Shown here: positions 1 to 61,595 of the stretch, in pieces
Layout: every line of letters starts with the position of its first letter
How positions within the stretch are numbered: the first letter of the stretch is position 1
NCBI GenBank assembly: GCA_002412825.1
Contig: DHVU01000005.1
Coordinates: 1 to 61,595 of the forward strand
DNA: 61,595 nucleotides
DNA from: Spirochaetaceae bacterium UBA5200
GTDB taxonomy: Bacteria > Spirochaetota > Spirochaetia > Treponematales > UBA12059
Direction: 5' to 3'
Notes under the pieces: generated by a model
Seen by the model: the letters and a program-made list of their open reading frames with translations, nothing else
Told to the model about the DNA's origin: nothing
The model's database searches: none
Position numbers and translations under genes: made by a program

Positions 1-28
1 TAGATGAGGTGATGGTATCGCTTACAGT

Positions 29-54
29 GAATCTTCGATGTCCAGGTTTTGACA
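29..54. repeat. 26-bp direct repeat copy A (GAATCTTCGATGTCCAGGTTTTGACA); identical copy at 241-266
   Basis: 26/26 identity read directly; both copies end in a TTGACA hexamer. Confidence 0.8.
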
Positions 55-71
55 GGACGTCAAAACCTGGA
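41..71. other. Hairpin, 13-bp perfect stem TCCAGGTTTTGAC / GTCAAAACCTGGA with 5-nt loop
   Basis: Reverse-complement arms read directly; overlaps repeat copy A. Confidence 0.6.
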
Positions 72-240
72 CTAGGGCCGCCTGGCGCGCTTGTGTGCTT
101 CGCACAATTCTGTAAGGAATTGTTTTTATGGTCGCTATACGCGACCGCAGAAACAGCGCGCACGTTAATCAATACCTTGAGGCGCGCGGAGCGAAGCGAC
201 ACTAGTCGCGTGTACGTAACCCGAAGATTCGCGCTAGAGC

Positions 241-266
241 GAATCTTCGATGTCCAGGTTTTGACA
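241..266. repeat. 26-bp direct repeat copy B
   Basis: Identical to 29-54; lacks the second hairpin arm present after copy A. Confidence 0.8.
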
Positions 267-279
267 AGGCGGGAATTTC

Positions 280-308
280 TTGACAAAAATTCGAGGCTGT
301 CGTATTCA
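280..308 (+). promoter_or_regulatory. Candidate sigma70-type promoter (TTGACA, 17-nt spacer, TATTCA) upstream of the first CDS
   Basis: -35 hexamer perfect, -10 weak (3/6); a second TTGACA lies at 261-266. Confidence 0.25.
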
Positions 309-361
309 TAGCTGCGGGCAAAGCGGCGATCTATGGTTGGGCAGATTAGGGTACTATAGCC

Positions 362-1456
362 TTGCACGAGTCAGACGTAGGACTGCGGGAGGATGCTATT
401 AAAAGAATACGGGATTATAATATTACCATAGGTGCTATGAAGACCGGCCCAAGGAATACGATTAGCGATGTACCGGGCGTTCGCGTAGGGCACGTTACCA
501 TAGACCAAGCGGACCATAAAACAGGCGTAACGGTAATTCTTCCTTGTGAAGACAATATTTTCCTTAACAAAATGACCGCGGCAGCGTATGTGCTGAACGG
601 TTTCGGTAAAACCACAGGCCTTGTACAGATAGACGAGCTCGGTAGCCTTGAAAGCCCCATTGCGCTCACGAATACCCTGAACGTAGGGATAGTCCAGGAT
701 GCTATTGTGGGCATTATGGCGGAGCGATGCGCTGCTGACGGTGTACAGCTCAGATCTATAAATCCTGTCGTATGCGAATGCAATGACGCCGAGCTCAATC
801 ATATAGCTGAGCGGGCAGTACGGCCGGAACATGTAGCGGAAGCCATAGACAGGGCGGGCCTGGAATTTGACGAAGGAGCGGTAGGAGCCGGCAGAGGCAC
901 GGTGTGCTATGGATTAAAAGGGGGAATAGGATCAGCTTCCCGCGTCATTTCCTTGAATGGTTCTGAATACACCCTTGGTGTACTCGTGCAGTCAAACCAT
1001 GGCAGGCTCGAGGATCTGTTGGTCAGTGGCAAGCCCTATGGCAGGATTATACTCGAAACAATAAAAGAACGGGAACCGGCTACTCCGGGACTATCGAGTC
1101 CTTCAGTCGACAGCGGTTCTATTATCATCATCGTGGCCACCGACTTGCCCCTTTCCGATAGGCAGCTGCGCAGGGTAATAAAGCGCGCAAGCGTGGGCTT
1201 GGCCCGTACCGGATCGTATATGGGGCACGGCAGCGGAGAGATCGCCGTGGGGTTTTGCAGCGCTAATCGCTTGAAGGCTCATGAGGTGAGCGAGTTTCTT
1301 ACGCTCACCATAGTGGCCGAAGAGAAGCTCGACGAGGCATTTAGGGCCGTCGCGGAGGCTACGGAAGAGGCTATCCTCAATTCGATGGTGTGCGCGCGCG
1401 CCGCGACGCGGAGAAATGGCCAAACCCTGCATAGTCTTTCGGAATTTTTAGCCTAG
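362..1456 (+). CDS. Peptidase family S58 (DmpA / L-aminopeptidase-D-esterase, P1-family)
   Basis: Motifs ITDVPGVRVGH, GLKGGIGSAS, SIIIIVATDLPL and GSGEIAVGF are typical of the DmpA/OAT fold. Start is uncertain (TTG at 362; first ATG at 437). Confidence 0.7.
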   Translation: MHESDVGLREDAIKRIRDYNITIGAMKTGPRNTISDVPGVRVGHVTIDQADHKTGVTVILPCEDNIFLNKMTAAAYVLNGFGKTTGLVQIDELGSLESPIALTNTLNVGIVQDAIVGIMAERCAADGVQLRSINPVVCECNDAELNHIAERAVRPEHVAEAIDRAGLEFDEGAVGAGRGTVCYGLKGGIGSASRVISLNGSEYTLGVLVQSNHGRLEDLLVSGKPYGRIILETIKEREPATPGLSSPSVDSGSIIIIVATDLPLSDRQLRRVIKRASVGLARTGSYMGHGSGEIAVGFCSANRLKAHEVSEFLTLTIVAEEKLDEAFRAVAEATEEAILNSMVCARAATRRNGQTLHSLSEFLA

Positions 1457-1489
1457 TAGCGGGTAAAAAAACCATGGTATTATTGAGCT

Positions 1490-2449
1490 ATGAGACTAGC
1501 CTGCGTCGGCAACGCCCTAATCGATATTATCGCTCATGTAGAGCCGGATTTCCCCTGCTCTATAGGCGTGCATCCAGGCTCTACCGAGCATGTAGAAAGG
1601 CCTGTGCTTGCCTATGTACTTGAAGCCCTGGCCGACTACGGCTTTTCCGCCGGTGGAGGGGCGGCGAATACGGCAAGGGCATTTACCGCGCTCGGGGGTA
1701 AAGCCTCTTTTACCGGCGCCATTGGCGACGATGACTGGGGGCGCCGCTATAAGGAAGATCTGGAGCGTGCCGGCGTAAGCGCCTTTTTACAGAGGCACGA
1801 GGGCTTTACCGGCCTGTTTCTGTCCTTATGCGATTCCAGCGGGCAACGAAGCATAATGGTCAATCCCGGTGTTGCCGATCGGCTGACGCCGAGCATGATG
1901 CCTGATTCGATCTTTTCCAAAAAATCAGTACTCTATATCGACGGCTTTCTCGCTCTCGACGAAGGCATGCTCGAGTATCTCGTGGCTAAAGCGAAAGCCG
2001 CCGCTATGCCGATAGCCTTTGACGCAGGCGGGCAACGACTTGTGCGCGCGAATCGCGAGCTTTTCATGCATATCATTTGCGAGGATGCTACCTGGGCTTT
2101 TCTCAATGAGGACGAATTCGTTGCGCTGGCGGAGGTGTCCGTCGACGCATCGCTTGCTTCTTTTGCCATGGGCATAGCCGGCACCCTTGTGGTTAAGCGG
2201 GGCGAGACCGGTGCAGTCTGTATTAAAGACGGGCAATTATACGAGAGTTCGGTGCGGGCGCTCGAAGGCCTTGACACGACTGGCGCCGGCGACGCCTTTG
2301 CCGCGGGTTTCTTGAAGGCGAGCCTGTCAGGCGCACCGTTGGCTCGCTGTATGCGCATGGGTAACTGGACGGCGGAGCACGCTATTCAGGTGCCCGGCCT
2401 TGCCCTCGATGCGGATGGACTATGCAAGGGAATGTCAGCGTTTCTTTAA
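1490..2449 (+). CDS. PfkB-family carbohydrate kinase (ribokinase-like)
   Basis: C-terminal DTTGAGDAFAAGFL anion-hole motif; about 319 aa. Confidence 0.75.
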   Translation: MRLACVGNALIDIIAHVEPDFPCSIGVHPGSTEHVERPVLAYVLEALADYGFSAGGGAANTARAFTALGGKASFTGAIGDDDWGRRYKEDLERAGVSAFLQRHEGFTGLFLSLCDSSGQRSIMVNPGVADRLTPSMMPDSIFSKKSVLYIDGFLALDEGMLEYLVAKAKAAAMPIAFDAGGQRLVRANRELFMHIICEDATWAFLNEDEFVALAEVSVDASLASFAMGIAGTLVVKRGETGAVCIKDGQLYESSVRALEGLDTTGAGDAFAAGFLKASLSGAPLARCMRMGNWTAEHAIQVPGLALDADGLCKGMSAFL

Positions 2450-2564
2450 TAGGCTATGTACGGTAAAAATGAGCTCAAAGCTCTATGAATTACCCTTAAA
2501 ACCTTGCCAAAAGCCTTCAAAACTAGATATTTTAGTGTCATAACCTCAGAAAGGAAGGCGGAAT

Positions 2565-4934
2565 ATGCCTGACAACCAGATTATTCCTATAGAAATGATT
2601 CTGCCCAATAAGATACCGATCATACCTCTTAACGGTAAACCTATTTTCCCCGGGATCTTTACGCCGATCATGCTCGGTAGCCAGGAAGACATTAAAACCG
2701 TTGACGACGCCATGCAATCGGATGGCATGGTAGGGCTCGTGCTCGTGCGCGAGGATACCGATAAGCCGCAAGCAAGCGACCTCCATCAGGTGGGCACGGT
2801 GGCTAAGGTAGTAAAGCGAATAAACCTGCCCGACGGCTCGGTGAACATTTTCATTTCCACCCTTAAGCGTTTTAAGATCAAGAAAGTCTTGTCCAAAGAG
2901 CAGCCCATCGTAGCCGCGGTGGAGTACTTGGAGGATCAGGGCGAAGGACCCGACGAGGTAAAAGCCCTTACCCGGGCGCTCATATCGGAAATGAAGCAGG
3001 TGTCGGAGAACAATCCGCTCTTTTCCGAGGAAATGCGCCTCAATATGATCAATATCGATCACCCGGGCAAGATCGCGGACTTTATCGCGAGCATACTCAA
3101 TATCGATAAGAATGAGCAGCAGAAGATACTCGAGATTCTCGATGTTCAGGAGCGTATGGAGCGCGTGCTTATTTTTATTAAGCGCGAACAGGAATTACTG
3201 CGTATACAGAAACGCATACAGGGCGAGATTAATGACAAGATAGAAAAGAGCCAGCGCGATTACTTCCTTAAGGAAGAGCTGAAGGCCATCAAGCAGGAGC
3301 TTGGCATGCCCGCGGACGCGAAGAGCTCCGACTATCAGCGCTTTAAGGATAAAATTGAAGCGTTCGGCTTCAAGGGCGAGGTGAAAGAGCTCGTTGAGCA
3401 GGAGCTGGAAAAGTTCGGCCTCATGGATCCTAATTCCAGCGAGTTTATCGTCACGCGCAATTGGCTCGAGCTTATAGGCAATCTGCCTTGGAAGGCTGGG
3501 ACCGCTTCGGATTTCAATATGAAGGAAGCGCGCGACATACTCGAGAATGATCATTATGGGCTTAAGGACGTAAAAGACCGCATAATAGAGTATCTGGCGG
3601 TGCGCAAGCTTAAGAAGGACAGCAAAGGATCCATACTCTGCCTCGTGGGGCCTCCTGGCGTCGGCAAGACGAGCGTGGGCAGATCCATAGCCCGCGCTTT
3701 AGGCAAGGAATTTTTCCGGTTCAGCGTCGGCGGCATGCGCGACGAGGCTGAGATAAAGGGGCACCGCCGCACTTACGTAGGCGCCCTGCCGGGCAAGATT
3801 ATCCAGGGCCTTAAGATTACCAAGGCCAGGGATCCGGTGTTCATGATAGACGAGATTGACAAGATGGGCTCAAGCTACCAGGGCGATCCTTCGAGCGCTC
3901 TACTTGAGGTGCTCGATCCCGAACAGAATTTCGCCTTCCGCGATCATTACCTGGATCTGCCCTTCGACGTATCGAGCGTATTCTTCATCGTTACCGCCAA
4001 TACCCTCGATACCATACCCGGACCGTTGCGGGACCGCATGGAGATTATCCAGCTGCCAGGCTATGTGGATTCAGAAAAGCTTGAGATAGCCAAACGCTAC
4101 CTCATACCTAAAAGCCTTGAGAAAAACGGGCTAAAAAAATCCCAGGTGAAGTACACCCGCGACGCGCTTACGGCCATAGCCGAGGGCTACGCCCGGGAAG
4201 CGGGCGTACGTAATTTCGAGAAATATCTCGATCGCATACACCGAAAACTCGCCCTGGTAGTCGTCAGCGATGAACGCGATGAAGTCAAGATTAAGAAGGA
4301 GCCGAAGAAATTCAGCGTGGACAAGCCCTCGCTTGAGAAATATCTCGGCCAGCCCCGCTTCGACTCCGATGTGATAAAGCGCGCAACGCTGCCGGGCATG
4401 ACCGTGGGCCTGGCCTGGACCAGCATGGGAGGGGACACCCTCATTATAGAGGCGGTATCCAACCCCGGCAAAGAAGGCTTTAAGCTCACCGGGCAGATGG
4501 GCGCGGTCATGCAGGAATCGGCGGGCATAGCCTATACCTGGGTGCGCCACTACGTAGCCGAGGCTAAGGGGATAGACGCGGGCTATTTCGAGGCCAAGCA
4601 GATACACCTGCATATACCCGAAGGCGCTACGCCTAAGGACGGACCCTCGGCGGGCGTTACCATGGCCACGGCTTTGGCTTCGCTGGTATTGGGTAAAAAA
4701 GTAAAGGACAGGCTGGCCATGACCGGCGAACTCTCGCTTACCGGCCAGGTGCTGGCCATTGGCGGGCTTAGGGAGAAGACGGTAGCCGCCAAGCGCAATA
4801 AGGTGCGCGACATCATCATACCCAAGGCCAACGAAAAGGATTTAGCCGAGATACCGGAGCACGTTAAGAAAGGCATAAGCTTTCATCCGGTTGAGCGCAT
4901 GGAAGAGGTGCTCGCCATAGCGCTACCCGACTAG
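2565..4934 (+). CDS. lon: ATP-dependent Lon protease
   Basis: 789 aa with Walker A GPPGVGKTS, LON N-domain, catalytic PKDGPSAG serine motif and RBS GAAAGGAAGG upstream. Confidence 0.95.
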   Translation: MPDNQIIPIEMILPNKIPIIPLNGKPIFPGIFTPIMLGSQEDIKTVDDAMQSDGMVGLVLVREDTDKPQASDLHQVGTVAKVVKRINLPDGSVNIFISTLKRFKIKKVLSKEQPIVAAVEYLEDQGEGPDEVKALTRALISEMKQVSENNPLFSEEMRLNMINIDHPGKIADFIASILNIDKNEQQKILEILDVQERMERVLIFIKREQELLRIQKRIQGEINDKIEKSQRDYFLKEELKAIKQELGMPADAKSSDYQRFKDKIEAFGFKGEVKELVEQELEKFGLMDPNSSEFIVTRNWLELIGNLPWKAGTASDFNMKEARDILENDHYGLKDVKDRIIEYLAVRKLKKDSKGSILCLVGPPGVGKTSVGRSIARALGKEFFRFSVGGMRDEAEIKGHRRTYVGALPGKIIQGLKITKARDPVFMIDEIDKMGSSYQGDPSSALLEVLDPEQNFAFRDHYLDLPFDVSSVFFIVTANTLDTIPGPLRDRMEIIQLPGYVDSEKLEIAKRYLIPKSLEKNGLKKSQVKYTRDALTAIAEGYAREAGVRNFEKYLDRIHRKLALVVVSDERDEVKIKKEPKKFSVDKPSLEKYLGQPRFDSDVIKRATLPGMTVGLAWTSMGGDTLIIEAVSNPGKEGFKLTGQMGAVMQESAGIAYTWVRHYVAEAKGIDAGYFEAKQIHLHIPEGATPKDGPSAGVTMATALASLVLGKKVKDRLAMTGELSLTGQVLAIGGLREKTVAAKRNKVRDIIIPKANEKDLAEIPEHVKKGISFHPVERMEEVLAIALPD

Positions 4935-6094
4935 AGCCAGTATTCGGCCGGCCTGGGGTGGCTTAGGAAGTCGCTCATGGCTTCCGTGCGCCCGTAGGCC
5001 CCGGCCTGGCCGAACATGAGAGCGTCACCCGCCTTAAGTTGCGGTGCATGGGCCAAACCTATACGATCTAGCGATGTGCAGAGCGGCCCGGCCAGTATAT
5101 AGTCGCGCCGTGCCCCGCGCAGGCCGGGGGCGGCGCAGGGGAAAGGCTGCCCGGTAAGGAGCGGCCGCAATAGGTGGTTTATGCCTCCCTCTAGGATAGC
5201 AAAATCGCTGCCCCTGCTGTTCTTCGTGCGCAGGACTTTGCTGAGGTATACGCCGCAGGGACCGGCCAGCCAGCGGCCAGGCTCAAGTACGAGGCGGCCG
5301 TTAAACCAGGGGTTTGCTTCGAGTACAACGGCTAAGCCTTCAGCGAGCGCCTGTACATTAAGCGGCGCTTCCGTATCAGCGTAGGGTATGCCTAAGCCTC
5401 CGCCTAAGTCTATGTACTCAAGCGCAAGCCCGAAGGCCTCCGTTAGCTGCCTGCCGATGTCCAGAGCCTTCCGGTGATTGGATAGCAGGCTATCCGCGTT
5501 TCGCTCATTGCTCGAGGCGAATACCTGCAGCCCGGCTATGCGCACGCGCGTAAACGGAGCTAGCTCTAGCAAGAACCTGGCTATGTTCTCCTCGTCAACG
5601 CCGAAGGCGGAGGGTCCGCTGCCTCCTATGATGCGAGAGCCTTCCTCTATGCCAGACGCGGGATGCACGCGGAGGTTTACGGCGAGCGGCTCGTCCCGCC
5701 CTTCCTCAGCCAGGAGGCGATCCAGGCGCTCGACGTCCTCTATGCCGTCTACTTGTATGCGGGCGCCGGCGGCAAGGGCGGCTTGTAGGTCGGCCTCGCT
5801 CTTGCCCGGGCCAGCGAAGAGTATGAGGCTGGAGCAGCCGCCCGCTTCTTGCAGCGCTTTAAGCTCGCCGGCTGATGCGCAGTCGAAGGACGATCCAAGG
5901 CTGGAGAATAGCTTAAGGAGGGGCAGGCCGGGATTGGCCTTTACCGCGTAGGCAAGCTCAACGCGGGGGGGCAGGAGCGAACGGAGCTCTATAAAGCGTT
6001 CGCGGGCACGTTCGAGCCTATAGGCAAAAAAAGGTGTCTGATGGCGTTCCAGCAGTTCCAGGGCTTCCCGTTCGGAAAAGGCGTACATACTCAT
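4931..6094 (-). CDS. lysA: Diaminopimelate decarboxylase
   Basis: PLP fold-III decarboxylase motifs (YAVKANP, GGGLGI). Start chosen at MSMYAFSE (ATG 6094-6092), which forms an ATGA overlap with the upstream gene's stop; the longer ORF N-extension is implausible. Confidence 0.85.
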   Translation of the reverse strand: MSMYAFSEREALELLERHQTPFFAYRLERARERFIELRSLLPPRVELAYAVKANPGLPLLKLFSSLGSSFDCASAGELKALQEAGGCSSLILFAGPGKSEADLQAALAAGARIQVDGIEDVERLDRLLAEEGRDEPLAVNLRVHPASGIEEGSRIIGGSGPSAFGVDEENIARFLLELAPFTRVRIAGLQVFASSNERNADSLLSNHRKALDIGRQLTEAFGLALEYIDLGGGLGIPYADTEAPLNVQALAEGLAVVLEANPWFNGRLVLEPGRWLAGPCGVYLSKVLRTKNSRGSDFAILEGGINHLLRPLLTGQPFPCAAPGLRGARRDYILAGPLCTSLDRIGLAHAPQLKAGDALMFGQAGAYGRTEAMSDFLSHPRPAEYWL

Positions 6095-7209
6095 GGCATG
6101 CTCCAAAATGGCGCAAGGCGACGCAGGCCCTCGCGTATGCTTTCTGGCTTTCCGGCAAAGCTGACCCGGGCATAGCCCCTGCCCGCTTCGCCAAAGGCCA
6201 GTCCGGGAATAATGATGACCCTGCCCCTGTCGCGAAGCTTGAGGCAAAACGCCAGGGGATCTTCATGGGCAAGGGGGGGCAGAGGCAGCCAGGAATAGAA
6301 GCTTCCGGAGGGGAGGGCCGGATTTAAACCCAAGGCTTCATCGGCAGTGCCACTGAACGCGTACCAGCGCTCGGCAAGCTCGGCCCGCATGGCCGGCAGT
6401 ACGCTTGGCGCATCGTCAAGGAGGGCAACGGCGGCGAGCTGGCTCGGCCGGGCCGCAGCCGTGTTCATGTAATTGTGGATAAGGCGCGCTGGCGCCAGGA
6501 GCTCGGGTTCGCCTATGGCCCAGCCTACGCGCAGGCCCGGCGCGCCGAAGGCCTTGCTCAGTGACGAAAGCACGATACCGTAGTCGCTCGCGTCCCGCAG
6601 GCTCGCTTGCCGCTCTCCAAGATAGAGCTCGCGGTACACCTCGTCCGATACAAGCACGACCCCGCGCGCTCTACATGCTTCCGCTACGGCGCGCAGGGCT
6701 TCAAGGCTCGCGCCGCCGCCCGTGGGGTTGCCTGGATGGTTTATGACGGCGAGGCGTATGCTCTCGTCGGCGTTTAAGCAGCCGATAAACGCGTCCGGGT
6801 CGAGGCAGCCCGTGGCGGAGAGCGGATACAGTACGCTATTGGCTCCGGCGAGCTTGGCCAGCACGGGGTAGGCTATGAAGCCCGGATCGGGCAGGAGCGC
6901 GCTTACGCCCCGCTCGAGGTACGCCTGGAATAGGGCAAAGAGCGCGGCCTGGCTTCCTGAGCTTACCATGATCTGCTCTTCGCTGACGCCGTAATAAGCC
7001 GCAAGGCTCGCGCGCATTTCCGGCAAGCCCTGATTAGGGCCGTAAGCGCAGGCGGAGCCTGAATTGGCCAAGGCCTTTACGGCGGCGGGCGGCAGCGGCC
7101 AGCTTGGCTCCCCGAGGCCCAACGATACGGTGCCCGGGGGCGCCCCTTCGTTCATGGCTCGTATGGGAGAGAGGGCTATGCCGGCTAAACGCGAGGCGCA
7201 TGGTATCAT
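6091..7209 (-). CDS. Class I/II PLP aminotransferase, probably N-succinyl-diaminopimelate aminotransferase
   Basis: Aminotransferase fold (SLSKAFGAPGLRVGW). DapC role is inferred from operon context between dapD and lysA. Confidence 0.65.
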   Translation of the reverse strand: MIPCASRLAGIALSPIRAMNEGAPPGTVSLGLGEPSWPLPPAAVKALANSGSACAYGPNQGLPEMRASLAAYYGVSEEQIMVSSGSQAALFALFQAYLERGVSALLPDPGFIAYPVLAKLAGANSVLYPLSATGCLDPDAFIGCLNADESIRLAVINHPGNPTGGGASLEALRAVAEACRARGVVLVSDEVYRELYLGERQASLRDASDYGIVLSSLSKAFGAPGLRVGWAIGEPELLAPARLIHNYMNTAAARPSQLAAVALLDDAPSVLPAMRAELAERWYAFSGTADEALGLNPALPSGSFYSWLPLPPLAHEDPLAFCLKLRDRGRVIIIPGLAFGEAGRGYARVSFAGKPESIREGLRRLAPFWSMP

Positions 7210-8021
7210 CGCAGCGCCGATTCCAGCGCGGTGGCCGCATCGGTGCCCGCGTCGCGGTATTTGACTATGCAGGGCGCGTATAGGGCGATGCCGCGCCCTG
7301 CCGCCCAGGTCGAAAGCGCGGGGCGTGTGCCGGGCACGACCACGGCCCCTTGAGGCACCTCGCCTTTGAGTTCTTTATCGTTGACGAGATCATAGATGAG
7401 GGTGGACGCGCTGATAATAGTGCCGGGCGCGAGCACGGCGTTTTCGCGCACGAGCACGCCTTCGAAGAGGCCCGTAAGCCCTCCTATGAAGCAGCCGTCT
7501 TCCACGATTACCGGGCGGGCTCCGGCCGGCTCAAGCACGCCGCCTATCTGGGCCCCGGCCGACAGGTGCACCCGCTCCCCTATCTGGGCGCAGGAACCCA
7601 CGAGGGCGTGGCTGTCCACCATGCTGCCTGAGCCAACGAAAGCGCCTACGTTTATAAAGGCCGGCGGCATGATGACGGCGCCAGGACGCACGCAGGCGCC
7701 GCGACGAACCGACGAGCCGCCGGGCACCATACGCACCTCGTCCTTTAGGCCGAATATACGGGGGCAGAAGGCTTCCTTGTCCACCGCGCCGCCTGGCCAG
7801 TTACTATACTCAGCCAGGGGTGACGAGCGGAATATGCTCAGTATGCCCCGCTTTACGTAACGTTCCGCCAGCCACAGGCCGTCTTCGCCGCGCCGCGCCG
7901 TGCGCAACTCGCCGCTTTCCAGCGCGCTTAAAAGCGTCGCCTGAGCCTCAGGCAGATGAGCGTCGCCGGCTATGTCTTCGTCGCTCCGTTCGAAAAATGC
8001 GCGCAAATCTTCGGCCTTCAT
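7206..8021 (-). CDS. dapD: Tetrahydrodipicolinate N-succinyltransferase
   Basis: N-terminal DapD-type domain (GELR..A..G.W..ERYVKRGILSIFR) plus hexapeptide repeats. Start at MKAEDL overlaps the dapA stop. Confidence 0.8.
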   Translation of the reverse strand: MKAEDLRAFFERSDEDIAGDAHLPEAQATLLSALESGELRTARRGEDGLWLAERYVKRGILSIFRSSPLAEYSNWPGGAVDKEAFCPRIFGLKDEVRMVPGGSSVRRGACVRPGAVIMPPAFINVGAFVGSGSMVDSHALVGSCAQIGERVHLSAGAQIGGVLEPAGARPVIVEDGCFIGGLTGLFEGVLVRENAVLAPGTIISASTLIYDLVNDKELKGEVPQGAVVVPGTRPALSTWAAGRGIALYAPCIVKYRDAGTDAATALESALR

Positions 8022-8926
8022 CGCGATGCCCCCAGGAGCCCAAGTTCCTGCAGCGCCTTGCGCACGCGTTGCCTGGTAGGCTCGGAAGCGCCGGCTAAGG
8101 GCAGGCGCGGCAGCGACGAGCACAGGCTCAGTTCTTCAAGGCCCGCCTTTAAAGGCGCGGGATTACTTTCAGCGAAGAGCGCGTCCATGAGCGGAAGGAG
8201 CCGGTAATGGAGTTCCTGAGCTTCCTTTCGTCTGCCAGCCAGGGCCGCGCTCACCAGGGCCTTAAGCTGGGCAGGGGCGGCGTTGCCCGCCACCGATACG
8301 AGCCCGCTTGCCCCCAGCGCTATAGCGGGCAGGGCCAGGGCGTCGTCTCCGGACAGGAGCAGCTTGCCTGGCGGAAGGCAGCGGGCTATCTCTCCGATTT
8401 GCGCCAGGTTGCCCGAGGACTCCTTTACGCCGATGACTTGCGGTATAGCCCAGAGCCTTGCCAGGATATCAGGCGCCAAATTCAGGCCCGTGCGGCCCGG
8501 TACGTTGTACGCAATGATGGGCAGGCCGTCCGCCGCCGCCGCCACGGCCCGGTAGTGGGCTTCCAGGCCAGCGGGCTGGGGTTTGTTATAGTAGGGCGTG
8601 ACAACGAGGAGGCCCTGTACGCCCAGGGCAGCCGACTCCTTGGCCATAGCTACGGTGCGGGCCGTGGCGTTGTGGCCAACGCCTACGACGACGGGGAGGC
8701 CGCCTGACTCTTCCAGGGCTGCCCGGATTATGCCCTCGCGCTCTTCGTCGCGCACGGTGGCCGCTTCGCCGGTGGAGCCAAGCACGACGAGGAAATCAGC
8801 TCCGCCCGAGCGCACGGAGCGGATGAGCGCGCGAAAGGCCGCTGTATCGACGGTATCGGCATCCTGCGCCGAGAAGGGCGTGGCAAGGGCGACGCCAAGA
8901 CCGGTAAACCTTGTAGCGTTAATCAT
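8018..8926 (-). CDS. dapA: 4-hydroxy-tetrahydrodipicolinate synthase
   Basis: DHDPS/NAL TIM-barrel family with motifs GSTGE and TPYYNKP. Confidence 0.9.
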   Translation of the reverse strand: MINATRFTGLGVALATPFSAQDADTVDTAAFRALIRSVRSGGADFLVVLGSTGEAATVRDEEREGIIRAALEESGGLPVVVGVGHNATARTVAMAKESAALGVQGLLVVTPYYNKPQPAGLEAHYRAVAAAADGLPIIAYNVPGRTGLNLAPDILARLWAIPQVIGVKESSGNLAQIGEIARCLPPGKLLLSGDDALALPAIALGASGLVSVAGNAAPAQLKALVSAALAGRRKEAQELHYRLLPLMDALFAESNPAPLKAGLEELSLCSSLPRLPLAGASEPTRQRVRKALQELGLLGASR

Positions 8927-9675
8927 AGGGTACTCTCCCGTGTAGCGGCGGTTTGGAAAATCGGCGCCAGTATATCGGCGCAGGCCTGGTCGAAGCTCAC
9001 TATGCCCGTATGTCCGGGCAGCCAGCGCAGGGCTCTTAAGGCGCCTTCGGCGAATAGTTCGCGCGTATGCGCTTCGTGGGAAAACACTATGGTTTCCCGC
9101 GGCGCTTCATAGCGCAGTTCGTGATAGCCCACGGCGCTTCCTGAGCGCAGGCTGGCTAGGCTTAAGGCGCCATCGGCGGCCGTTCCCAGGGCCCAGCCCT
9201 GATGGCGGCCTGAGCCCTCCGCCAGCGCCTGCGCGAGCAGTTTGGCGCTGCCCGATGGCGCGTCCGCCTTGGCGCGGTGGTGGCGCTCTATAATGGCCAG
9301 ATCGGCACTGCTCTCAAGCGCCGCAAGGCCCCCGAGCGCAAGGGCGGCCCTGCGCATAAAAGCCATGGCCAGCGAGAAATTTGGGGCAAGCATGATGCCT
9401 ATGCTCAGGGCCTTAGGCTCCGGTACGAGAGCGTCGAGCGTGCCGCGGTCCCAGCCCGTGGCGCCTACGACCATGGGCGTGCCGCTGGCCAGAGCCCATG
9501 CAAGGTGCTCCTCTACCGCGGCTGCCGCGCTCACGTCCAGCGCCGCGTCGACCTTCCCGGCCGGTACGGTATCATCCCGTCCTAGTACCCAGGCGAGGCT
9601 GAGGTCGTTCGCTTCCTCAACCAGACGAGCTACCATGGAGCCGAGCCGTCCCCTGCCGAATATGCCTATCCTCAT
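8923..9675 (-). CDS. dapB: 4-hydroxy-tetrahydrodipicolinate reductase
   Basis: N-terminal Rossmann MRIGIFGRGRLG; about 250 aa; operon context. Confidence 0.85.
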   Translation of the reverse strand: MRIGIFGRGRLGSMVARLVEEANDLSLAWVLGRDDTVPAGKVDAALDVSAAAAVEEHLAWALASGTPMVVGATGWDRGTLDALVPEPKALSIGIMLAPNFSLAMAFMRRAALALGGLAALESSADLAIIERHHRAKADAPSGSAKLLAQALAEGSGRHQGWALGTAADGALSLASLRSGSAVGYHELRYEAPRETIVFSHEAHTRELFAEGALRALRWLPGHTGIVSFDQACADILAPIFQTAATRESTL

Positions 9676-11072
9676 ACGGCGAGCCCCGCGGCATGCCTGT
9701 CAGGGGCGCCGCTGTCCTTTGGGGCGGAGGCCGCGGGAAAGAAGGCGCGGTGCAGGCGGCGCTGGGCCTCGGCCGCGTCCTCCTGGGCAACGACGAAGCT
9801 CAAATTTATCTCCCGCGCACCCATGCTTATCATATCGATGTTGATATCGCCCAGGGCTGAAAATGCCTTGCCCGCTATGCCCGGGCTCTCGGCGAGCCGG
9901 TCGCCCACTATGGCTATGAGCGCCCTGCCGCGGGCTATGCGGAGTTCGGCGAAGCCCTCAAGCTCGGCTACAAGCTCGTCCAGCGATATACCGTCGTCCA
10001 CCGTGGCCGATACGCTCACCTCAGAGGTGGCTACCAGGTCGACGCTTATGCCGCGCCTGCCGAACACCTCGAATATGCGCGCGAGGAAGCCCGAGCCCCC
10101 GAGCATTCGGGGCGTGCGCACGGTAACGATGGTTACCGGACCCCGGGAGGCTAAGGCGGTTACCTGCCTGCCTGAGGACGCGCCTTTGGCTATAGTGGTG
10201 AGGCGGCCGTTGGGTAGGAGGCTGTTCCGCACGGTTACGGGTATGCCGCGCTCCACGGCGGGCAGTATGGTGGCGGGGTGCAGCACCTTGGCGCCGAAGG
10301 CGGCAAGTTCGGCAGCCTCGTCGTAGCCTAGGTATTCCACCGGGCTGGCTTCGGGCACGATACGAGGATCGGCGCTGAGTACGCCTTCAACATCGGTCCA
10401 AATCTGTATTTCCGCGGCGTCCAGTACCGCCCCCAGTATGCTGGCGCTGTAATCGGAGCCGCCGCGGCCTAAGGTCGTAGGATGGCCGGACGGATCTGAA
10501 CCTATGTAGCCCTGCGTGATGGCGATGGAGCCCGGCTGCACGAGGGGCACGATGTACTCATGCGCGGCGCGTCGCGTCGCGGGCAGGTCCGGACGGGCCC
10601 TGCCGTGGCGCGAGTCGGTTTTGAGCACCGAGCGGGCGTCTATCCACGGCGCGTTCATGTACAGGGCTAACAGCCTGGTGGAGAGGAGCTCTCCCCGGCC
10701 GGTCAGTACGTCAAGGTTTCGCTCAGGCAGATTGCGTAGGAGCGCCGCGCCTTTTAGGATGGCGGAAAGCTCCGAGCGGGTATCCGCAAGGGCTTGTTCG
10801 AGTTCAGGCGGCGCGGACCGGCCTAAGAGTTCCTCTCCCAGTTCGCCGTGCCTGTCCAGTATGCGGCCGAGGGCGGCAAGGGCTTCCGCTTCCTGGCCGG
10901 CCGCGGCCATCGCGCCTGCGCCGATGAGCGCATCGGTGACGCCGGATAAAGCGGAGAGCACGAGGAGCACGCCCTGCGATGAGCGCTCGCGCGCCAGGGC
11001 TGCGACGCCCCGCAGCCGCGCGGCGTCGGCCACGGAACTGCCGCCGAACTTCATGACGATAGCCGCGCTCAT
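9672..11072 (-). CDS. lysC: Aspartate kinase
   Basis: N-terminal KFGGSSV and C-terminal ACT domains; 466 aa. Confidence 0.9.
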   Translation of the reverse strand: MSAAIVMKFGGSSVADAARLRGVAALARERSSQGVLLVLSALSGVTDALIGAGAMAAAGQEAEALAALGRILDRHGELGEELLGRSAPPELEQALADTRSELSAILKGAALLRNLPERNLDVLTGRGELLSTRLLALYMNAPWIDARSVLKTDSRHGRARPDLPATRRAAHEYIVPLVQPGSIAITQGYIGSDPSGHPTTLGRGGSDYSASILGAVLDAAEIQIWTDVEGVLSADPRIVPEASPVEYLGYDEAAELAAFGAKVLHPATILPAVERGIPVTVRNSLLPNGRLTTIAKGASSGRQVTALASRGPVTIVTVRTPRMLGGSGFLARIFEVFGRRGISVDLVATSEVSVSATVDDGISLDELVAELEGFAELRIARGRALIAIVGDRLAESPGIAGKAFSALGDINIDMISMGAREINLSFVVAQEDAAEAQRRLHRAFFPAASAPKDSGAPDRHAAGLAV

Positions 11073-12118
11073 AGATAGCCTCCTGCCACGGCGAGCTCCG
11101 CGTTGAGTATGGAACCGCCGGCCGCGCCGCGTTCGGCGTTATGTCCGAGCACGACGAGCTTTGCTCCGAGAACGGGGCAGGCCCGTATGCGGCCTATCTG
11201 TAGCGTCATGCCCCCGCCGCTCTCGACATCGTGCCGGGGCTGGGGCCTGTCCGCCTCCCCGCGCAGTTCGAGGAAGGCGTGCGGCGCGCTGTGTAGGGCG
11301 TAGGCCGCGCTGTCGGGCACGAAGTCCAAGAGCGCCTGCATGACATCATCCGGTTCCGGAGCGCCGCCGAGCCTGGCGCTTATGCAGAGGGTGTGGCCGT
11401 CCGCCACGGACACCCTGTTGCACTGCGCGGATATGGCGAAGCCCGCCGGTTCTATAGCCTGATTACGCAGGGTTCCAAGTATCTTGCGCGTTTCCTCTTC
11501 CACTTTTTCTTCCTCGCCCCGTATGAAGGGTATGACGTTGCCCAATATGTCCAGGGCCGACACGCCGGGATAGCCGGCGCCGCTAATAGCCTGCATGCTC
11601 GTTAGCATGGCAAGTTCCATGCCAAAGGCGCGGTAGAGCGGACCAAGGGCGCCAAGTGCCACGGTCGTGGTGCAATTGGGATTGCATACGATGGCGCCTT
11701 TCCAGCCGCGCCGCGCCTTCTGCGTTTTTATGAGGACCAGGTGGGCCGCGTTAAGCTCGGGCACTATGAGGGGCACGTCGGCCTCCATACGAAAGGCCGA
11801 TGCGTTGCTGAACACGAGCGCTCCGGCGGCGGCGAATGCGGGCTCTATGTCCCGCGCGGGGCCGGCGTCGAGCGCCGAGAACACGATGGGGCTTAGCGCC
11901 TTTTCCGGCTCGCAGGGCGCGAGCAGGCTGGCACCGAAGCCCGCATAGGGCTCGCCGCCTAAGCGCCACTCGCAAGCCTCGTCGTAGCGCTTGCCTGAGC
12001 TGCGCTCACTCGCCGCAAGCTGGCACAGCTCGAACAAGGGGTGGTTCGCCAGCCTGCGCACGAAGCGCTGGCCCACGACGCCGGTGGCGCCGAGCACGGT
12101 TACGGGTATGCGTGTCAT
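11069..12118 (-). CDS. asd: Aspartate-semialdehyde dehydrogenase
   Basis: N-terminal VLGATGVVGQRF Rossmann and catalytic Cys region (IVCNPNCTT). Confidence 0.9.
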   Translation of the reverse strand: MTRIPVTVLGATGVVGQRFVRRLANHPLFELCQLAASERSSGKRYDEACEWRLGGEPYAGFGASLLAPCEPEKALSPIVFSALDAGPARDIEPAFAAAGALVFSNASAFRMEADVPLIVPELNAAHLVLIKTQKARRGWKGAIVCNPNCTTTVALGALGPLYRAFGMELAMLTSMQAISGAGYPGVSALDILGNVIPFIRGEEEKVEEETRKILGTLRNQAIEPAGFAISAQCNRVSVADGHTLCISARLGGAPEPDDVMQALLDFVPDSAAYALHSAPHAFLELRGEADRPQPRHDVESGGGMTLQIGRIRACPVLGAKLVVLGHNAERGAAGGSILNAELAVAGGYL

Positions 12119-13167
12119 AGGGTGTTTCCTGTCGTAGCGTCGCGGAGGTAGCGCCTGCCTATGGCGGCGAAAAGGGCTATGCCATTCTTAAGTTCTTCAA
12201 GGCTCAATTCTTCGTTTCGGGTATGCGCCAGGGCTGGGTTGCCGGGGCCGGCGAGCAGGGCTGCCGCATTGGGCGCCAAGGCGCGAAGTGCCGGCAGGTC
12301 TGAGCCGAAGGGCACGCTGGCGCTGGCTAGGCCGGGCACGAGGTCAAAGTAGTCGTGGCTCTCGTCAACCAGCGCGTCGAGCCTGGCGTTCGCGGGCATG
12401 GCCGCCTCCAAGGCGGCGCGCAGGCGGCCTCCGGGCACGGTGCGCAGGGATAGCTCGGCCCAAGCCTCGTCGGGCACCACATTGGCCGCGCGCCCGCCTT
12501 CTATGAGGCCCAGATTCCATGCTTCCCGCCCGAGCCGCTCGTCCACTCCCGGCTCAACCCTATCCAAGGCGCTTATCCAGGCTATGAGCTCCGCTACGGC
12601 GTTGCGGCCTAGCTCGGGCGTGGATCCGTGGGCGCTTAAGCCCGCGCAGGACAGCTTTGCGCGCAGATAACCCTTCTGGCCGGCGGCAAGGGCGCAGTTC
12701 GTAGGCTCCCCGTTTACGATGGCTAGGCAGGAGGAGAAGAGAGGAGCAAGCTCGAGCGCGGCCAGGGCGCCTGCGCTATCGCTCTCTTCGCCCGCTACGC
12801 CGAGCCAGGCCATACCGCATAAACCCTCTTGCAAGAGCGTATCTATAGCGCCGAATTGGGCGGCTATCTGGCCCTTGGCATCGCAGGCGCCGCGCGCGGC
12901 TATGCGCCCGGCCTCAATGAGCACGGGAAGCTCGGGCGGCACGACGTCGAGATGGGTAGTGAATAGCACGCGGGGTTCGCCCCAGAGAGCCAGAATATTG
13001 GCTCTGCCCGGGGCTAGGGGAAAGACGCGGAATGCGCCGCCTAAGCGCCGGCATTCCCGGTCGATGAGGGGAGCGAGCGATGCTTCGCTCCCCGAAGGGC
13101 TATACGTGGAACAAAGCTCCGCCAAGAATTCAAAGGCGAATCGTTCCACGGATTGAAGGCGCGGCAT
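12115..13167 (-). CDS. dapE: M20-family deacylase, probably succinyl-diaminopimelate desuccinylase
   Basis: ArgE/DapE/M20 fold (THLDVVP, GACDAKG). Start at MPRLQS with GGAGGA RBS; the annotated upstream extension reads through the riboswitch leader and is rejected. Confidence 0.7.
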   Translation of the reverse strand: MPRLQSVERFAFEFLAELCSTYSPSGSEASLAPLIDRECRRLGGAFRVFPLAPGRANILALWGEPRVLFTTHLDVVPPELPVLIEAGRIAARGACDAKGQIAAQFGAIDTLLQEGLCGMAWLGVAGEESDSAGALAALELAPLFSSCLAIVNGEPTNCALAAGQKGYLRAKLSCAGLSAHGSTPELGRNAVAELIAWISALDRVEPGVDERLGREAWNLGLIEGGRAANVVPDEAWAELSLRTVPGGRLRAALEAAMPANARLDALVDESHDYFDLVPGLASASVPFGSDLPALRALAPNAAALLAGPGNPALAHTRNEELSLEELKNGIALFAAIGRRYLRDATTGNTL

Positions 13168-13430
13168 AGGTTCCTCCAATCCGTTGGAGATCCCTAGAAA
13201 CCGCGCGAATAGCCCTTGGGTATACGGACAGAGATCGTCCGTAGGGTTCGGCGATTCCGTTGGCACTCCGCGGGTTTCTCTCCCGCGACAGCCGCCGGGT
13301 ATTAACCCGGACGTCCAAGGCCGGCGCGTACTGCATGCGCTGACCCTTCGGCGATCCTCCCCTTTTCCATCGGCTTTACGCGGGCGCAGTGCCCTTTGCC
13401 GCGGTACTCATGGGAATCGCTCCTCCAATC
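13168..13430 (-). ncRNA. Lysine riboswitch (L-box) candidate in the leader of the lysine operon
   Basis: Minus-strand leader contains GGAGGAGCGA...GAGTAC, GAAAAGGGGAGGATCGCCGAAG and GGCTGTC...GGAGAG. These parallel the L-box core motifs recalled for the B. subtilis lysC leader (AGAGGTGCGA...AGAGTA, GAAAGGGGAGCGTCGCCGAAG, GGCTGTCA...GGAGGGC). An SD-sequestering hairpin (GATCTCCAACGGATTGGAGGA) lies immediately before the ATG. Confidence 0.6.
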
Positions 13431-13440
13431 GGACAAAGCG

Positions 13441-13470
13441 GATACTAGCAACGATCGCCCTGAGCCGCAA
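13441..13470 (-). promoter_or_regulatory. Candidate promoter of the lysine operon (TTGCGG, 17 nt, TAGTAT)
   Basis: Hexamers read on the minus strand just upstream of the riboswitch 5' end. Confidence 0.35.
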
Positions 13471-13561
13471 GGGGTAAAACAGCCCTAATTCTGGAATTAT
13501 TGCCGAATCAGAGCTGATTTAATCGTTTTATTATGAGAAACGAAGGGCAGCGCGCAGGATT

Positions 13562-15064
13562 TTAGGCTTTTGCCGCCCAGCGCCCCTCGCGAAGCTCCAA
13601 GCCGCAGTGCCCGGAAAGGGCCTTGCTAAGCCCCTCTGAAAGGCTGCGGGCGCTGGCCGCGAGCTCGGGCGGCAGCTCTTTGACGGGCACGGCGCCGCTG
13701 CCCAGTATGGTTTCTGCGAGCAGCTTAGCCGCCAGGAAGCGCTCGGATTTCTCCACCGCAAAGCCAAGCGGCCGCTTGAGCAGTCCTACTACTTCCCAGG
13801 TGGACTGCTCGGCCTGGCTGTAGCTGCCGGCGTCCTTGTCCTGCTCGGATATGCGCAGGGGCAGGGTGGCGGCTATGTCGTCGAGCCTGGCTACGAGGGC
13901 GGCCAAGTCGAAGAGCCCGGTGGCGCAGTTAAAGAGTATACGCTGGCCGCCGGCTTCCAAGGCGGCCGCCTCCTCATTCGATATGGCCTGCCCCAAGTCG
14001 CCCACGGTCATGGCTCCGCGCTCGTCGAGCACCAGTATGCCGCCTTTAACGTCCAAGGCCGTACGGTAGGAGAAATCGAAGGCAGCGTCAGCGCCTGAGA
14101 GGGCGATAAGCGCGAGTTCGACGGGGTCCACCGAGTAGCCCACGTTGTCTACGTTGCCTATGTAGGCATAACGATAGCCCTTCGCGAGCAGCTCCCGGTA
14201 CACGCCTGCCAGTACCCTGAAACTCTGGCCATGGCCGCCTGGCAAGGCCAGCGCGCTGTCCTCTTTTCCATAGGCCCGGTCAAAAATGCGCCTGGGGCTG
14301 CCCTCCGAGGCGGGGCTCAGCGCCGCTATGAGGGGCTGCACGGCGCTCAAGGGTCGCGTGGGGTCGCTGCCCGCCTGTTCGATAAGCGGGGCGAGCCAGG
14401 GGTGGCTGCGATAGGCTGCATACGCCTCTCGGAGGGGGGCGTCGGTGCCCGCGCTCGTCATCTGGAAGAACTGCAGGGGCGGCCGCGGCGCAGCTCCGAA
14501 ACGTTCTCGATAGCGAAGCGCTTTGAGCAGGGCGGAGCGCATCTTTAAGACTAGAAAGCTCTCGCCTGGGCTGCCGTCGGGGTTTATATAGGCGGGCGTT
14601 GTTCCCTTGGGCTTGCCTTCGCAGAGCGGGGCCAGCGCGTCAAAGCCGGTCTTTATAGCCTCGAATACCCCGGGGCCTAAGCCGCTGTTTTTCTTGCGAT
14701 CCGCATAGCTCGTCGCCGAGCCTCCGTTTAATACGCCCCAGGCCGTTATCGCGTACATGCGCTCGCCTAATTCGTTAAGCTCTTCACGGCCGAAGCTGAG
14801 CTGCTCTCCCTGCCTGGTAGGGCTTGCGGGCGGCTCGAGCCCCAGCGCGGCAAGCCGCTCTTTGGCCAGTTCGTAGGGCAGGGCGTAGCGGAGCCCGCCG
14901 CTTAAGGACAGCACGGATACCCCGTCCACCTTGGGCACGCCTTTGGCCTTAAGAGCCGGCGCGGGCGCCTGGCTGCCTGAATTTAAGCCTTCGAGTATGC
15001 CCAAGCTCAGCTCTATATCGATGCCCTTGGTGAGCATGTCGTTTCGCAGTTTTTCGCTTATCAT
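13562..15064 (-). CDS. UDP-sugar pyrophosphorylase family protein (UDPGP-like uridylyltransferase)
   Basis: Weak resemblance to eukaryotic-type UGPase/UAP family (VLNGGSATSY nucleotide-binding region). Start at MISEKL (ATG 15064-15062); the 5' ORF extension translates the repeat element. Confidence 0.5.
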   Translation of the reverse strand: MISEKLRNDMLTKGIDIELSLGILEGLNSGSQAPAPALKAKGVPKVDGVSVLSLSGGLRYALPYELAKERLAALGLEPPASPTRQGEQLSFGREELNELGERMYAITAWGVLNGGSATSYADRKKNSGLGPGVFEAIKTGFDALAPLCEGKPKGTTPAYINPDGSPGESFLVLKMRSALLKALRYRERFGAAPRPPLQFFQMTSAGTDAPLREAYAAYRSHPWLAPLIEQAGSDPTRPLSAVQPLIAALSPASEGSPRRIFDRAYGKEDSALALPGGHGQSFRVLAGVYRELLAKGYRYAYIGNVDNVGYSVDPVELALIALSGADAAFDFSYRTALDVKGGILVLDERGAMTVGDLGQAISNEEAAALEAGGQRILFNCATGLFDLAALVARLDDIAATLPLRISEQDKDAGSYSQAEQSTWEVVGLLKRPLGFAVEKSERFLAAKLLAETILGSGAVPVKELPPELAASARSLSEGLSKALSGHCGLELREGRWAAKA

Positions 15065-15190
15065 GGATGCCTCCCGGGGCTTCCATACTAACCCCGAGCG
15101 GGAGCTTCTGTGAATAGGCCGGTGGATTTTACGTGCCCCGATCGCGCCTGCCTGCGGTTGCCGCGCCCTGCATTTTCCGTTAGTCTTAAC

Positions 15191-15306
15191 TAGTTCCTCG
15201 AAGCTTGTGTTTCTGCGCCTGCAGTACATCCTGTAGTGCAGGCAAGCGCAGCGTCCCTACAAGGCCTTGCATCGTCGCTGGGCCGTACACAAGCTTCGAG
15301 GAACTA
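15191..15306. repeat. MITE/REP-like element copy 1: 20-bp terminal inverted repeats TAGTTCCTCGAAGCTTGTGT ... ACACAAGCTTCGAGGAACTA
   Basis: Perfect 20-bp TIRs flank a 76-bp internal segment that is itself palindromic. Located in the divergent promoter region between the UDPGP-like gene and manC. Confidence 0.8.
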
Positions 15307-15365
15307 CGTAAGATTCAAGCAACTACCATAGTTAGATCCATGTATACAGCGAGGAGGAAACGCCC

Positions 15366-16847
15366 ATGACCAATATCATACTCTGCGGAGGCGCGGGCAC
15401 GAGGCTTTGGCCCCTGTCCAGGACCCTTATGCCCAAGCAGTTCGCCAAGCTGCTCGGCGACACATCGCTCTTCTATCGCAGCGTCGAGCGAAACTTGAGC
15501 CTTTGCGATGACTATATCATCGTCACCAACGCCGACCAGTGGTTCCTGGCCGCGGCGGATCTGGCGGCCATGCCTTTAGCGGAGCGCCCCCGGAAGCTCT
15601 CCTTCGTGCTCGAGCCCGTGGGCCGCAATACCGCCCCGGCCATAGCCTTAGCCTGCCTGGAGCTTGACCCCCAAGAGCTTGTCCTCGTGTCCGCCTCGGA
15701 CCACCATATTAAAGACCCTGCGTCCTACCGCGAGCGCGTAGGGGCGGCCGCCGCCCTAGCTAGGGAGGGCTACCTGGTAAGCTTCGGCATAGAGCCAGGC
15801 TACCCCGAAACCGGCTATGGCTACCTCCAGGCGGACGCCGCCCGGCCGCTGCCCGGCCGCGCCTGCTACGCCGTCAAGGCATTCAAGGAAAAGCCCGACG
15901 CGGCCAGCGCTGAGCGCTACCTGGCCTCAGGCGACTACCTCTGGAACTCCGGCATGTTCGTCTTTAGCGCCGGCGCCTACCTCGCCGAGCTCAAGGCCGC
16001 CGCGCCTGACATGTACACCGCCTGTCTTAGCGCGCATGCCCGCGCCAAGCGGAGCGCCGACCCCAAGTCCGGCTATCCCCTCGTATCGCCCTTGCTTGAG
16101 GACATGAAGGCTATACCCGCCAATTCCGTGGACTACGCCGTCATGGAAAAATCCTCCAAGGTAGCCGCCGTGCGCTCCGACTTCGACTGGAGCGACGTGG
16201 GCAGCTATGACGCGCTCTACGAACTGGCCGATAAAGACGCCAACGGCAATGCGGTTAAGGGCAACGCCGCGGCGGCCGGCGCATTGAGCGGCGCGGGCGC
16301 CGCCTCCGGCTTCTCGGCCATTGACTCGCACGGCAACCTGGTCCTCTCCGAGCGCGCCGTTGCGGCCGTGAGCGTCGACAACCTCATTATCATAGACTCA
16401 GGTGACGCCCTCCTCGTGGCAAAACGGGGCTCTTCCCAGGGCGTCAAGGCCATAGTAGACGGCCTTAGGGCAGGCGGAGAGGCGGAGCGCGCCCTAACCC
16501 ATGCCCACCTTACCGTGCATCGCCCCTGGGGCTCCTACACCATACTGGACGAAGGCCCGGGCTTTAAGGTAAAGCGCATAACGGTAAGCCCCGGCTCCAG
16601 GCTATCGCTGCAGAAGCACGCCCGCCGCGCCGAGCGCTGGGTCGTAACCGGTGGGGTTCCCATCATCACCATAGACGCCGAGCGCCGAGCCTATGCCCTG
16701 GGCGAAATAGCCCAGATACCCCTAGGCGCCGTGCACCGCCTTGAAAACGAAGGCTCCGTAGACGCCCTCATCATAGAGACCCAGATAGGCGACTACCTCG
16801 GAGAGGACGACATCGTGCGCCTCGAGGACGTATACGGCAGGGCCTAA
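15366..16847 (+). CDS. manC: Mannose-1-phosphate guanylyltransferase / mannose-6-phosphate isomerase (bifunctional, cupin C-terminus)
   Basis: N-terminal ILCGGAGTRLWPLSR nucleotidyltransferase and C-terminal cupin; RBS GAGGAGG. Confidence 0.9.
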   Translation: MTNIILCGGAGTRLWPLSRTLMPKQFAKLLGDTSLFYRSVERNLSLCDDYIIVTNADQWFLAAADLAAMPLAERPRKLSFVLEPVGRNTAPAIALACLELDPQELVLVSASDHHIKDPASYRERVGAAAALAREGYLVSFGIEPGYPETGYGYLQADAARPLPGRACYAVKAFKEKPDAASAERYLASGDYLWNSGMFVFSAGAYLAELKAAAPDMYTACLSAHARAKRSADPKSGYPLVSPLLEDMKAIPANSVDYAVMEKSSKVAAVRSDFDWSDVGSYDALYELADKDANGNAVKGNAAAAGALSGAGAASGFSAIDSHGNLVLSERAVAAVSVDNLIIIDSGDALLVAKRGSSQGVKAIVDGLRAGGEAERALTHAHLTVHRPWGSYTILDEGPGFKVKRITVSPGSRLSLQKHARRAERWVVTGGVPIITIDAERRAYALGEIAQIPLGAVHRLENEGSVDALIIETQIGDYLGEDDIVRLEDVYGRA

Positions 16848-16900
16848 GAAAGCATCCGCCTCCATCCCTTAAGCTTCCCTTCGGTAACTATAGACGCCAA

Positions 16901-16935
16901 TAAAAAGGCCCGGGATTCGTCCCGGGCCTCTTCAT
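16901..16935. terminator. Bidirectional intrinsic terminator between convergent manC and the outer-membrane protein gene
   Basis: A-tract, hairpin GGCCCGGGA-TTCG-TCCCGGGCC (9-bp stem), then T-rich tail. Confidence 0.6.
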
Positions 16936-16950
16936 CATCGCTTTCGCTAC

Positions 16951-17979
16951 TTATAGTTGCACGCGTATCATGGCGCTCGCGCCTAAACTCTTTGTCTTGG
17001 GCACGATAACGCCCTGCAGATCCAGGCTCAGTATGAGCAGGTCTAAAGACAGGCCGCCGTACACGCGGAGCACGGGGTCATTATTCTCTGCTGATACTAG
17101 AAAACCGTCTGCTGAGAGCGCTGATACATCATATCCTGCACTTATTAGTTGTTGCTTGATAGTATTCCATTCTTCAGGGGTCATCGCTACTGGAGTAGAT
17201 CCAACTCCTGATCCATCTGCATCATAGAGCATCGTAGCTTGGAAACCACCCTCAACTTTAGATTTTCCTATGGAATAGCCAAGCCCAGCAAACGGGCGTA
17301 AAAATAGTAGCTTTTTGGATACCTGAAGTGTGAAGTCGTAACTGTCCGTCGTCCAGTTCATGTTAATATCAGGATCGCCGGCTACTATTGACCTTTCTGT
17401 TCCGTCGTTATAGTAGAAGGTCTGATCGGGAACATCTAAGCTAAAAAGCATAGAACCAGTTAGCCTATTATAGCCTGCTCCAAAAGAAACATCGGGAAAC
17501 AGCAAGCCTTCTTTAACTAAACCTATACGAATGTTTCCACCGAATAGCTTATAATCCGCAGCGATGCCTTGAGCGCTCAAAGCCTCGGTTGCTTCTGGCG
17601 GGAGTATCATAGCCTTAATGCCTATATCAAAGGGCAGGATTATGCCACCGATCTTTGCTGAAAGAGCTGCAGCGGGAATTGGCATACCGGTTTTTTTTAG
17701 TACATCAGGTATAGACCCGTCTCCAATTTCTGCGAACAGTGGTTTAAGGCTATCAACAGGCACTGCGGTAACGCCAAGTGCCAGGCCTACGCCGAAGTGA
17801 GGCAGTTTGCCTATATAGGCATCGGACCAGTTGTTGCCCACGGTGGCGTTGTAGGACAGGGTGGCGGCCATATCGACGGCAAAGGTCTGGAAGCCAGTTT
17901 GGAATTCGCCTAGAGTACCCTGCGCCCAGGCGCCGGCGGCGGCAAGGGCTATCATCGCTATGAGAATAAAACGCTTCAT
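16951..17979 (-). CDS. Secreted / outer-membrane protein, hypothetical
   Basis: Cleavable signal peptide MKRFILIAMIALAAAGAWAQ; 342 aa with alternating beta-rich pattern; no recognisable catalytic motif. Confidence 0.45.
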   Translation of the reverse strand: MKRFILIAMIALAAAGAWAQGTLGEFQTGFQTFAVDMAATLSYNATVGNNWSDAYIGKLPHFGVGLALGVTAVPVDSLKPLFAEIGDGSIPDVLKKTGMPIPAAALSAKIGGIILPFDIGIKAMILPPEATEALSAQGIAADYKLFGGNIRIGLVKEGLLFPDVSFGAGYNRLTGSMLFSLDVPDQTFYYNDGTERSIVAGDPDINMNWTTDSYDFTLQVSKKLLFLRPFAGLGYSIGKSKVEGGFQATMLYDADGSGVGSTPVAMTPEEWNTIKQQLISAGYDVSALSADGFLVSAENNDPVLRVYGGLSLDLLILSLDLQGVIVPKTKSLGASAMIRVQL

Positions 17980-18070
17980 AGTACCTCCTGATTGCCGGGC
18001 TGCTGCGCTCTAGAGCGCGGGCGGCCCAGGAACCATAAGTGTAGCACTATTAAGGGGAAAACCACAGGCC

Positions 18071-19045
18071 TCAGGGCAATAAGGCTATGAACTCCTTGAG
18101 CTGGTAGCTTGTCCACACGCTGCCGTCCGTTTCGTGTATCTCTATGTGGAGGTGCTCGCCATGGCCCTTCTTGCGCGCGTTTATGCCGGTATTGCCCCCG
18201 TGGCCCAGGGTTTGCCCGGCGGCCACAAGCTCTCCCGCACGGAATTTTATGTCGTGCAGGTGGAAATACGCGTAGTAGCGGCCCTCGTCGGGGTTAAAGA
18301 TTATAAGGCCGTTGCCCGCCTTGGGCGATAGCCCGCCGCTCTTGTACAAGGAGGCCTTGTCGGCGCCTTTCCAGTCGTCGGCGGAGGCTACCACGATGCC
18401 GGTGGCTATGCTTTTTACCGCGGGCCCTATCTCTTCCTGGCCCTGACGGCGCACTTTGGTGAAGAATAGGTCAAGCGCGTAGCGATGCGAAGCGGATAGG
18501 CTCGTAGTACCGGGTAACCAGCGCTCTTTGCGCGCGAGGGGGGCTACCGGGCCGGGTTTGAGGTCGGAGCCCAGTTCCAAGTCGCGCCATATAGCCGTAA
18601 GGACGGCCTCGAACGCGGGCGAGGCGCTGCGGCTCTGGCTCAAGGAAGCCAGTATTTCCGCGTAGGCCTGGCCGAACGCGCCGCCGCTTAAGGCGTCGCC
18701 CCTGAGCGTGGGCTCGTCGCGCTCCATCATAAGGCGGGCTTGGAACCAACTGCGCTCGGGCAAGATCGATGCTATGAGCCTTTCCGGCTGTTTTGTGTCG
18801 TGGCTTCCAAGGCTGGCAAGCCAGGCGCCTGCCCGCTCCGCGGCTGCCTCGGGCTTGAGCCCTGAAAGGGCTTCTATGCCTAGCGCTCCCTTTAAAAGCG
18901 TAGGGTCGCGGGGATCAAAAGAGCCTATGTTTTGATCGTTCTGGGGCGTAGCCAGGCCGTATGCGCCCGCGGCTTCAGCGCCCGTAGCCAAGCGCTCGCG
19001 GCCCAGGGCCAACGCCGCCATGGAAAAGACGGCCAGCCAGAGCAC
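18071..19045 (-). CDS. M23-family peptidase (LytM-like) with N-terminal membrane anchor
   Basis: C-terminal HxxxD...GNTG...HLHIEIHE motifs of peptidase M23. Confidence 0.8.
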   Translation of the reverse strand: MLWLAVFSMAALALGRERLATGAEAAGAYGLATPQNDQNIGSFDPRDPTLLKGALGIEALSGLKPEAAAERAGAWLASLGSHDTKQPERLIASILPERSWFQARLMMERDEPTLRGDALSGGAFGQAYAEILASLSQSRSASPAFEAVLTAIWRDLELGSDLKPGPVAPLARKERWLPGTTSLSASHRYALDLFFTKVRRQGQEEIGPAVKSIATGIVVASADDWKGADKASLYKSGGLSPKAGNGLIIFNPDEGRYYAYFHLHDIKFRAGELVAAGQTLGHGGNTGINARKKGHGEHLHIEIHETDGSVWTSYQLKEFIALLP

Positions 19046-19505
19046 CGTTCCCGCTATCGCCGACGCAAAAATACGCTTGGCTATGGCAATCTCCTTGTTA
19101 CGAAGCTTGTACGAGCATCAATCTAACGGAGCCGGGCCCTTGAGGCAAGGCCTAATGCGTAATCGGCTATGGCTTGAGCAGACTTGGCTAAAGATCAAGC
19201 TACGAAGCAAAGCGCCATACCTGCGCGCTGGTGCGCTTCGAGTTGTAACTCAAGCGCATTTTAGGTTTGCATGCTTCGTGCTAGCTATTGGTATCGTTAC
19301 TCTTCTTGCCCATGGTATCCTCCGGGATCATCGATCGCTTCATAGCCGCCCGACAGGATAGCAAGCGGCGTTGTTTTAGCGAGGGATTTAAGCTATACAT
19401 ATACACTTTTCAAATACACTAATTGTAAATGCTAAAAATAATTAAGATGGCGATTCTGTAGGTGGAAATGAACTTTGATATTATATAGCATTGTATAACG
19501 CGTGA

Positions 19506-19551
19506 TATGCCGACAAAAAAGTCGAATACGACAAAGATGTCGGCATATCCA
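19506..19551. other. 12-bp inverted repeat GATATGCCGACA / TGTCGGCATATC within an AT-rich island
   Basis: Read directly; lies just downstream of the exonuclease gene stop and upstream of the M23 peptidase gene on the minus strand. Confidence 0.5.
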
Positions 19552-19557
19552 TGCGTA

Positions 19558-20181
19558 TTATTTGAAGAGTAGGCGCACGCAGCGCGCAAAGAGCTCCATG
19601 CATACGCGGGCGTCGTCGGCGCCGCGGTGCGCCTCCTTTTGGGCTATGCCGAAGGAGGATGCAAGGGCTTTAAGCGAGTAGCTGGGCAAATGGGGCACCG
19701 CCGACTTTGCTAAAAGCTTGGTGTCGTAGGCGGCGTTGCTCGGGACGGCTAAACCGGCGCGCTCGCATTCGGCGGCCAAAAAGGCAAGGTCAAAGGGGGC
19801 GTTATGGGCCACCAGCACGCTATCGCCCAAAAACGTTAGAAATGCCGGCGCTGCTTCCTTAAAGCTCGGCGAGAAGGATACGTCCAGGTCCGATATGCCA
19901 TGTATGGCGCTGGCCTGGCTGGGTATGGGGCGGCCGGGATTGATAAGGCTGGCGTATTCTTCCCCCGCGCTGAGCTCCCACTCCCCCTCGCGCTCGCGCA
20001 TGGCGAAGCGCACTGCGCCTATCTCCACGATTCGCTCTTTCTGCGCCTCTAAGCCCGTGGTCTCGAAGTCGAAGGCCACGAAGCTCGCGCGGCCGAGCAG
20101 GCCATGGAGGGCATCCTTGTCGGCGTCGCCCATGCGCTCGTCGCGCGGCTGCCGGTAGCTACCACGGTTATAAGTATTCAA
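19558..20181 (-). CDS. DEDDh 3'-5' exonuclease (DnaQ / DNA polymerase III epsilon-like)
   Basis: FVAFDFETTGL Exo I motif and HNAPFD Exo II. Start is TTG at 20181 (overlaps the upstream stop) or ATG at 20133. Confidence 0.8.
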   Translation of the reverse strand: MNTYNRGSYRQPRDERMGDADKDALHGLLGRASFVAFDFETTGLEAQKERIVEIGAVRFAMREREGEWELSAGEEYASLINPGRPIPSQASAIHGISDLDVSFSPSFKEAAPAFLTFLGDSVLVAHNAPFDLAFLAAECERAGLAVPSNAAYDTKLLAKSAVPHLPSYSLKALASSFGIAQKEAHRGADDARVCMELFARCVRLLFK

Positions 20182-21926
20182 GAAATAACCTTCTTTATGT
20201 CCAGCTCGATAGCGCGGACTTTGCGCGCGCTCTCTAGTTTGGCTGAGCTAAGACCATCGGCGCTAACGAGGGTGCGGGCCAGTATATAGAATTTTATCTT
20301 CGGTTCGGTGCCGCTAGGCCGCACGGTTACCATAGTGCCGTCCTCAAGGTACCATTGAATGACGTCACTGGCGGGCAGGGAGATTTTCCGGGCGGCTGCG
20401 GGGTTCGCGCTATCCCAGGCAAGCCCGACCTTTATGTCGCGCACGCGAAGCACCTTGACGCCACCGAGGCTTGCGGGCTGCGCTTTGCGATATGCGCCCA
20501 TGATACCGCGCATGATGTCCATGCCCGACGCACCTTCAAAATACTTATTGATGCCGCGCTCTTCATGATAGCCATGCTCGATATAGAGCTCGTCCAGGCG
20601 CTCAAGGAGGCCTTTGCCCTTGCTGCGCCAGTAGAGGGTAAGCTCGGCGGTCATGGCGGCGGCGCTTATGCCGTCCTTGTCGCGTACCTCGGTTTCCACC
20701 AGGTAGCCGTAGCTCTCCTCGGTGGCGTATACGAAGTCCAGGCCTTCCTTCTCGAAGCGGCCCATCTCGGCGGCTATCCATTTGAAGCCGGTCAGGCACT
20801 CGTGGGATTCAGCTCCGTAGGACGCCGCTATGCGGCTCTGCAGTTCGGTGGTAACGATACTGCGTATGGCCGCGGGGCGCTTGGGCATGCGGCCGAATTC
20901 CTTAAGGGACAGGAGTATGTAATCAAGCTGCAAGGCGCCAAGCTGATTGCCGCTGATGAGCGCGTAGTCGCCCTTGCCGTCGGGCACGGCTATGCCCAGC
21001 CGGTCGGCGTCGGGGTCGGTGGCCATGACCACGTCGGCTTTGAGCTTCTTGCCAAGTTCAAGAGCCATCTTGAGGGCCGCCGCCTCCTCGGGGTTGGGAA
21101 AGGCCACCGTGGGAAAGTCGCCGTCGGGCTCGCGCTGCTCGGGCACCGTGGCCACCGATAGCCCTAAGTCTCCCATGACGCGCTCGAAATGAAGGGCGCC
21201 GGTGCCATGGAGGGGGGTGTAGACTATCTTGACGTCTTTGGCTAGTTCCTTAAACAGGGCGGGGCGAAAGAGTTTGGTCTTGATCATAGCCACGTAGGGC
21301 TCGTCAATTTCTTTATCGATTATCTGAAGGAGCCCTTTGGCAAGGGCTTCTTCTTTGGGCAGGTACTTAATGGAACTTACGGCGTTCACCCGCTCAATAA
21401 TCCCCTCGTCGTGCGGCGCTATAACCTGGGCGCCGTCGTTCCAATAGGCCTTATAGCCGTTGTAGCTAGGCGGGTTATGGCTGGCCGTCACGACGACGCC
21501 CGTGTCGGCCTTGAGCAAGCGTATGGCATAGGATAATTCTGGGGTAGGCCGCAAGGCGCTGAAGAGATAGGCTTTTATGCCGTTAGCCGCGAAGATAAGC
21601 GCCGCGTCCAGGGCAAAGGTATCAGAATAGTGCCGAGAGTCATAGGCTACGCAGGCTGAGAGCGACTTGCCCTTGGTGTTGGCTATGAGGTAGTCGCACA
21701 TGCCCTGGGTGGCGCGGCGCACCACATAGGAATTCATGCGGTTGTAGCCGCCGCCTATGACGCCGCGGAGCCCGCCGGTGCCGAATTCTAGATCGCGGTA
21801 GAAGCGGTCCTCAAGCTCTTTAAGGTCGTTGGTGGCTATAAGCTTCTCTACTTCGGCCTTGAAGGCGGCGTCGCTCTCTTTGGCTAGGTAGTCGCGGGCA
21901 CGGGCAAGAATATCATTGGTATCCAT
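20178..21926 (-). CDS. Phosphoglucomutase / phosphomannomutase (alpha-D-phosphohexomutase)
   Basis: Active-site TASHNPPSYNGYK. Start at MDTNDIL with GGAGG RBS; the longer ORF extension is rejected. Confidence 0.85.
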   Translation of the reverse strand: MDTNDILARARDYLAKESDAAFKAEVEKLIATNDLKELEDRFYRDLEFGTGGLRGVIGGGYNRMNSYVVRRATQGMCDYLIANTKGKSLSACVAYDSRHYSDTFALDAALIFAANGIKAYLFSALRPTPELSYAIRLLKADTGVVVTASHNPPSYNGYKAYWNDGAQVIAPHDEGIIERVNAVSSIKYLPKEEALAKGLLQIIDKEIDEPYVAMIKTKLFRPALFKELAKDVKIVYTPLHGTGALHFERVMGDLGLSVATVPEQREPDGDFPTVAFPNPEEAAALKMALELGKKLKADVVMATDPDADRLGIAVPDGKGDYALISGNQLGALQLDYILLSLKEFGRMPKRPAAIRSIVTTELQSRIAASYGAESHECLTGFKWIAAEMGRFEKEGLDFVYATEESYGYLVETEVRDKDGISAAAMTAELTLYWRSKGKGLLERLDELYIEHGYHEERGINKYFEGASGMDIMRGIMGAYRKAQPASLGGVKVLRVRDIKVGLAWDSANPAAARKISLPASDVIQWYLEDGTMVTVRPSGTEPKIKFYILARTLVSADGLSSAKLESARKVRAIELDIKKVIS

Positions 21927-22079
21927 TCTGAATCCTCCATAGCAACTTCTGCGGGGGCTGCCGAATAACGGCTCCTGCATTGAGTATAACCGTTTTTCAG
22001 CGTCGAGCAAAAGAGCGGCGCGCGTTTTTTTGATCCTGCGTTAAGGGGCGGCCGCGCCTCCTCGTGCAAGGACCAGTGG

Positions 22080-22733
22080 CTAAGGTTCCAGTCCGTACAG
22101 GGGCAGCAGCTCGGCCATACAGCTAAGCATGCGCAGGGCTCCGGCCTCCCAGAGCTCTTCTTGCCCCCGAAAGCCCCAGGACGCCCCTACGGGAAGCATG
22201 CCGGCTGCCTTAGCCGTAAGCATATCGATATCCGAATCGCCTACGAAGGCGCATTCGCCTGGCGACGCTCCCAAAGCGGCGACTCCCTCGAGGGCCCCGG
22301 CCGGATCCGGCTTGAGCGCTTTACCCGCTAAGCCTCCGCGCACAAAGCCGAAGCGTATATCGGGGAACAACGTGGCTACCACCTTCTGTACGATGTCGTC
22401 GGGCTTGTTGGAAAGTACGCCAAGGGCGGCGCCGCGAGAGCTCAGCTCAGCCAGGGTAGCGCGCGCACCGGGGTAGGGCGTAGTCTGGCCCGCGCCGAGG
22501 TCTTTATAGAGGGCGAAGCAATAATCGTGGAATTCGCCGAAATTGACGCCTGTCCCTGCCGGGATCACCGCTTCCACGAGCTTGGTGAAGCCCCTGCCCA
22601 CCATGTGGCGATAGGCCTGCACGGGATGCTCGGGCCAGCCGCGCTCTTTGAGTATGCCGTTCATGAACAGGGCTATGTCCTCAAGGGTATCGACGAGGGT
22701 GCCGTCCAAATCGAATATAAAAGCTTTGATCAT
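22080..22733 (-). CDS. HAD-superfamily phosphatase (phosphoglycolate phosphatase-like)
   Basis: FIFDLDGTLVDT motif I, SNKP motif II and a C-terminal GDSxxD. Confidence 0.75.
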   Translation of the reverse strand: MIKAFIFDLDGTLVDTLEDIALFMNGILKERGWPEHPVQAYRHMVGRGFTKLVEAVIPAGTGVNFGEFHDYCFALYKDLGAGQTTPYPGARATLAELSSRGAALGVLSNKPDDIVQKVVATLFPDIRFGFVRGGLAGKALKPDPAGALEGVAALGASPGECAFVGDSDIDMLTAKAAGMLPVGASWGFRGQEELWEAGALRMLSCMAELLPLYGLEP

Positions 22734-22788
22734 GGGCGTATTGTAGCAAAGCGCGGCTATCGTGATAATGCCCATAGGGAGATTCTGG

Positions 22789-23571
22789 ATGGGCAGTAAG
22801 GAATTCGACGAGTATTTTAGCGCGCTCTATGGTGAGCGCTGGCCGGTCTTGCGAGGCGCCTTGGCTCAGCCAGGGGCGTCCGTCGAGTACGGCGAGGGCC
22901 TTGCCGCGCCGTACCGCCTCGACGCCGCGTCGGTGGCCGCGGCGCGCGCGCTGCGCTTGCCTGATTCGGGACTCGTGCTGGACGCCTGCGCGGCCCCCGG
23001 GGGCAAGACCCTCGTCCTGGCCGGCCGCCTGCCCAAAGGCGTAGCTATCCTGGCCAACGAGCTGTCCAGCGAGCGGCGCAGGCGGCTGTCGGACGTGCTC
23101 GATACGCACCTGCCGCCCGACCTTCGTAGCCGCGTAACGGTGTCGGGTTTCGACGCCGCCGCCGCCGGCGGCAGGCAAAGCGAGCATGGGCGTTTCGCCG
23201 CCATACTGCTGGACGCGCCCTGTTCAAGCGAGCGCCATGTGCTGGCAAGCGACAAGGCGCTGCGCGAGTGGCGTCCCGCGCGGGTAAAGTTCCTGGCGCA
23301 GCGCCAGTGGTCGCTCTTGTCCAGCTGTTTCCTGCTGCTCGCCGAGGGCGGCTCCCTCGTGTACGCTACCTGCGCGCTCTCGCCCGCCGAGAACGACGGG
23401 CCTATGGCTCGGCTCTTTAAAAAATATGGAGATGTAGAATTGGATACGATAGAAGATGAATTTGAGCTGGGCGCTGGCAAGGCGGAGCGGAGCGCGTTCG
23501 GACTCTTTTATGCGCCTGACAGGGCCAGGGGGGCCGGCCCCCTCTATATAGCGCGCGTGCGAAAAAGGTAG
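22789..23571 (+). CDS. NOL1/NOP2/Sun-family rRNA (cytosine-C5) methyltransferase (RsmB/RsmF-like, short form)
   Basis: SAM motif LDACAAPGGKT and catalytic Cys region LVYATCAL. Start at MGSKEF after GGGAGA. Confidence 0.7.
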   Translation: MGSKEFDEYFSALYGERWPVLRGALAQPGASVEYGEGLAAPYRLDAASVAAARALRLPDSGLVLDACAAPGGKTLVLAGRLPKGVAILANELSSERRRRLSDVLDTHLPPDLRSRVTVSGFDAAAAGGRQSEHGRFAAILLDAPCSSERHVLASDKALREWRPARVKFLAQRQWSLLSSCFLLLAEGGSLVYATCALSPAENDGPMARLFKKYGDVELDTIEDEFELGAGKAERSAFGLFYAPDRARGAGPLYIARVRKR

Positions 23572-23669
23572 TTCCTCGAAGCTTGTGTCCCTAGGGTAAT
23601 GCTCTCTTGAAGGTCATATACCGCCGATATACGGGCTTCGAGTAACGAACAACAGGCTTCGAGGAACGA
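23569..23669. repeat. MITE/REP-like element copy 2 (left TIR perfect, right TIR degenerate ACAGGCTTCGAGGAACGA)
   Basis: Left TIR TAGTTCCTCGAAGCTTGTGT begins with the TAG stop codon of the methyltransferase gene; shares the CCTAGGGTA extension with copy 3. Confidence 0.7.
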
Positions 23670-23705
23670 GCTTGGTTCTCGGCTTACGCGTCCTGGTCTG
23701 TGTTA

Positions 23706-24047
23706 TTAGTCGTCTTTAAGGTCCTCGGTTTTGCCGCCCTTTTCGCGAAAAGCGGCTTCTTTTACGACTATGGCGCTTTCTAGCTCTTGTATGCGCGATA
23801 GGGTTTCTCGTATGGCCGGAGAGTCTTTGGATACGGTCAGCTGCCCTTTTTCAATGAGCACTTCGTATACTTCCGCCCCCAGTTTAGCGGTAAGCTTCTG
23901 AGCCTGGCTGCGGAGCTGCAGTACCTCCATCTTAAGCACGCCGAGTTCGCCCCATTGCTGGGCCTTGTCGCCTACCTTGGATAATATATCCTTGGATGCG
24001 CTCATGCCCTGCTCCACGAATTGCTTGATGTTATCAGAAAATGCCAT
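23706..24047 (-). CDS. Small coiled-coil protein, hypothetical
   Basis: About 113 aa, heptad-rich sequence (MAFSDNIKQFVEQG...); start chosen at an internal ATG. Confidence 0.4.
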   Translation of the reverse strand: MAFSDNIKQFVEQGMSASKDILSKVGDKAQQWGELGVLKMEVLQLRSQAQKLTAKLGAEVYEVLIEKGQLTVSKDSPAIRETLSRIQELESAIVVKEAAFREKGGKTEDLKDD

Positions 24048-24187
24048 GTGTTCTACCTCCCTGATCGCCGTAAAATGCTGAGTATAATTTCTAGCTCTTT
24101 TCGATAAAAGGCAAACGATTCTTATGCCCCGATAGCGACGATTAGCTGAAGGTTCAACGTAAAAGGTCGAGTTTTTTTGTTTATATA

Positions 24188-24216
24188 TTGACAGCAAGCC
24201 AAATCGGTACTATATC
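24188..24216 (+). promoter_or_regulatory. Promoter of the nrdR-nrdD operon (TTGACA, 17 nt, TATATC)
   Basis: Perfect -35 and 4/6 -10 in an AT-rich island, followed by palindromes at 24224-24275. Confidence 0.45.
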
Positions 24217-24328
24217 CTGTATGGCGATACGATATGAGCTACAAGAGCTTGTATAGCTATCGTAGCAAGAATTGTACCAAGCTTGAGCTTTGCCCGCGTT
24301 TTTTTTCATTTCCTGGAGGATTTAATAC

Positions 24329-24799
24329 ATGAGATGCCCCCACTGCCTGTCTATGGACGATAGGGTAATCGATTCGCGTACCCTGGCAAATGGAGAGAGC
24401 ATACGCCGCAGACGGGAATGCCTGTCCTGCGGTTTTCGATTCACCAGCTACGAGCGTATAGAAGAAAAGCCTCTCATGGTCGTAAAACGCGACAATAGGC
24501 GCGAGCCTTACGACCGGGCAAAGCTCGAGCGCGGCATACAGCGCGCCCTAGAGAAGCGCCCCGTTTCCCAGATGACCATAGAGAATATCCTTAACGAGAT
24601 AGAGGATGAGGCCGCGATGGTAGGCAAGGGCGTGAATGAGGTCCCTTCGTCCGCTCTTGGGGAGATGACCCTGCATATGCTCTACGACTTGGACAAGGTC
24701 GCCTACATACGCTTTGCCAGCGTGTACCGTAAATTCGAGTCCATGGACGAATTTATCCATGAAATAGAGAGCCTTGAGACGGCGCGGGAGGGAGACTAG
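24329..24799 (+). CDS. nrdR: Transcriptional repressor NrdR
   Basis: N-terminal zinc ribbon MRCPHC...CLSC and ATP-cone; RBS GGAGG. Confidence 0.95.
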   Translation: MRCPHCLSMDDRVIDSRTLANGESIRRRRECLSCGFRFTSYERIEEKPLMVVKRDNRREPYDRAKLERGIQRALEKRPVSQMTIENILNEIEDEAAMVGKGVNEVPSSALGEMTLHMLYDLDKVAYIRFASVYRKFESMDEFIHEIESLETAREGD

Positions 24800-24802
24800 G
24801 CT

Positions 24803-26887
24803 ATGGCTGGCAATCAGGAGGTCTTTCCCGAGTGGCGCAATTTTCTTGGCCCTGATGAGGGCTCCGGCCGCTATGTGGCCAAGCGCTCGGGTTCCATCGA
24901 GCCCTACGACAGGGAGCGCATAAGCAAGGCCCTTGATAAAGCCTTCATGGCGGTAAAAGGCGTGTCCGATCGCGAGCGGGTGGAACGCATCAGCTCAGAA
25001 GTTGAAAGCAGGCTCTCGCTGCTCATGGCAGGCCGGCACCAGAATTCCATACCCGCCATCGAGGAAATCCAGGATATCGTGGAGCTCACGCTTATCGAGG
25101 CCAAAGAAGCCGAGGTGGCGCGCGCTTATATACTGTACCGCGCCAGGCGCGAGGCCGTGCGCGACGCCCAGCGCCTCATGCTCGATATAAACAGCACTAT
25201 GGATGGCTATCTGGCCCAGGTGGACTGGCGCGTTAAGGAGAACGCCAACGTCAACTACAGCCTCGGCGGCCTCATTTTGCATAATTCGGGTTCGGTTACC
25301 GCCAATTACTGGCTCAAGAACATCTATGGGCAGGACATAGCCGAAGCCCACCGCAACGCCGATTTCCATATACACGACCTGTCCATGTTCTCCGGCTACT
25401 GCGCGGGCTGGTCGCTGCGCCAGCTCATAGCAGAAGGCTTAGGCGGCGTTCCTGACAAGATAACGAGCGCGCCGTCCAAGCACCTGTCCACCCTGGTGCA
25501 GCAGATGGTCAATTTCTTAGGGATACTGCAGAATGAGTGGGCAGGCGCCCAGGCCTTCTCAAGCTTTGACACCTACCTTGCTCCCTTTGTCAAAATCGAT
25601 GCCATGAGCGAGGAGGACGTGCGCCAATGCATACAGTCCTTCCTTTTCGGCGTGAACACGCCCAGCCGCTGGGGCAGCCAGGCGCCTTTTACCAATATAA
25701 CGCTGGACTGGAGCTGCCCCCCGGACCTTAGAGACAGGCCCGCCGTGGTAGGCGCCGTTGAACAGGCCTTCAGCTATGGCGATTGCCAGCCCGAGATGGA
25801 CATGATCAACCGCGTGTTTATCGAGCTAATGCTCGGCGGCGACGCGGACGGCAGGGGCTTTCAGTACCCCATACCTACCTACAACCTTACTAAGGATTTC
25901 GATTGGGAAAGCCCCAACGCTCAGCTGCTCTTCGAGATGACGGCAAAATACGGCACGCCTTATTTTCAGAACTTCATCAACTCAGACTTGGACCCCGGCG
26001 ACGTGCGCTCCATGTGCTGCAGGCTTCAGCTCGATAAGCGCGAGCTGCGCAAGCGGGGCGGGGGCCTCTTCGGCTCGGACGAGCTTACCGGCTCCATAGG
26101 CGTCGTCACGCTCAACCTGCCGCGCTTAGGGTATCTGTCGCAGGGCAAGAGCGAGTTTTACCGGAGGCTTGACCGCCTCTGCGACCTTGCCGCCAGGAGC
26201 CTGTCTATAAAGCGCAAGGTGTGTTCCCGCCTGCTTGAAGGCGGGCTCTTTCCTTATACCAAGCGCTACCTTAAAAATTTCGACAGCCATTTCAATACCA
26301 TAGGGCTCGTGGGCATGAACGAGTGCTCGCTCAATTTTATGGGCAAGAGCATAGCCGAGCCTGAAGGCAAGGCTTTCGCCGAGGAAATGCTCGACCATCT
26401 GCGTAGACGCATGGCCGACTACCAGGAGGATACGGGCGAGCTCTTCAATCTTGAGGCTACGCCGGCGGAAAGCACCTCCTACCGCTTGGCTAAGCACGAC
26501 AAGACGCAGTATCCGGAGATTATTACCGCGGGTACGGACGAACCCTACTATACGAATTCCACCCAGCTGCCCGCCGACTATACGGAAGATCTCTTCGACG
26601 CGCTTGACCACCAGGAGTCGCTGCAGAGCCGCTACACGGGCGGCACGGTTTTCCATATGTTCCTAGGCGAGGCCGTGGACGACTGGCGGGCGCTGCGGGA
26701 CTTGGTGCGCGCGGTGTCCAGCCGTTACCGCATACCCTATTACACCGTATCGCCTACCTTCTCGGTATGCCCCGTGCACGGCTATATATCGGGGGAGCAC
26801 TTTAACTGCCCCAAATGCAAGGCGGAGAAGGAAGCGCGCATACGCGAGGAAATAGCCATTTTAGAAAAAGAACTGGCCGGCTCATGA
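24803..26887 (+). CDS. nrdD: Anaerobic ribonucleoside-triphosphate reductase (class III) large subunit, lacking the C-terminal glycyl-radical motif
   Basis: ATP-cone, class III catalytic region and C-terminal Zn ribbon CPVHGYISGEHFNCPKCK. The ORF ends about 20 aa after the ribbon without an RxxGY motif. Confidence 0.9.
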   Translation: MAGNQEVFPEWRNFLGPDEGSGRYVAKRSGSIEPYDRERISKALDKAFMAVKGVSDRERVERISSEVESRLSLLMAGRHQNSIPAIEEIQDIVELTLIEAKEAEVARAYILYRARREAVRDAQRLMLDINSTMDGYLAQVDWRVKENANVNYSLGGLILHNSGSVTANYWLKNIYGQDIAEAHRNADFHIHDLSMFSGYCAGWSLRQLIAEGLGGVPDKITSAPSKHLSTLVQQMVNFLGILQNEWAGAQAFSSFDTYLAPFVKIDAMSEEDVRQCIQSFLFGVNTPSRWGSQAPFTNITLDWSCPPDLRDRPAVVGAVEQAFSYGDCQPEMDMINRVFIELMLGGDADGRGFQYPIPTYNLTKDFDWESPNAQLLFEMTAKYGTPYFQNFINSDLDPGDVRSMCCRLQLDKRELRKRGGGLFGSDELTGSIGVVTLNLPRLGYLSQGKSEFYRRLDRLCDLAARSLSIKRKVCSRLLEGGLFPYTKRYLKNFDSHFNTIGLVGMNECSLNFMGKSIAEPEGKAFAEEMLDHLRRRMADYQEDTGELFNLEATPAESTSYRLAKHDKTQYPEIITAGTDEPYYTNSTQLPADYTEDLFDALDHQESLQSRYTGGTVFHMFLGEAVDDWRALRDLVRAVSSRYRIPYYTVSPTFSVCPVHGYISGEHFNCPKCKAEKEARIREEIAILEKELAGS

Positions 26888-27480
26888 CAGGCTCCGGCAT
26901 AAGTAAAATTTTGGGTACTGTGAACGCTGGGAGGGGAACTATGGACGTACGGGGGGCGGGCGAGGCCAGGCTGGCCGAGCTCAAAGGGCAGCTTCTGTCG
27001 GTGCAGGGAACGCCGACGGAGGTGTACAGCCGCATCGTGGGCTACTACCGGTCGGTGCGCAATTGGAACGCGGGCAAGAGGGAGGAGTTCGGCAGGCGTA
27101 AGGAATATAGCTTTCCAAACGCGCAGCTTTGGGAAACCCCCTTGGCAAGCACTGGAGAATTAGAGGCGCGGAGCCCGAAGGCAGCCTTGCAGGCTGCGCC
27201 ACACGGCGCGAAAGCGCGCCCGGTCTCCTATCTGCTCTTTACCAGGCCCGGTTGCCATCAGTGTCCCCCCGTGCGGGAGTACATGGCGGGCACTCCGCTA
27301 TTAGGGCAGATCGTGGACGTGGACAGCGACGAGGGGCCCGACCTGGCGCGCGCATACGAGGTGATGGCTACGCCCACCGTCGTGCTCCTTGACGCCGACG
27401 GCGAAGAAGTGGCGCGCCTCTATACGCGCTCTCAGCTCGTGGCCTATATCGCGCCCGTCGCGGAAGCGAGCTACGCATAG
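26884..27480 (+). CDS. Glycyl-radical domain protein (NrdD C-terminal-like, EVYSRIVGYYRSVRNWNAGKREEF) fused to an NrdH/glutaredoxin-like redoxin domain (PGCHQC ... ATPTVVL)
   Basis: ATG 26884 overlaps the nrdD TGA (ATGA coupling). The RIVGY motif resembles the class III RNR glycyl-radical site, and the C-terminal CxxC thioredoxin-fold signature resembles NrdH CVQC. Confidence 0.6.
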   Translation: MTGSGISKILGTVNAGRGTMDVRGAGEARLAELKGQLLSVQGTPTEVYSRIVGYYRSVRNWNAGKREEFGRRKEYSFPNAQLWETPLASTGELEARSPKAALQAAPHGAKARPVSYLLFTRPGCHQCPPVREYMAGTPLLGQIVDVDSDEGPDLARAYEVMATPTVVLLDADGEEVARLYTRSQLVAYIAPVAEASYA

Positions 27481-27518
27481 AGCTTAGCGCACGGCCCGCG
27501 CCCCGCGCGGGCCTTCTT

Positions 27519-28238
27519 AAAACCAGCCTCATAGACTATCCGGGCAGAGTTAGCGCGGTCGCCTTCCTGCCCGGCTGTAACCTGCGCTGCCCTTACTGCC
27601 ATAATGCTGAACTCGTGCTCGAGCCCGACAGCTCGGGCCTCATGGAGTGGCCGCTGATACTCCGGCACCTGGAGCGCCGCCGCGGCCTCTTGTCCGGTTT
27701 GGTGCTTTCTGGGGGCGAACCCTGCCTGCAGCCGCGCTTGCCCGACATGGCCGCCGAGGCGCGCTCCCTGGGCTACGCGGTAAAGCTGGACACGAATGGC
27801 ACCCTACCCGCGGCCATAGCCCCCGTAGGCGCCGATTACATAGCTATGGACATAAAGTGCTCCCTGAGCCGCTATGGGCTCCTCTTAGGCCTACCCGCAA
27901 AGTACATTGTACCGGAAGCAGGCGTAAGCACGCCTTCAAGCGCTAGCTCGACGCTCGGGGCGGCCGTGGCTCAGAGCATGCGCATTATACGCGGCTTAGG
28001 CTGCGCCTACGAGTTTAGGATCACCTGCGCTCCGGGTATTTTCGGGCCAGAGGATGCGGAGGCTATATTGCCCTATATCGATAGCCGCGATACGATTTGG
28101 CTGCAGCCCTATAAGCCGGGCGCCGTGCTTGATCCGGTATGGGCGGCGAACGCGGGCGTGTATGAACCGGCGCTCATGGGCAAGCTGCTTGCGCTGCTGC
28201 GCCGGGCCGCGCCTAAAACCAGTATACGGGGCATGTAG
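27519..28238 (+). CDS. nrdG: Anaerobic RNR activating protein (radical SAM)
   Basis: KTSLIDYPGRVSAVAFLPGCNLRCPYCHN read in frame from 27519. No ATG/GTG/TTG exists in frame between the upstream stop at 27390 and the CX3CX2C motif (first Met codon is GTG at 27615), so the true start is undefined. Confidence 0.75.
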   Translation, partial: KTSLIDYPGRVSAVAFLPGCNLRCPYCHNAELVLEPDSSGLMEWPLILRHLERRRGLLSGLVLSGGEPCLQPRLPDMAAEARSLGYAVKLDTNGTLPAAIAPVGADYIAMDIKCSLSRYGLLLGLPAKYIVPEAGVSTPSSASSTLGAAVAQSMRIIRGLGCAYEFRITCAPGIFGPEDAEAILPYIDSRDTIWLQPYKPGAVLDPVWAANAGVYEPALMGKLLALLRRAAPKTSIRGM

Positions 28239-28284
28239 CGCATACGCGCTAGCGCCCGTATTTAAGCATCAAGGAGACGGCCGC

Positions 28285-31200
28285 ATGGAATCGGCTCTGC
28301 CAGACAGTTTTCATCCCCTGATACGCGCCTGGTTCGACGAGCGCTACGGGGCGGCTACCCCGGTGCAGAAAGAAGCCTGGCCCCGCATAGCCGCGGGCGA
28401 CCATGTGCTGGCCGGCGCGCCTACAGGCTCGGGCAAGACGCTTACCGCCTTTCTTGATGCTCTCTCCCGTTTCGCCGGCGGCCACGTGCCCGTCCGGGGC
28501 GTATCGCTGCTTTATGTATCCCCGCTCAAAGCATTAAACGAGGATATACGGCAGAACCTCATTGAGCCGCTCCGCGAGCTGAGCGCGTATTTTGCCGCTC
28601 ATGGCGAGTCCTTCCCGCGCGTGCGCGTCGCCACGCGCTCAGGCGACACCCCGCAGGCGGAGCGCAGGCGCATGCTAAGCGATCCTCCCTCCATACTGTG
28701 TACCACCCCGGAGAGCCTTTTCATACTTCTCTCTTCTAAAAGCGGCCTAGCCCTGCTTTCGGGTTTGCGCCTGGTAATCGTTGACGAAATACACGCCCTG
28801 CTTGGCTCCAAGCGGGGCACGAGCCTGGCTTCCTCGCTCGGCCGTCTCAGCCTGCTCTCAGGCGAATTTCAGCGCATAGGGCTATCGGCTACCCTGAAGA
28901 GTTTCGAGCCGGCCGCCCGCTTTCTGGCGGGGCGCCGCCTTATACGCGAAGCCGGCGGCGCGGCGCGATACGAGGCTAGGGCAGTGGCTGTGCTTGCCCC
29001 GCCGGCGGTTAAGCGTTATGAGCTTGAGGTGCTCTGGCCTTCTGCCCCTATCGCGTTACGAAGCGTGCCTCCGGAAGGCGAACACGACGCCGCTCCCTCC
29101 CGTTACGCTGCCATCGTACGCGACCTTGCGCGGCGTATGGGCGGGGAGCGCGGCGTACTGGCCTTTGCCGATTCCAGGCGCAGGGCGGAGCGCCTGGCGG
29201 CCATGCTCAACGAGGAGGCGGGCGAGGGGAGCGCCTGGGCCCATCACGGCTCGCTGTCCAAGGATGTGCGCAGGGCCGTTGAGCTGAGGCTAAAGGAAGG
29301 GCGCCTACCCTGCGTCGTCGCCACGAGCTCCCTTGAGCTGGGCATAGACATAGGCTCCATAGGGCTCGTCGCCCTGGCAGGCGCGCCTTCCCGCGCGGAC
29401 CAGGCCCTGCAGAGGCTCGGCCGTTCCGGCCACGGCGTGGGGCAGAGCAGCCGGGGCCTTTTATATCCCTTTCACGGCATGGACGCTCTGCAGGCAGCCG
29501 CCATAAGCGGAGCCGTGTTCGATAAAGAAGTCGACGAGCTTAGCCCGCCTGAATCGCCCCTCGATATGCTAGCGCAGATTATCCTGTCCATGCTGCTCTT
29601 CGAGCCGCGCGGGCCTCAAAAGCTCTATGAGGAGCTGCTTTCCTTTTCGCCTTATACGTCCCTGACCCGTCATGATTTCGACGCGGTCATAGCCATGCTC
29701 GCGGGCCGCTACGCCGATAGCCGGGTCAAGGAACTGTCGGCGCGTATATACCTCGACGAGGACGACGGCCTCCTCCATGCCCGAGAAGGCGCGGCTATGC
29801 TGCTCTATGGCGCCGGCGGCTCCATTCCGGACCGCGGCTACTACGCCCTGCGCCTTGCCGGCAGCGGGGCCAAGCTGGGCGAGCTCGACGAGGAATTCGT
29901 GTTCGAGCGCCGGGTGGGCAACAGCTTCTCGCTTGGCGCGCAGGCCTGGCGCATTACGAACATAAGCGACGAGGCCGTGGAGGTTACTCCCCTTGGTCGC
30001 GGAGCGGACTTCATGCCCTTCTGGAAGGCTGAAAAAGCATCGCGCGGCCGCTCTGTTGCCAGGCGCATGCTCGAGCTCTGCCAGCTGGTCCAGAGCGACC
30101 CTAGCGCCTTCGGCGTGCGCCTGCGCAAGGAGCTTGCCTTCGGCGACGAGGCCGCTTCTGCGCTGGAAGGCTTCCTGACGGCGCAAAAGCGCGCCCAGAA
30201 AGACGCGCGCCTGCCCTCTCCCTCATCCCTTACCCTGGAGCTGCACCGCGACCCCGACAAGCGCCAGGACGCCGTCGTGGCCTTCATCCACACCCTGCGC
30301 GGGCTTTCGGTAAACGAGCCATTGGGCATAGCCCTCTCCGCCCGCATAGCGGACGAGCTAGGCCTGGGCATAGAGCGGCTGGCAAACGACGATTCTATAT
30401 ATCTGCTGTTACCCCTATCGGACCTTGGCGAGGCGCGCTCGCTCGTCGAGCGTTCCCTGACTGGCCTGGGAAACGGAACCGCGCTCATGGATGGGCTGCG
30501 CTCTGGCCTGGAGGCCAGCGGGGCCTTCGGGGCGGCTTTCAGGGAAAACGCGGGCAGGGCCCTGCTTTTACCGCGCTCGGGCTTTAAGAAACGCAGTCCC
30601 CTCTGGATAACGCGCCTTCGCGCAAAGCGCCTCTTCGAGCGGGTGCGCGGCTTTGAGGATTTTCCTATCGTCAAGGAGAGCTGGAAGAGCATGCTCTACG
30701 AGCGTTTCGACCTTGAGCGCTTAGGCGAGCTCTGCCGCGGGCTCGGCGACGGCAGCGTCGGGATAGAGGCCTTTACCAGCGTAGTGCCGAGCCCCTTCGC
30801 CGAAGGCTCGGGCTGGGCCGAGACCAACCGCTATCTGTATGAGGGCGACGAACTGCGCGCGGGGCAGTCCGGTTTTGCCGCGGCTTCGCGTACTGGCGGG
30901 CCTAGCTCGGCCGGCTCGCCCGTTAGCGCCGGCGATCGCGCCATAGAGGCGGCTCTTGGCGACGCGAGGCTCAGGCCCCTCGTGCCCAAGCTGCTCTATG
31001 ATCGCTTTATGCGCCGCTTCCTGCGCGAGGAGCCGGGCTGGGCTCCTGAGAGCGTCCCCGCTCTGTTGGATTGGGTGGACGAGCGCGTATTCATACCGCG
31101 CGACGAATGGGATGCCTTGCTAAGGGCCTGCCCGCAAGAATTGGCGGACGCCGCCGTTCTCCTCGTCGCCGAGGGCAAGAAGCTTGTGCGCGTGAGCCTG

Positions 31201-32715
31201 GAAGGCTCCTCTATGGAGCTTATAAGCCCGCAGAGCCGCGCCGCCGGGCTTAAGGCCGACCCCGGCGCCTTCCTTGCCGATTGGCTGCGCTCCTCTGGGC
31301 CTGTGTCCCTTGCGCGGCTCCATGCCCTGTTCGGCCTGGCCGCCGATGAGCTGCGCTCGCTCGCCCAGGCCTTGCATGAGGGCGGTTCGGCGCTGTACGA
31401 CGAGGCGGGCATAGCCGTGGAAGCCAGGACGGCCGAGCCCACGCTCTGCGACCGGGACGCGCTGGAAGCGCTCCTGCGTTCGGTGCGCAAGGCTTCCCGC
31501 CCGGATATGCTTCCACGGCCCCCAGGCAGCCTCGCTTCCTTCCTGGCAGCCATGCAGGGCCTAGGTTCCGACCAGCCCGTACCAAGGCTCAGCGACGCGC
31601 TCCACGCCTTGAGCGGCTATCCCCTGCCTGTCGAGCTCTGGGAGCGGGATATACTGCCCGCCCGGATTCCCCATTATAAAGCGGCGGAGCTGGATGCCCT
31701 GCTGGCTTCCGGCGCCTTCCTCTGGTTCGGGGCAAAGGCAGGCAGCGGCAGTTCGGTGGCCTTCTGCCCGGCGGACGAGTGGGAGCTCTTCGGCGCCGGC
31801 AAGGAAAGCGCCTTAATCCAGCCGGGCTCCATGCCACTGGATTTCTGGGCCATTAAGCTTGGCTGGGACGGCGATATGGCCGGCCTCGTGCATGCACTGT
31901 GGGCGGAGGCCGATAAGGGAGCTATAAGCGCGGACAGTTTCGATCCCTGGCGCACGCGCGCACAGGTACGGCCCGTTCCGGAGCCAAGCGCTTCAGGCGC
32001 TATGCGCCGCGGCCGCGTGCCCGCCGCGCTGCGTGGACGCTGGAAGGCCGGCCCTCCGCTGACGGGGCGCTGGTTTTCCCTGGAACTGGATGATCTTGAT
32101 AGCGATGAGGCGGATGAACTGGATATGGCCTCAGCGCGCGTGCGCGTGCTCGCGCGCCGCTATGGCGTGCTTTCACGCGCTCTCCTGGAGCACGAACTTC
32201 CTTCTTGCCGCTGGCAGGCGCTCTTCCCCGCGCTGCGCCGCCTCGAACTGGCGGGCGAACTGGTAGCAGGCCGCTTCTTCGAGGAGCTAGAAGGCGTGCA
32301 GTTCCTGAGCCAGGAGGCCTTTGCGCGCTTTTCGTCGGGGGCCTCCGCAACCGGTATATGGAGCATCTCAGCCCAGGATCCGGCCAGCCCGGCCGGGCTT
32401 TACGCGCCTGGCCGCCAGCCGCCCGGCTATGAGGGGCTGCCCGCGCGATCTCGGCGTAACCATGTGGCCTTTAGGGGCGGCGAGCTGGCCTGGACGGCTC
32501 AGGCAAGCTTCCGCGAACTCAGGGTGTTCGTATCGCCGGACGACCCGGAACTGTCCGCTCTGTTGAGCGCCATAACGCGCTTCAGGCAGGGCGGCGGCTC
32601 GTCCTCCCTCATTATCAGGACGATAAACGAGCTCAGGGCCGTCGACTCGCCCTACGCGGGCGCGCTTGAGCGCCTGGGCTTCGAGCGTGACCGGGGCAGC
32701 CTGCGTCTTTGGTAG
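28285..32715 (+). CDS. lhr: Lhr-like large ATP-dependent helicase
   Basis: About 1476 aa; Walker A GAPTGSGKTLTAF, DEIH box (LVIVDEIHALLG), helicase C domain and long Lhr C-terminal extension. Start at MESALP with AAGGAG RBS. Confidence 0.85.
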   Translation: MESALPDSFHPLIRAWFDERYGAATPVQKEAWPRIAAGDHVLAGAPTGSGKTLTAFLDALSRFAGGHVPVRGVSLLYVSPLKALNEDIRQNLIEPLRELSAYFAAHGESFPRVRVATRSGDTPQAERRRMLSDPPSILCTTPESLFILLSSKSGLALLSGLRLVIVDEIHALLGSKRGTSLASSLGRLSLLSGEFQRIGLSATLKSFEPAARFLAGRRLIREAGGAARYEARAVAVLAPPAVKRYELEVLWPSAPIALRSVPPEGEHDAAPSRYAAIVRDLARRMGGERGVLAFADSRRRAERLAAMLNEEAGEGSAWAHHGSLSKDVRRAVELRLKEGRLPCVVATSSLELGIDIGSIGLVALAGAPSRADQALQRLGRSGHGVGQSSRGLLYPFHGMDALQAAAISGAVFDKEVDELSPPESPLDMLAQIILSMLLFEPRGPQKLYEELLSFSPYTSLTRHDFDAVIAMLAGRYADSRVKELSARIYLDEDDGLLHAREGAAMLLYGAGGSIPDRGYYALRLAGSGAKLGELDEEFVFERRVGNSFSLGAQAWRITNISDEAVEVTPLGRGADFMPFWKAEKASRGRSVARRMLELCQLVQSDPSAFGVRLRKELAFGDEAASALEGFLTAQKRAQKDARLPSPSSLTLELHRDPDKRQDAVVAFIHTLRGLSVNEPLGIALSARIADELGLGIERLANDDSIYLLLPLSDLGEARSLVERSLTGLGNGTALMDGLRSGLEASGAFGAAFRENAGRALLLPRSGFKKRSPLWITRLRAKRLFERVRGFEDFPIVKESWKSMLYERFDLERLGELCRGLGDGSVGIEAFTSVVPSPFAEGSGWAETNRYLYEGDELRAGQSGFAAASRTGGPSSAGSPVSAGDRAIEAALGDARLRPLVPKLLYDRFMRRFLREEPGWAPESVPALLDWVDERVFIPRDEWDALLRACPQELADAAVLLVAEGKKLVRVSLEGSSMELISPQSRAAGLKADPGAFLADWLRSSGPVSLARLHALFGLAADELRSLAQALHEGGSALYDEAGIAVEARTAEPTLCDRDALEALLRSVRKASRPDMLPRPPGSLASFLAAMQGLGSDQPVPRLSDALHALSGYPLPVELWERDILPARIPHYKAAELDALLASGAFLWFGAKAGSGSSVAFCPADEWELFGAGKESALIQPGSMPLDFWAIKLGWDGDMAGLVHALWAEADKGAISADSFDPWRTRAQVRPVPEPSASGAMRRGRVPAALRGRWKAGPPLTGRWFSLELDDLDSDEADELDMASARVRVLARRYGVLSRALLEHELPSCRWQALFPALRRLELAGELVAGRFFEELEGVQFLSQEAFARFSSGASATGIWSISAQDPASPAGLYAPGRQPPGYEGLPARSRRNHVAFRGGELAWTAQASFRELRVFVSPDDPELSALLSAITRFRQGGGSSSLIIRTINELRAVDSPYAGALERLGFERDRGSLRLW

Positions 32716-32737
32716 CCTTGGGCCTGGGCCTTGACCA

Positions 32738-32766
32738 GTTTTTAATAATCTTATACATTACAAAAT
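32738..32766 (+). promoter_or_regulatory. Candidate rpsD promoter (TTGACC, 17 nt, TACATT)
   Basis: Hexamers read directly in an AT-rich spacer. Confidence 0.3.
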
Positions 32767-32791
32767 AACTAATGAAACGGAGTTGAAAGCG

Positions 32792-33409
32792 ATGACCAAG
32801 AACGGAACGCCGCGCGGCAGGATAGTGCGCAGGCTCGGCGTCAATATTTTCGGCAATCCTAAATACGATGCGCTGCTCGCTAGGAAGCCCGCGGCGCCTG
32901 GTAAGGCCCCTAAGAGCCGGGCGGGCAAGAAGAGCGAGTACGCGCTGCAGTTGGCAGAGAAGCAAAAGTACCGCGACGCCTACGGCCTTGGCGAGCGGCA
33001 ATTTCGAAACCTGTACCTACAAGCCTCACGCAGCGAAGGCTCCACCGGCGAGGCTCTGCTCATAGCGCTTGAGTCTCGCCTAGACAATATCGTATACCGG
33101 CTGGGCTGGGCGCCTTCGCGGCCCGCGGCTAGACAGCTCGTCACGCATGGGCTTTTAGCGATAAACGGTAAGCGTCTGGACAAACCGGCGGCGGCGCTCA
33201 AGCCCGGCGACGAGCTGGAGCTTACGGCTGGCGGGGCCCTCGTGGAGAGGATGGCCTCGCTTGCCCCCCGCTGGCCGGCAGGTCCCTCGTGGCTCGAGAA
33301 ACGGGAAGGGCAGGAGCGGCCCGCAGCCCGCGTCCTCAGTAAGCCTAACGCCGATGAAGTATTCATACGGGGTGATATACGCCGGGTCGTCGAGTACTAC
33401 GCCCGGTAG
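32792..33409 (+). CDS. rpsD: 30S ribosomal protein S4
   Basis: N-terminal PRGRIVRRLG...KYD..L and S4 RNA-binding domain; about 205 aa. Confidence 0.9.
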   Translation: MTKNGTPRGRIVRRLGVNIFGNPKYDALLARKPAAPGKAPKSRAGKKSEYALQLAEKQKYRDAYGLGERQFRNLYLQASRSEGSTGEALLIALESRLDNIVYRLGWAPSRPAARQLVTHGLLAINGKRLDKPAAALKPGDELELTAGGALVERMASLAPRWPAGPSWLEKREGQERPAARVLSKPNADEVFIRGDIRRVVEYYAR

Positions 33410-33410
33410 G

Positions 33411-33439
33411 AAAAAAAAAAGCCGCCCGGATAGGCGGCT
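33411..33439 (-). terminator. Intrinsic terminator of the EF-G gene (hairpin GCCGCC-CGGATA-GGCGGC followed by T10 on the minus strand), abutting the rpsD stop
   Basis: Plus-strand A10 then GC hairpin read directly. Confidence 0.65.
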
Positions 33440-33459
33440 CAAGGGGTTCCTTTAAACGG

Positions 33460-35547
33460 CTAGTCTTCTTCTTCCTCATGGGTCTTGAATGCCGCGGCCG
33501 CTTTTATTACGTCTTCGGCTATCTTACCGGATATGGGCGCGTAGTGGTCGAATTCCACTTCGAAGCCGCCGGTGCCGCTGGTCATGGCCCGCAGGTCGAT
33601 GGAGTAGCGCAGGAGCTCTGCGTGCGGAACCTCTGCCTTGATTTCCACGATGCCGCCTCCGACGGGCTGCTGGCCTGATATGCGGCCCCGCCTGCCGGAA
33701 AGGTCGGACATGACGTCGCCTAGGTATTTGTCCTCTACGAATACGGTGAGGGCGTTTACCGGCTCTAGGAGGGTGGGGCCGGCATTCTTGCAGGCTTCCT
33801 TGAAAGCGCCGCGGGCTGCTATCTTAAAGGCCATTTCGGAGGAGTCCACGGGATGCTCTTTGCCGTCCATAAGGTTGGACTTCACGTCCACCACGGGGTA
33901 GCCGGCTATGATGCCGGATTCCATGGCCTGATGTATGCCCTTCTCTATGCCGGGCACGAAGCCCTTGGATACCGAGCCGCCGAATACCTTATTCTCAAAC
34001 GCGTAGCCCTCGCCTCGGGTGCGCGGCTCCACCTCAAGTACGACCTTGCCGTACTGGCCATGGCCGCCTGACTGCTTCTTATGCGTGTGCTCGCCGCCTG
34101 CCTTCTTGGTTATGGTCTCGCGGTAGGCCACGCGGGGAACGCGGGTCTCCACCGCTATCTTGGCGCTGTGCTTGATCTTGTCCAGTATCATGTTCAGGTG
34201 TAGCTCGCCCATGCCCGCGATGACCGTTTCCTTAGTCTCGGAGTTGAAGCGAACGCTGAAGGTGTAGTCTTCCTCGGCTGCCTTGTGCAGGAGTTCGGAC
34301 AGCTTGTCCTCTTCCTTTTTAGAGGTGGCGGTTATGGCCACGGCATGCACGGGCTGGGGCAGGCGCAGGGGCAGGAACTGCTCGCTGCGTTCGGGAGCTC
34401 CTATGGTGTCGTTGGTTCGAAGCGTGGGGCTCTTGGCTATGATGCCTATATCGCCCGCGTACAGCTCTTTTACGTCCTCAAGCTTCTTGCCCAAGGCGGT
34501 ATAGAGCTTAGAGGGGCGTTCCTTCTTTTGGTCGCTCATGTTCACGTAGTCGGTATCGGTACCGAGCTTTCCGCATATTACCTTGACGAAGGAGAGCTTG
34601 CCAGAGAACTGGTCTATCTGGGTCTTGATGATCATGCCGGCAAGCGGGGCGGCCGGATCTACGTTGATGAAGGCGTCGCTGCCCTTTACGCTTTCCTTGG
34701 CATGGTCGTGGGGACTGGGCGCGATAGCCGCAAAGAAGTCCAGCAGCGCCAGCATGCCCGAATTCTTGAGCGCGGAACCGGCGAATACCGGTATAACGCG
34801 GTTGCCAGCAAGAGCCTCGGCTAAGCCTTTGACGATTTCTTCCTGGGAGAGTTCGCCTTCGGAGAGGTACTTCTCCATGAGCTCGTCGTCGCCCTCGGCG
34901 GCGGCTTCGGACAGGGCTGCCCTGGCTTCGGCCATGGCTGCCGTAAATTCTGCCGGAACGTCGGAGGAGCTTTCTTTTTGGTCGTGGCTGGCGGGTACGC
35001 CATAGGCTTTTTGGTTTAGTACGTCTATGACGCCCTTGTAGCCGGCGGCTTCGCCCATGGGTATGGTAACGGGCACGAAATTGCCCTTGAATTTATCCTT
35101 TAGGTCGGCAAGGGCGTTCTGGAAGGGGGCGCGTTCCTCATCAAGCTTATTGATGAACACCATGCGCGGCTTCTTCCTGACGTCCAGGTTTCTCCAGGTC
35201 TTTATGGTCTCGATCTGCACGCCTGAACGGGCATCCATTAACACCAGGGTGGATTCGCAGGCGCGCAACGCGAGTATCACCTCGCCTACGAAGTCCGAGG
35301 ATCCGGGGGTGTCTATGATATTGATTTTCTTGTCGCCCCAGGCTATGCGGGCCAAGGCCGCGTGGACGGAAATCTTGCGCTCGATTTCTTCCTCGTTGTA
35401 ATCGCTGACCGTCTTGCCTGATTCAACTAATTCTGGCTTCGCTATCGCGCCGGCGCTGAATAGGATGTGCTCAAGCAGAGTAGTCTTTCCCGTACTGCCG
35501 TGGCCGGCGAGCGCCACGTTCCTTATGAGGTCGGTCGTGTAGGCCAT
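33460..35547 (-). CDS. Elongation factor G family GTPase (EF-G paralog)
   Basis: G1 AGHGSTGKTT, G3 DTPG, G4 NKLD and domains II-V; 695 aa; RBS AAGGAG. Confidence 0.9.
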   Translation of the reverse strand: MAYTTDLIRNVALAGHGSTGKTTLLEHILFSAGAIAKPELVESGKTVSDYNEEEIERKISVHAALARIAWGDKKINIIDTPGSSDFVGEVILALRACESTLVLMDARSGVQIETIKTWRNLDVRKKPRMVFINKLDEERAPFQNALADLKDKFKGNFVPVTIPMGEAAGYKGVIDVLNQKAYGVPASHDQKESSSDVPAEFTAAMAEARAALSEAAAEGDDELMEKYLSEGELSQEEIVKGLAEALAGNRVIPVFAGSALKNSGMLALLDFFAAIAPSPHDHAKESVKGSDAFINVDPAAPLAGMIIKTQIDQFSGKLSFVKVICGKLGTDTDYVNMSDQKKERPSKLYTALGKKLEDVKELYAGDIGIIAKSPTLRTNDTIGAPERSEQFLPLRLPQPVHAVAITATSKKEEDKLSELLHKAAEEDYTFSVRFNSETKETVIAGMGELHLNMILDKIKHSAKIAVETRVPRVAYRETITKKAGGEHTHKKQSGGHGQYGKVVLEVEPRTRGEGYAFENKVFGGSVSKGFVPGIEKGIHQAMESGIIAGYPVVDVKSNLMDGKEHPVDSSEMAFKIAARGAFKEACKNAGPTLLEPVNALTVFVEDKYLGDVMSDLSGRRGRISGQQPVGGGIVEIKAEVPHAELLRYSIDLRAMTSGTGGFEVEFDHYAPISGKIAEDVIKAAAAFKTHEEEED

Positions 35548-35749
35548 GAACGTGCTCCTTATGATATTTGCGAAAGTCCGTCGCGTCGCCGCTCGGGCGG
35601 GGCCGGGCTTCCTACGGCACAGTGGAACTGTAACGTACTATGGTAAAGAGATAATAAGTCCTTGTTTTTAGACTTGTCAACAAAAACCTGCCGTTATCGG
35701 CCTAGCCCGCCCTTTGCGCTTGCCATGCCCAGCCTGAACTGGTAAAACG

Positions 35750-37042
35750 GTGGGCGTGAACAGGCCCGCTCGAACTATGCGCGCATTTTTCATAGCGATA
35801 CTCATGCTCTCCGTATCCTGCGGCCGCGCTTTCAATCCCAGCCAGGCTCAGGCCGGCGAGGATACATCGGCGTCGGCGGAACCTATAGATCACTACCCGC
35901 TAACGCCCCTTTTGAACGACGGACAGTCTGTCGCGCTCAGGATGAAGGCGCGGCAGCTAGCGGAGGGCTTAAGCCTTAAAGAGCTGTGCGGCCAAGTCCT
36001 TATGGTAAGCGTGGACGGCAAGACGGGCCTCAGCTCTTGGGGCGCGGCCTTCCTTAGCGAAATTAAGCCCGGGGCCGTACTGCTTTTCGGCTTTAATATT
36101 CCTCCTGAGGCCTTTGCATTGCGCGGCCTGAGCGCCGCCATAGCGGAAACGGCACAGCACAAAGGCATACGACCCTTCATAGCGATCGACCACGAGGGCG
36201 GCGATGTGTTCCGCATCAAGTCAGGCGTAACGCGGCTGCCCTCGGCAAAGTCGCTCGGTTCATATGGTCCCGACCTGGCGGGCCTGGCGGGAGCCCTGTC
36301 CGGCGCGGAGTTGCGGGCGTTGGGCGTGACTATGAATCTAGCGCCGGTGGCCGAGGCCTTAAACGCTCGAAACGTGGCTTTTCTGGGTACGCGGGCCTGG
36401 TCGGAGCAGCCTGCGGAGGCCGGTATACTGGCCTACCGCTTCATAGAGGGCAGCCAGGGCTCGGGCACGGCCGCGGCTGCCAAGCATTTCCCGGGCAACA
36501 GCGACGGGGACCCCCACGCCGCGCTGCCTGTGCTCGAGCTCAGCATGGAGGAGCTAAGCGAAGGCTTTCTTGCCTCTTTTATACCTGCTTTGCGGGCCAA
36601 GCCTGCCGCGGTCATGCTTTCCCATGCCCTTATACCCGTATTGGACGCGGATAAGCCGGTAAGCCTATCGCACAAGGCCATAGCGCTGCTCAAGAGTGAT
36701 TTGGGTTTTAGAGGCATAGTATTGAGCGATGACCTCGTTATGGCCGCTCTGGGGGACGCGGGCGGCCCCGCGAGAGCAGCGCTCTCCGCTCTTGAGGCGG
36801 GAGCGGATATGCTCATGGTGTCCGGCGCTAAGGAAGCGCGTTCGATACGCGATGCCCTGCTGGCCGCCTTGTCGGAAGGAAGCCTGGACGAAGCGCGCTT
36901 GCGCGACGCGGCATACCGCATTTTTCTGCAGAAAACGCGCTTCGCCCTCGACGAGCCTATGCCTGATATCAGCGCGGAGGATTTCGAAGCGCTGGTAACG
37001 GGCAATAGGGCGGCGCTCCGCCGGAGTACAACGGGCTTATAA
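35750..37042 (+). CDS. Glycoside hydrolase family 3 beta-N-acetylhexosaminidase (NagZ-like), lipoprotein-type signal
   Basis: GH3 N-domain motif KHFPG..D.H and aspartate nucleophile region. N-terminal LSVSCG lipobox if the start is at 35777. Confidence 0.8.
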   Translation: MGVNRPARTMRAFFIAILMLSVSCGRAFNPSQAQAGEDTSASAEPIDHYPLTPLLNDGQSVALRMKARQLAEGLSLKELCGQVLMVSVDGKTGLSSWGAAFLSEIKPGAVLLFGFNIPPEAFALRGLSAAIAETAQHKGIRPFIAIDHEGGDVFRIKSGVTRLPSAKSLGSYGPDLAGLAGALSGAELRALGVTMNLAPVAEALNARNVAFLGTRAWSEQPAEAGILAYRFIEGSQGSGTAAAAKHFPGNSDGDPHAALPVLELSMEELSEGFLASFIPALRAKPAAVMLSHALIPVLDADKPVSLSHKAIALLKSDLGFRGIVLSDDLVMAALGDAGGPARAALSALEAGADMLMVSGAKEARSIRDALLAALSEGSLDEARLRDAAYRIFLQKTRFALDEPMPDISAEDFEALVTGNRAALRRSTTGL

Positions 37043-37071
37043 CGCGGCGCAGGGGGGCCGATATTCAAGGT

Positions 37072-38226
37072 ATGCGCACCCAAGCCCGCGCCGCGGCCCT
37101 TACGCTCGCATTAGTCTGTCTCTCAGGCCTTGCCTCAGCCCAGGCTCTGCGCATAAGCCCAGAAGACCTGCGGGTGGAGCAGCGCGGCGATGAGGGCTAT
37201 CACCTGTTTATTCGGGCAAAGCCGGGCATGGGCAGCGTGCTCCTCACGGAGACTACGAAGGACCCCCAGGGCAAGGCGGATAATTACGCCTATCGCGCGG
37301 AGGCATGGAACCCCGTAAACGGCGACGAGCCTCGCAAGCTCGACGGCGCTTTCATGAATCCGTCCTCGGGTATTTATTCGCTCATCGATTCGTCGCCTGA
37401 GCCTGACGGGCAATTCGGCGCGGCCTTTCACGTTTTTATACCCTGGATAGCGCAATGGGGCTACGCATGGAGCCGAAACGGGCGCGAATTCATAGCCGAC
37501 GGCAGTTTCATCAATATACGCGCCTTTGCGTTGCCCTATGCCGATTACGCGGGCGCCTTTGCCGATAATCCCTTCGTGCTCTCGGTGACGCAGCGCCCCT
37601 TCGAGCGGCCGGCACCTGCGCCAAAGGCCGAAGCTCCCGCCGAGCCCGACTTAAGCGCCTATATGCCCGAGACGGTGCGTTCCTTCGAGGGCATAGCGGA
37701 GGCCATGGGCGGCATAAGCGAATTTTCCATGGGCAAGGAAGATATCGTGCCGGTGCTTGCCCGTATCCTAGACGAGCTGCAGGGCGATGAGCTGGAGCTC
37801 GTCATTTGCCTCGACACCACCGATTCCATGGCAGACGATATAGACGCGGTAAAGGACTTGTTGCCGCGCATGATCGCCGAGCGCACGGAGCGCTTTAAGG
37901 TATTTAAACTGGGGCTCGTGCTCTATAAGGATTACTTTGAGGAATACGTGGTGAAGCGCTTCGAGTTTACCTCGAACACCGCCTCATTCACCAGCGCCGT
38001 GAACAGCGTGAAGGTTCGCGGCGGCCGCGACATACCCGAAGCGGTGTATGAAGCGCTCTATGAGGCGCTCATCGGCTACGCTTGGTCGGCCAGTACCAGA
38101 GCCATCGTGCTCATAGGCGACGCCCCGCCGCACCCCTTGCCGCGTGGCAGGGTGGATAAGGCCAAGGTAACGGCGAAGGCGGCGGAGCTGGGCGTAAGCG
38201 TTAACGTGATCATACTGCCTCATTGA
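37072..38226 (+). CDS. Secreted protein with C-terminal von Willebrand factor A-like domain
   Basis: Signal peptide; MIDAS-like DTTDSM (DxSxS) motif. Confidence 0.5.
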   Translation: MRTQARAAALTLALVCLSGLASAQALRISPEDLRVEQRGDEGYHLFIRAKPGMGSVLLTETTKDPQGKADNYAYRAEAWNPVNGDEPRKLDGAFMNPSSGIYSLIDSSPEPDGQFGAAFHVFIPWIAQWGYAWSRNGREFIADGSFINIRAFALPYADYAGAFADNPFVLSVTQRPFERPAPAPKAEAPAEPDLSAYMPETVRSFEGIAEAMGGISEFSMGKEDIVPVLARILDELQGDELELVICLDTTDSMADDIDAVKDLLPRMIAERTERFKVFKLGLVLYKDYFEEYVVKRFEFTSNTASFTSAVNSVKVRGGRDIPEAVYEALYEALIGYAWSASTRAIVLIGDAPPHPLPRGRVDKAKVTAKAAELGVSVNVIILPH

Positions 38227-38335
38227 GCCGGTTTTTTTAGCTACTAGTCGCTTGAGCACTATTTTTTCGTTTACAAGCCTCGGCCATAGAGGCTACAATC
38301 GGTAGTCTGCGACGAAGCAAAAGCATGGGAGCGTT

Positions 38336-39295
38336 ATGAAGGCACGACGACGAAGGATCCGACATGAAGACAGCCTGCTCTCCCACGTGTCTCCGCGCTG
38401 GCTGCTCCATGTCGCGGCCGTATTCGTATTCGGCTTCACTTTTTTGGGTTCCAACGCCGTGTTCTCGCCCAAGGCGCAGAGCAATATGGGCGCGGCCGAT
38501 TTCAGTGAATTCACCGGGGCGGAATTCTCCGACGGCCTTTCGCTGGTGGATGAGGAAGCGCCGCCGGACGAAGGCCTGCATTACCTCGTATACAAGGTGC
38601 TTAAGGGGGATACCGTGTCCCAGATCGCCGAAATCTACGGCGTAACGGTAGACAGCATCGTCACCTTTAACCGCATTACCAATACCCGCGCGCTGTCCAT
38701 AGGCAAATACCTAAAGATTCCTTCTATGAACGGCATACTGTACGACGTGAAAGCCACTGATAGCGTGGAATCGATAGCCCAGGCGTATAAAATATCGGGA
38801 GAGCGCATACTGGAAGTGAATGAGCTTTCCGGCGATGCCCTAACGGCGGGACGCTCCCTCTTTTTACCCGATGCCCGGCTGTCCAGCCTCACCCTGCGTG
38901 AAATTAACGGTGACCTATTCCGCTGGCCGCTTCGCGGCTGGATTACAAGCTGGTACGGCTGGCGCAACGATCCCTTTACCGGCTCGCGCTCCTTTCATAC
39001 CGGCCTGGACATAGGAGCCGCCCATGGCCAGACCGTCGTCGCGGCCATGGAAGGCGTCGTAAGCGCCGTCGGCTATTCAACGGTGGCAGGTAACTACATC
39101 ATGCTCTCGCATCATTCAGGCTACAGCACTATGTACGCGCATTTATCTTCTACCCTCGTAAAAACCGGGCAGCGGGTAAATCAGTCCGCTCCCATAGGCA
39201 GGGTGGGCAATACGGGCTACAGCACAGGCCCGCACCTTCACTTTACGGTGAACAAACACGGCCGCACCATCAATCCAATGACGGTGCTCAATTAA
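38336..39295 (+). CDS. LysM-domain M23 peptidase
   Basis: Two LysM repeats (YKVLKGDTVSQIAEIYG and YDVKATDSVESIAQAY) and M23 motifs HTGLDI...GNTGYSTGPHLHF. Confidence 0.85.
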   Translation: MKARRRRIRHEDSLLSHVSPRWLLHVAAVFVFGFTFLGSNAVFSPKAQSNMGAADFSEFTGAEFSDGLSLVDEEAPPDEGLHYLVYKVLKGDTVSQIAEIYGVTVDSIVTFNRITNTRALSIGKYLKIPSMNGILYDVKATDSVESIAQAYKISGERILEVNELSGDALTAGRSLFLPDARLSSLTLREINGDLFRWPLRGWITSWYGWRNDPFTGSRSFHTGLDIGAAHGQTVVAAMEGVVSAVGYSTVAGNYIMLSHHSGYSTMYAHLSSTLVKTGQRVNQSAPIGRVGNTGYSTGPHLHFTVNKHGRTINPMTVLN

Positions 39296-39340
39296 CGGCG
39301 GTTTGACAGGAGCCCCCTTTTCAGCTACCATGATTCTACC

Positions 39341-41083
39341 ATGAGAAAGCTCCAGGGCATCCCGGCCTCACCCGGCATAGCCATAGCGCCTGCCTTCGTG
39401 TTCCTCGATGAAGAGGAGCCTACGATACCTCGTTACGCCCTTGAAGACGGGGACATAAGCGGGGAATGGGATCGCTTTCTGGTGGCGCTTGAGCGTGCCC
39501 GCGAGGATATAACCATACTGCGCGACCGGGCTCAGCGGGAGATGGGTTCGGAGCATAGCGCCATATTCGATGCCCATCTGCTCATGCTCGACGACCCCGA
39601 GGTAATGGACGCCATAGAGATATCGCTGCGCGAATCCCTGCTTAATATAGAATGGGTATTGCACCAGTACTCCCAGACCGTGGTCAAGCGCCTCGAGGGC
39701 CTGGACGATCCGGTGCTGCAGGAGCGCGGCTCCGACGTACACGATATCACCCACCGCATACTTAACCATCTTATGTTCCGCGAGCGTTTTTCCCTGGCCG
39801 ATCTCTCGCGCGATATCGTGCTTGTAGCGCATAATCTACTGCCCTCCGACATGATAGGCATGAACCGCAAGCGGGTAAAAGCCCTGGTCGTGGACAAGGG
39901 CGGTAAGACGAGCCATACGGCTATACTGGCGCGGGCCTTTGAAATACCGGCGGTGTGCGGCCTCGGCAACGCTACGCGCTCCATACATAGCAATGAGCTG
40001 GTGGTGGTGGACGGCGCTTCGGGCGACGTCCTTGTCGAGCCTGGCGCCGACATGCTAGCCCGCTACGAGCGCATACGCGCCCGCGGCATAGAACGCGAAC
40101 AGGGGCTCGCGAGCATAGCCAAGCTGCCGGCGAGCACCCTTGATGATCATGAGGTAACGCTTAAGGCTAATATAGAGGTGCCCGAGGAGACCGACGCGGT
40201 GCTCAGGCACGGCGCGGCCGGCGTGGGGCTCTTCAGGTCGGAATTCCTGTTCCTGCAGCCAGGCAGGCCGCCCAGCGAGGAAACGCAGTATACCGCCTAC
40301 AGAAGGGTGCTCGAGGCCATGGGCCGGCGCCCGGTAACCATACGCACCCTGGACGTGGGCGGCGATAAGGTAGTGCCCGAACTGATCATGGGCGAGGAGA
40401 AGAACCCGCTCTTAGGCTGGCGCGCCATACGCTACTGCCTGGCGGACACGGATCTTTTTCAGATACAGTTGCGGGCCATACTGCGGGCGAGCGCCCATGG
40501 CGACGCGCGCATCATGTTCCCGATGATATCCGGGCCGGACGAGCTGGACGCCGCTCTTGCCGAGCTTGATAAGGCCAAGGAAGAATGTGTCAAGCGCGGC
40601 CAGGCTTTCAGGCCGGATTTGCCAGTAGGCATTATGATCGAGGTGCCAAGCGCCGCGATGATAGCCGACATTTTAGCGCGCAAGGTCGATTTCCTGTCCA
40701 TAGGCACGAACGATCTTATCCAATACACCATTGCGGTTGACCGCGGCAACGAGCGCGTCGCCTACCTCCATGAACCCTTCCATCCGGCCATCGTGCGCCT
40801 GGTACGCAACGTGATCGATGCCGGCCACGCCGAGGGCGTACCGGTATCCATGTGCGGCGAGATGGCCGCCGATCCTTATGCCGCCGTGGTGCTCCTCGGC
40901 ATGGGCCTGGACGAGTACTCGATGTCGGCGGTGTCCGTGCCCCTGGTAAAGCGCGTTATACGCGCCCTTACCAAGGCCGATGCGAACGCCATAGCCGCCG
41001 ATGTGCTTGCCACCGGCAGCCATAAGGAAGCGGACGCCTACCTCAAGGACAGGCTGAGCGCGCTTATCGCCCAGGACGAATAG
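39341..41083 (+). CDS. ptsI: Phosphoenolpyruvate-protein phosphotransferase (PTS enzyme I)
   Basis: 580 aa with phosphohistidine domain and PEP-utilising C-terminal TIM barrel. Confidence 0.95.
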   Translation: MRKLQGIPASPGIAIAPAFVFLDEEEPTIPRYALEDGDISGEWDRFLVALERAREDITILRDRAQREMGSEHSAIFDAHLLMLDDPEVMDAIEISLRESLLNIEWVLHQYSQTVVKRLEGLDDPVLQERGSDVHDITHRILNHLMFRERFSLADLSRDIVLVAHNLLPSDMIGMNRKRVKALVVDKGGKTSHTAILARAFEIPAVCGLGNATRSIHSNELVVVDGASGDVLVEPGADMLARYERIRARGIEREQGLASIAKLPASTLDDHEVTLKANIEVPEETDAVLRHGAAGVGLFRSEFLFLQPGRPPSEETQYTAYRRVLEAMGRRPVTIRTLDVGGDKVVPELIMGEEKNPLLGWRAIRYCLADTDLFQIQLRAILRASAHGDARIMFPMISGPDELDAALAELDKAKEECVKRGQAFRPDLPVGIMIEVPSAAMIADILARKVDFLSIGTNDLIQYTIAVDRGNERVAYLHEPFHPAIVRLVRNVIDAGHAEGVPVSMCGEMAADPYAAVVLLGMGLDEYSMSAVSVPLVKRVIRALTKADANAIAADVLATGSHKEADAYLKDRLSALIAQDE

Positions 41084-41175
41084 CCTCGGTCCCTGCCCGG
41101 ACAAGGCGCGGCCCCCGTATAGGAAGGCGGGCCGCGTTCGTGCTATAGTCGCCCCGAACCTTTAAAGGAATGAGT

Positions 41176-42591
41176 ATGAACGAAGAACGCATAGACGCCG
41201 ATAACGGCGAGTCCGACAACGCCGACGATCGAAGGCAGCGCTGGACCGGCCTGCCCGTCGTGGCCTTGGCCGGCAGGCCCAACGTAGGTAAATCCACCCT
41301 GTTTAATCGCCTGCTCCATAGGCGTAAGGCGATTGTGGATCCCAAGCCGGGCGTTACCCGCGACCCCATAGAAGCCCTTTGGCAGAGCGACGAGGCGGAT
41401 ATGCCCGTCATGCTCGTCGATACGGGCGGACTTAAGCTGGAACGCGACGACATGGACGACAAGGTGGCCGCCAAGAGCTGGCAGCGCATAGAAGAGGCGG
41501 ACCTGGTACTCTTCCTGCTCGACGCGGTGAACATTACCCCCGAGGACGAGGAATTCGCGGCCAAGCTGCGTAAGTACGCGGCTAAGGTGGTCGTGGTGGT
41601 GAACAAGGCCGACGGCCCTGAGCGTGACGCGCGGGCATGGAGCCATGCATCCTGGGGCTATAAGGACATGATATTCGTGTCCGCCGAGCACGGACGCAAC
41701 ATAGGCGAGCTAGAGGACCTTATCCTGTCAAAAATGGACTGGTCCAAGGCTTCGCCGCACAGCGAGGAGCGCGACGACCTGCGCCTTGCCATCATGGGTA
41801 AGCCGAACGTGGGCAAGTCCACGCTTTTAAATAGGCTGTTAGGCGAGGAGCGCTCCATCGTCAGCGATATGCCGGGCACCACGCGCGACGTGGTGGAGGG
41901 CCGTTTCGTGTGGAAGGGCAGGAATTTTACCGTGCTCGATACCGCGGGCATGCGCCGCAAGGCTAAGGTGACCGAGTCCGTCGAGTACTACTCGGTAAAC
42001 CGCGCCATAAAGACCCTTGATCGGGCCGATGTGGTCGTGCTCATGATTGACGCGGTTGAGGGCTTGTCCGACCAGGATAAGAAGATCGTGAAACTGGCCA
42101 CCGACAAGGGGCGCGGCGTGGTGTTCGCGCTGAACAAGTGGGACGCCATGCCCACGATCAAGAACACCTTCGAGGCGGTAAAAGACCGTATACAGTTCTT
42201 CTTCGGTCAGATGGCCTACGCGCCCATACTGCCGCTGTCGGCCAAGGAAGGCGAGGGCGTAGATAAGCTTTTGTCCACGATCGTTACCGTGTACGCCCAG
42301 CTTACCAAGAAGATAGAGACGAGCAAGCTCAATAAGGAAGCGCGCGACTGGGTAGACTCCAATCCGCCGCCTATGAGCTCGAAGGGCCGCTTTAAGTTCC
42401 GCTACGCCACGCAGACGAGCGTGAACCCGGTTAAGTTCGCCTTCTTCGTGACGCGGCCTGACGCCGTGGGCGATACCTACCGCTCCTTCTTGAAGAATAA
42501 AATACGATCGGAGCTCGGTTACTCCCTTATACCGGTGGAGCTTGAGCTTCGCGCGTCCCGTAAGCGCTTCGAGGATCTCGAAAAATCCTAG
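41176..42591 (+). CDS. der: Ribosome-biogenesis GTPase Der (EngA)
   Basis: Two tandem G domains (GRPNVGKSTLFN and GKPNVGKSTLLN) and KH-like C-terminus. Confidence 0.95.
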   Translation: MNEERIDADNGESDNADDRRQRWTGLPVVALAGRPNVGKSTLFNRLLHRRKAIVDPKPGVTRDPIEALWQSDEADMPVMLVDTGGLKLERDDMDDKVAAKSWQRIEEADLVLFLLDAVNITPEDEEFAAKLRKYAAKVVVVVNKADGPERDARAWSHASWGYKDMIFVSAEHGRNIGELEDLILSKMDWSKASPHSEERDDLRLAIMGKPNVGKSTLLNRLLGEERSIVSDMPGTTRDVVEGRFVWKGRNFTVLDTAGMRRKAKVTESVEYYSVNRAIKTLDRADVVVLMIDAVEGLSDQDKKIVKLATDKGRGVVFALNKWDAMPTIKNTFEAVKDRIQFFFGQMAYAPILPLSAKEGEGVDKLLSTIVTVYAQLTKKIETSKLNKEARDWVDSNPPPMSSKGRFKFRYATQTSVNPVKFAFFVTRPDAVGDTYRSFLKNKIRSELGYSLIPVELELRASRKRFEDLEKS

Positions 42592-42595
42592 CGCT

Positions 42596-42937
42596 ATGGG
42601 CGGACCCTACGGCACGAAGGACGTGGAAGCCCTCATAGGCGTAGGCGAACATGTCCTTCGGTATTGGGAAAAGGAATTGCCGCTCCTTTCGCCCCAGCGC
42701 AGCGCTTTCGGGCGGCGCGAGTGGTCGGAGGCCGACTTGTCCCTGCTCCTGCGGGTACGCCACCTCGTGCGCGACAGAGGACTTTCCCTCCAGGCAACGC
42801 TGGATGCCCTCATAGCCGAACGCTCCGGGCCTGGCGCCGCCCGCGCAGCTGAGCTGGCTGAGAGCCGCGCCATGCTCGTTGAGCTCTTCTTTGCCTGCCG
42901 ACGCCTGCGAGCCCGGGCTACTCGCCTTCAAGCTTAG
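42596..42937 (+). CDS. MerR-family HTH transcriptional regulator (small)
   Basis: HTH IGVGEHVLRYWEKE typical of MerR N-domain; ATG overlaps the der stop region. Confidence 0.55.
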   Translation: MGGPYGTKDVEALIGVGEHVLRYWEKELPLLSPQRSAFGRREWSEADLSLLLRVRHLVRDRGLSLQATLDALIAERSGPGAARAAELAESRAMLVELFFACRRLRARATRLQA

Positions 42938-43069
42938 GCTGCTCAGCCCTGATTGCGCCGTGCCTCCTTCCGCGGCGCATTGAGCTGCGCCGGCCTCTCC
43001 GGAGCTGATGCGTTCCCCGCTCCACAATGAGCGGGCGCGGTGTTATACTCCTTAGCGAGGAGTACCATT

Positions 43070-44392
43070 ATGCCCGCACACCATGCCCAGGCCCTTTGTG
43101 ATTTCATCGATGCCTCCCCCAGCGCCTTCCATGCCGTACGGTCCGGCGTCGCTATGCTTGAAGCAATCGGAGCTCAACGCCTAGACGAGCGCGAGCGCTG
43201 GACGCTAAAAGCAGGCGGCTGCTACTACTTGATACGCGACGACGCCTCGCTGGTGGCCCTGCGCGTAGGCGGCCGCTCCCCTGCGGATGCCGGCTTCGCC
43301 CTTGCCGCCGCCCATGCGGACGCCCCCGCGCTCAGGGTCCGCTATGAAAAGGCCGTGGTAGCCCGCGGCCTTGAACGGGCGGCCGTTGAGGCCTACGGCG
43401 GGCCCATACACGCTACCTGGCTCGACCGTCCTTTGAATATGGCGGGCAGGGCGCTCGTCAAGGGCAAGGACGCTAAGCCTGAGTTACGGCTGGTCAACCT
43501 GAAGCGCCCCGTGGCTGTCATACCTAATCTGGCCATACACTTTAACCGGGAAATGAACAAGGGCATAGAATACCCCATGAACAGCGCGCTTCTGCCGCTC
43601 GTCGCCTGCGCGCCGGACGCTACGGGCGCGAGCGTCGTCGGGGCGCCCTCCTACGCCTGGGCCCTGCGCGTATGCGCTAAGGAGCTAGGCGTAGAGCCCC
43701 AGGACATACTGTCGGCGGAACTGTCCTTCGTAGACGCCGCCCCCTCCCTCGTATGGGGCGAGGACGGCGAATTCATATCCGCGCCGCGCATAGACAATCT
43801 AGAAGGCTGCCACAGCGTGCTGAGCGCGTTCTGCGTGGCTGGCGCTAGGGAACATAGTCAGCTTGCGGTGCTCTTCGATAACGAAGAAATCGGCTCAGGC
43901 ACCCCTCGCGGCGCGGACTCGGCCTTCCTCCGCGATGTGCTGGCGCGCATTATAGCGGCCAGGGGCGGGCAGGGAGCCGAGGACGAGCAACGCGCCTTGG
44001 CGCGCTCGTTCTGCATATCGGTAGACGGCGCGCAGGGCTGGCATCCTTCCTACGCGGACCGCTTTGACGAGGATTACGCGCCTGTACTGAACAAAGGACC
44101 GGCGGTAAAGGCAAACGCCAATCAGCGCTACGCCACCGACGCCGTCAGCGAAGCCGCCTTCAAAAGCTGGTGCGCTATGGCGGGCGTGCCCTCCCAGCGC
44201 TTTAGGATGCGAGCCGACCTTGCCCCTGGCTCTACCATAGGCCCGGTAAACGCGGCCTTGCTTGGCGTCCGCACCGTGGATGTGGGCGTGCCTATGCTCG
44301 CCATGCACTCGGTGCGCGAATGCTCAGGCTCCTATGATCACGACTATATGATACGCGCCCTCAAGGCTTTCTACGACTCGTACGCAAGCTGA
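43070..44392 (+). CDS. M18-family aminopeptidase (aspartyl aminopeptidase-like)
   Basis: FDNEEIGS metal-binding motif and C-terminal AMHSVRE; RBS GAGGAG. Confidence 0.75.
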   Translation: MPAHHAQALCDFIDASPSAFHAVRSGVAMLEAIGAQRLDERERWTLKAGGCYYLIRDDASLVALRVGGRSPADAGFALAAAHADAPALRVRYEKAVVARGLERAAVEAYGGPIHATWLDRPLNMAGRALVKGKDAKPELRLVNLKRPVAVIPNLAIHFNREMNKGIEYPMNSALLPLVACAPDATGASVVGAPSYAWALRVCAKELGVEPQDILSAELSFVDAAPSLVWGEDGEFISAPRIDNLEGCHSVLSAFCVAGAREHSQLAVLFDNEEIGSGTPRGADSAFLRDVLARIIAARGGQGAEDEQRALARSFCISVDGAQGWHPSYADRFDEDYAPVLNKGPAVKANANQRYATDAVSEAAFKSWCAMAGVPSQRFRMRADLAPGSTIGPVNAALLGVRTVDVGVPMLAMHSVRECSGSYDHDYMIRALKAFYDSYAS

Positions 44393-44404
44393 GAATAGGC
44401 CAGA

Positions 44405-44450
44405 GATAAAAAACGGGATAGGCCGCGGCGCGGCTTATCCCGTATTCTTT
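44405..44450. terminator. Bidirectional terminator (14-bp stem CGGGATAGGCCGCG / CGCGGCTTATCCCG with one mismatch) flanked by A- and T-tracts
   Basis: Lies between the convergent aminopeptidase and LysM genes. Confidence 0.55.
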
Positions 44451-44524
44451 AAAAAAGCTATGGCCTAAGCCTTTTGAACCCGTGAGCCCCCCCGCTTTTT
44501 GGCCGCAGGAAGGGCTACAGGCTG

Positions 44525-45217
44525 CTATTTTGCGAAGGCCGGATACTCTACGCCCTCTTCCCAGAAGCCGTCGCGATACTCTCCGTCTATGGCGGGTATA
44601 TCCAGTATCATGCCGGGCAGTATCAGGTCGGGATTATTCGGCTCGGGCAGCTTGGCGCGGTTGGCCTTGTACAGCGTGGTCCAGCGCCAGGGATTGCCGT
44701 AAATGCCTGGCAGTCCCGCTATGCGCCAGAGGCAGTCTTCTTTGCCCGGTATGTCGCGAACGACGTATTGGGCGGGTAGGCTTATCGCTTCTTTGAGGGT
44801 GGACAGGTGCGCGAGCACCAAATTCGCGTTCATGCGCGCGTCTTCGTACGCTTCCTCGTTCAGGGCAAGCACGGCCTTCTGGAGGGCGTCACCCGCATTG
44901 GCAAAAGCCTGCGGATAGCGCTTTTCGGCATTGATGCCCACGGCCCAGTCGTAGCGAGCCTGCGCGGCCATTACCGCGTCCTGGGCGCTCTTAAGGTCGA
45001 GCATCTTGGCCACGTACTCGTCGGAAAGCAGGGCGTATTCCTGGGACTGGGCGGCGTAGTCCGCGGCAGCGTCATAGTCGCCGTCCTCAAAGGCCTGGCT
45101 AGCCATGGCTTTGAGCCTGAGGCTCTCGGTGTAGTAGGAATTGTCGCTAAGGGTTTGCGCAAAGGCCGCGCCAACGAAGAGGGCCAGCGCAGCTATGATT
45201 AAAATAAAGCGTTTCAT
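44525..45217 (-). CDS. Secreted LysM-domain protein
   Basis: Signal peptide MKRFILIIAALALFVGAAFAQ and C-terminal LysM (CLWRIAG...ILPGMIL). Confidence 0.6.
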   Translation of the reverse strand: MKRFILIIAALALFVGAAFAQTLSDNSYYTESLRLKAMASQAFEDGDYDAAADYAAQSQEYALLSDEYVAKMLDLKSAQDAVMAAQARYDWAVGINAEKRYPQAFANAGDALQKAVLALNEEAYEDARMNANLVLAHLSTLKEAISLPAQYVVRDIPGKEDCLWRIAGLPGIYGNPWRWTTLYKANRAKLPEPNNPDLILPGMILDIPAIDGEYRDGFWEEGVEYPAFAK

Positions 45218-45229
45218 CGCCGTCCTCCT

Positions 45230-46318
45230 TTACTGGTTCCCGGCGCCAGGGCCGGTATCGCTGCCTATGATAAGGTCGCCTTCAATCGCTATGGCGCCGC
45301 TTCTTTCGGCCCGCTCGGCTGCGGCCTTTATAGCCGCCTCCGCGTTGGCTCGTTTGGACGCGGCCACTTCATAGACTGCCTTGAAGAGCTCTTCGGCCTC
45401 GGAGAACAAGTCGCTGGCCTCTTCATAGTTTTCGGCGGCGTAGGCTTGCAGCGCTTCGTTCCATACGGCGTTGGCCTGGGCAAATTCGCTTCGTACCGCC
45501 ACCTGGGCTTTAATGGCTTCGGAGTCTTTCTTATAGCCCTCGGCAAGCCTTCGCTTGCTTCCCGCATTCAGTTCCCAGCCCTTCTTGAGCACCAGGTTGT
45601 AGCGCAGCAGGGCCTCCGCGTTAGCGTCGTTGGCGCCTTCGGGATCGCCGGCTATGAGGCCGTCGGCCAGAGCTATCTTTTCTCCGGCCAGGGTGTAGTT
45701 GCCCGCGTCATACTGGCCGTAGTCGTACCAGTCTATGTTCTCCTTGACGACGAGGGCGCGAGAACGCTTCTCGGCCGCGTCATAGGCGAAAATTGCCTTG
45801 CGGTAAAGCTCGGCAGCCTCGCGGTTCTTGCCCGCAGCCAGGGCCGCATCCGCTTGTTCGTTTAGCGTTTCCGCGGCGCTAAAGGCGTCGGCGGAGCGCA
45901 GTTGCGCATCGGAGTCTATAGCGCGGTCACGAGCCGCAGCGGTGTTTTCTTTGCCCTTTTGGGCCGCCAGCCCCGCAGAGCGCTCGGCTAGGGCTTGGAA
46001 TAAGGGCAAGGCGGCTTCAAGCTCGGCCTTGGCCACTTCCCTGCCGTCGGCGTCGAGCGCCGCCTTGCCCGCGGTATAGCGGGCGTCGGCCGCGGCGTAG
46101 TCCTCGGGGAAGAAATCCTTGGCGCCAAGATCAAAGGCGTCCTTGCGGGCGGCCACTACGCGGGCGTGAAGATCGCTCAGCTCAGCCTGGCTGATCTGTA
46201 CCTGCTGCGCGACCGGTTCATCGATAATCGGTTCATCTACGGCCGGCGGTTTGGACGCGCAGCCTGCGAATAGCATGACCGCCGCAAGCGCGGCGATCGC
46301 TAGGTTCTTCAGCTTCAT
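45230..46318 (-). CDS. Lipoprotein, hypothetical (Ala/Glu-rich, helical repeat-like)
   Basis: Lipobox LFAGC after the signal peptide; low-complexity A/E/K-rich body. Confidence 0.45.
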   Translation of the reverse strand: MKLKNLAIAALAAVMLFAGCASKPPAVDEPIIDEPVAQQVQISQAELSDLHARVVAARKDAFDLGAKDFFPEDYAAADARYTAGKAALDADGREVAKAELEAALPLFQALAERSAGLAAQKGKENTAAARDRAIDSDAQLRSADAFSAAETLNEQADAALAAGKNREAAELYRKAIFAYDAAEKRSRALVVKENIDWYDYGQYDAGNYTLAGEKIALADGLIAGDPEGANDANAEALLRYNLVLKKGWELNAGSKRRLAEGYKKDSEAIKAQVAVRSEFAQANAVWNEALQAYAAENYEEASDLFSEAEELFKAVYEVAASKRANAEAAIKAAAERAERSGAIAIEGDLIIGSDTGPGAGNQ

Positions 46319-46454
46319 GCTTTACCTCCTAGGAAATAACATTGGGATAGTCTTTATGAGCTCGACTTACTGAATACGAGAGTCGCGATGCTTAAGTCGC
46401 TAGCTCTATAGTATCATGGATAAGGGGTAAGGGCAATTTTTGCGGCGAAAATAT

Positions 46455-46490
46455 CGAGAAAAAAGGCGGGAAGGCACTAATCCCTCCCGC
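46455..46490 (-). terminator. ileS intrinsic terminator (hairpin GCGGGAGGG...CCTTCCCGC followed by T-tract on the minus strand)
   Basis: Plus-strand A-tract plus GC stem read directly downstream of the ileS stop. Confidence 0.55.
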
Positions 46491-46539
46491 CCCTGCCGTT
46501 AAAACGGAAGCGACGCTCCATGCAGCGCCTGATCGTTAA

Positions 46540-49500
46540 TCAGGCCTTGCTCAGCGCTATATTCCAGCTCTGCTCTCCGGCCTCTATGCTCGTCATGCCG
46601 GTCTTTTCCTCCCATGACAGCGAACTGGCCAGGGTCTCGGAACGCACGAACTCCTCATGGCTGTCCAAGGCCCGCTTGAAGGCGTCACTGCCGAATATGA
46701 ACAGGTCTATGCGATCAGTCACGGCCAGGCCTGAGTCCTTGCGCAGAGTCTGCACCCCGCGTACCAGGTCACGTATATTGCCTTCGTCCAGGAGTTCCTG
46801 GCTTATATCGGTGTCCAGGGCTACGGTTAGGCTGCCTTCATTGAGCACTTTAAGGCCTTCGCGCTCCTCGCGTCGCACGTCGACTTTGTCCTTGGTAATT
46901 TCTATCGATTTACCCGCCACTTCCACCATGAGGGACGAGCCTTCAAGAAGGCCGGCTATCTGGCGGCCGGACAGCTGCTCTATGAGGGCCGCTCCTTCCT
47001 TCATGTCTTTGCCCAGCTCCTTGCCAAGTATCCTGAAATTTGCCTTAGCCGAGTAGCGTACCAGTTCCTCCTCGTCCTCGCGGAAGAGCAGCTCCTTGAC
47101 GTTCAGTTCGTCGCGGATGATATCCTCCATCTCAAGGAGCACGGCGCGCTCGCGCTCTTCGCGGGTAACGAGCTGTACCGATGCCAGGGGCTGCCGTATC
47201 TTAAGCTCATGCTGGTAGCGCAGCGCGCGGCCCATGCTTACCGCCTTGCGTACGGTAGCCATTTTCCATTCCAGCTCTTCGTCGCGGTAGGCCTGGTCGT
47301 ATTCGGGATAGCGGGCAAGGTGCACGCTCGCCGCTTCACCCTCTCTGCGCAGGTTCTGCCACATCGTCTCGCTTATAAAAGGCGCTATGGGGGCTACGAG
47401 CAGGGTAAGGCGCTTAAGCGCGCGATTGAGCACCTGGTAGGCCTCCATCTTGTCGCTATCGCTGCCCGAGCGCCAGAAGCGCCTGCGGGATCGGCGTATG
47501 TACCAATTATTAAGCGCGTCGATGAAGTCCACCATGGGGTCTATGGCTCGCTGCATGTCGTAGGCCTCGAGCCCCGCGCCCACGTCGCGCACCATGGTCT
47601 CGCATACCGACAGTATCCAGCGGTCCATGGGATTGGCCGGCTCCGTGGGCGCCTCGCCCGGCTCTATCTTGTCTATGTTCGCGTAGGTAATGAAGAAGCT
47701 GTACGCGTTCCACAGGGGCAGGAGTATGCTCTTAAGCACTTCCTTTACCCCCTCGTCGGAGTAGCACAGGTCGTCGGCCCGGGTAACCGGCGAGCGCATA
47801 AGGAAGATGCGCAGCGCGTCCGCGCCGAATTGCTCCATGACCTTCATGGGGTCGGTGTAATTGCGCAGGCTCTTGGACATCTTTTTGCCGTCCTCGGCGA
47901 GCACGAGGCCGTTCACCACGCAGGCTTTGAACGCCGGCTTGTCGAAGAGCGCCGCGGCGAGCACGGTGAGGGTGTAGAACCAGCCGCGGGTCTGGTCGAG
48001 GCCCTCGCATATAAAGTCGGCGGGGAAATGTTCCTCGAAATGCTTCTTGTCCTTGAAGGGGTAGTGCACTTGGGCATAGGGCATGGAGCCGGACTCGAAC
48101 CAGCAGTCCAGAACCTCGGGTATGCGCCTCATGCTGCCTGCGCAACCCTCCGTCGCGCAGGGCCATGCTATGTCGTCCACGAAGTGCTTGTGCAGGTCGG
48201 CGGGCCGTTGGCCGGAGAGGCTTTCCAGTTCGTCGCGGGAGCCTACGCATATAGTCTTGCCGCAGTCCTCGCACTTCCATATAGGCAGCGGATTGCCCCA
48301 GTAGCGGTTGCGGCTGATGGACCAGTCGCGGGCGTTCTCCAGCCACTTGCCAAAGCGTCCGTCCTTGATGTGGGCGGGGTTCCAATATACCTGCTGGTTA
48401 GCGGCGAGCATCTTGGGCTTTATGGGGTCTATCTTGACGAACCAGCTCGATATGGCCCGGTATATGAGGGGGCTCGAGCAGCGCCAGCAATGGGGATAGG
48501 CGTGCAGGTACTGCTCGCGCTTTACGAGCTTGCCTTCGGCTTTAAGAGCCTCAATGATAGGCTTGTCGGCGTCCTTGACGAACATGCCGGCGTAGTCCTT
48601 CACCTCGGGGCCGAATTTGCATTCGCCGTCTATGGGGCAGATCGTGGGCACGCCCGTGCCCTTGAGGGTGTTGTAGTCGTCCTCGCCGAAGCCGGGGGCC
48701 GTGTGCACGATGCCCGTGCCGTCCTCGGTAGTGACGTAGTCCGCCGCGTGCATGGCAAAGCCGCCCTTGGCCGCCAGCTCTGCAAAATAGGGGAAGAGGG
48801 GCTCATAGCGCGCGCCTACGAAGGCCGAGCCCTTGAAGCGGCCGACGATCTTCACGGCGGCAGGATCTTTATAGTAAGAAGCCAGGCGGGACTCGGCCAG
48901 CACGTAGCGTTCATTCCCGTCCTGCACGAGCGCATAGTCCAAGTCCGCTCCTATGGCAAGGGCCAGGTTGGAGGGCAGGGTCCAGGGCGTGGTCGTCCAG
49001 GCGAGGAAGTAGGTGGAACCGTCGGCCAGAGCCTTGGCGGGTCCTGAAGGAGGGTCGGCCGTTATCTTGAATTTTACGGTTATGGCGGGGTCGTGCACGT
49101 CTTTGTAGCCGCCAAGCTGCAGTTCGTGGTTGGATAGCACGGTGGAGCAGCGCGGGCAATAGGGCATGATGGTATGGCCTTCATATACCAGCTCCTGCTC
49201 CCAGAGGCGCTTTACCACCCACCATATCGATTCCATATAGTCGGGGTCCATGGTCTTGTAGTCGTGGTCAAAGTCCACCCAGCGGCCTAGGCGCGTCACT
49301 ATCCTGCGCCACTCGCCGGTGTAGCGGAGCACGATGGAGCGGCAGGATTCGTTAAACTTTGCCACGCCGTAGGCTTCCACCTCGGTCTTGCCCGATATGC
49401 CGAGCTCTTTTTCCATCTCGTACTCAACGGGCAGGCCGTGGCAGTCCCAGCCGAAGCGGCGGTCCACCTTGAAGCCCTTCATGGTCTTGTAGCGCGGAAT

Positions 49501-49701
49501 AATGTCCTTGATCGTTCCCGGCACGAAATGCCCAAAGTGCGGCAGGCCCGTGGCAAAGGGTGGGCCGTCGTAAAACACGTATTCGGGAGAGCCCTCGCGC
49601 TCCGATACGGATTTTTCAAAGGTGCGGTTTTCGCGCCAGAACGCGAGCACCTCTTCCTCCATCGCGGGGAAGTTTACTTTGGGGTCTACGCTCTTATACA
49701 T
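46540..49701 (-). CDS. ileS: Isoleucyl-tRNA synthetase
   Basis: 1053 aa with class I HIGH-like PHFGHF and KMSKS motifs, plus editing domain. Confidence 0.95.
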   Translation of the reverse strand: MYKSVDPKVNFPAMEEEVLAFWRENRTFEKSVSEREGSPEYVFYDGPPFATGLPHFGHFVPGTIKDIIPRYKTMKGFKVDRRFGWDCHGLPVEYEMEKELGISGKTEVEAYGVAKFNESCRSIVLRYTGEWRRIVTRLGRWVDFDHDYKTMDPDYMESIWWVVKRLWEQELVYEGHTIMPYCPRCSTVLSNHELQLGGYKDVHDPAITVKFKITADPPSGPAKALADGSTYFLAWTTTPWTLPSNLALAIGADLDYALVQDGNERYVLAESRLASYYKDPAAVKIVGRFKGSAFVGARYEPLFPYFAELAAKGGFAMHAADYVTTEDGTGIVHTAPGFGEDDYNTLKGTGVPTICPIDGECKFGPEVKDYAGMFVKDADKPIIEALKAEGKLVKREQYLHAYPHCWRCSSPLIYRAISSWFVKIDPIKPKMLAANQQVYWNPAHIKDGRFGKWLENARDWSISRNRYWGNPLPIWKCEDCGKTICVGSRDELESLSGQRPADLHKHFVDDIAWPCATEGCAGSMRRIPEVLDCWFESGSMPYAQVHYPFKDKKHFEEHFPADFICEGLDQTRGWFYTLTVLAAALFDKPAFKACVVNGLVLAEDGKKMSKSLRNYTDPMKVMEQFGADALRIFLMRSPVTRADDLCYSDEGVKEVLKSILLPLWNAYSFFITYANIDKIEPGEAPTEPANPMDRWILSVCETMVRDVGAGLEAYDMQRAIDPMVDFIDALNNWYIRRSRRRFWRSGSDSDKMEAYQVLNRALKRLTLLVAPIAPFISETMWQNLRREGEAASVHLARYPEYDQAYRDEELEWKMATVRKAVSMGRALRYQHELKIRQPLASVQLVTREERERAVLLEMEDIIRDELNVKELLFREDEEELVRYSAKANFRILGKELGKDMKEGAALIEQLSGRQIAGLLEGSSLMVEVAGKSIEITKDKVDVRREEREGLKVLNEGSLTVALDTDISQELLDEGNIRDLVRGVQTLRKDSGLAVTDRIDLFIFGSDAFKRALDSHEEFVRSETLASSLSWEEKTGMTSIEAGEQSWNIALSKA

Positions 49702-49834
49702 GGTTGCTCCTGGAAAACGATAGTGGCCGGCCCTTCCGCGCTACCGAACTGGGGCCTGCGGCCTTATTTTTTTGAGTATGCCATAAAGAAAGGATAAAAT
49801 TCCAGTATCAGCTGCTTGACAAAGCGTAGAAATT

Positions 49835-49871
49835 GTATGATACATACATTGTACTATAAGACTAATACAAT
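49835..49871. promoter_or_regulatory. Palindromes GTATGATACATAC and ATTGTA-N12-TACAAT in the gntR/ileS divergent region (candidate GntR operators)
   Basis: GT...AC-type inverted repeats immediately upstream of the gntR RBS; TTGACA at 49815-49820. Confidence 0.3.
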
Positions 49872-49891
49872 AGGACGAAGGAGCTTGAACC

Positions 49892-50326
49892 GTGGCGCCA
49901 GAATCGGATAGAAAGCCCATTCAATTTAACCTTGATCCTAAGAGCGGCGTGCCTTACTACAAGCAGATCATACTGCAGGTGGAATTCGCCATAGCCGACG
50001 GGCGCTTCGCCACGGGCGACCAGCTGCCTACGGTGCGAAGCTTGGCGGTCGATCTCAAGATCAATCCCAACACGGTAGCCCGCGCCTACAACGAGTTGGA
50101 AATACGGGGCATCGTGAACACCCAGCAGGGGACGGGCACTTTTATTAGCGATAAGCAGATAAAGCTTACCGAGGTGGAGCGCGAAGGCATGCTCGACACT
50201 CTGGTGCGGCCGCTTATCAGTAAGGCTGCCAGTTACGGCTTTGCGATGGCGGAAGTCCTGGATGCGGTACGCGACGCATACAAAGGCATAGTACAGAATG
50301 AGGAGGAACAGCATGATATTCTTTAG
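49892..50326 (+). CDS. GntR-family transcriptional regulator
   Basis: Winged HTH LPTVRSLAVDLKINPNTVARAYNELE; GTG start with AAGGAG RBS. Confidence 0.8.
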   Translation: MAPESDRKPIQFNLDPKSGVPYYKQIILQVEFAIADGRFATGDQLPTVRSLAVDLKINPNTVARAYNELEIRGIVNTQQGTGTFISDKQIKLTEVEREGMLDTLVRPLISKAASYGFAMAEVLDAVRDAYKGIVQNEEEQHDIL

Positions 50327-51461
50327 GAATAAAAACGATGGCGCGCCTAATCCGCGTATAATCAACCCGCCGGCCCGCAAAGCTTCAGGCGATTTCTCGT
50401 TCAGCATTTTTTCGTTCCTGTTCATGATGGTCATAGCCTCGCTCGGAGCGGCCCTTGGCGGCATAGCCTTCGGGGCGCTGAGCCCGGCCCTGCTTATACG
50501 AGGCTACGCGGCTCTGGTGTTCGTCGCCGTGCTCTACGCGGCCTTTCCCAGCTGGAACGCCTTTATCTACGCCCTCATGCTGGACCTGGCAATCCTGTTC
50601 TCCGCTACCGGGCTAAAAGGCGAATGGGCTCTTCTATCCTACGAGCTTGAGCCATCGCAGCTGCCCTTTATAGCCGGCGTAGCCCTGGCGGCCGTCATAG
50701 GACCCTGCGTGCAGGTGGTGGCTCAGTGGGATAAGGCTTTGATACTCAGGCTGGGGCGCTTTCATAAGGTAAAGGGACCCGGTATGTTCCTGCTTGCGCC
50801 TCTGGTGGATCGCTGCGCGGCCGTCGTCGACACGCGCATACGCGTCACCGACTTCAGCGCCGAGCGCATACTTACCCGCGACACGGTACCCATACACGTG
50901 GATGCCCTGGCGTTCTGGATGATATGGGACACCCAGAAAGCCATACTCGAGGTGGAGGATTTCCTGGAGGCCGTTACCCTGTCGGCCCAGACGGCGCTGC
51001 GCGATTCCGTGGGCAAATACAGCCTCTCCACCCTGCTCTCCGAGCGGGAGACGCTATACCGCGAAATACAGAGCATACTCGACGCCAAGACCAATCCCTG
51101 GGGCATAACGATACTGAGCGTGGAATTCGTGGATATACAGCTGCCCAAGGATTTAGAAGACGTGATGAGCCGCCAGGCCCAAGCCGAGCGCGAGAAGAAG
51201 GCGCGGCTCTTCCTGGCGGAGGCCGAGCTCGAGGTTGCGGGAAAATTCGTGGAGGCCTCTGAACTGTACAAAGGCAATCCCGAGGCCTTGAACCTGCGGG
51301 GCATGAATATGGTATACGACGCTATCAAGGCGCGCGGCAGTATGGTACTTCTGCCTTCCAACGCCTTGCAGAGCATGAACATAGGCTCCGTGCTGGGCAC
51401 GGCGAGCATGGCAAAGGCTACTGGCGGGCAAGAAGCCGCGCCAGCTCATGAGGAGGCTTAA
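50313..51461 (+). CDS. SPFH/band-7 (stomatin/prohibitin-like) membrane protein
   Basis: N-terminal TM helices then SPFH domain. Start after GAGGAGGA overlaps the gntR end by 14 nt. Confidence 0.8.
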   Translation: MIFFRNKNDGAPNPRIINPPARKASGDFSFSIFSFLFMMVIASLGAALGGIAFGALSPALLIRGYAALVFVAVLYAAFPSWNAFIYALMLDLAILFSATGLKGEWALLSYELEPSQLPFIAGVALAAVIGPCVQVVAQWDKALILRLGRFHKVKGPGMFLLAPLVDRCAAVVDTRIRVTDFSAERILTRDTVPIHVDALAFWMIWDTQKAILEVEDFLEAVTLSAQTALRDSVGKYSLSTLLSERETLYREIQSILDAKTNPWGITILSVEFVDIQLPKDLEDVMSRQAQAEREKKARLFLAEAELEVAGKFVEASELYKGNPEALNLRGMNMVYDAIKARGSMVLLPSNALQSMNIGSVLGTASMAKATGGQEAAPAHEEA

Positions 51462-52151
51462 ATGGCTGCTATTTTACAGTTGGAACAGGTACGCAAGACC
51501 TATATCAAGGGAGAGAACCAGGTCCATGCCCTCGCTGGCGTCGACCTTACGATAGAGCAGGGAGAGTTCCTGGCGGTGGTGGGGCCTTCGGGCTCGGGCA
51601 AGACCACGCTGCTTAATATCGTGGGCTGCCTCGACTCGCCAAGTTCGGGCAGGGTGCTCTATAAGGGCGAGTCCCTAGGCGCCATGAAAGAGGATCAGCT
51701 GTCCGATTACCGCAAGGAGCACATATCCTTCATTTTTCAATCCTATAACCTTATACCCGTGCTCACGGTGCGCGAGAACGTGGAATTGCCCCTGGTCATA
51801 GAGCGCAAGCTATCCAAAGAGGCTATACGGGCCAAGGCCGACGAGGTGATAGCCTCGGTGGGGCTCAAGGGCTTAGGCGAGCGCTACCCAAGGGAGCTGT
51901 CGGGCGGACAGGAGCAGCGCGTCGCCATAGCGCGGGCCCTGGTTAAGGAGCCCTACATAGTGCTGGCCGATGAGCCCACGGCCAACCTCGACTCGCATAC
52001 CGCCGAGGAGATCGTCGACATCATGCGCGAGATCAATAGGACTAAAGGCGCCACCTTTATTTTCAGCACGCACGACCCCCTGGTGCAGAAGCACGCCAGG
52101 CGCGTGCTTACCATACGGGACGGCCTGGTGCACGCCGACGAGCGGAAGTAG
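51462..52151 (+). CDS. ABC transporter ATP-binding protein (LolD/MacB-type)
   Basis: Walker A GPSGSGKTT, signature LSGGQEQR, Walker B VLADEPT. Confidence 0.9.
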   Translation: MAAILQLEQVRKTYIKGENQVHALAGVDLTIEQGEFLAVVGPSGSGKTTLLNIVGCLDSPSSGRVLYKGESLGAMKEDQLSDYRKEHISFIFQSYNLIPVLTVRENVELPLVIERKLSKEAIRAKADEVIASVGLKGLGERYPRELSGGQEQRVAIARALVKEPYIVLADEPTANLDSHTAEEIVDIMREINRTKGATFIFSTHDPLVQKHARRVLTIRDGLVHADERK

Positions 52152-52160
52152 GGGGGCGAT

Positions 52161-53411
52161 ATGGGAACCCTGTTCAAGATAGCCTGGCGAAACGTGTGGC
52201 GCCACGGCAAGCGCACCGCGCTTACCATAATAACGATGGCCTTCGGCCTGGGCCTCTACATTGGCATGGACTCTATGCTCAAGGGCATGGACCGCAGCGG
52301 CCTGGACAATATCATTAACTTAAGCGACTCGTCGCTGCGCGTGTCGACCAAGGCGTACGAGGAGGAACGGCAGAGCTATCCCCTCGATTACGGCCTTCCT
52401 GACCCGTCCGCCCTCGAGGCCTTCATAGCCCGCGATACCCTGGTCGAGGCCACCAGCGTGCGCACGCGCTTTGTAGGGCAATTGTCCAACGGCGTGGATT
52501 CCATACCCGTGCTGGCGGTGGCCGTTGAGCCCGAGCGCGACGCACGGGTGCTCATGCTGGCCGACTTTACCGAGGGCTCGTGGTTCGGCAACGGAGGCGA
52601 GCGCCAAGTCGTGCTTGGCTTCAGGCTGGCGGCCGACCTTGGCCTGGCCGTAGGCGACTGGGTTACCCTCGCCGCGCGCACGCGCTACGAGGCGCAGAAC
52701 GCCGACGACTTCCAGGTAGTTGGCCTCATCAATTCCTCGGAGCCGAGCATCAACGCAAGCGGCGTATTCGTCGACATGGCGGACGCCGAAACCTTCCTTG
52801 AATTGGACGGGCTACGCACCGAGATCATAGTCAAGATGGAGCGCCGCGTGAATCTTACGGACGCCATGAAGGATTCGGACGGCCTGGCGGTCGCCATCGA
52901 GGCGGCATACCCGGCTTTGGACGCGCAGAGCTTCGGCGACGTGGGCAGGCAGTTCCTTGAGCTTGCCAAAGCCAAGTCCAAGTCCATCGGTATGATCATC
53001 TTCATTATGATGCTCATAGCGGGCGTTGGCATAGCCAATACCATATTGATGAGCGTGTATTCCCGCATACGGGAGATAGGGGTGCTCAGGGCCTTCGGCT
53101 TCAAGCCTAAGGACATATCCCGGCTCTTCCTGATAGAGGGCGGCATCATAGGATGCGTGGGCTCGCTAGCCGGCGTGCTCTTCGGCATAGGCCTGGATGC
53201 TTACTTCATATTCGTCGGATTTCCCGTCGAGTCCATGATGGGAGAGATCGATATGGGCCTGCCCATATGGGGCAACTTGTATGGCGAATGGAACCCGGAC
53301 CAGATGGTCGTGGCGGCCGTGGTTGGCGTGCTCGTGGCGCTCTTTTCCAGCCGCTCGCCGGCGCGCAAGGCTTCCCGCCTTGAAGTGACCAACGCGCTGC
53401 GTTTCGTATAA
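52161..53411 (+). CDS. ABC transporter permease, FtsX/MacB-like (LolC/E-type)
   Basis: N-terminal TM, large periplasmic domain and C-terminal FtsX 3-TM bundle. Confidence 0.85.
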   Translation: MGTLFKIAWRNVWRHGKRTALTIITMAFGLGLYIGMDSMLKGMDRSGLDNIINLSDSSLRVSTKAYEEERQSYPLDYGLPDPSALEAFIARDTLVEATSVRTRFVGQLSNGVDSIPVLAVAVEPERDARVLMLADFTEGSWFGNGGERQVVLGFRLAADLGLAVGDWVTLAARTRYEAQNADDFQVVGLINSSEPSINASGVFVDMADAETFLELDGLRTEIIVKMERRVNLTDAMKDSDGLAVAIEAAYPALDAQSFGDVGRQFLELAKAKSKSIGMIIFIMMLIAGVGIANTILMSVYSRIREIGVLRAFGFKPKDISRLFLIEGGIIGCVGSLAGVLFGIGLDAYFIFVGFPVESMMGEIDMGLPIWGNLYGEWNPDQMVVAAVVGVLVALFSSRSPARKASRLEVTNALRFV

Positions 53412-53421
53412 GGAGGGCGCA

Positions 53422-54672
53422 ATGAACTGGATACTAGGCATGGCGCTTCGCAATATTAAGCGCAACAAGCGGCGCACGGCCCTGGCCGTATCGTCCATAG
53501 CGCTCTCGGTAATGCTGATGACTTTTTTAGGGGGCTTTGTAAGCGGCATCCTGGACAATATGGTGCGTAACCTGACGCGGAGCGAGACGGGCCATGTGCG
53601 CGTCGTTACCAAAGGCTTCGAGGCCCGCTCTCGCTTCATGCCCGTGGACGAACTTGTGCCTGACCCACAGGCCGTGATAGCGGCCATAGAGGGCATACCT
53701 GAGCTTCAAGGCCGCTTGAGCGTGGTGAGCCAGCGTATGCTCTTTGGCACCCTTTTGTCCAACGGCCCGAACACCAAAGCCGCCATGGGCTTTTCAGGCG
53801 ACCCCGAAAAGGAGAAGAGCCTGCTCAACCTTGACCGCAGCATCGTGGACGGCCGCTACTTAAGCGGGCCGGGCGAGGCTATACTGGGCAAGAAGCTCGC
53901 GGACGCGCTGGGATTCACCGTAGGCGACACGGTGCGGGTGGTAACCCAAGGCTCGGACTACGGCTTGCGGCTTAAGCGCTTCACCGTGACGGGCATATTC
54001 TCAAGCGGGCTGTATCAGCTGGACTCGACGGTGTTCCAGGTGCCGGTAAGCGACGCCAAGGACTTCTTGCGCACCGACGGCGGGGCGCAGCAGGTGCTGG
54101 TCATGCTCAAGAATTACCGCGACGCGGACGATGCGGCCGCGCTAATCAGGGACGCCTTGGCCGGACTTCCAGGCAGCGAGGATCTCCTCGTGCAGCCCTG
54201 GACCGCTATAGGCGACTACCCCCGCCTCATCCGGATGATGGCGGGCATATACGAGTATGTATTCTTCGTGGTGGCCTTCTTAGGCGCCTTCATCATTACC
54301 AATATACTGATGATGGTGGTGCTCGAGCGCCGCAGGGAAATAGGCATACTCAAGGCCATGGGCCTTAAGCGGCGCGAAGTGCTCAGGCTCTTCCTGGCCG
54401 AAGGCGCGGTCATGGGCGGCATAGGCAGCGGCATAGGAGCCATGCTCGGCCTCGGGCTTTGCTACCTGTTCTCGATATACGGCTTGGATTTCAGCGACGC
54501 GATGGGCTCGCTTACCTTTCCTATAGACCCGATATTCTATGCGCGCTTCAATCCGCTCGACGGGCTCAAGATGTTCGCCATTGGCCTCGTCGTGTCCATG
54601 GTGATGTCCATAAGCCCCAGTTGGCGGGCGGGACGCATGAACGCGGTAGACGCGATAAAGAGCGTAGCGTAA
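53422..54672 (+). CDS. ABC transporter permease, FtsX/MacB-like (second copy)
   Basis: Same architecture as the preceding gene. Confidence 0.85.
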   Translation: MNWILGMALRNIKRNKRRTALAVSSIALSVMLMTFLGGFVSGILDNMVRNLTRSETGHVRVVTKGFEARSRFMPVDELVPDPQAVIAAIEGIPELQGRLSVVSQRMLFGTLLSNGPNTKAAMGFSGDPEKEKSLLNLDRSIVDGRYLSGPGEAILGKKLADALGFTVGDTVRVVTQGSDYGLRLKRFTVTGIFSSGLYQLDSTVFQVPVSDAKDFLRTDGGAQQVLVMLKNYRDADDAAALIRDALAGLPGSEDLLVQPWTAIGDYPRLIRMMAGIYEYVFFVVAFLGAFIITNILMMVVLERRREIGILKAMGLKRREVLRLFLAEGAVMGGIGSGIGAMLGLGLCYLFSIYGLDFSDAMGSLTFPIDPIFYARFNPLDGLKMFAIGLVVSMVMSISPSWRAGRMNAVDAIKSVA

Positions 54673-54696
54673 GCAGCATGAGAGGAGTCAGCGATA

Positions 54697-55493
54697 TGAA
54701 CACACGACTAACGAGAAGGCCCCTGCGGGCTATAGCCGCTATACTGGTAGCGGGATCCATGGTTCTATCAGCGACGGCGCAGTCCACGGGGATTCAAGGC
54801 ACTGCGGCCTTGCCCGCCCTGGGCGGCCTGGAGATCATGAAACGCGTGGATCAGAACATGACCATAAGCACCATCGCCTACATAGGAACTATGGAAATCG
54901 ACCTAGGTAAACGGGTGCTCCTTAAAGAGATGCGCGTAGTGGCGCAAGGCGAGGGCAGGTCCTTCGTCGAATTCACCAATCCCGAAGACCGGGGCGTGCG
55001 TTACTTGAAGGTGGACAAAGACCTGTGGATGTACTTTCCCGCGGAACAGGAGACCATAAAGATATCCGGGCATCTGCTCAAAGAAGGCCTTATGGGCTCG
55101 GACGTATCCTACGAGGATGCCCTGGAGTCCGGGGCCATAGCCGACAAGTACGATATACGCGTTCTCGGCAGCGAAACGCTGGACGGCAGGCTCTGCTATG
55201 TGCTGGATCTGAGCGCCAAGGTACGCGAGGTCAATTATGAACGGCAGAAGCTCTGGGTTGACGCAGAGCGCTTCGTTACCCTCAAGACCGAGCTTTACGC
55301 CAAGAGCGGCAGGCTCCTCAAGGAAAGCCGCGCGCTTGAGGTGAAGGCCTTCGGTAGCCGCTGGTTCATTACTAAGCTACGCATGGAAGACAAGCTCAAG
55401 AAGGGCGGCGGTACCCTCTTTACGATGCGGGAGCTGCAGTTCGGCGTGAGCCTGCCCGCCGACATGTTCAGCCTACAGCGCCTCAGCCGCTAG
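54697..55493 (+). CDS. LolA-like outer-membrane lipoprotein-sorting protein family
   Basis: Signal peptide; motif RGVRYLKVDKDLWMYFPAEQETIKIS resembles the LolA_like family that accompanies MacB-type transporters. Start at internal ATG MNTRL. Confidence 0.55.
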
Positions 55494-55502
55494 GGGCCGG
55501 CT

Positions 55503-56684
55503 ATGAAACAAGCGCTCGTACTGATAATTGCCGCGGCGGCACAGTGTTTCCTCTCGCCGGCCCTGCTTGCGCAGGATAACGGCAGCGCTTTTGACGCGGA
55601 TAGTTTTTTCGGCTCCGCTGCGTCAGGCTCTAGCGTTAGCGGAGACGCAGGCGAACCGGCTGGCGCGCCGGGCCCCATTTACCTCGGCTCCTATGAGAGG
55701 CCCACGGGCCTGTCATTCACCGGTGAGGCGAGCGCCGACCTTATTTATGTCATTACCGAGCCCTTCAGCGCCGCGGAGCGCACGGGGTCCTACCGCGGCC
55801 TAAGTGGGCTGCGTATCGACGCCTTAGGAGGAGACCGCAACACCGCCAAACTTGAAGCGTCGGCCCTCGCAGGCATGCTGTATAGCGACGCCGCGCAGGA
55901 AGGCCTGCTGTCTTTCGAACTTAAGAAACTCTATCTATCGGTGCACACGCCCCGGGCGGATCTATCCGTTGGCCGCATGATCATAAACTACGGCAGGGGC
56001 ACGGCCTTTTCTCCTGTGGATCTCTTCTCCAGCCTCGATACGAGCGGGCTTAAGCTCGGGCGTACGGGTAGCGACGCCCTGCGGGTGCTTGTGCCTCTTT
56101 CGGATTTTTCCGGCATCGACGCGGTGGCCGGTATAGCAGGCGCCCCCGAGCTCGGCATAGCCGGGCTGCGGCACTATGGAAACGCGCTGGGCGTAGACTA
56201 TGGCTTATCGGCCTTCCGCGACGGCTCGCGAGGAGGCGACGGAGAACTCGTACTAGGCCTTGACCTCAAGGGCGACCTTGAGCTGGGCATATCGGCGGAG
56301 GCTTTGGCCCGCCTTCCCTTTGACGGCCTTCGGCTCGATGGGGCCCAAGCCGTGTACAGCCTCATGTTTGGCCTGGACTATTCCATAGGCGGGCGCTGGT
56401 TCTTTGACCTTGAGGGGCTGTGGAACATACGCGCAGGCAACGCTGAGGCAGCCGGCGCCTTCAGTCAACGCGCCCATGGCTTCGCCTCGCTTTCGTGGAA
56501 GCCCGACGAGCTTAACGCCTTGGACTTGCGCGGCTTCTACGCGTCCGACGGGAGCACTCAGGTCATGATGTCAGCCGCGCGGGATATCGCAGCGGGGGCG
56601 AGCCTGGCGGCCTACGCGCAGTATGCCTCGTTGAGCTCAGGCGAGAGCATAGCGATAGGCGCCAGGCTGAGCGTAGCCTATTAG
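55503..56684 (+). CDS. Secreted protein, hypothetical (possible outer-membrane beta-barrel)
   Basis: Signal peptide ending ALLAQ; Gly/Ala/Ser-rich alternating pattern; last gene of the transporter cluster. Confidence 0.4.
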   Translation: MKQALVLIIAAAAQCFLSPALLAQDNGSAFDADSFFGSAASGSSVSGDAGEPAGAPGPIYLGSYERPTGLSFTGEASADLIYVITEPFSAAERTGSYRGLSGLRIDALGGDRNTAKLEASALAGMLYSDAAQEGLLSFELKKLYLSVHTPRADLSVGRMIINYGRGTAFSPVDLFSSLDTSGLKLGRTGSDALRVLVPLSDFSGIDAVAGIAGAPELGIAGLRHYGNALGVDYGLSAFRDGSRGGDGELVLGLDLKGDLELGISAEALARLPFDGLRLDGAQAVYSLMFGLDYSIGGRWFFDLEGLWNIRAGNAEAAGAFSQRAHGFASLSWKPDELNALDLRGFYASDGSTQVMMSAARDIAAGASLAAYAQYASLSSGESIAIGARLSVAY

Positions 56685-56692
56685 GTTTTATT

Positions 56693-56808
56693 TAGTTCCT
56701 CGAACCTTGTGTCTAGGGTAGTGGAAGCACTAGTTGTTGTGGCGAGGATTAGCTACCCACTACCACTATGTGTGCCGCCAGTATAGAACCACAAGCTTCG
56801 AGGAACTA
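56693..56808. repeat. MITE/REP-like element copy 3 (TIRs TAGTTCCTCGAACCTTGTGT ... ACACAAGCTTCGAGGAACTA)
   Basis: 19/20 and 20/20 TIR matches; internal nested inverted repeat GGTAGTGG/CCACTACC; fills the gap between two convergent genes. Confidence 0.8.
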
Positions 56809-56811
56809 ATC

Positions 56812-57159
56812 TTAGAATACCCGCAGCTCGGTCCTTCCCAGCACGATGATATCCTGCTTGCTCAGCTTTATGTACTTGCCTTCGGGCACGCGCGTACCGT
56901 TTACGTAGGTGCCGTTGCTGCTACACAGGTCCGTGATGAAATAGGCATCCTTTATTTTTTGAATGCGCGCATGCTGCCTCGATATGAGGCTGTCTTCCAG
57001 CACGATGGTATTATCAGGGCCCCTGCCAATAGTTATCTGTAATACGAGAGGAATGACCGTGCCATTGCACGACAGCTGATAGCCCTCGGTCTTATGGATG
57101 GACGATAGCCGCTTCCCCAGCTTGCTCGCGCTTATTATGGTATCGGCTTCCTTTGCCAT
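56812..57159 (-). CDS. FHA-domain protein (small)
   Basis: GR...N.IVL....SR.HA....DLCSSNGTYVNG pattern typical of forkhead-associated domains. Confidence 0.8.
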   Translation of the reverse strand: MAKEADTIISASKLGKRLSSIHKTEGYQLSCNGTVIPLVLQITIGRGPDNTIVLEDSLISRQHARIQKIKDAYFITDLCSSNGTYVNGTRVPEGKYIKLSKQDIIVLGRTELRVF

Positions 57160-57256
57160 GCGTATTCCCCCCCCAACTAGTATAGCGTCAGTGTAAGCGC
57201 TTTCTCAGTGTTTCGGCGACCTATTTCCTCAACTTCAAAATTTATCCACACTCGAC

Positions 57257-57285
57257 TTGCATTTAATAATGCTATGTAATACTAT
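57257..57285 (+). promoter_or_regulatory. Candidate padR promoter (TTGCAT, 17 nt, TACTAT) with tandem CTATGTA repeats
   Basis: AT-rich divergent region; direct repeat CTATGTAATA/CTATGTATAT overlaps the -10. Confidence 0.35.
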
Positions 57286-57359
57286 GTATATTGTATTATG
57301 TTGGTTTGCCCGTAGGGAGGCCATATAACGGGAGGCGGCGTTGCCGCGAAGGAGGGACT

Positions 57360-57755
57360 ATGCCGGAATCGAGCGCGTTCGACGAAGAGCTCGGGCGGGC
57401 GATAGACAAGTGGCGGGGACAGAGCAGAAAGGGTTTTCTGGAACTCTGCCTACTCGCCTGCGTGCGTGGAGCGCTTAAGACCTATGGCTTTGCCATGCTT
57501 GAAAGCCTGCGTCGCTCGGGGCTAGAGCTGAGCGAGGGTACGCTCTATCCGCTACTTACGCGCCTTGTGCGCGAGGGCATGCTCGCATCGACTTGGGATA
57601 TGCCTGAAGAGGGGCATCCGCGCAAGTATTATACGCTCACCCTTATGGGCTTATCGTTCCTCGATGAGGTACTCAAGGAACGGCTCAAGGATGAGAAGGC
57701 GCTTGATGCCATACTTTCGGGGCGCTGCGCAAACGAGGAGGATAATCGTGACTAA
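57360..57755 (+). CDS. PadR-family transcriptional regulator
   Basis: Winged helix YGFAMLESL...GTLYPLLTRLVREGML...KYYTLT; RBS GGAGGG. Confidence 0.8.
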   Translation: MPESSAFDEELGRAIDKWRGQSRKGFLELCLLACVRGALKTYGFAMLESLRRSGLELSEGTLYPLLTRLVREGMLASTWDMPEEGHPRKYYTLTLMGLSFLDEVLKERLKDEKALDAILSGRCANEEDNRD

Positions 57756-58779
57756 ACAGGCTTACATAGACGAACTTGCCGCCGAACTCGGCTTCATGAC
57801 GGTAGAAGAGCGGGATGACATAGTGCTGGAATTCGATAGCCATCTAAACGACGCTCGCGAGTCCCGCCCGGACTTAAGCGAAGAGGAACTCATCGCACGC
57901 CTGCCGCCTCCCGCTTCCATCGCAGCCACCTATTTGGCGGAATTTCCCCGACAGGCCCAATCGGAGGGCGATGGTAAGCCCTTTAGCGAGCGAGGCGGCA
58001 GGCCAGGCGCATCGAGTTCGGACTTCCGCTTTCATGATTTTTTCCGCTATGCCAGGCGGGATGAAGAGGAATTATCCGGAGGAGCTGAGGGTATTGAGCG
58101 CCTGGTCATTGAAAGCGTCGCCTGCGATATTAGCGCGAGAGTCGGCAGCGAATTCAGCTACGCCATACGCGGCCGCTGGGACGATGAGAGCAAGCCGCTG
58201 ATTAGCCAGCAAGGCGGGCTCTGGCGCATAGACTGCGGGCGGGACGCCGATATGCTTGAGCTCACGCTGCCTGAAAGCCTTGTCGAGCTTATAGCTACTA
58301 GCGCGTCGGGCGACATGAAAATCAGCCTGCCTGATGAGGCCAACGCAGCGTTACGAAGCGCGTCGAGCGATATATCCTTACGGTGCGCGGGCGGCTCGGC
58401 GAGCCTTACCAGCGCTTCGGGCGACTTGGCACTGGAGGGTAGGGCGACAGATGCGCAACTGAAGAGCGCATCGGGGGATATGGACCTGATGCTAAGCGGC
58501 GTCTGCTCTTCCATCGACGCTTCTACCAAATCGGGAGACATACAGGCGCGAATAGAGGATGGCTCAGCCGACGTAAAACTGCAGAGCATGTCCGGCGACC
58601 TTAGCCTACGCTTGCCCGAGGCTTCTAGTTATGAACTGGAGGCGGAGACCGTATCCGGAGACATACAGAGCTCCCGAGGCTCGGTACGCCGGGGCCTTGT
58701 AGGGGCAAAGCTCCGTTACGGCGATGGGCCTGCCTTGGTCTACGCTAAGACCCTCTCAGGCGATATACGAATAGCGTAG
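57749..58779 (+). CDS. DUF1700-like N-domain plus DUF4097-like putative adhesin repeat protein
   Basis: GTG start overlaps the padR stop; N-terminal KQAYIDELAAELGFMTVEERDDIVLEFDSHL; about 8 repeats centred on SGD[IML]. Confidence 0.55.
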
Positions 58780-58844
58780 GCTCCCGCACTCTTTTTTCGA
58801 CTGCGCCCTTCCATTTGCCGGATGGGTGCAGTATTTTTAACTAT

Positions 58845-59477
58845 ATGAAATACATTATGATACTAGTCATAATAATGTTGGCCTCCTGTTCTTCAGCCGG
58901 CGGCGAAGCTCAGTCGGGTCAGGGAAGGGCGGATGTTATGGATAGGTCGGGATTATCGAGCCTTGTGCTCGGAGGCGGATGCTTCTGGTGCCTTGAGGCA
59001 GCCTATGAGATTCTGCCCGGCGTAAAGGCTGTAGAATCCGGTTATGCGGGCGGCAGCAGAGCCAACCCCAGCTATGAACAGGTCACGTCGGGGCTTACCG
59101 GCCATGCAGAGGTGGTGCGTATCTACTACGACCCATCAGAGACCGATTTGGACGAACTCTTTGCGCTCTTTTTTAAGATACACGACCCAACCACAGAGGA
59201 TAGGCAAGGCGCGGACGTGGGAAGCCAGTACCGCTCAATCATACTGTATAAAAACGCCCAGGAGAAAGCCGCCGCTACTAAGGCACTGGCACAGGCGGCC
59301 AAGGACTTTAAGGATCCCATCGTTACCGATCTAGAAGAGCTCAAAGAATTCTATATCGCTGAGGAGTATCATCAAGATTTTTTCCGCAAGAACCCCGATT
59401 ATGGGTATTGCCGGGTTGTCGTTGCGCCTAAGGTACAAAAGGCTCAGCAGTTTATTGATCAACAAAAAAATCCCTAA
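58845..59477 (+). CDS. msrA: Peptide methionine sulfoxide reductase MsrA with lipoprotein-type signal peptide
   Basis: Active site GGGCFWC; N-terminal MKYIMILVIIMLASCSS suggests an exported lipoprotein. An alternative ATG lies at 58815. Confidence 0.85.
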   Translation: MKYIMILVIIMLASCSSAGGEAQSGQGRADVMDRSGLSSLVLGGGCFWCLEAAYEILPGVKAVESGYAGGSRANPSYEQVTSGLTGHAEVVRIYYDPSETDLDELFALFFKIHDPTTEDRQGADVGSQYRSIILYKNAQEKAAATKALAQAAKDFKDPIVTDLEELKEFYIAEEYHQDFFRKNPDYGYCRVVVAPKVQKAQQFIDQQKNP

Positions 59478-59544
59478 GGCTTGGGTTTGAGCCTACGGAA
59501 GCAAAGGCAAAACGAAGAATAAATGACTAAATAAGCAAGAAATT

Positions 59545-59588
59545 GCCGTTCCAGTAGGCTTTTAGGCTTGCTAGAACGGCATTTTTTG
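59545..59588 (+). terminator. Candidate msrA terminator (stem GCCGTTC/GAACGGC, large loop, T-tract)
   Basis: Read directly; the large loop lowers confidence. Confidence 0.35.
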
Positions 59589-59601
59589 CTATAGTGCCCC
59601 T

Positions 59602-60240
59602 ATGAAACGCATTGTGCTCGTGGCAGTACTGGCGGCATTGGCTGTTATGCAGTCGGCCGCCCATCCCCATGTATTCATACAGGCGCAGCTGGAATTCGTT
59701 TTTGACGGAGACGCATGCCTGGGCTTCTGGCAGGAATGGACCTTCGATGCGGTATTCAGTATGGAATTACGCTACAAGTTCGACCAAGACCGCAATGGAT
59801 CCTTCAGCAAAGCTGAGCAGGAGGACATCCACGATGGAGCCTTTTCGAACCTGCGCCGCTATGGTTTCTATACCCTGCTTCGCAAAGGCACGGTACGGGC
59901 GAGTCCTACTGCCGTGGAGAATTTTAGCGCGCGCTTGGTAAATGACCGCGCCGTCTATCGCTTCTTTGTGCCGCTAGATGGCAAGGAATATGCGGGGGGC
60001 TTCAGCGTGGCCGTGTTTGATACGACCTATTATAGCGCCGTGCAGTATACCGATATCCTGGCCACCGCTGAACAGCGTAGGGCCGGCTCCCCAATTCCTG
60101 TTTTCAGCAGACAGGTGGATAAGCGCTACCCGGTTTACTACAACCCCATGGGCGGCGCCCAGGACATGACCACCTATAAGGCTCCGGCCCCGGGTTTGCA
60201 GACCGTGTATCCGGAGGAAATCCTTGTTCAGTTTAACTAG
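59602..60240 (+). CDS. DUF1007-family periplasmic protein (partner of NicO-like metal transporters)
   Basis: Signal peptide then HPHVF start of mature protein; genomic pairing with the next gene. Confidence 0.5.
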   Translation: MKRIVLVAVLAALAVMQSAAHPHVFIQAQLEFVFDGDACLGFWQEWTFDAVFSMELRYKFDQDRNGSFSKAEQEDIHDGAFSNLRRYGFYTLLRKGTVRASPTAVENFSARLVNDRAVYRFFVPLDGKEYAGGFSVAVFDTTYYSAVQYTDILATAEQRRAGSPIPVFSRQVDKRYPVYYNPMGGAQDMTTYKAPAPGLQTVYPEEILVQFN

Positions 60241-61135
60241 AGCCGTCGTGCCGGCGAGTCGTGTATCAGCGCTCTTCGCACTATTGCTTGCGCTCTCCGT
60301 CACGACAGCGTTCGCCAACCCCTTCTTTGGCGCGGACGAAGAGGCTCCCGCCGCGCCTGAGTATCTCGTGAGGAGGACTGCGCCTGGCGCTTTTATAGGT
60401 TTACAGCTGCGCTTCAGGGATAGCCTAGCGGAAGCATTTAACCAGGCCGGCACTAATAACGCCGCCGCCTTCGCTGTGCTTGGCATAGCCTTTCTCTATG
60501 GCCTTGCCCATGCGGTTGGTCCGGGGCATCGCAAGACGATCGTGTTCTCGCTCTTTTTAGGTGCGAAGGCTAAAGCATGGGAACCGCTTGCGGCGGGCTT
60601 TCTCTCAGCGCTTACCCATACCCTGTCCGGAGGGCTTGTCATATTAATACTTTCTCTCCTCCGCGGGGCCATAGCCTCCCTAGCCTCTGCTGAGGCCGTG
60701 CTTGCATGGATGGATGGAGGGAGTCTCTTGATACTCGCCTTTATAGCCCTCATCCTGATCATGAACAAACTTCGCCATATGAACCATGCGCACGAGCATG
60801 GCGGCTCCCAGCGGGGACGGAGCAAGTATGGCATTATATTCTTCACGAGCCTCGTGCCCTGCACGGGCTCCATTATGGTGTTGCTCTTCTCTCTCTATAT
60901 GGGCTCGCCGCTCCTTGGCGTAGCCGCGCTTTTGTTTATAGCCCTGGGACAGGGCTTAGTCGTATCCTTGGCGGCTTACCTAGCCTGGTTCGGGCGAGAG
61001 GGTCTTTTCCAGAAACTTAAAGACCGAGAACGGCTTGTCGCCAACATATCAGGCTATCTTGAGATAGCATCGTATGCGCTCATCCTTGGTTTCTCTATTT
61101 ATATGGTATGGCCATTCCTGCTTTCTTTGGCCTGA
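60224..61135 (+). CDS. NicO / HoxN-like nickel-cobalt transporter family membrane protein
   Basis: Multi-TM protein with His-rich loop HMNHAHEHGG and GPGHRKT motif; overlaps the previous gene by 17 nt. Confidence 0.5.
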   Translation: MFSLTRAVVPASRVSALFALLLALSVTTAFANPFFGADEEAPAAPEYLVRRTAPGAFIGLQLRFRDSLAEAFNQAGTNNAAAFAVLGIAFLYGLAHAVGPGHRKTIVFSLFLGAKAKAWEPLAAGFLSALTHTLSGGLVILILSLLRGAIASLASAEAVLAWMDGGSLLILAFIALILIMNKLRHMNHAHEHGGSQRGRSKYGIIFFTSLVPCTGSIMVLLFSLYMGSPLLGVAALLFIALGQGLVVSLAAYLAWFGREGLFQKLKDRERLVANISGYLEIASYALILGFSIYMVWPFLLSLA

Positions 61136-61138
61136 GGT

Positions 61139-61158
61139 TAGTTCCCCGAACCTTGTGT
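61139..61158. repeat. Solo terminal repeat of the MITE/REP-like family (TAGTTCCCCGAACCTTGTGT)
   Basis: 18/20 match to the left TIR directly after the transporter stop; no matching right TIR seen before the window end. Confidence 0.5.
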
Positions 61159-61170
61159 CCTCATTTATGG

Positions 61171-61595
61171 CTAGGAAGCAAAGGCATATTTTGGCACATA
61201 GTCCTTCTCACCTTTCAGCGGCGTCCTATGTGCCTTCATCCAAACCCTTGTCTCTTCATCATTTAGTTTCAGCTTGGAAAGAAACGGCCTGTCCGTGTAG
61301 TAACCCTTCATACCTTCATAGATCCTAAACGGTGGTACGCCCGCGGCCTCGGCATGGGTAAAAGGCAGCCAAAACGGCCGTATTCGGTACCGTTTTTGGT
61401 AATTGTGGTAGATCTGGTAGAGCCGCGTGCGCATGAGTCCGTTGGCCACATTCCGCGTGAAGCAGCTGCTCTCGCGATGAAAGGCCGCTAAGTCCTTCCG
61501 AAGCTCACGGTCGTAGTAGTTGACCGAAAAGAGCGGATTCAGGAGTCCCCGAGGCGCTTGCGAGGGGTAGGTCCTGTGCTCGAACCGCCCCTCCG
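61171..61595 (-). CDS. Hypothetical protein, C-terminal part (gene continues beyond the window edge)
   Basis: The minus-strand frame stays open from the window edge to the stop at 61171; the listed ORF start (GTG 61449) is only the first start codon inside the window. Confidence 0.35.
   Translation of the reverse strand, partial: EGRFEHRTYPSQAPRGLLNPLFSVNYYDRELRKDLAAFHRESSCFTRNVANGLMRTRLYQIYHNYQKRYRIRPFWLPFTHAEAAGVPPFRIYEGMKGYYTDRPFLSKLKLNDEETRVWMKAHRTPLKGEKDYVPKYAFAS

Follow-up and report, generated by a model that had tools for sequence, protein, structure and literature searches.

Genes at the nrdD locus

The window, the whole 61.6-kb stretch of DNA analysed here, carries a conserved nrdR-nrdD-small ORF-nrdG cluster whose gene order is kept in the relatives L004-L007; all features described below lie on the plus strand. 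The ORFs, strings and coordinates given for this locus in an earlier note were re-read in the sequence, and all are as described there. The first gene, nrdR (24329..24799), encodes a transcriptional repressor with a Zn ribbon and an ATP-cone (Pfam Zn_ribbon_NrdR 69.4 bits, ATP-cone 71.9 bits). It is followed by nrdD (24803..26887), which runs from ATG 24803 to TGA 26885-26887 and encodes 694 aa, and then by a second ORF in a different frame.

The last gene of the cluster, nrdG (27477..28238), adjoins the small ORF, is syntenic with it in relatives, and encodes a radical SAM activase (NCBIfam TIGR02495 NrdG2, 159.4 bits against a cut-off of 131.15) with the cluster motif CNLRCPYC at 27576-27599. 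No ATG, GTG or TTG was found upstream of this motif, and a canonical start is missing in this clade. The true start of nrdG is therefore uncertain, and its expression, hence activation, is not straightforward here. Two database proteins appear to fuse the glycyl-radical domain (GRD) and redoxin of the small protein to NrdG, on contigs that are short and doubtful.

A catalytic subunit without a glycyl-radical site

The nrdD product exceeds the curated cut-offs of three profiles (PF13597 NRDD, 577 bits against 26.2; PRK08270, 1064 against 548; TIGR02487, 469 against 326), and its predicted model matches NrdD structures in Foldseek with an E value of 1e-28. It consists of an ATP-cone (residues 24-117), the barrel, a Zn ribbon and a C-terminal amphipathic helix. 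The RxxGY glycyl-radical motif is absent from the polypeptide, which covers positions 1-532 of 562 in the Pfam NRDD model and 4-655 of 684 in NCBIfam PRK08270 and ends there. The 120 closest database NrdD homologues, at 72-100% identity, are 590-735 aa long, and most, at 690-735 aa, have this truncated form.

The active site was read by phmmer alignment to 4coi/4u3e, with residue roles taken from PMC4493059. Cys200 in GYCAGW (25400..25402) is the predicted equivalent of T. maritima Tyr124-Cys125, the conserved reducing cysteine on strand beta-A. The finger loop M404-C405-C406-R407 (26012..26023) is of the double-Cys MCCR type and aligns with T. maritima SCCR, and Glu551 in FNLEATPAE (26453..26455) aligns with FNIEQVPAE, at the glutamate position of thiol-dependent NrdD2-type active sites. 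An active-site glutamate and a third cysteine have been tied to thioredoxin-dependent class III ribonucleotide reductases (RNRs) (PMC9669993, PMC4493059). By the T. maritima alignment, C405/C406 and E551 thus fit a thiol-reductant NrdD2-type enzyme, in line with the earlier remark that some class III RNR subtypes employ thioredoxin or glutaredoxin-like reductants in place of formate, although the methionine keeps formate possible. The MCCR variant is known from NrdDh4; PMC9669993 considers what it means and states that a finger loop starting with Met also permits formate as reductant. The redoxin described below may therefore not be the sole or main electron donor.

A putative metal site, the Zn ribbon, was found by direct reading at 26768..26818 as C656-x2-H659 ... 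C669-x2-C672 (C656-P-V-H659 and C669-P-K-C672), and it is kept as CP[VI]HGY...CPxC in all loci compared. The nrdD reading frame ends 22 residues past this ribbon, with AEKEARIREEIAILEKELAGS immediately before the stop.

A small subunit with a glycyl-radical loop and a redoxin domain

The product of the small ORF matches Pfam NRDD over model positions 532-562 of 562 (E 1.3e-7, 31.2 bits; cut-off 26.2) and PRK08270 over 649-682 of 684. The coverage of both models by the two ORFs is complementary, and the second ORF therefore supplies exactly the C-terminus that is absent from NrdD. The earlier note had placed the glycyl-radical site on this ORF and expected a profile search to find the C-terminal NRDD segment in it; both are confirmed by this match, which lies above the cut-off. 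No match to PF01228 Gly_radical is listed for the small ORF, and only the C-terminal PF13597 NRDD segment matches.

The gene (26941..27480, stop TAG 27478-27480) encodes 179 aa, comprising an N-terminal helix, the radical loop, a linker and the redoxin; this 179-aa protein (P0001) is the one predicted by the gene callers of three assemblies. An overlap of ATG 26884 with the nrdD TGA is present in the window and had been interpreted as ATGA translational coupling. This is not supported, since the overlap is confined to the closest relatives of the window, whereas the start that relatives conserve is ATG 26941 in the same frame; it lies 53 nt past the nrdD stop in the window and has its own Shine-Dalgarno (SD) sequence, GGGAGGGG (26928..26935, direct reading). 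Two further ATGs lie upstream in the same frame, at 26884 and 26815, and are unlikely to serve as starts. The RIVGY motif does lie on the second ORF, as had been claimed, but 26 residues in from the conserved start instead of about 45.

The glycyl-radical loop, TEVYSRIVGYYRSVRNWNAGKREEF (27016..27090), is almost identical to the canonical NrdD C-terminus. It includes EVYSRIVGYYRSVRNWNAGKREEF at nt 27019-27090, in which the predicted radical residue is Gly34 (codon 27040-27042). The small ORF has more than 1000 homologues, the best 120 of which span 148-228 aa, and the family forms 152 clusters (50% identity) at E<1e-30, with the best 150 listed all short. RIVGY is found in 263/266 family members, and in alignment A1 there are 21 invariant columns in or beside the radical loop, from Gly23 to Arg53. 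These alignments show strong constraint on the radical loop. It is followed by a low-complexity linker (27091..27222), predicted to be flexible (pLDDT <50 at residues 717-785 of an AF2 chimera of the two proteins); among family members, the GRD block and the CxxC lie a median of 46 residues apart (range 4-149).

The remainder of the protein is a thioredoxin/glutaredoxin-fold domain (27223..27477), recognized by its CxxC and cis-Pro conservation, profile matches and the AF2 model. Its PGCHQC contains CHQC at 27253-27264, and ATPTV at 27367-27381 includes the cis-Pro T-P-T at 27370-27378. The CxxC is present in 266/269 members, with C105, C108 and P145-T146 invariant in alignment A1; the motif is CPNC in 190/266 members, CHQC being the other form, as in the window. 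The predicted fold is b-a-b-a-b-b-a over chimera residues 786-868 at pLDDT ~90 (strands 790-795, 815-820, 840-844 and 850-854; helices 802-810, 826-832 and 857-872). When the family profile was compared with PDB, P. furiosus PDO/Grx-like proteins and small thioredoxins were the best matches (4e-11 to 1e-5). The fusion of the radical-site ORF to a CxxC thioredoxin-fold domain is thus upheld by the CxxC count, the profile match of 4e-11 and the AF2 model. A thioredoxin-fold Pfam match, expected by the earlier note, was obtained only in part: the window protein stays under the gathering thresholds (Thioredoxin_2 23.3 against 27; Glutaredoxin 17.5 against 22.9), whereas the family profile matches PDB redoxins, Pfam Glutaredoxin matches 43/58 members, and the relatives P0222 (25.0) and P0261 (23.8) are over the Glutaredoxin threshold. 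The proposed likeness to NrdH proved weak. The motif is CPNC or CHQC and not CVQC, NrdH structures are matched only at E values of 4.5e-3 to 5e-3, with PDO, Trx and Grx ahead of them, and no NrdH family is among the NCBIfam matches. From these profile comparisons, the nearest relatives of the domain are small archaeal redoxins of the Trx/PDO type.

Helices at the junction

Amphipathic helices are predicted on both sides of the break from hydrophobic periodicity and AF2 modelling. The first, AEKEARIREEIAILEKELAGS (26822..26884), ends NrdD and is the proposed docking helix; the second, GEARLAELKGQLLSVQG (26959..27009), starts the small subunit and is its proposed partner. Both segments have a/d heptad hydrophobic periodicity. 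Among 66 species, L, I, V, M or F occurs at +8, +12, +15 and +19 after the CxxC in 100, 98, 98 and 55%, and the corresponding values at -5, -8, -12, -15 and -19 before TEVY are 83, 97, 74, 100 and 77%. The number of residues preceding RIVGY is near-constant (median 30, IQR 30-31). In the AF2 chimera the helices span residues 670-693 (pLDDT ~67-83) and 698-716, with a pLDDT of 65-83 for the pair, in a hairpin that comes from a single covalently linked chain with essentially zero alignment depth over residues 661-709. Modelling of NrdD with the small ORF, proposed earlier as a way to find a complementing fold, thus predicts the two junction helices but leaves the radical loop outside the barrel, at pLDDT <50.

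Split loci across spirochaetes

The earlier note asked whether close NrdD relatives have the same split; 72 species-level spirochaete loci do, cultured Treponema among them. Spirochaete species with this arrangement number in the hundreds. A total of 540 genome matches was obtained, and the best 80 of these are almost all Spirochaetota and include the cultured Treponema lecithinolyticum ATCC 700332 and Treponema sp. OMZ 840. Of the 72 split loci, 20 have the two ORFs at a frame offset of 0, 17 at +1 and 35 at +2, and the spacer from nrdD to the small ORF ranges from -23 to 290 nt (median 53 nt, also the value in the window). A purine-rich, SD-like motif precedes the small-ORF start in 71 of them, and in many species stop codons are found just 5' of the small-ORF Met. 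No intron, intein or HEG was found between the halves, and the SD is the only recognisable feature of the 53-nt spacer in the window. In the long-read relative L006, nrdD is in pieces, and in L088 both ORFs are in one frame with a single TAA between them.

Unsplit NrdD-redoxin fusions are found in the same phylum (L060, L063, L076 and P0222). The first three are without both junction helices, so that CPxCG is followed by 2-4 residues and then EVYSRIVGYY. Split loci, in comparison, have ~37 extra residues of conserved helix flanking the break, which are absent from the unsplit forms.

Alternative explanations

The split could be apparent only, produced by a sequencing or assembly frameshift or by a recent pseudogene in what is really a single uninterrupted nrdD that includes the motif in its frame. 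The window itself invites this reading, since its ORFs overlap by 4 nt (ATGA) in adjacent frames, nrdG lies off by that same single base once more and has no start codon, as if the sequence were indel-prone, and the nrdD of L006 is in pieces. However, three independent assemblies carry identical DNA at the locus, and 72 species show the split in all three frame relations, with spacers of up to 290 nt and an SD and ATG of their own in nearly all. The stops just before the small-ORF Met, the ~37 helix residues missing from unsplit forms, and a small family of more than 150 clusters, all short among the best 150, also stand against an error, which we consider extremely improbable. The two-ORF organisation is genuine and no assembly artefact, and the earlier note was right, by the comparative data on the 72 loci, to argue against one. 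The two ORFs could still yield one polypeptide, and so a functionally normal NrdD-redoxin fusion, by programmed ribosomal frameshifting or stop read-through. In the window the small-ORF frame stays open from 26815 onward, past the nrdD stop, unsplit fusions do exist in the phylum, and a single TAA parts the ORFs of L088. This too is very improbable: the offsets are spread over all three frames, gaps reach 290 nt with in-frame stops, no slippery site was seen when the sequence was searched by eye, and nearly all loci keep an SD and an ATG at a fixed 30-31 residues before RIVGY.

The small protein might instead be a GrcA/YfiD-like spare radical domain that mends an oxygen-cleaved, full-length NrdD encoded elsewhere, the local nrdD being decayed or regulatory. 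Stand-alone small glycyl-radical proteins such as GrcA and T4 Y06I/vs.6 are precedents, and the DNA examined is one 61.6-kb window, so that a full-length NrdD elsewhere in the genome is possible. Yet the adjoining NrdD is highly conserved across its 120 homologues, with intact catalytic residues, and always keeps the small ORF and nrdG as syntenic neighbours; its terminal helix is conserved and exists only in split loci; and the loop matches the NRDD model, with no Gly_radical match listed. We regard this as improbable. The GrcA-like analogy drawn earlier applies in form only: since the partner NrdD itself contains no radical domain, the small protein would be indispensable rather than a spare. 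A further alternative accepts the split and the radical role and assigns the redoxin another task, with formate as the reductant: it may gate activation as a sensor of redox state or oxygen, keep the active-site thiols protected or repaired, or serve as a contact with NrdG. The MCCR methionine suits a formate/thiosulfuranyl mechanism, CPNC and CHQC are atypical of known RNR reductants, and the two apparent GRD-redoxin-NrdG fusions hint at a link to activation. On the other side, those fusions sit on doubtful contigs, the third cysteine and the glutamate are the signature of thiol-dependent reduction, the CxxC and cis-Pro are essentially invariant, as for a catalytic dithiol, and the Grx tethered to NrdB has been proven to work as a reductant. 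Such a role is unlikely, but it is to be taken seriously.

The reading that we prefer, with a probability of about 70%, is that the locus encodes a heteromeric class III (glycyl-radical) RNR, an oxygen-sensitive enzyme supplying the building blocks of DNA, made from two polypeptides, in which the small subunit is both the NrdG-activated radical carrier and a tethered disulfide reductant. Observed here are the architecture of the genes and how it is conserved, which domains the proteins contain, and the pattern of residues in the active site; docking through the helices, activation in trans and the reductant role are inferred from these.

Comparison with known systems

We found no paper describing a two-gene layout of NrdD and a GRD-redoxin protein. 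Canonical NrdD/NrdG systems (E. coli, phage T4, T. maritima, P. copri; PDB 1h78, 4coi, 8p23) share the ATP-cone, barrel, finger-loop cysteines, Zn ribbon and RxxGY loop, as well as a radical-SAM activase in the operon and a neighbouring NrdR. Here, in contrast, the loop is on a separate polypeptide, extra amphipathic helices lie at the break, and a redoxin is carried on the radical chain. NrdD2 enzymes (Neisseria bacilliformis, T. maritima; NrdDh subclass) share the beta-A Tyr-Cys, the double-Cys finger loop and the active-site Glu. Their reductant is free thioredoxin, whereas the redoxin here is covalently tethered, and their finger loop is SCCR, compared with an MCCR here that makes formate use possible.

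A redoxin on the radical-carrying RNR subunit is also known from the Grx::NrdB of Facklamia ignava, where the Grx domain fused to the radical-generating NrdB is a working and efficient reductant of the holoenzyme (PMC6187632). That enzyme belongs to class I: its NrdB is of the di-metal/tyrosyl type, its Grx (CPYC-type grxC family) is N-terminal, and its subunits are separate by nature. The RefSeq survey in the same study lists one grx::nrdD fusion only (Lachnospiraceae TWA4), and the spirochaete GRD-redoxin family is not listed.

GrcA (YfiD) and phage T4 Y06I/vs.6 are likewise small and free-standing, with a glycyl-radical loop able to complement a barrel in trans. They are PFL-type (Pfam Gly_radical) spares for an enzyme with its own radical domain, whereas the protein described here has an NrdD-type loop, a partner without a radical domain and a fused redoxin. 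Alpha chains encoded by two adjacent ORFs are known from class II NrdJa/NrdJb, phage Aeh1 NrdA-a/NrdA-b and split phage nrdD, and NrdJa carries an additional folded domain at its C-terminus, through which it is believed to associate with NrdJb. Phage splits result mostly from introns, inteins or homing endonucleases, none of which is present here. The break in the spirochaete loci isolates the radical cofactor site, which has no class II equivalent.

Proposed mechanism and implications

In the two-polypeptide enzyme, NrdD would contribute allosteric regulation through its ATP-cone, an NrdD2-type barrel (Cys200, Met404-Cys405-Cys406, Glu551) and the Zn ribbon, and the radical site would come from Gly34 of the small subunit. 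Docking may occur by pairing of the helix that ends NrdD with the helix that starts the small subunit, a pair that would resemble an inserted helical hairpin with its loop cut. NrdG would act in trans by making the glycyl radical on the small subunit, and the radical loop would enter the barrel of NrdD and lie next to the cysteines of the finger loop. Carried on a flexible linker of ~45 residues, the CxxC redoxin could re-reduce the active-site disulfide after each turnover, and this built-in source of reducing power would have counterparts in the Cys-pair tail of class I/II RNRs and in the Grx domain on Facklamia NrdB.

Oxygen damage cleaves glycyl-radical proteins at the glycine, and a likely benefit of the two-polypeptide enzyme is that such cleavage would cost only a cheap small subunit. 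A tentative extension, which we consider possible but would not yet favour, is that the small protein is a dissociable and replaceable radical cartridge, a beta-like class III subunit. It would be activated by NrdG, perhaps while free, plug its loop into the barrel and be latched by a two-helix zipper; its redoxin would recycle the disulfide with no need for formate, and the 20-kDa part would be swapped after oxygen cleavage. If the cartridge reading is true, the enzyme would be the first of the glycyl-radical type to have its radical cofactor obligatorily borne by a second subunit, and class III would be less sharply set apart from class I with its two-subunit logic.

The radical site of NrdD is encoded by a separate gene

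The nrd operon lies on the + strand of the window and comprises nrdR (24329–24799), nrdD (24803–26887, 694 aa), a small ORF ending with TAG at 27480, and nrdG, which ends at 28238. The distribution of the canonical NrdD sequence over these genes was assessed with profile models. On nrdD, Pfam NRDD aligned over model positions 1–532 of 562 and NCBIfam PRK08270 over positions 4–655 of 684. The small ORF matched NRDD positions 532–562 of 562 (31.2 bits, cut-off 26.2) and PRK08270 positions 649–682 of 684. This complementary coverage indicates that one canonical NrdD is shared between two ORFs, with the cut falling just after the Zn ribbon (C656-x2-H659...C669-x2-C672). The above-cut-off match also upholds the earlier note's placement of the glycyl-radical site on the second ORF, and the sequence strings and coordinates in that note were all correct when the window was read again.

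A break of this kind could reflect a sequencing frameshift, or a programmed frameshift or read-through between two parts of one gene. The identical nrdD protein and gene calls were obtained from three independent assemblies (Logan SRR5324094, JGI 3300002700 and Logan SRR1313277). Both nrdD and the small ORF were visible in 72 loci; the small ORF is offset from the nrdD frame by 0 in 20 of these, by +1 in 17 and by +2 in 35, the spacer varies from -23 to 290 nt (median 53), and an SD-like purine-rich motif precedes the small-ORF start in 71. The mixed frame offsets, variable spacers and SD motifs rule out programmed frameshifting and read-through and, together with the three matching assemblies, a sequencing frameshift. 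Thus, the small ORF is an independently initiated gene, and the earlier note's reading of a genuine two-ORF organization, with the same split expected in relatives, is borne out. A true assembly frameshift, contrasting with this conserved split, is found in L006:2375–4472, on a long-read-style 1-Mb contig (ERZ25039527), where nrdD is fragmented into three ORFs of 129, 82 and 460 aa; a short-read assembly of that organism has the gene intact, at 700 aa.

Translational coupling of the two genes through an ATGA overlap at ATG 26884, as first proposed, did not hold as a conserved feature, since only the window and its nearest relatives, with near-identical DNA there, have the overlap. In more distant species a stop closes the frame a few codons upstream of the small-ORF Met, which lies 30–31 residues ahead of RIVGY. 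The window's counterpart of this Met is ATG 26941, with GGGAGGGG ahead of it, and gene callers also pick the resulting 179-aa product.

More than 1000 homologues of the small protein were found, and the best 120 are 148–228 aa long, all with the NRDD C-terminal Pfam match. When its profile was run against 1.84 billion cluster representatives, 152 clusters matched at E<1e-30 and 831 at E<1e-10, with lengths of 125–345 aa in all of the best 150. When one genome per species was scanned, 540 loci were confirmed. The best 80 are nearly all from Spirochaetota (Treponema, Treponemataceae, Rectinemataceae and Spirochaetaceae). Cultured carriers among them are T. lecithinolyticum ATCC 700332, Treponema sp. 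OMZ 840 and Ca. Marispirochaeta associata. A spirochaete-type operon also occurs in three loci whose records are titled Prevotella sp., Paratractidigestivibacter sp. and Marinamargulisbacteria (L057, L058 and L083); these odd labels reflect either mis-binning or horizontal transfer.

The small subunit combines a radical loop with a redoxin domain

Numbered from the Met at 26941, the small subunit consists of an amphipathic helix (residues 7–23), the radical loop TEVYSRIVGYYRSVRNWNAGKREEF (residues 26–50, predicted radical Gly34), a low-complexity linker (about 51–94) and a redoxin domain (about 95–170) with C105-H-Q-C108 and T144-P145-T146. Across 58 diverse members, the invariant alignment columns include G23, T26–R37, N41–N43, G45–R47, E49 and R53 and, further downstream, F100, C105, C108, D126, A136, P145, T146 and R159. 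An R[IV]xGY motif followed by CxxC is present in 266 of 269 family members; among these 266, the motif reads RIVGY in 263 and the CxxC reads CPNC in 190, CHQC being the variant of the window's clade. The linker between radical block and CxxC ranges from 4 to 149 residues (median 46), and the N-terminal segment is constant in length.

The redoxin domain was compared with solved structures using the family profile. The profile matched the P. furiosus protein disulfide oxidoreductase 1a8l at 4e-11, as well as the Grx-like protein 1j08 and the small thioredoxins 2lst, 1fo5 and 3zij, whereas NrdH structures were reached at 4.5e-3 only. Pfam Glutaredoxin matched 43 of the 58 members at E<0.01. For the window's own protein, the expected NRDD C-terminal match was obtained, but every match to Pfam Trx and Grx models fell below its gathering threshold. 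In an AF2 model of a chimera joining NrdD and the small subunit as one chain, this domain adopts a beta-alpha-beta-alpha-beta-beta-alpha fold (pLDDT about 90); the 50 Foldseek matches listed for the chimera are all NrdD or class I RNR structures, and none covers the redoxin domain. From the profile matches and the model, we conclude that the C-terminal domain is a predicted minimal CxxC redoxin of the Trx/Grx superfamily. The proposed fusion of a thioredoxin-fold CxxC domain to the radical-site ORF therefore stands, but its likeness to NrdH is weak, and the redoxin is not an NrdH family member.

The catalytic subunit retains NrdD2-type residues

Alignment to 4coi and 4u3e places GYC200 of NrdD at T. 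maritima Y124-C125, M404-C405-C406-R407 at SCCR, and FNLE551ATPAE at FNIEQVPAE. Enzymes of the NrdD2 type are defined by a third Cys together with this active-site Glu, and thioredoxin-dependent reduction was shown for the type in N. bacilliformis (PMC4493059, PMC9669993). The MCCR finger loop is the NrdDh4 variant, which keeps the Met tied to formate chemistry; with this Met retained, either the redoxin or formate is possible as reductant. The closest 120 NrdD homologues (72–100% identity) are 590–735 aa long, mostly 690–735, which is the length of the NrdD form without the radical domain.

Helices flank the break and are missing from most unsplit forms

Every split NrdD extends about 20–39 residues beyond the last Zn-ribbon Cys (e.g., KAEKEARIREEIAILEKELAGS), and every small subunit opens with a matching segment (e.g., M..GEARLAELKGQLLSVQGTP). 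Over 66 species, L/I/V/M/F occupies positions +8, +12, +15 and +19 of the NrdD tail in 100, 98, 98 and 55%, and positions -5, -8, -12, -15 and -19 before TEVY in 83, 97, 74, 100 and 77%. In both segments the hydrophobic residues are spaced by 3–4 (a/d heptad), with charged residues between them.

Unsplit forms, in which NrdD, radical block, linker and redoxin are continuous, occur in the same phylum: L060:1443–4037 (864 aa), L063:1419–3956 (845 aa), L076:1446–3959 (837 aa), the partial L080:3–1547, and the fragment P0222. In L060, L063, L076 and P0222, CPxCG is followed after 2–4 residues by EVYSRIVGYY and then by linker and redoxin, and both helices are missing from the junction. L080 is unsplit, yet about 40 inserted residues separate its Zn ribbon from its radical loop, and it may be an intermediate form. 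The presence of the helices together with the break suggests antiparallel pairing into a two-helix zipper, and we infer that such a zipper, like a cut helical hairpin, would keep the radical subunit on NrdD. A neighbor-joining tree of NrdD cores, computed with neither support values nor an outgroup, nests the unsplit sequences within the split ones; either state may be ancestral.

Besides confirming the redoxin fold, the chimera model (overall pLDDT 69.8) predicted a helix on either side of the junction (670–693 and 698–716, pLDDT 65–83). Since the two subunits form one covalent chain in this model and the alignment has zero depth across the junction (residues 661–709), the predicted helices argue only weakly for pairing. 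The radical loop was not docked in the barrel (pLDDT below 50), so the model gives no evidence on the complementing fold suggested earlier. A single-sequence AF2 model of the chimera (pLDDT 36) was set aside.

The NrdD tail helix (26822–26884, KAEKEARIREEIAILEKEL) resembles the small-subunit helix (26959–27009, GEARLAELKGQLLSV), the two sharing EAR[IL]..E[IL]. The two helices may have arisen by duplication or may pair quasi-symmetrically, and the resemblance probably caused MAFFT to misalign small proteins or NrdD C-termini.

The nrdG start and the upstream region

The nrdG frame opens at 27393, and no ATG, GTG or TTG lies between the in-frame stop at 27390–27392 and GTG 27615, the first canonical start, which is downstream of the cluster motif CNLRCPYC (27576–27599). 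The closest relatives (L007/L008 and L009) likewise lack a canonical start upstream of the radical-SAM CxxxCxxC. Among 63 loci scored, window included, 58 have a canonical start 2–21 codons (mostly 6–9) before KTSLxDYPG. In L011, a CTG behind a GGGAGG SD is seemingly used. Speculatively, ATA 27477–27479, which overlaps the TAG of the small ORF, is a candidate re-initiation codon for nrdG.

Two database proteins, P0254 (L088:501–1463) and P0198, carry a glycyl-radical loop, redoxin and NrdG radical-SAM activase in frame. L088, the only one examined at the DNA level, is a 2-kb contig of a highly fragmented MAG; its nrdD and small ORF share one frame with a single TAA between them, and an SD-linked ATG lies one base out of frame. 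These fusions may be errors and, given this fragmentary and irregular DNA, were set aside as Rosetta-stone evidence.

No match to the NrdR-box consensus, which is proteobacterial, was found near the operon, a sigma-70 consensus scan called no promoter-like site, and a terminator scan gave only chance-level sites inside nrdD. Upstream of nrdR, window positions 24189–24275 contain TTGACA and TACTAT separated by 17 nt, with a sigma-70-type appearance uncalled by the consensus scan. These two hexamers are closely followed by an imperfect palindrome, GCTACAAGAGCTTGTATAGC, a possible operator.

Discussion

To our knowledge, the radical glycine of class III RNRs, and of glycyl-radical enzymes generally, has been described at the C-terminus of the catalytic chain. 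In the large conserved clade analyzed here, which has cultured members including oral Treponema, the radical site is relocated to a separate small subunit that also bears a candidate reductant. The architecture of this split class III RNR, its conservation and its residue patterns are directly observed. Class II NrdJa/NrdJb is likewise a split RNR, and phage RNR genes are also split, there by mobile elements. GrcA and T4 vs.6, as autonomous glycyl-radical proteins, and Grx fusions to RNR subunits embody related ideas. A 2018 RefSeq survey of Grx-RNR fusions reported one grx::nrdD, from a Lachnospiraceae bacterium, and the spirochaete family is absent from it (PMC6187632). Two large RNR surveys, on phylogeny and on extensions, make no reference to class III enzymes that are split. 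Our literature search, in which subscription journals were thinly covered and a prior description is thus possible, found no split NrdD with a separate radical-redoxin subunit. The profile matches include no dedicated NCBIfam or Pfam family for the small protein. Its annotation varies among 'hypothetical protein', 'thiol reductase thioredoxin' and 'anaerobic ribonucleoside-triphosphate reductase'. The name given to the large gene is that of a complete NrdD; the names of both genes need correction.

In the proposed mechanism, NrdG would generate the radical at Gly34 of the small subunit, and the radical loop would sit in the NrdD barrel beside Cys405/406, with the helix pair providing affinity between the chains. 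After every turnover, the tethered redoxin would reduce the Cys200–Cys405/406 disulfide again, and a cellular reductase would in turn recycle the redoxin. We propose docking, trans-activation and the reductant role by homology and on a single precedent: in Facklamia ignava, a Grx domain fused to the radical-generating NrdB is an efficient RNR reductant (PMC6187632).

If this mechanism is true, the spirochaete enzyme would be a natural system for studying radical installation and radical-domain docking in trans, and would give a handle on electron supply to thiol-dependent class III RNRs. Glycyl-radical proteins are cleaved at the glycine by oxygen, and in E. coli cleaved PFL is rescued by GrcA. 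By the same reasoning, oxygen exposure would cost the split enzyme its small subunit only, and confining the loss in this way is a plausible selective advantage. The split may thus represent an oxygen-damage economy in micro-oxic spirochaetes.
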